From contig WJMJ01000086.1 of assembly GCA_014728035.1 (NCBI GenBank), forward strand, positions 1 to 12,904: DNA of 12,904 bases. The letters run 5' to 3'. The translations under genes were made by a program, and so were the position numbers. Under the pieces are notes generated by a model that saw only the letters and a program-made list of their open reading frames with translations, had not been told where the DNA came from and did not search any database. This stretch comes from Promethearchaeota archaeon (GTDB lineage: Archaea > Asgardarchaeota > Thorarchaeia > Thorarchaeales > Thorarchaeaceae). Positions within the stretch are counted from its first letter, which is position 1. Every line of letters starts with the position of its first letter. Shown here one piece after another: positions 1 through 12,904 of the stretch.

Positions 1-3
1 AGA

Positions 4-31
4 CCCCCCCCCCCTTGGTTTCCTATGGAAC
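4..31 (-). promoter_or_regulatory. ORB (origin recognition box) with G-string, left copy
   Basis: Reverse complement reads GTTCCATAGGAAACCAAGGGGGGGGGGG, matching the archaeal ORB pattern GTTCCA-N3-GAAA(C/T)-N3-G-string bound by Orc1/Cdc6. Confidence 0.8.
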
Positions 32-206
32 TCTATTTTGACCGTTGCACAAAAAAATAAGATGATCAAAAAAATACTTTGTTTGATACCTCATAAAAAT
101 ACATATGAATTGAAATGGGAATAATTTGTATTTAATATTTACCCTAGATTTTTTGAACAGGGCGTTTATTAATCGAACGCTTTTTGTTGTTACCTTTTGC
201 GTCTCC

Positions 207-233
207 GTTCCATGCGAAATGATGGGGGGGGGG
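207..233 (+). promoter_or_regulatory. ORB (origin recognition box) with G-string, right copy
   Basis: GTTCCATGCGAAATGATGGGGGGGGGG aligns without gaps to the inverted left copy (shared GTTCCAT, GAAA and G10). Confidence 0.8.
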
Positions 234-248
234 TAATCCAACGACACA

Positions 249-265
249 TTTAAATTAATTTAATA
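249..265 (+). promoter_or_regulatory. candidate archaeal TATA box(es) for the first operon
   Basis: TTTAAA (249-254) and TTTAATA (259-265) lie 22-38 nt upstream of ATG 287. Confidence 0.4.
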
Positions 266-286
266 TCATTGAATAGTAGTGATACT

Positions 287-451
287 ATGACTTGTAAATG
301 TCCTAAACTTGGATTCACTGAAGATGGAAATGTAGTAGAATGTATAGAAACGGAATGTCGTTTTTGGATTGAAAAATATCAAGATTGTTCTATCAGGATA
401 CAGGCCGTCGCTCTAGCAAAGATTGCGAAGATGGATTCTGAAGAATGGTGA
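287..451 (+). CDS. small Cys-rich, putative Zn-binding protein (54 aa)
   Basis: MTCKCPKL...ECIETECRFW...DCSI has five Cys. ATG 287 follows a GTGAT SD-like motif, and the stop overlaps the next gene's SD. Confidence 0.7.
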   Translation: MTCKCPKLGFTEDGNVVECIETECRFWIEKYQDCSIRIQAVALAKIAKMDSEEW

Positions 452-455
452 TCTA

Positions 456-2042
456 ATGAAGCGCCATATTCCTATCATACTTATGTTGTGCATGATGATG
501 CCTCTATCTGTGAGTGCGGATCTGTCAATTGAAGAAGCAATACGTGTAGAGATAGTTCCTCTCACTAATAGGCCAGTACAATATAATTTTCAATCAATCA
601 GAAACCCCAATATTATAAGATCTAGATCTAACAGTGGTATAACTAGATTCCGTGCAAATCAAGATATCATAAAGATCATTTCAAGCGTGGATGGCATGAT
701 TACTTCTTATTCTACATTACTTGTACATCATGATTTTGTAGAGAGTGATGTTTTAAGACACAATGTAAGTTTTATGCAGAAGGTTGTTCCAGAACTAGAA
801 ATATGTGGTTTCAACTATAAGGCAATCATAGCTGTACATGGTTGTTTTGGACACAATGATTTTAAGATGGGTGAACTATATCGAAGTTCTCCCTTATCAT
901 GTATAAGGTTTCCAATAAACGAATCGATATACTCTGCTTTCGATGCTGATTACCGTTTTGAAACAACTGAATATGTATATTATATAACTAAACTTGATCC
1001 AGTTCGTAATGTCACTATTCAGGAGTTGCAAATTGACCCATTTATACCAAGTGACCCGTTACTTCTCAATATGTCTGTTGGATTCGTAGAGTCGAGTAGT
1101 ATTCCATCATCCCTCTTTGAGAATAAGTTTCAACAATTAACAGACTCTTTTACTTTTCAGAATATGACTCTTAACATATCATCTACTTTCCCGATAGTAC
1201 ACAAATTTCATGCTGATGATTTCTTTGTTGAAGAACCTGCTATTCCAATGATTGGGGAATGGATGCTTGATGGGGAACCACTTAACTATGATTATGTATA
1301 TTTAGAACCACACCCCGTTGATGGAGGTGGTGGTATAGATATCCCCGATCCAATAGATGAAGTAATTTTTATTCCAGTAGTGATTCTGTTCCCCTGCTTG
1401 TTCATTTCCAGTTTGTTATATTATTTATATTCGATATATAACAGAAAAGAAAAGACAATATCGTTATCCAATTGTGATAGTTTACAAGAATATGTTGAAC
1501 ACCAAAAGAGAAAACTTAGAATAAAGAAGATCAAACAGACTGAAGAAGACATAGAAAAAGCCGAGTCGAAAATAAGAGAAAAATGCGAAATATGGAATCG
1601 GTCATATCAAGAAATGAAGACATTATACAATTCAATTATGGGGCTTGCTGAGGTCTTACGAACAAGAGGTATGATTGTGGAGTATGTGCAGGTATCAGCA
1701 GGTATAGAACTCATAAAGGATGTTGATATCTTATCTTTCTATAGTCTTGTAAAGAGACATGATTTGATTGTAGATTATTATGAGTCTGAGACAGATCAGA
1801 AAAAACACATTCATTATTGTGCCAAGTTTCAAAGTGACTTTTACAGGACCCAGGTAGATTATGATATTGTTACTGATGCAGCATATGTTGTATCCATGAA
1901 TAAAACACGTACAGATCTACTAAAGCAGCTTGATGAATTACAAGGAGGAAAATCAAATGACCTTGCATTAGGCTTTATTATTGTATTTACTATGTATATC
2001 ATTATTGAAATTGGTTTTTGGATACAGGGGGCTTTGACATGA
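456..2042 (+). CDS. hypothetical membrane protein: signal peptide, ~280-aa ectodomain, TM, coiled-coil region, C-terminal TM
   Basis: Long ORF; start moved to ATG 456 behind GGTGA (447-451). Signal peptide MKRHIPIILMLCMMMPLSVSA, G/P-rich linker, TM VIFIPVVILFPCLFISSLLYYLY, K/E/Q-rich helical stretch, terminal TM LALGFIIVFTMYIIIEIGFWI. Confidence 0.85.
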   Translation: MKRHIPIILMLCMMMPLSVSADLSIEEAIRVEIVPLTNRPVQYNFQSIRNPNIIRSRSNSGITRFRANQDIIKIISSVDGMITSYSTLLVHHDFVESDVLRHNVSFMQKVVPELEICGFNYKAIIAVHGCFGHNDFKMGELYRSSPLSCIRFPINESIYSAFDADYRFETTEYVYYITKLDPVRNVTIQELQIDPFIPSDPLLLNMSVGFVESSSIPSSLFENKFQQLTDSFTFQNMTLNISSTFPIVHKFHADDFFVEEPAIPMIGEWMLDGEPLNYDYVYLEPHPVDGGGGIDIPDPIDEVIFIPVVILFPCLFISSLLYYLYSIYNRKEKTISLSNCDSLQEYVEHQKRKLRIKKIKQTEEDIEKAESKIREKCEIWNRSYQEMKTLYNSIMGLAEVLRTRGMIVEYVQVSAGIELIKDVDILSFYSLVKRHDLIVDYYESETDQKKHIHYCAKFQSDFYRTQVDYDIVTDAAYVVSMNKTRTDLLKQLDELQGGKSNDLALGFIIVFTMYIIIEIGFWIQGALT

Positions 2043-2329
2043 GTATCAACGTATGTATAAATAATCATACTGAGAAGCATGATAACTTGCCTTATCAGAT
2101 AGGGAGAAATTCATCTATACCTGTCTATCTTGATCGGGTACGAGATTTCCTGAAAGGCAAGTATGTGGTAAGAACAAGTGTAGTAGCAAGATATCTTGAC
2201 ATATCTCCCTCACTTGCGGGGCACGTCATGTTAATGCACCCTAATTATGAGGATTGGACATGCGGAAGGAGAAGCAAATGGATAAGAAAGATTGCGGACA
2301 TAAATAGGCCCCATTGGGAATATGCCTAG
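2039..2329 (+). CDS. small basic protein, possible winged-helix/HTH DNA-binding protein
   Basis: ATGA overlap with the upstream stop. VRTSVVARYLDISPSLAGHVM is HTH-like and is followed by a W-containing wing-like segment. Confidence 0.6.
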   Translation: MSINVCINNHTEKHDNLPYQIGRNSSIPVYLDRVRDFLKGKYVVRTSVVARYLDISPSLAGHVMLMHPNYEDWTCGRRSKWIRKIADINRPHWEYA

Positions 2330-2338
2330 TCTCCTATA

Positions 2339-2361
2339 GCGATTATGATTTCCATTATCGC
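2339..2361. repeat. imperfect inverted repeat (operator or hairpin)
   Basis: GCGATTATG-ATTTC-CATTATCGC, 8 of 9 pairs, immediately before the GGGTGAT SD of the 2374 gene. Confidence 0.55.
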
Positions 2362-2373
2362 GGGTGATATACT

Positions 2374-2580
2374 ATGTTAGAACGAATTAAACAATGGTAT
2401 CTTCAGAGAAAAACGAGATGTCATGTTGTTTTGAAGATCGAAGATGAAAGTAAAGGTGTTACCTTTGAATACTATCTAGGATATATTCATCCAAGTGACA
2501 CAAAGAGAAAGGTTGCAGAAATAGATGAGGCAATAGATGATCTAGAAAATCTTGGATTCAAGAGAAAGAGTAGGCGATAG
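2374..2580 (+). CDS. hypothetical protein (68 aa)
   Basis: Strong GGGTGAT SD, fills the gap between neighbours, basic termini. Confidence 0.75.
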   Translation: MLERIKQWYLQRKTRCHVVLKIEDESKGVTFEYYLGYIHPSDTKRKVAEIDEAIDDLENLGFKRKSRR

Positions 2581-2583
2581 ACC

Positions 2584-3294
2584 ATGAACAAGAAAACAAG
2601 CTTTATCGTTCTCTGTATTGTGGTCATGGTGGGAATACCTATCATCAATCTTGGTCTATACTATGATATGGATACAACTCCACGAGAAACAGAGGTAATA
2701 ATGTGGTCACAAAGTATAGATTGCAATAGAACAGTTTTGGAATTGTATCTTAGTTATTCTTTGAATGAAACAATAATTCCAGATCACCATCAGGATTTCA
2801 GATATACTATATCGTATTATCAGATCTATGCAGAGGCAAATATTCTCAATATCACTCTATCAAATAACATTGAAGTAGGAGACTACTATTATGATACTGT
2901 TAATTATTATATCAAGCTCGGCTTCATCAACATAACCCATGTTGTATTTCAGACTCATGTAGATGGGCCACGAACAGATATCATTCCAATAAACAATACT
3001 GAATGGGCTGTTACCCGTTCATATACATGCCAGAACAACGACTCTAAAATCAAGATCAGTTGTGCTTCTATAGGAGTCTATAATTATACGATAATACAAA
3101 ATGCATTTCCCCAGCTTGAAAATACTACGTTTTCATCACCTCCCTTTGTTACCACCAATGCGTATAATTATGTACAGACATATAATGTTGAGAGTTTCAA
3201 GACCTTGACCACTGTCTATTGCATGGTTAGCGCTGGGGTTCTATGGATCGTTCTGTATCATGGAATAAAGGAGGACCTCAAACATGAAGAATGA
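2584..3294 (+). CDS. double-anchored membrane glycoprotein (N- and C-terminal TM)
   Basis: N-terminal hydrophobic segment, eight N-x-S/T sequons (NRT, NET, NIT x2, NNT, NDS, NYT, NTT) and a C-terminal TM VYCMVSAGVLWIVLY. Confidence 0.8.
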   Translation: MNKKTSFIVLCIVVMVGIPIINLGLYYDMDTTPRETEVIMWSQSIDCNRTVLELYLSYSLNETIIPDHHQDFRYTISYYQIYAEANILNITLSNNIEVGDYYYDTVNYYIKLGFINITHVVFQTHVDGPRTDIIPINNTEWAVTRSYTCQNNDSKIKISCASIGVYNYTIIQNAFPQLENTTFSSPPFVTTNAYNYVQTYNVESFKTLTTVYCMVSAGVLWIVLYHGIKEDLKHEE

Positions 3295-3883
3295 GAAGGG
3301 AGAGGACACAACACAGAGTATGTTGTTATTTCTACTTGATGTGAAGGACAGGATATTAGAAGAACTAAGAGAGATAGTAGAGTCTCTGAAAGATAGTTCA
3401 TGGAGAGTACAGACCGATGCAAAGTCACAACTTACTACTATCATTGATTGTATCATGTTCATTGATGGCACGATACAGGAAAGCACATTGTTTAGAGGGA
3501 TAGTATATTCGCGAGTGACCCCCATCATAACAGCCTTGATACAGACCCGTAAAGGGTATCCGTACTTGACTCTATCAGATGAGCATATGCAGTATCTAGG
3601 ATATAAACGGGTAGATGATATTGAACATGATGGTACATATTGGGTCCACAAGGACACTGGAGACATCATAGATCATAGCGTGATATTCTCGTACGTAACT
3701 AACATTCAGGACTTTGATATAGATGATTGGCCAAAAGGGGAATGGGGCAGCGAAGGTTTTGGATTAGGAATGTTCGGTGGGCGTGGATCACGCATAATAA
3801 CAGGAACTGGGTTTGAATTATCAGAGACCAAACCTGAAGATGATAAGTTAGTGTTGCCCCCTGAACCAGAACACACAGAGTGA
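3284..3883 (+). CDS. hypothetical acidic cytoplasmic protein (199 aa)
   Basis: GGAGG SD at 3270-3274 and overlap with the upstream gene end. No recognised domain. Confidence 0.75.
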   Translation: MKNEKGEDTTQSMLLFLLDVKDRILEELREIVESLKDSSWRVQTDAKSQLTTIIDCIMFIDGTIQESTLFRGIVYSRVTPIITALIQTRKGYPYLTLSDEHMQYLGYKRVDDIEHDGTYWVHKDTGDIIDHSVIFSYVTNIQDFDIDDWPKGEWGSEGFGLGMFGGRGSRIITGTGFELSETKPEDDKLVLPPEPEHTE

Positions 3884-3900
3884 TCAGTGCTATCTAAACC

Positions 3901-3916
3901 TGCCCAGCGCTGGGCA
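3901..3916 (+). terminator. perfect 16-bp GC-rich palindrome; possible terminator or protein-binding site closing the first operon
   Basis: TGCCCAGCGCTGGGCA begins 18 nt after the 3883 stop and is followed by only a short T run (CCTTTA). Confidence 0.5.
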
Positions 3917-3936
3917 CCTTTACCCAATAACTAATC

Positions 3937-4040
3937 GAAACATTAATACGAAATGTAATACGTAATATATACATGAAATACCGTATTATGTACTTGGTCA
4001 CTACTTTTAGATGTTACCTATTACGTGATACGATACGGAG
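3937..4040 (+). promoter_or_regulatory. putative promoter/regulatory region of the structural operon
   Basis: AT-rich, with TAATACG direct repeats (3944, 3956), TAATATATA (3963-3971), dyad AATAC-C-GTATT (3977-3987), CTATTACGTG (4018-4027) and GATACGATACG. Confidence 0.55.
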
Positions 4041-4049
4041 TTATTGAAC

Positions 4050-5162
4050 ATGGCGAAGAACGATTCACTAAAAACCATAGTCATGGTGTTGGTTATTATC
4101 ATTTTATTGGTAGTTTCAGCATTTGCAGTGGTTATGGCATATCAGGCCGGAATCTTCGGATTTATGGGTCTGACGCCTGGAGACGTTCAAGATGATGCTG
4201 GAGATGATGAGACACCTGTTGAGATAGAGGGTAAGACCCTTGCTTATCTCAAAACTTGGGTTGTTAGTGAAGATGATACCACTGATGATCTTGAGTCCGA
4301 AGATGTCTATATTTGGTATGATTGGAACGGAGACGGGCAAATGCAACGGTCCGCGTTTGCGGGCTTCACGGAAGAAGACGGACTAATTGGCGGAGAGATT
4401 GAACACACATCCACTGGTTCCAGTGATGGGTACTTTACCTCTCGTAATCCTTATCCTGTTGGCGAGTCTATCTGGGTCTTTGTAGATCCTGGATCAGATG
4501 ACGGGTATCAGAAGTCATATCAAAAAGTGATCATGTATGGGTCTCCAGACTCTAACAATCAGATCACCACAGCTAACGTTCTATGCAGAGCAACAGATGA
4601 TGCTATCACATTCTCTGGCCTCATTAGAAACACAGCTATTGACGATGGTACTGACTACAACTACACAGCTAACGGTCAGACTGGAGCTTTTGAGATAAGG
4701 GCAACCTTAGCAACATCAAAGGCTGGTTTCGACTCTCAGGTTGCAGATAGTCCTACCTACAACCCATCTAACGAGTACTGGGTTCACTGGGGAACTGGTA
4801 AGAAATACGCTCCTACCTTCCTTGGCGGATACTGTACTAACCAGGATGCTGTTGACCTGGGTATTGACGCTGGCGACTGGGACTTCTATTATCAGGGTGC
4901 AACAAACACATATTTTGCACGATACCTGATGGACTTTGATGACTACTCTGAGGACTCTGACACGATCTATTACAGCGCATATGATGCTGCTCCAACTTGG
5001 GTATATTCTACCTCAGTTGATATTTCTGCTGCTGGTGCTGTTGTATATGTCGGAATTTTCCAAGATGTAGAATGGTCCGATTTCAACCGAGGAACTTGGA
5101 ATCCCACAACTGATGCCAACATTATTGGTACGTGTGGTGCTGACTGGGACTGGGTAGCCTGA
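4050..5162 (+). CDS. N-terminally anchored, highly acidic beta-rich surface protein; candidate major structural/envelope protein
   Basis: 370 aa from ATG 4050 with GGAG upstream. Long N-terminal hydrophobic helix and D/T/G/Y-rich ectodomain. First gene after the promoter region and followed by a strong hairpin. Confidence 0.8.
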   Translation: MAKNDSLKTIVMVLVIIILLVVSAFAVVMAYQAGIFGFMGLTPGDVQDDAGDDETPVEIEGKTLAYLKTWVVSEDDTTDDLESEDVYIWYDWNGDGQMQRSAFAGFTEEDGLIGGEIEHTSTGSSDGYFTSRNPYPVGESIWVFVDPGSDDGYQKSYQKVIMYGSPDSNNQITTANVLCRATDDAITFSGLIRNTAIDDGTDYNYTANGQTGAFEIRATLATSKAGFDSQVADSPTYNPSNEYWVHWGTGKKYAPTFLGGYCTNQDAVDLGIDAGDWDFYYQGATNTYFARYLMDFDDYSEDSDTIYYSAYDAAPTWVYSTSVDISAAGAVVYVGIFQDVEWSDFNRGTWNPTTDANIIGTCGADWDWVA

Positions 5163-5177
5163 TCTCAGTATAATCTA

Positions 5178-5202
5178 TAGGGATACGGTCTTCGTATCCC
5201 TA
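5178..5202 (+). terminator. perfect 10-bp stem-loop after the 4050 gene (attenuator or mRNA stabiliser)
   Basis: TAGGGATACG-GTCTT-CGTATCCCTA with no adjacent T tract. Confidence 0.6.
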
Positions 5203-5223
5203 CACAATATTTGGTGAAACGAC

Positions 5224-6552
5224 ATGAAGCAAAGTCCACAAGTAGTATCGACTATCATTTTTATCATTGGAATTGTCTTGATAGGGTCGGGTATAGTTCT
5301 GTCCGTATCTCCGCAGATCGGTGATATTGGAGTAACGGTTAAAAATGACATACAGGCTGACATGAGGATCTATGATGTGTCCTCTTCTGATGTGACTGGA
5401 AGGGATTCTCCATATCTGATTGATGATGCTTTTGACCGTATTTTTACAGATTTGTACGTACAAGTAGTTCCCTCGGCTGTTGATGGTATAGCATCATTCA
5501 AACTTTCAATCATCAACGAAAATAGCGAAAGGGTATATTATCAAAGCATGGATCAGGTCGGAAGTTATTACGAATCCTATGTTGATGTTGATGGATATCC
5601 TACTGGTCAATACACGATAAAGGCAACAGGCGTATCAGAGACATACAATGTGATCTATGAGGAGACGAACCCTAATCATGCATGGTATGAGGGTCAGATA
5701 GCACGAGGAGCCGACGAAGCAAGCTTACGAGAATTGGTCATGGCAGGTGCCTATGGCGGAGTGTGGCCCATTCCAGAGACCATTACAGTTACAGAACAAC
5801 GAGAAGAGGTAAGTATCTACGATCCGTCACCACGACTGGTATCTATAAAGAACCCGTGGCAAAAACCAGTATTCACTCTTGGAATATCACAGGCGGACTC
5901 TTCAAGTCCTGTATATTTTTCATACACCCTGACTGAGGGAGTAGTAACTTCTATGACCTTGGTTATTCGAGCTGAAGATGGAACAAGAGTAGCTGAGTCT
6001 AAGGATCCTGATGCATTCGTGTTTAATGAGAATCAGGGGCAGGCAGATGGATATTATACCGCAACACTATACGTTGTAGGTGCCTCTGGATGGACCGGAG
6101 CGCAACGTTCTGTAGGATTCACCATAGACAATCCAGAAGATATAGCTGGTGAAGTCACGATATTCATATCCAATAACGAGAGATGGGAACAGATAAGCGA
6201 TGGAGACATCATATCTGGTTCTGTGCTTATCCGTGTTGAGATCACATCTGGAGAACCTGTTGTCTGTACTGCATATTTTGACGGTCCAACCCAACGAGTC
6301 TTTGATATGGAATTTGACGGTACATACTGGTATGTTATCTTGGACACAAACATCTTTGTGAACGGTGATTATTCTATCTATGTGGAGGCTACAAGAGCAG
6401 AAGATAATGCTCTATGCAGACTTTCAGTATTCGATACTGGGGTAGAGGGTTCAACTGGACAGATACAGATCTTTGGTGCTATACTTCTTGTCATGGGTCT
6501 GTTCTTTGTTGGATACTGGGCCTTTATCACCATGATGCCAAGACGGAGATGA
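5224..6552 (+). CDS. membrane-anchored surface protein with Ig-like domains and C-terminal TM + PRRR tail
   Basis: GGTGA SD and N-terminal TM. Ig-like signatures (GQYTIKATG, DGYYTATLYV, GDIISGSVLIRVEI...LDTNIFVNGDYSIYVEA). C-terminus IFGAILLVMGLFFVGYWAFITMMPRRR. Confidence 0.85.
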   Translation: MKQSPQVVSTIIFIIGIVLIGSGIVLSVSPQIGDIGVTVKNDIQADMRIYDVSSSDVTGRDSPYLIDDAFDRIFTDLYVQVVPSAVDGIASFKLSIINENSERVYYQSMDQVGSYYESYVDVDGYPTGQYTIKATGVSETYNVIYEETNPNHAWYEGQIARGADEASLRELVMAGAYGGVWPIPETITVTEQREEVSIYDPSPRLVSIKNPWQKPVFTLGISQADSSSPVYFSYTLTEGVVTSMTLVIRAEDGTRVAESKDPDAFVFNENQGQADGYYTATLYVVGASGWTGAQRSVGFTIDNPEDIAGEVTIFISNNERWEQISDGDIISGSVLIRVEITSGEPVVCTAYFDGPTQRVFDMEFDGTYWYVILDTNIFVNGDYSIYVEATRAEDNALCRLSVFDTGVEGSTGQIQIFGAILLVMGLFFVGYWAFITMMPRRR

Positions 6553-6556
6553 TTCT

Positions 6557-7351
6557 ATGAGCTCGGATCTTCGTTCACGACTGTTTACATCTGATGACCC
6601 AGGGTTCAATTTCGGCCTTGTTGCCATAACCCTTGTTGTCATAACAATAATATTTCCCGTATACGTAGATATCGGTGTAGAAGATCCGAGAATAGACTCC
6701 TTTTGGAAAATGTTCATATCAGGGCTTGTAATGACTTTCATTCTATCATTATCACTTGCGCTATTGAAGATACGTAAAAGCAAGAGACAAAACGCAAAGG
6801 ATCTTGTCATATTCGACTTTACTAATCCAATCAAACAGATTTACGTTATTATCCTAGGTATTGTTGGAGGGGTGTTTATCGTAACAGCTAACATTCTGGC
6901 AACAACTTCAAGCAATCTATTATTATCTACTACAAATGCAACTGGATTCTATCTCGGTCTCCTAGCTGGTGTTGCAGAAGAGTTGTTCTTTAGAGGCTTC
7001 TTGCAGACCTTTTTTGAGCTGCTTCTTCAGGGTACAGTATTCGCTAGGTTCTTTGCTATCATTCCGACCGCTATAGTCTTTGCGCTATTTCATGCCTTTA
7101 CTCCATCTGGTCTTGAGTTTGGAACCCTATTGATATTGTTCATTATAGGAGTAGGACTTGGGATCCTTCAGGCAGTGGTAAACGACATAGGGGTTTCCAT
7201 GCTTGCCCATATCTTCAACAATCTTATAGCTACACTTGGAACCGCAACGGCACTATTCGTCATAGACCCTGTGGTCCTCATCATAGGGGTGGTCCTTGCA
7301 GTGTTCTTCTTCATGTTGTCATACATATTCATTCCTCGGAGGAGGAGATAA
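6557..7351 (+). CDS. CPBP family (Abi/Rce1-like, type II CAAX) intramembrane glutamic endopeptidase
   Basis: Polytopic membrane protein with all three family motifs in order: EELFFRG (EExxxR), FALFH (FxxxH) and AHIFNN (HxxxN). Ends in TM + PRRRR. Confidence 0.92.
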   Translation: MSSDLRSRLFTSDDPGFNFGLVAITLVVITIIFPVYVDIGVEDPRIDSFWKMFISGLVMTFILSLSLALLKIRKSKRQNAKDLVIFDFTNPIKQIYVIILGIVGGVFIVTANILATTSSNLLLSTTNATGFYLGLLAGVAEELFFRGFLQTFFELLLQGTVFARFFAIIPTAIVFALFHAFTPSGLEFGTLLILFIIGVGLGILQAVVNDIGVSMLAHIFNNLIATLGTATALFVIDPVVLIIGVVLAVFFFMLSYIFIPRRRR

Positions 7352-7352
7352 T

Positions 7353-7580
7353 TTGCCAAGAAAGAGTAATACTAAAACATATCTCATAACTGGGATCTTC
7401 GTGTTCGTCCTCAGCATAATGGCAGGAATTATTGTTAGTCTTATACTTGCTATTCCTGTTGCTGGGCTTGTGATATTTGGGCTTCCTGCAATGATAATCC
7501 TGCCTATTGCGTTAGTCCTCCTGTTCTTCTTCCTCGGTTGGATATTTATCACAATCGGGGGCATGCGGAGGCGTGGTTGA
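7353..7580 (+). CDS. small hydrophobic two-TM protein (75 aa, TTG start)
   Basis: GGAGGAG SD directly upstream of TTG 7353. Basic N-terminus, ~55 uncharged residues and a GMRRRG tail. TGATG coupling to the next gene. Confidence 0.75.
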   Translation: MPRKSNTKTYLITGIFVFVLSIMAGIIVSLILAIPVAGLVIFGLPAMIILPIALVLLFFFLGWIFITIGGMRRRG

Positions 7581-8593
7581 TGGGTAGACGGAGAGGAAAC
7601 CAACAACTAGTTGTCGCAATACTGGTCATAGCACTTGTTGCCTCAGTAGGGGTCATAGCAATAGTGGGGATCAACTCGTTACAGGAGGGAAACATCCTTG
7701 TAACTGGATATGACGGTATCATTGGAGAGATCACCCATATAGACAGAAACGACTATAACGCAGAGTTCTCTACAAACGGACAGAACGCCCAGATAGACCC
7801 CATCTATGAGGGCGGACTTTCTAAAGACCCCACAGGTCTCAAGATCGAAGTTGACAGCGCAATAGATGTTGTAGAGGTTCTAAAGACCTACGAACCGATC
7901 TATGACGAGTCTAACAATCCAGATGGTGTTACCAAGGACATAAAGGAGTGGCAGTTCAAAAAATACTACTGTGAGATGGGCGTGACCATTGAGACCTTTG
8001 GTACTGGTATTGACCCAATAAAGAATATCGTGTTCACAGTCCAGATCTACGAGAACGATTTTTCATTGTTCACTGATGCAGATGATAACTATGTATCCCT
8101 CATAGAGGTCTACAATGCAGAGGCAGTACCGACCCCTGAAGCTGGTTCTCTTGAAGTGTTGCCTGCCTCTCAGAGCGCACCATATGTATTAGACCCAATA
8201 GATACAGATCCCGTTCCAGCATGGTTAGAAGATAGTGGGTTCAATGAGGCCACCTTTTCACAGAACCAGGCGGTAGAGATCGAGATAAAGGTAGTAGAGG
8301 CATATCCTGATGTGGTACCTGTTTTTGGTTGGAGAACCGACCCACAGGTAAGTTATGATATCGGGTTAGATGTTCTTGTTGCCGGATACTGGGTTGAGAC
8401 CGTGGACAGAGACTATACTCCTCCCGAACCTGACAAACCGCGGGACCCATTTGGTGATCTGTTGGGCGGTATCTCTGACTTTCTCAACGATATCAGCGCA
8501 GGCGTGATAATTCCTGTGGTCATAGCTATCGTAGTGGTTGTTCTTGTTGTCTTTATCATCTACATCGGTATCATGGGAAGGCGTAAGCGATGA
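7580..8593 (+). CDS. double-anchored acidic membrane protein (N-terminal signal/TM, C-terminal TM + GRRKR tail)
   Basis: Start at ATG 7580 (TGATG overlap, GGAGG SD). MGRRRG + hydrophobic helix, beta-rich ectodomain, Pro-rich linker, amphipathic PFGDLLGGISDFLNDI, then TM and MGRRKR. Confidence 0.85.
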   Translation: MGRRRGNQQLVVAILVIALVASVGVIAIVGINSLQEGNILVTGYDGIIGEITHIDRNDYNAEFSTNGQNAQIDPIYEGGLSKDPTGLKIEVDSAIDVVEVLKTYEPIYDESNNPDGVTKDIKEWQFKKYYCEMGVTIETFGTGIDPIKNIVFTVQIYENDFSLFTDADDNYVSLIEVYNAEAVPTPEAGSLEVLPASQSAPYVLDPIDTDPVPAWLEDSGFNEATFSQNQAVEIEIKVVEAYPDVVPVFGWRTDPQVSYDIGLDVLVAGYWVETVDRDYTPPEPDKPRDPFGDLLGGISDFLNDISAGVIIPVVIAIVVVVLVVFIIYIGIMGRRKR

Positions 8594-8596
8594 ACA

Positions 8597-8620
8597 CCGA
8601 TATACTATTACGTGTATCGG
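8597..8620 (+). repeat. intergenic hairpin containing TACTATTAC
   Basis: CCGATA-TACTATTACGTG-TATCGG; the stem can extend to 9 pairs with one G-T. Confidence 0.6.
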
Positions 8621-8773
8621 GTAACACTAGTACAATAGAAGTGATCATATGAGATATGAATACGCGATTTTCGATATGGTTGAGGTGATATGGTGCGACT
8701 CTTGAAGATGATATTATCCTTCCTTGTTTCTACTCTTTGCATTGCTGGTTCTTCTACTGTACGGGGTGAGGCT

Positions 8774-11700
8774 GTGAAGCGAATCATTCCTATCCTTCTG
8801 CTTGTGTTGATACTGTGTTCTCCGATGCCTTCACAAAATACTCTTGATTCAGTACTCCAACCTGATGTGAAGTTCTCAACGAGTGCGGATGGCGATACGA
8901 GTCCCGATTCGTTGTCAATATTTTCTGAAACTAGCGATGATGATACTATGACGGTTATTGATTCGTTTCACAACACAACTATAGATTTCGCTGATGCTGA
9001 TGATATTGTGGCTGGCAGTGCTGTGGCTGATTATGAAGAAACGTTTGTGGTAGATGGTGTTGGTGGTGGTGTTGATGATACCTCTGGCGGACCTGTCAAT
9101 TATTCGCTCATCTGGAATACTCCAAGTGGAATGAATCTTGATGGATTCACGATTGCATTGTACATCAAGAGTTATGGTTCTGAAACTTTCGATGTTGCAA
9201 GCGATACTACACTATGGAATAGTGATACTGGCGTGTTCGATGACTATGGGAATATTCCTGAAAACTCGTACGATTGGGTCAATTATACCACCTATGATTC
9301 ATCGCATTGGAATTCGTCATATGTGACCATGCAACTCTATGCAGAAGATGCAGATAACATTCTTGTTTCACTGCTGGTTGATTATGCAGAGATTACGTGG
9401 TACTACACCACAGCGCATATATCAGAGCCATTTTCAGATGTATCAGATTGGAACATTGAACCCTATTTCGGCGGATTAACGATAACCACCGACGGTGATG
9501 TAGCGACATTTGTTTCAGAGGGTGATGGAAATTGGAATGCATACGCATGGAACACTACCGGAGAATCGCTTGAAGGTAAATATATTGAATTTCGTGCGCG
9601 TTGCAATGACTCTAGCAACGATAATTGGGGCGTGGTGTTGAAGGACGCTGATGGGTATCAGGGTACAACCATTGATGCTGAGTACTACTATTTTTCTGAC
9701 ACGGACTGGCACACACACAAGTACTACATCGAACACGATGAAGTAGTAGAATCGATAGGTTTCATCCTACGTGGCACACCAAATCCGTTCCAGATCGAGA
9801 TTGACTACTTGAACATTCTAGATCCCGATGAAGCTGGATTTCAACACGACGGGAGCACAACGGGAGGAGTTTCTGAATGGCACGGAGAAGATTGGAGTGT
9901 GTATTATCCACTAGATGAAAATACTGGAACTAGGGCGTATGATAGCTCAGATAATAGTAATGATGCGGATTTAACAGGTTCTTCAACATGGGTTTCTGGT
10001 AAAATTGGAACGTCTGCGGTGCGGTTATACGCTGGTGGAGATGAGATAAGATTTGATAATGATGTAGCATTTACAGATAATCAAGCACATACAGTTTCAT
10101 GTTGGATGAAATGGGATGTGGCATCACCTTCATCTTTTGTGATTCCGATGGGGACTGGTTCAACAACAGGAAATTGGTATTTCCGACAAGGTGGGGATTG
10201 GCGCGTTGCGTTTAGACCGCAAGGGGAGAGCAGTACCATTCTTTCTGATGTTACTTCTGAAGATTGGTTTGATGGTAACTGGTTCCATTTTTCAGCTACG
10301 GTAACAACAGATCATTATGTGACTGTATATATTGACGGGGCTCAAGTTGGCTCGACTACTGAAGTAACAAATTCTCATATTGTATATTCAAACTTTGGGC
10401 AGGGATATTCAGGTACAAATTACGGCTGGAATGGCACAATAGATGAGCCTATGCTTTTTTCCCGTGTACTTGATGCTGACGAGATTCAAGCACTATATAA
10501 TTACGGTTCTGGTTCGGTTTCAAGCGATGGTGATGAACTTTCGTTAGCTGCTGGTTCAGGCGGTTCTACGTTCAGTATCGCAACAGATACAACCGCAACG
10601 CATGCCTCTTTAGACACTTCTTATTATCCGTTTCTCTCAGTAGATTTCAATGACGGAGATAGTTCTGATTATGTCATGTTGGAGGGATACAACGGCGCTG
10701 GTGGCGTTTCAACGATTCTCTCGAATCAGACAGTAGGAACAAGTGAATTGTATTGTGCCCCCGCAGCTGTGCTTGACGAATATGAAAGTATCAGGATATA
10801 CGTTAACCCCTCAGCTACGGTTAGAATGAGATGGGTAAAGGCCTTCTCCATCGCGAACTTCACTCTATCTCAAGGGAATTGTGAAAGCACCGACTACCTA
10901 TATGTGCAAAACTCCGTATTGTATTGTTCGGGACTACAAAACACGAATGAATACATTCGACTAGACCATGACCCATCTGTTTCTGTATCAGACACCTACA
11001 GTGTCTACAACATCACTACTGATGCGACTGACGATTCTGCTGAGTTTTATTTCACTATGTACGCAGGTTCATGGGGTACAGCATCAGACAATTATAGAGG
11101 CCCTACTGATTCTGGAAATATCACAGATTTCCGACTTCAGTTTCAAGGGAATCCTTCAGCTGCTTCTACTAGGTACATTTCGGTTGTTAGTTTCATAGAG
11201 GACAGCACCGCGCCTTCGGTTGTTAGATCCTTTGCCAATCCCCCAGAACCAGAAGATGATGAGACCGTTACGTTAAGTGCAGTGATCACGGACACCCTAG
11301 AGGTCTACAAGGTCTACTTTGATGCCATAGTCTCACCTAGCGGATTCTCTGACACTGCGTACTACGCAACCGAACAGTCAGACAATCTCTGGACCTATTC
11401 GTTCTCAGAAATGACGAATGGATATTATTGTTTCAAAATAGTTGCCAGTGACGGTGCGAACGAGAACAGTCTCACAGAATATGCCTATGTGTCCATGACA
11501 GTCAGAGAGAGTTCAATCACGATCCAAGATATTTCCTTCTTCGGTGTCGGTGAAGACTTCACCATGATGACCTATTCCTTCAGTATCAACAAGGACTGTA
11601 CCTATGTTATCAATGAGGCGTCAGACAACAACCCCGCCTCTGATACCCATAGTGGTTCTGTGAGCGCAGGAAGGGTCAATCTCGCATGGGATAAACTCAC

Positions 11701-12904
11701 CACAACAGATTCCCTAGTCAATTTCACAGTCACATTCACGAACGGAACCCTCACGGAGACCGTAGATGGGCAGTATCAAGTCGCACAGACAACTTTGTCC
11801 ATATCAGAGAGGATGTTGCAACTATCAGAGGACTATGTTACCCTATCCGGTCAATGCAACAAGGATAGTGTGTCGTGGACACTGTACCTAGATGGAAGTT
11901 CTACGGACTCAGGAACCGTTAATACTGGATCGTTCCTCATAGACTGGACTAGAACCAGTTCTACCAGTCCGTCACAGGTGAATTATTCGGTTAAATTCAC
12001 CGACTCGATAACTACAGTCTGGATCAATAATACCTATGATGAGTACAACGCTGAGAGTTTTGATATTATTGCGTTCCACACAGACACAGCCGGACAGTAT
12101 GTATCTGTATATGTTGATACTACATGGGAAAACGCAACGGTGTATCTGTATCAAGATGATGATCTTAAGACAAGTGGTGCAGAAGGAACTACACTGATAT
12201 ATGCAAAGTCAACAAGCGCAGGATATTACAATGTCAGTGTCCTTGTTGATGGTGGCGACTCTGATAAATGGATAAACATCAGTTACCAAGTAGCTGCGGA
12301 AGATTCCCTTATCATCGAGTCTATAGAGTTTGACGCAACAGGAGATTTCGTAAGTGCGTTCTGTCATACCAACTGGGGCAACACCACACAGACTCTATAC
12401 GAGAGTACTACAGGCACTCCACCGCCAAATAGTTGGACTGAGAAATCAAGTGAGTCTGAGGGAGAGGCGGTTAGATACGCAAAGAGTACCGCTGTAGGAT
12501 ATTATTATGTGGCTCTAAGAGTGAATGGTGGTGCAGAAGAGGTCTATCTATGGTTCTCCTATACGATTGAGGCAACTACTTTCTCTATCAATTCTCTGTA
12601 TTTCAGAATTGGCAATACGGTGGTATCAGCAGACGTACATACGACTTGGGAAAATGCAACGATATCCCTCTATGAAAATGATGTAGTACAAGACTCAGAG
12701 AATGAGAATACAACCATATCATATACAAAGTCAACAGGTGCTGGAACGTATAACGTTGCCCTTCTTATTGATGCGGGTTCAGAGATTCATTGGATCAATG
12801 ACTCATATACAGTCTCAGTTACGGAGATCACTGTAGAGACTGTGACCCTTTTCGGAGCCTCTGATGATTTTGACTATATGCAGTGGTCCTTTGAACTGAA
12901 CCTA
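8774..12904 (+). CDS. large secreted adhesin-like glycoprotein with LamG domain and tandem Ig-like repeats (3' truncated by window)
   Basis: Manually translated and open for 1377 codons from GTG 8774 (GGGGTGAGG SD) to the window end. Signal peptide MKRIIPILLLVLILCSPMPS. LamG/ConA-like domain at ~9890-10504 (YYPLDENTGTRAYDSS...TVSCW...WFHFSAT...VYIDG...GTIDE...LDADEIQALYN). DSTAP-initiated Ig-like domain from ~11201. Many sequons. Confidence 0.9.
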   Translation, partial: MKRIIPILLLVLILCSPMPSQNTLDSVLQPDVKFSTSADGDTSPDSLSIFSETSDDDTMTVIDSFHNTTIDFADADDIVAGSAVADYEETFVVDGVGGGVDDTSGGPVNYSLIWNTPSGMNLDGFTIALYIKSYGSETFDVASDTTLWNSDTGVFDDYGNIPENSYDWVNYTTYDSSHWNSSYVTMQLYAEDADNILVSLLVDYAEITWYYTTAHISEPFSDVSDWNIEPYFGGLTITTDGDVATFVSEGDGNWNAYAWNTTGESLEGKYIEFRARCNDSSNDNWGVVLKDADGYQGTTIDAEYYYFSDTDWHTHKYYIEHDEVVESIGFILRGTPNPFQIEIDYLNILDPDEAGFQHDGSTTGGVSEWHGEDWSVYYPLDENTGTRAYDSSDNSNDADLTGSSTWVSGKIGTSAVRLYAGGDEIRFDNDVAFTDNQAHTVSCWMKWDVASPSSFVIPMGTGSTTGNWYFRQGGDWRVAFRPQGESSTILSDVTSEDWFDGNWFHFSATVTTDHYVTVYIDGAQVGSTTEVTNSHIVYSNFGQGYSGTNYGWNGTIDEPMLFSRVLDADEIQALYNYGSGSVSSDGDELSLAAGSGGSTFSIATDTTATHASLDTSYYPFLSVDFNDGDSSDYVMLEGYNGAGGVSTILSNQTVGTSELYCAPAAVLDEYESIRIYVNPSATVRMRWVKAFSIANFTLSQGNCESTDYLYVQNSVLYCSGLQNTNEYIRLDHDPSVSVSDTYSVYNITTDATDDSAEFYFTMYAGSWGTASDNYRGPTDSGNITDFRLQFQGNPSAASTRYISVVSFIEDSTAPSVVRSFANPPEPEDDETVTLSAVITDTLEVYKVYFDAIVSPSGFSDTAYYATEQSDNLWTYSFSEMTNGYYCFKIVASDGANENSLTEYAYVSMTVRESSITIQDISFFGVGEDFTMMTYSFSINKDCTYVINEASDNNPASDTHSGSVSAGRVNLAWDKLTTTDSLVNFTVTFTNGTLTETVDGQYQVAQTTLSISERMLQLSEDYVTLSGQCNKDSVSWTLYLDGSSTDSGTVNTGSFLIDWTRTSSTSPSQVNYSVKFTDSITTVWINNTYDEYNAESFDIIAFHTDTAGQYVSVYVDTTWENATVYLYQDDDLKTSGAEGTTLIYAKSTSAGYYNVSVLVDGGDSDKWINISYQVAAEDSLIIESIEFDATGDFVSAFCHTNWGNTTQTLYESTTGTPPPNSWTEKSSESEGEAVRYAKSTAVGYYYVALRVNGGAEEVYLWFSYTIEATTFSINSLYFRIGNTVVSADVHTTWENATISLYENDVVQDSENENTTISYTKSTGAGTYNVALLIDAGSEIHWINDSYTVSVTEITVETVTLFGASDDFDYMQWSFELNL
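11516..12904 (+). repeat. tandem ~80-95-aa Ig-like protein repeats of two types (A-A'-B-B-B-A)
   Basis: B units share T(T/N)W(E/G)N(A/T)T..LY..E(G/N)..Y(A/T)KST..G.Y.V (TW/NW motif at 12122, 12371, 12644). A units: ITIQDISFFGVGEDF..YSFSIN (11516) vs ITVETVTLFGASDDF..WSFELN (12827). Confidence 0.8.

Follow-up and report, generated by a model that had tools for sequence, protein, structure and literature searches.

A CPBP-family intramembrane protease gene linked to the gene of an N-terminally anchored surface protein in a probable mobile element of Thorarchaeia

Gene content and organization of the locus

The window, i.e., the whole 12,904-nt stretch of DNA analysed here (contig C55 of the host MAG), carries in its right arm a single operon of membrane and surface proteins. 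Its features, numbered from the first letter of the window, are as follows.

3884..4049, + strand: AT-rich intergenic region of 166 nt that precedes the 4050 gene; a GGAG lies 13 nt ahead of the ATG
4050..5162, + strand: 4050-type protein, 370 aa; N-terminal basic stretch, TM helix of ~22 residues, flexible linker, and two beta-sandwich domains
5178..5202, + strand: stem-loop with a 10-bp stem, within the 61-nt gap after the 4050 gene
5224..6552, + strand: 442-aa membrane protein (...FITMMPRRR); N-terminal hydrophobic segment, Ig-like ectodomain, C-terminal TM helix, and PRRR tail
6557..7351, + strand: CPBP / Rce1-like glutamic intramembrane protease, 264 aa (...YIFIPRRRR); ~8 TM helices, with PRRRR after the last helix
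7353..7580, + strand: 75-aa helical-hairpin membrane protein (...ITIGGMRRRG), translationally coupled on both sides
7580..8593, + strand: 337-aa membrane protein (...IGIMGRRKR); N-terminal hydrophobic segment, ectodomain, C-terminal TM helix, and GRRKR tail
8690..12904, + strand: giant surface protein of >1405 aa, running off the contig end; LamG/concanavalin-like domain (PF13385, E = 3.6e-16)

The first-pass annotation had described four consecutive coupled genes (5224-6552, 6557-7351, 7353-7580, and 7580-8593) that each end in a hydrophobic helix followed by an arginine cluster, and both the open reading frames and the C-termini were found exactly as quoted. The intergenic gaps across this run are 4, 1, and -1 nt; the 7353 gene starts with a TTG one base past the CPBP stop codon, and the ATG of the 7580 gene overlaps the preceding stop codon as TGATG. 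Judged from its sequence, the AT-rich region at 3884..4049 probably holds the promoter and marks where the operon begins. The stem-loop at 5178..5202 (centroid structure, -15.3 kcal/mol; z = -2.1) has counterparts at the equivalent position in two related contigs, L179 (z = -2.6, with a U-run after it) and L095 (z = -5.1), and may possibly act as a partial terminator or as a 3'-end stabiliser.

The genes around the CPBP differ considerably in how widely they are shared. The giant LamG surface protein is a conserved component of the element family, with 39% identity across 626 aa (E = 9e-108) to L179:686-4813 and weak resemblance to two L095 proteins. The 5224 protein, which gave a weak Big_13 match in a profile search, has 8 homologs (alignment identity 26-43%), and its membrane-proximal Ig domain and TM helix are related to L095:9408-10727 (hhalign 85%). 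For the 7353 protein, family and Atlas searches gave no informative match; L095 encodes an 89-aa positional analogue after its CPBP. The 7580 protein shows no relationship to the 5224 family, and one word-indexed search of 5.8 billion proteins detected zero homologs of it.

A rare element family associated with Thorarchaeia

C55 is probably a fragment of a rare, undescribed mobile element associated with Thorarchaeia, and probably a viral one. Of 87 Thorarchaeia genomes, one encodes a member of the CPBP subfamily, and of 400 Asgard genomes, two encode a 4050-family protein. Neither the CPBP nor the 4050 protein matched any deposited phage or archaeal-virus genome, and none of the CRISPR spacers of the MAG matches C55. 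Apart from L179 (36.5 kb), the one member listed in IMG/VR, the family lies outside present virus catalogues. The contigs resemble the "enigmatic MGEs" and viruses of Asgard archaea (Medvedeva et al., 10.1101/2021.07.29.453957; PMC13700489) in that these are likewise Thorarchaeia or Lokiarchaeia contigs with mostly relative-less genes, many Zn-finger proteins, and no recognisable capsid protein; a CAAX/CPBP protease goes unmentioned in the main texts of both reports. L179 is distinct from the published 58.8-kb Asgard element. The only hints of a virus are a phage-type GP88/PHROG 1392 gene on L095 and the IMG/VR listing of L179. To go by IMG numbering, L179 and the 58.8-kb element may share one metagenome.

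Alternatively, C55 could represent a variable chromosomal island or a mis-binned adhesin-encoding fragment, with the CPBP as its housekeeping envelope protease. The window has no recognisable gene for a capsid, terminase, integrase, or replication protein, and virus hallmark genes (Pfam, PHROG, NCBIfam) were found neither there nor in L095 or L179; in addition, the contig ends are open and lack terminal repeats, the GC content and tetranucleotide usage of C55 are near the MAG values, and MAG contamination is 8.5%. Against an island, however, the genes of C55 have no paralogs in the MAG beyond a weak CPBP match, the 4050 family is absent from 398 of the 400 Asgard genomes, and L095 carries, in a divergent arm, not only GP88/PHROG 1392 but also phosphoesterase, OB-fold protein, and Zn-ribbon genes, with L179 being catalogued as viral. 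We therefore regard a chromosomal or mis-binned origin as unlikely, albeit as an explanation to be taken seriously.

The CPBP protein and its linkage to the 4050-type gene

The second of the four genes had been proposed to encode a CPBP protease with intact EExxxR, FxxxH, and HxxxN motifs, and this assignment is borne out: the protein is a genuine member of the Rce1-type family, matching Pfam PF02517 (Rce1-like) with 51.4 bits (cut-off 22.4; E = 1.4e-13), and the motifs E141-E142-x3-R146, F175-x3-H179, and H218-x3-N222 are invariant among 15 subfamily members. In L179, the most divergent copy (25.4 bits against PF02517), motif 1 carries substitutions of its second Glu and its Arg while the catalytic E, H, H, and N are retained; E141, H179, H218, and N222 are invariant in 17/17 element copies examined, L095 and L179 included, which indicates selection for catalysis. 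With its catalytic residues conserved in this way, the CPBP is probably active as a protease. The proposal that the CPBP is element-encoded also agrees with its phylogeny: the host MAG encodes 11 other CPBP genes, and the element copies group together, apart from these 11 paralogs (support 82/98). The CPBP gene is an old component of the element's core.

Searching the PDB by sequence profile with the CPBP gave no hit. When its structure model (pLDDT 78.5) was compared with 48,161 chains, the best two were SpdC (6u0o_A; Z 9.2, rmsd 5.9, 183 residues aligned) and MmRce1 (4cad_C; Z 7.4, rmsd 4.6, 157 residues aligned), with the third reaching only Z 5.2. The CPBP shares with the CAAX protease Rce1 (MmRce1, PDB 4cad) both the fold and the E/H/H/N catalytic set but, unlike in a CAAX context, none of its neighbours has a C-terminal CAAX box.

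Among these neighbours, it is the 4050-type gene that stays with the CPBP. The two genes are linked in six independent contigs: besides the window, they are adjacent in L095 and separated by one gene both in L179 and in an NCBI Thorarchaeota contig (MHA2022116 and MHA2022118), and the pair also occurs on JGI contigs of 3691 and 3158 bp. By contrast, the other CPBP neighbours vary or are unrelated across elements; the giant LamG protein accompanies the pair in one of the six contigs, and the membrane proteins downstream of the CPBP show no homology between elements. The synteny check proposed in the first-pass annotation was borne out for the 4050 gene. In five contigs of 18-50 kb that have a 4050 homolog, no CPBP homolog was detected, and four contigs with a CPBP yielded no 4050 homolog; as the CPBP homolog search scored just the best 8000 word-sharing candidates, the linkage may not be universal. 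The synteny could also simply reflect a shared structural operon.

Within the element family, no protein is more highly conserved than the 4050-type protein, which has 13 homologs at 28-59% identity. Its AlphaFold2 model (pLDDT 79, pTM 0.72) consists of a helix at 3-32 followed by an all-beta portion, in which domain 1 (63-182) is transthyretin/CnaB-like (Z 9-10); by structure comparison, the protein as a whole resembles the pilin shafts of Gram-positive bacteria and has neither a jelly-roll nor an HK97 fold. The C-terminus of the family carries a conserved G-A-D-W-D-W-V-A without a conserved Cys, and at the end of the N-terminal helix the homolog alignment shows no conserved cleavage motif, just a loose A-[YV]-x-x-G. 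Given that the two genes are co-conserved, the 4050-type protein is most likely the partner or substrate of the CPBP; this co-conservation favours a caveat of the earlier annotation, in which the N-terminal anchor of the 4050 protein was named as a possible alternative substrate.

A precedent for a CPBP-family protein that binds the single TM helix of a partner is provided by Staphylococcus aureus, where SpdC holds SagB via one such helix and the putative catalytic residues of SpdC are dispensable (10.1101/2020.05.21.109470; PDB 6u0o). As modelled, the element pair has the same layout, with a polytopic protein of CPBP fold next to a single-TM-helix protein with an extracellular domain, although the partners differ, SagB being a glucosaminidase and the 4050 protein a two-domain beta-sandwich protein whose pairing with the CPBP is known from gene linkage. 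The element CPBP might accordingly be a non-catalytic scaffold that, in the manner of SpdC with SagB, binds the 4050-type protein at its N-terminal TM helix and orients or stabilises it, a role for which one could cite SpdC as the best structural match, the dispensable SpdC residues, the matching arrangement of one N-terminal helix plus ectodomain, and the replaced second Glu and Arg of motif 1 in L179. Nevertheless, unlike in the non-catalytic SpdC, the four catalytic positions are strictly conserved in all 17 element copies, even in L179, which makes a pure scaffold quite unlikely.

Bacterial CPBP proteins have also been assigned an "Abi"/bacteriocin self-immunity role. The element CPBP could similarly be an immunity or exclusion factor that protects the carrier cell or blocks superinfection and is functionally unlinked to its neighbours; CPBP proteins are abundant and functionally diverse, as the 11 others in the host alone illustrate, and the element gene is old and self-contained. 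This gene is, however, translationally coupled within a membrane/surface-protein operon, keeps its position beside the 4050-type gene in divergent elements, and has no match among PADLOC defence models (a library that may not contain such proteins), and we thus consider an immunity function very unlikely.

C-terminal tails, ribosome-binding sites, and a proposed mechanism

The helix-plus-arginine endings are probably ordinary membrane anchors. In the host MAG, 145 of 3354 long ORFs (4.3%) have a TM helix with a basic ending, such that four consecutive endings of this type are expected ~0.01 times per genome if genes are assumed to be independent; in the host, too, surface-protein genes that end in this way occur in clusters, however (4 on C34, 3 consecutive on C99, and 8 on C121), so that the run in the window is real, yet not peculiar to the element. 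The tails of C55 do stand out by their arginine bias (13 R : 1 K, compared with ~49% R in host tails; binomial p = 7e-4). Among the 8 homologs of the 5224 protein, tails vary in sequence and range in length from 3 to ~20 residues. The tails in L179 have just one or two basic residues. In archaea that are rich in type-I surface proteins, a C-terminal TM helix with a basic cluster and no signature motif does not constitute evidence for a sorting signal.

The claim that these tails are sorting signals read by the CPBP was not upheld. In myxosortase cargo, the TM helix is immediately preceded by a short signature containing an invariant Cys and is followed by an Arg cluster (10.1101/2023.06.07.544157; PMC11980579), and the known pairs include MrtX/MYXO-CTERM, MrtJ/JDVT-CTERM, MrtS/Synerg-CTERM, and archaeal MrtA/CGP-CTERM (Haft 2023, 10.1101/2023.06.07.544157; Guo et al. 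2025, PMC11980579). The window resembles these systems in that the gene for an Rce1-like glutamic intramembrane protease lies among those for surface proteins with TM and arginine endings. Its tails, by contrast, lack the signature and the invariant Cys, form no homologous domain, and differ between orthologs; moreover, myxosortases are lineage-wide with dozens of cargo proteins, whereas the CPBP belongs to a sporadic mobile element. The last 45 residues of the 5224, 7353, and 7580 proteins show none of the LPXTG, PGF-CTERM, PEP-CTERM, or GlyGly-CTERM motifs, and NCBIfam CTERM models gave no match at E <= 0.05. The same 45 residues contain no Cys in the 7353 and 7580 proteins, and the 5224 protein has a single nearby Cys, located 20 residues ahead of the helix, which its 8 homologs do not conserve. 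The earlier annotation had itself cautioned that no shared motif precedes the helices; none was found, and aligning the termini of the 5224 homologs, which it had proposed as a check, likewise yielded no conserved pre-TM motif. When compared with the myxosortase family models (NCBIfam NF040914 and equivalogs), the CPBP scored far under every cut-off (MrtS, 37.5 against 130; MrtJ, 33.6 against 75; Mrt_core, 30.2 against 100; MrtC, 24.7 against 195; MrtP, 19.2 against 250).

That the CPBP is a myxosortase-type enzyme which cleaves the C-terminal TM and arginine segments of the 5224, 7353, and 7580 proteins for release or re-anchoring during particle assembly is therefore the least probable explanation and a highly unlikely one: while CPBP-processed tripartite signals do end in a TM helix and Arg cluster, proteins with this layout flank the CPBP in the window and L095 and, to a weaker degree, in L179, its best, if weak, NCBIfam matches are Mrt-family models (19-38 bits against cut-offs of 75-250), and the arginine bias is significant, the flanking proteins are not homologous between elements, the ending is generic in the host, where the 11 CPBP genes show no enrichment around genes that carry it (p = 0.14-0.28), the CPBP bears the same ending itself, and the bias has another source.

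This source is an overlap with ribosome-binding sites. Within the tails, the AGG/AGA arginine codons make up a GGAG(G) Shine-Dalgarno motif that sits 12-15 nt ahead of the following start codon, and the 16S rRNA of the host has the 3' end ...GATCACCTCC. GGAG(G) lies in the tail codons at 7/7 coupled junctions of the window, L095, and L179, as compared with 19/142 host tails (Fisher p = 2e-6), and this overlap accounts for the arginine bias seen in C55. Among coupled genes of the host itself, no general effect of this kind is apparent (4/19 against 15/123; p = 0.29).

Taken as a whole, we propose a mobile-element operon with generic tails that overlap Shine-Dalgarno sites and with an active CPBP that acts on the 4050-type protein, a reading whose chances of being right or wrong we consider evenly balanced. 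The four TM and arginine endings would serve as stop-transfer anchors, their basic residues keeping the C-terminus in the cytoplasm (positive-inside rule), and AGG/AGA-encoded arginine would be favoured in the tightly packed operon because these codons also build the GGAG(G) site of the next coupled gene. Within the membrane, the CPBP would engage the N-terminal TM helix of the 4050-type protein and cut at or near its outer end, and the ectodomain would thereby be released or matured for the surface or particle layer of the element.

A more far-reaching proposal, which we put forward only tentatively and consider unlikely to hold in full, is that the contigs belong to an undescribed family of Thorarchaeia viruses of an envelope or vesicle type that lack a conventional capsid protein and whose own CPBP matures the major surface protein (4050-type) at its N-terminal anchor; if true, we know of no earlier case of a virus that encodes a glutamic intramembrane protease acting in particle morphogenesis. 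CPBP proteases abound in prokaryotes, functions have been established for only a handful, and a sorting role was first demonstrated experimentally in 2025; the CPBP and the N-anchored surface protein would make a compact enzyme-partner pair amenable to testing by heterologous expression. On a more general level, the ribosome-binding site of a downstream gene can shape arginine-rich tails in tightly packed operons.

The CPBP protease and its linked partner

Four tightly coupled genes, each ending in a TM helix followed by an Arg cluster, are present as quoted in the first-pass annotation, based on reading of the ORFs and junctions; like all substantial ORFs of the contig, they lie on the + strand:

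5224-6552, +, membrane protein gene, 442 aa, C-terminus ...PRRR
6557-7351, +, CPBP gene, 264 aa, C-terminus ...PRRRR
TTG start at 7353, +, 75-aa gene, starting 1 base past the CPBP stop
ATG start at 7580, +, 337-aa gene, overlapping the preceding stop as TGATG

The second gene had been called a CPBP protease with intact motifs, and Pfam score, alignment, and structural match agree on this assignment. Its product matches the Pfam Rce1-like/CPBP family well above threshold; the EExxxR, FxxxH, and HxxxN motifs are invariant in 15 subfamily members; and among 48,161 chains the two best matches to its AlphaFold2 model (pLDDT 78.5) were SpdC (Z 9.2) and MmRce1 (Z 7.4), the only two solved CPBP-family folds, followed by a third match at Z 5.2. 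The fold was resolved solely by a full structural aligner; Foldseek matches were weak, and the CPBP alignment, used as a profile, had no hit among PDB sequences. Scoring of the top 8000 word-sharing candidates identified 14 full-length homologs with 35-43% identity, and the subfamily was not present in any of the 86 other species genomes of Thorarchaeia (E <= 1e-15). Scans of genome and metagenome contigs with the CPBP alignment recovered mostly generic bacterial CPBPs, which matched in the catalytic core only, and a sole true relative on L095, a related 24.6-kb metagenome contig; scans of IMG/VR with the CPBP, either as a single protein or as an alignment, gave no match. When the enzyme was placed in a CPBP phylogeny, as had been suggested earlier, all 17 element copies (including that of the related contig L179) formed one group apart from the 11 chromosomal paralogs of the host (82/98; 83% of bootstrap trees), although, as the element CPBPs were recruited by similarity, this tree mainly shows that the gene was not recently captured from the host.

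The 4050 protein (named, like other window products, by ORF start), encoded upstream of the CPBP at 4050-5162, has 13 homologs with 28-59% identity and is thus better conserved than the CPBP; its family was detected in 2 of 400 Asgard genomes. The related contigs carry these genes in the following orders:

L095: 4050 homolog, CPBP, 89-aa TM protein, 439-aa protein (ends RRKK), 100-aa protein (ends GRKK), 1070-aa protein, 479-aa protein
L179: giant LamG homolog, 4050 homolog, 203-aa gene, CPBP (Pfam 25.4 bits), 414-aa membrane protein

A Thorarchaeota contig of 21,570 bp in NCBI encodes a CPBP (MHA2022116) and a 4050 homolog (MHA2022118) with one gene between them, as in the window, and the two genes also occur together on each of two JGI contigs (3,691 and 3,158 bp); co-occurrence on these NCBI and JGI contigs was deduced from identical bp size of the source contigs and from neighbouring NCBI accessions. 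A contig of genome G081 showed a truncated, weak 4050-like match and shares no other gene. Homologs of the 5224 protein had no contig size in common with the CPBP or 4050 contigs, which carries no weight because the library consists of 50%-identity representatives only. Neither the L179 414-aa protein nor the window 7580 protein is related to the 5224 family, and the L095 439-aa protein has only a membrane-proximal Ig domain and the anchor in common with it. Of the proposed synteny of the CPBP with the 4050, 5224, 7353, and 7580 genes, linkage to the 4050-type gene extends across related contigs, while conservation does not reach the other membrane proteins. The CPBP and an N-anchored beta-sandwich protein form a conserved pair at the core of the element family.

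The AlphaFold2 model of the 4050 protein (pLDDT 79, pTM 0.72) begins with a 30-residue N-terminal helix, consisting of a basic N-terminus and ~22 hydrophobic residues, and continues through a low-confidence linker into two beta-sandwich domains. The first of these is predicted to be transthyretin/CnaB-like (Z 9-10), and the whole protein, as modelled, resembles Gram-positive pilin shafts; structural comparison revealed no jelly-roll or HK97 fold. The protein has no C-terminal TM helix, and the conserved C-terminus of its family (...G-A-D-W-D-W-V-A) has no CAAX-like Cys.

We propose that the CPBP would engage, and would probably cleave, the 4050-type protein in its N-terminal anchor region. We give about even weight to the overall picture; cleavage of specifically the 4050-type substrate is a tentative prediction, and a rather doubtful one. 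That the substrate could be the 4050 N-terminal anchor had been raised earlier as a caveat; the pair is co-conserved, and the 4050 protein is our favoured predicted partner. A less favoured reading, in which the CPBP is purely a scaffold for the 4050 TM helix, has a solved precedent in SagB-SpdC, where a CPBP-fold protein binds the single TM helix of its partner (PDB 6u0o; 10.1101/2020.05.21.109470), and is consistent with the loss of two motif 1 residues, the second Glu and the Arg, in the L179 CPBP. Unlike SpdC, however, the element CPBPs keep all four catalytic residues; because these are invariant even in the divergent L179 copy, proteolysis is favoured over pure scaffolding.

Each of the three loci has a stable stem-loop directly 3' of its 4050-type gene (window 5178-5202, z = -2.1; L179:10916-10938, z = -2.6, followed by a U-rich run; L095:8295-8380, z = -5.1), with position and structure conserved but not sequence. 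It may act in partial termination or stabilise the 3' end of the mRNA, and would fit expression of the first, 4050-type gene above that of the downstream genes.

TM helices with basic C-termini

The first-pass annotation had interpreted the TM + Arg endings as candidate sorting signals and the CPBP as a possible sortase-like enzyme that acts on them; as worded, this reading is not supported. The CPBP-processed MYXO-, JDVT-, Synerg-, and CGP-CTERM signals do combine a TM helix with an Arg cluster, preceded by a signature motif that contains an invariant Cys (10.1101/2023.06.07.544157; PMC11980579), whereas the window proteins have no signature motif before the TM helix. No Cys lies close to the C-terminal helix in the 7353 or the 7580 protein, and a Cys near the helix of the 5224 protein is not conserved among its 8 homologs, whose post-helix tails range from 3 to ~20 residues and are unrelated in sequence; alignment of the termini identified no conserved pre-TM motif, and the 5224 alignment offered no conserved stretch suited to a scan of IMG/VR. 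The 7580 protein had no detectable homolog among 5.8 billion proteins in a word-indexed search. Against the NCBIfam models of myxosortases (Mrt), the CPBP scored 19-38 bits, compared to cut-offs of 75-250, and one of the four supposed signals is the CPBP's own last helix, an ending that is retained across the CPBP subfamily.

The same ending is generic in the host MAG, where 239 of 3,354 long ORFs encode a TM helix within ~10 residues of the C-terminus, with at least two basic residues after the helix in 145 and at least three in 85. Such tail-bearing genes are often clustered (e.g., 8 on contig C121, 4 on C34, and 3 consecutive genes on C99), and the 11 host CPBP genes showed no significant enrichment near them (p = 0.14-0.28). 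Since the TM + basic ending is both common and clustered, it is the host's standard type-I anchor for its many large surface proteins and not a mark specific to the element. Of the 145 host tails, 28 carry a [D/N]-P helix cap that lies 18-26 residues ahead of the first basic residue (against a background of 4.6%) and is often preceded by a poly-Thr stalk (e.g., C34:27239-29722, C121:52991-58042, and C167:28518-34508 in G000, the host MAG). This cap, which the 5224 and 7580 proteins lack, is a weak candidate for a C-terminal signature of surface proteins that is specific to the Thorarchaeota lineage.

The tails in the window are biased towards arginine, with 13 R to 1 K, whereas R makes up ~49% in tails of the host (p = 7e-4), and their AGG/AGA-rich codons spell GGAG or GGAGG 12-15 nt before the next start codon. 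The host 16S rRNA 3' end reads ...GATCACCTCC, so GGAGG is the expected Shine-Dalgarno (SD) sequence. A GGAG(G) within the tail was found at 7 of 7 element junctions (3/3 coupled junctions in the window, 3/3 in L095, and the CPBP junction of L179), as compared to 19/142 host tails (Fisher p = 2e-6) and 4/19 coupled host tails (p = 5e-4). At junctions with a long gap after the tail (7580 to 8690 in the window; 100-aa to 1070-aa gene in L095), the gap itself contains a separate SD. Arg- and SD-rich tails did not hold generally for coupled genes of the host; SD overlap is thus regarded as a trait of these compact operons. We propose a simple dual-coding explanation, in which the Arg-rich tails would serve as both protein anchor and SD, with SD overlap as a putative contributing cause of the Arg bias.

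Nature of the element

The window represents an entire contig of 12,904 bp (C55) from a MAG of 4.33 Mb in 173 contigs (97.9% complete, 8.5% contamination); by the names that homologs bear in NCBI, the MAG belongs to Thorarchaeota, an Asgard lineage. Together with L095 and L179, it appears to represent an undescribed, rare Thorarchaeia element family. Giant LamG proteins of the window (8690-12904) and L179 (L179:686-4813) share 39% identity over 626 aa; the L179 protein ends in a TM helix and a long basic cytoplasmic tail, and the window copy runs past the contig end. The LamG giant counts as the family's second conserved component.

There are points both for and against a virus or other mobile element. 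In favour, the C55 genes have no paralogs in the MAG except for a weak CPBP match; the family is distributed sporadically across Thorarchaeia and Asgard genomes; the genes are compactly packed, on one strand, and mostly without known relatives; L179 is listed in IMG/VR; and L095:1-6600 (minus strand) is a divergent arm with a phage-type GP88-family protein (PF17338, E = 1.8e-31; PHROG 1392). This arm, which also encodes a calcineurin-like phosphoesterase, a weak OB-fold protein, and several Cys-rich or Zn-ribbon proteins, is probably a replication/regulation module. Against a mobile element, no virus hallmark gene was found in the window, L095, or L179, C55 has no terminal direct or inverted repeats, and its composition is close to that of the MAG. 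None of the CRISPR spacers recovered from the MAG matched C55, and the best short C55 matches elsewhere in the MAG were outside CRISPR arrays; CRISPR-like repeat arrays in the MAG are small, and contigs break inside them (C36:6330-6543 and C83:8597-8741 in G000).

No window protein matched PHROGs or PADLOC models, and no tRNA was found in the window. Deposited genomes of phages and archaeal viruses had no match at the DNA or protein level, and single-protein scans of IMG/VR with the 5224, 4044, 7538, and giant proteins found nothing. Neither Asgard-virus paper (10.1101/2021.07.29.453957; PMC13700489) mentions a CAAX/CPBP protease in its main text. At 36.5 kb, L179 is not the published 58.8-kb Asgard element. 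For the 75-aa protein, a spindle-virus capsid protein was considered; the Atlas search gave sub-threshold leads only.

GC content rises from 34-36% in window positions 1-3300 to 42-47% in 3300-12904. The left 3.3 kb encodes membrane proteins without known relatives (423-2042 and 2584-3294) as well as small putative DNA-binding or Zn-finger proteins, and the contig opens, at positions 1-20, with 11 consecutive C (AGACCCCCCCCCCCTTGG), possibly an assembly-end artefact.
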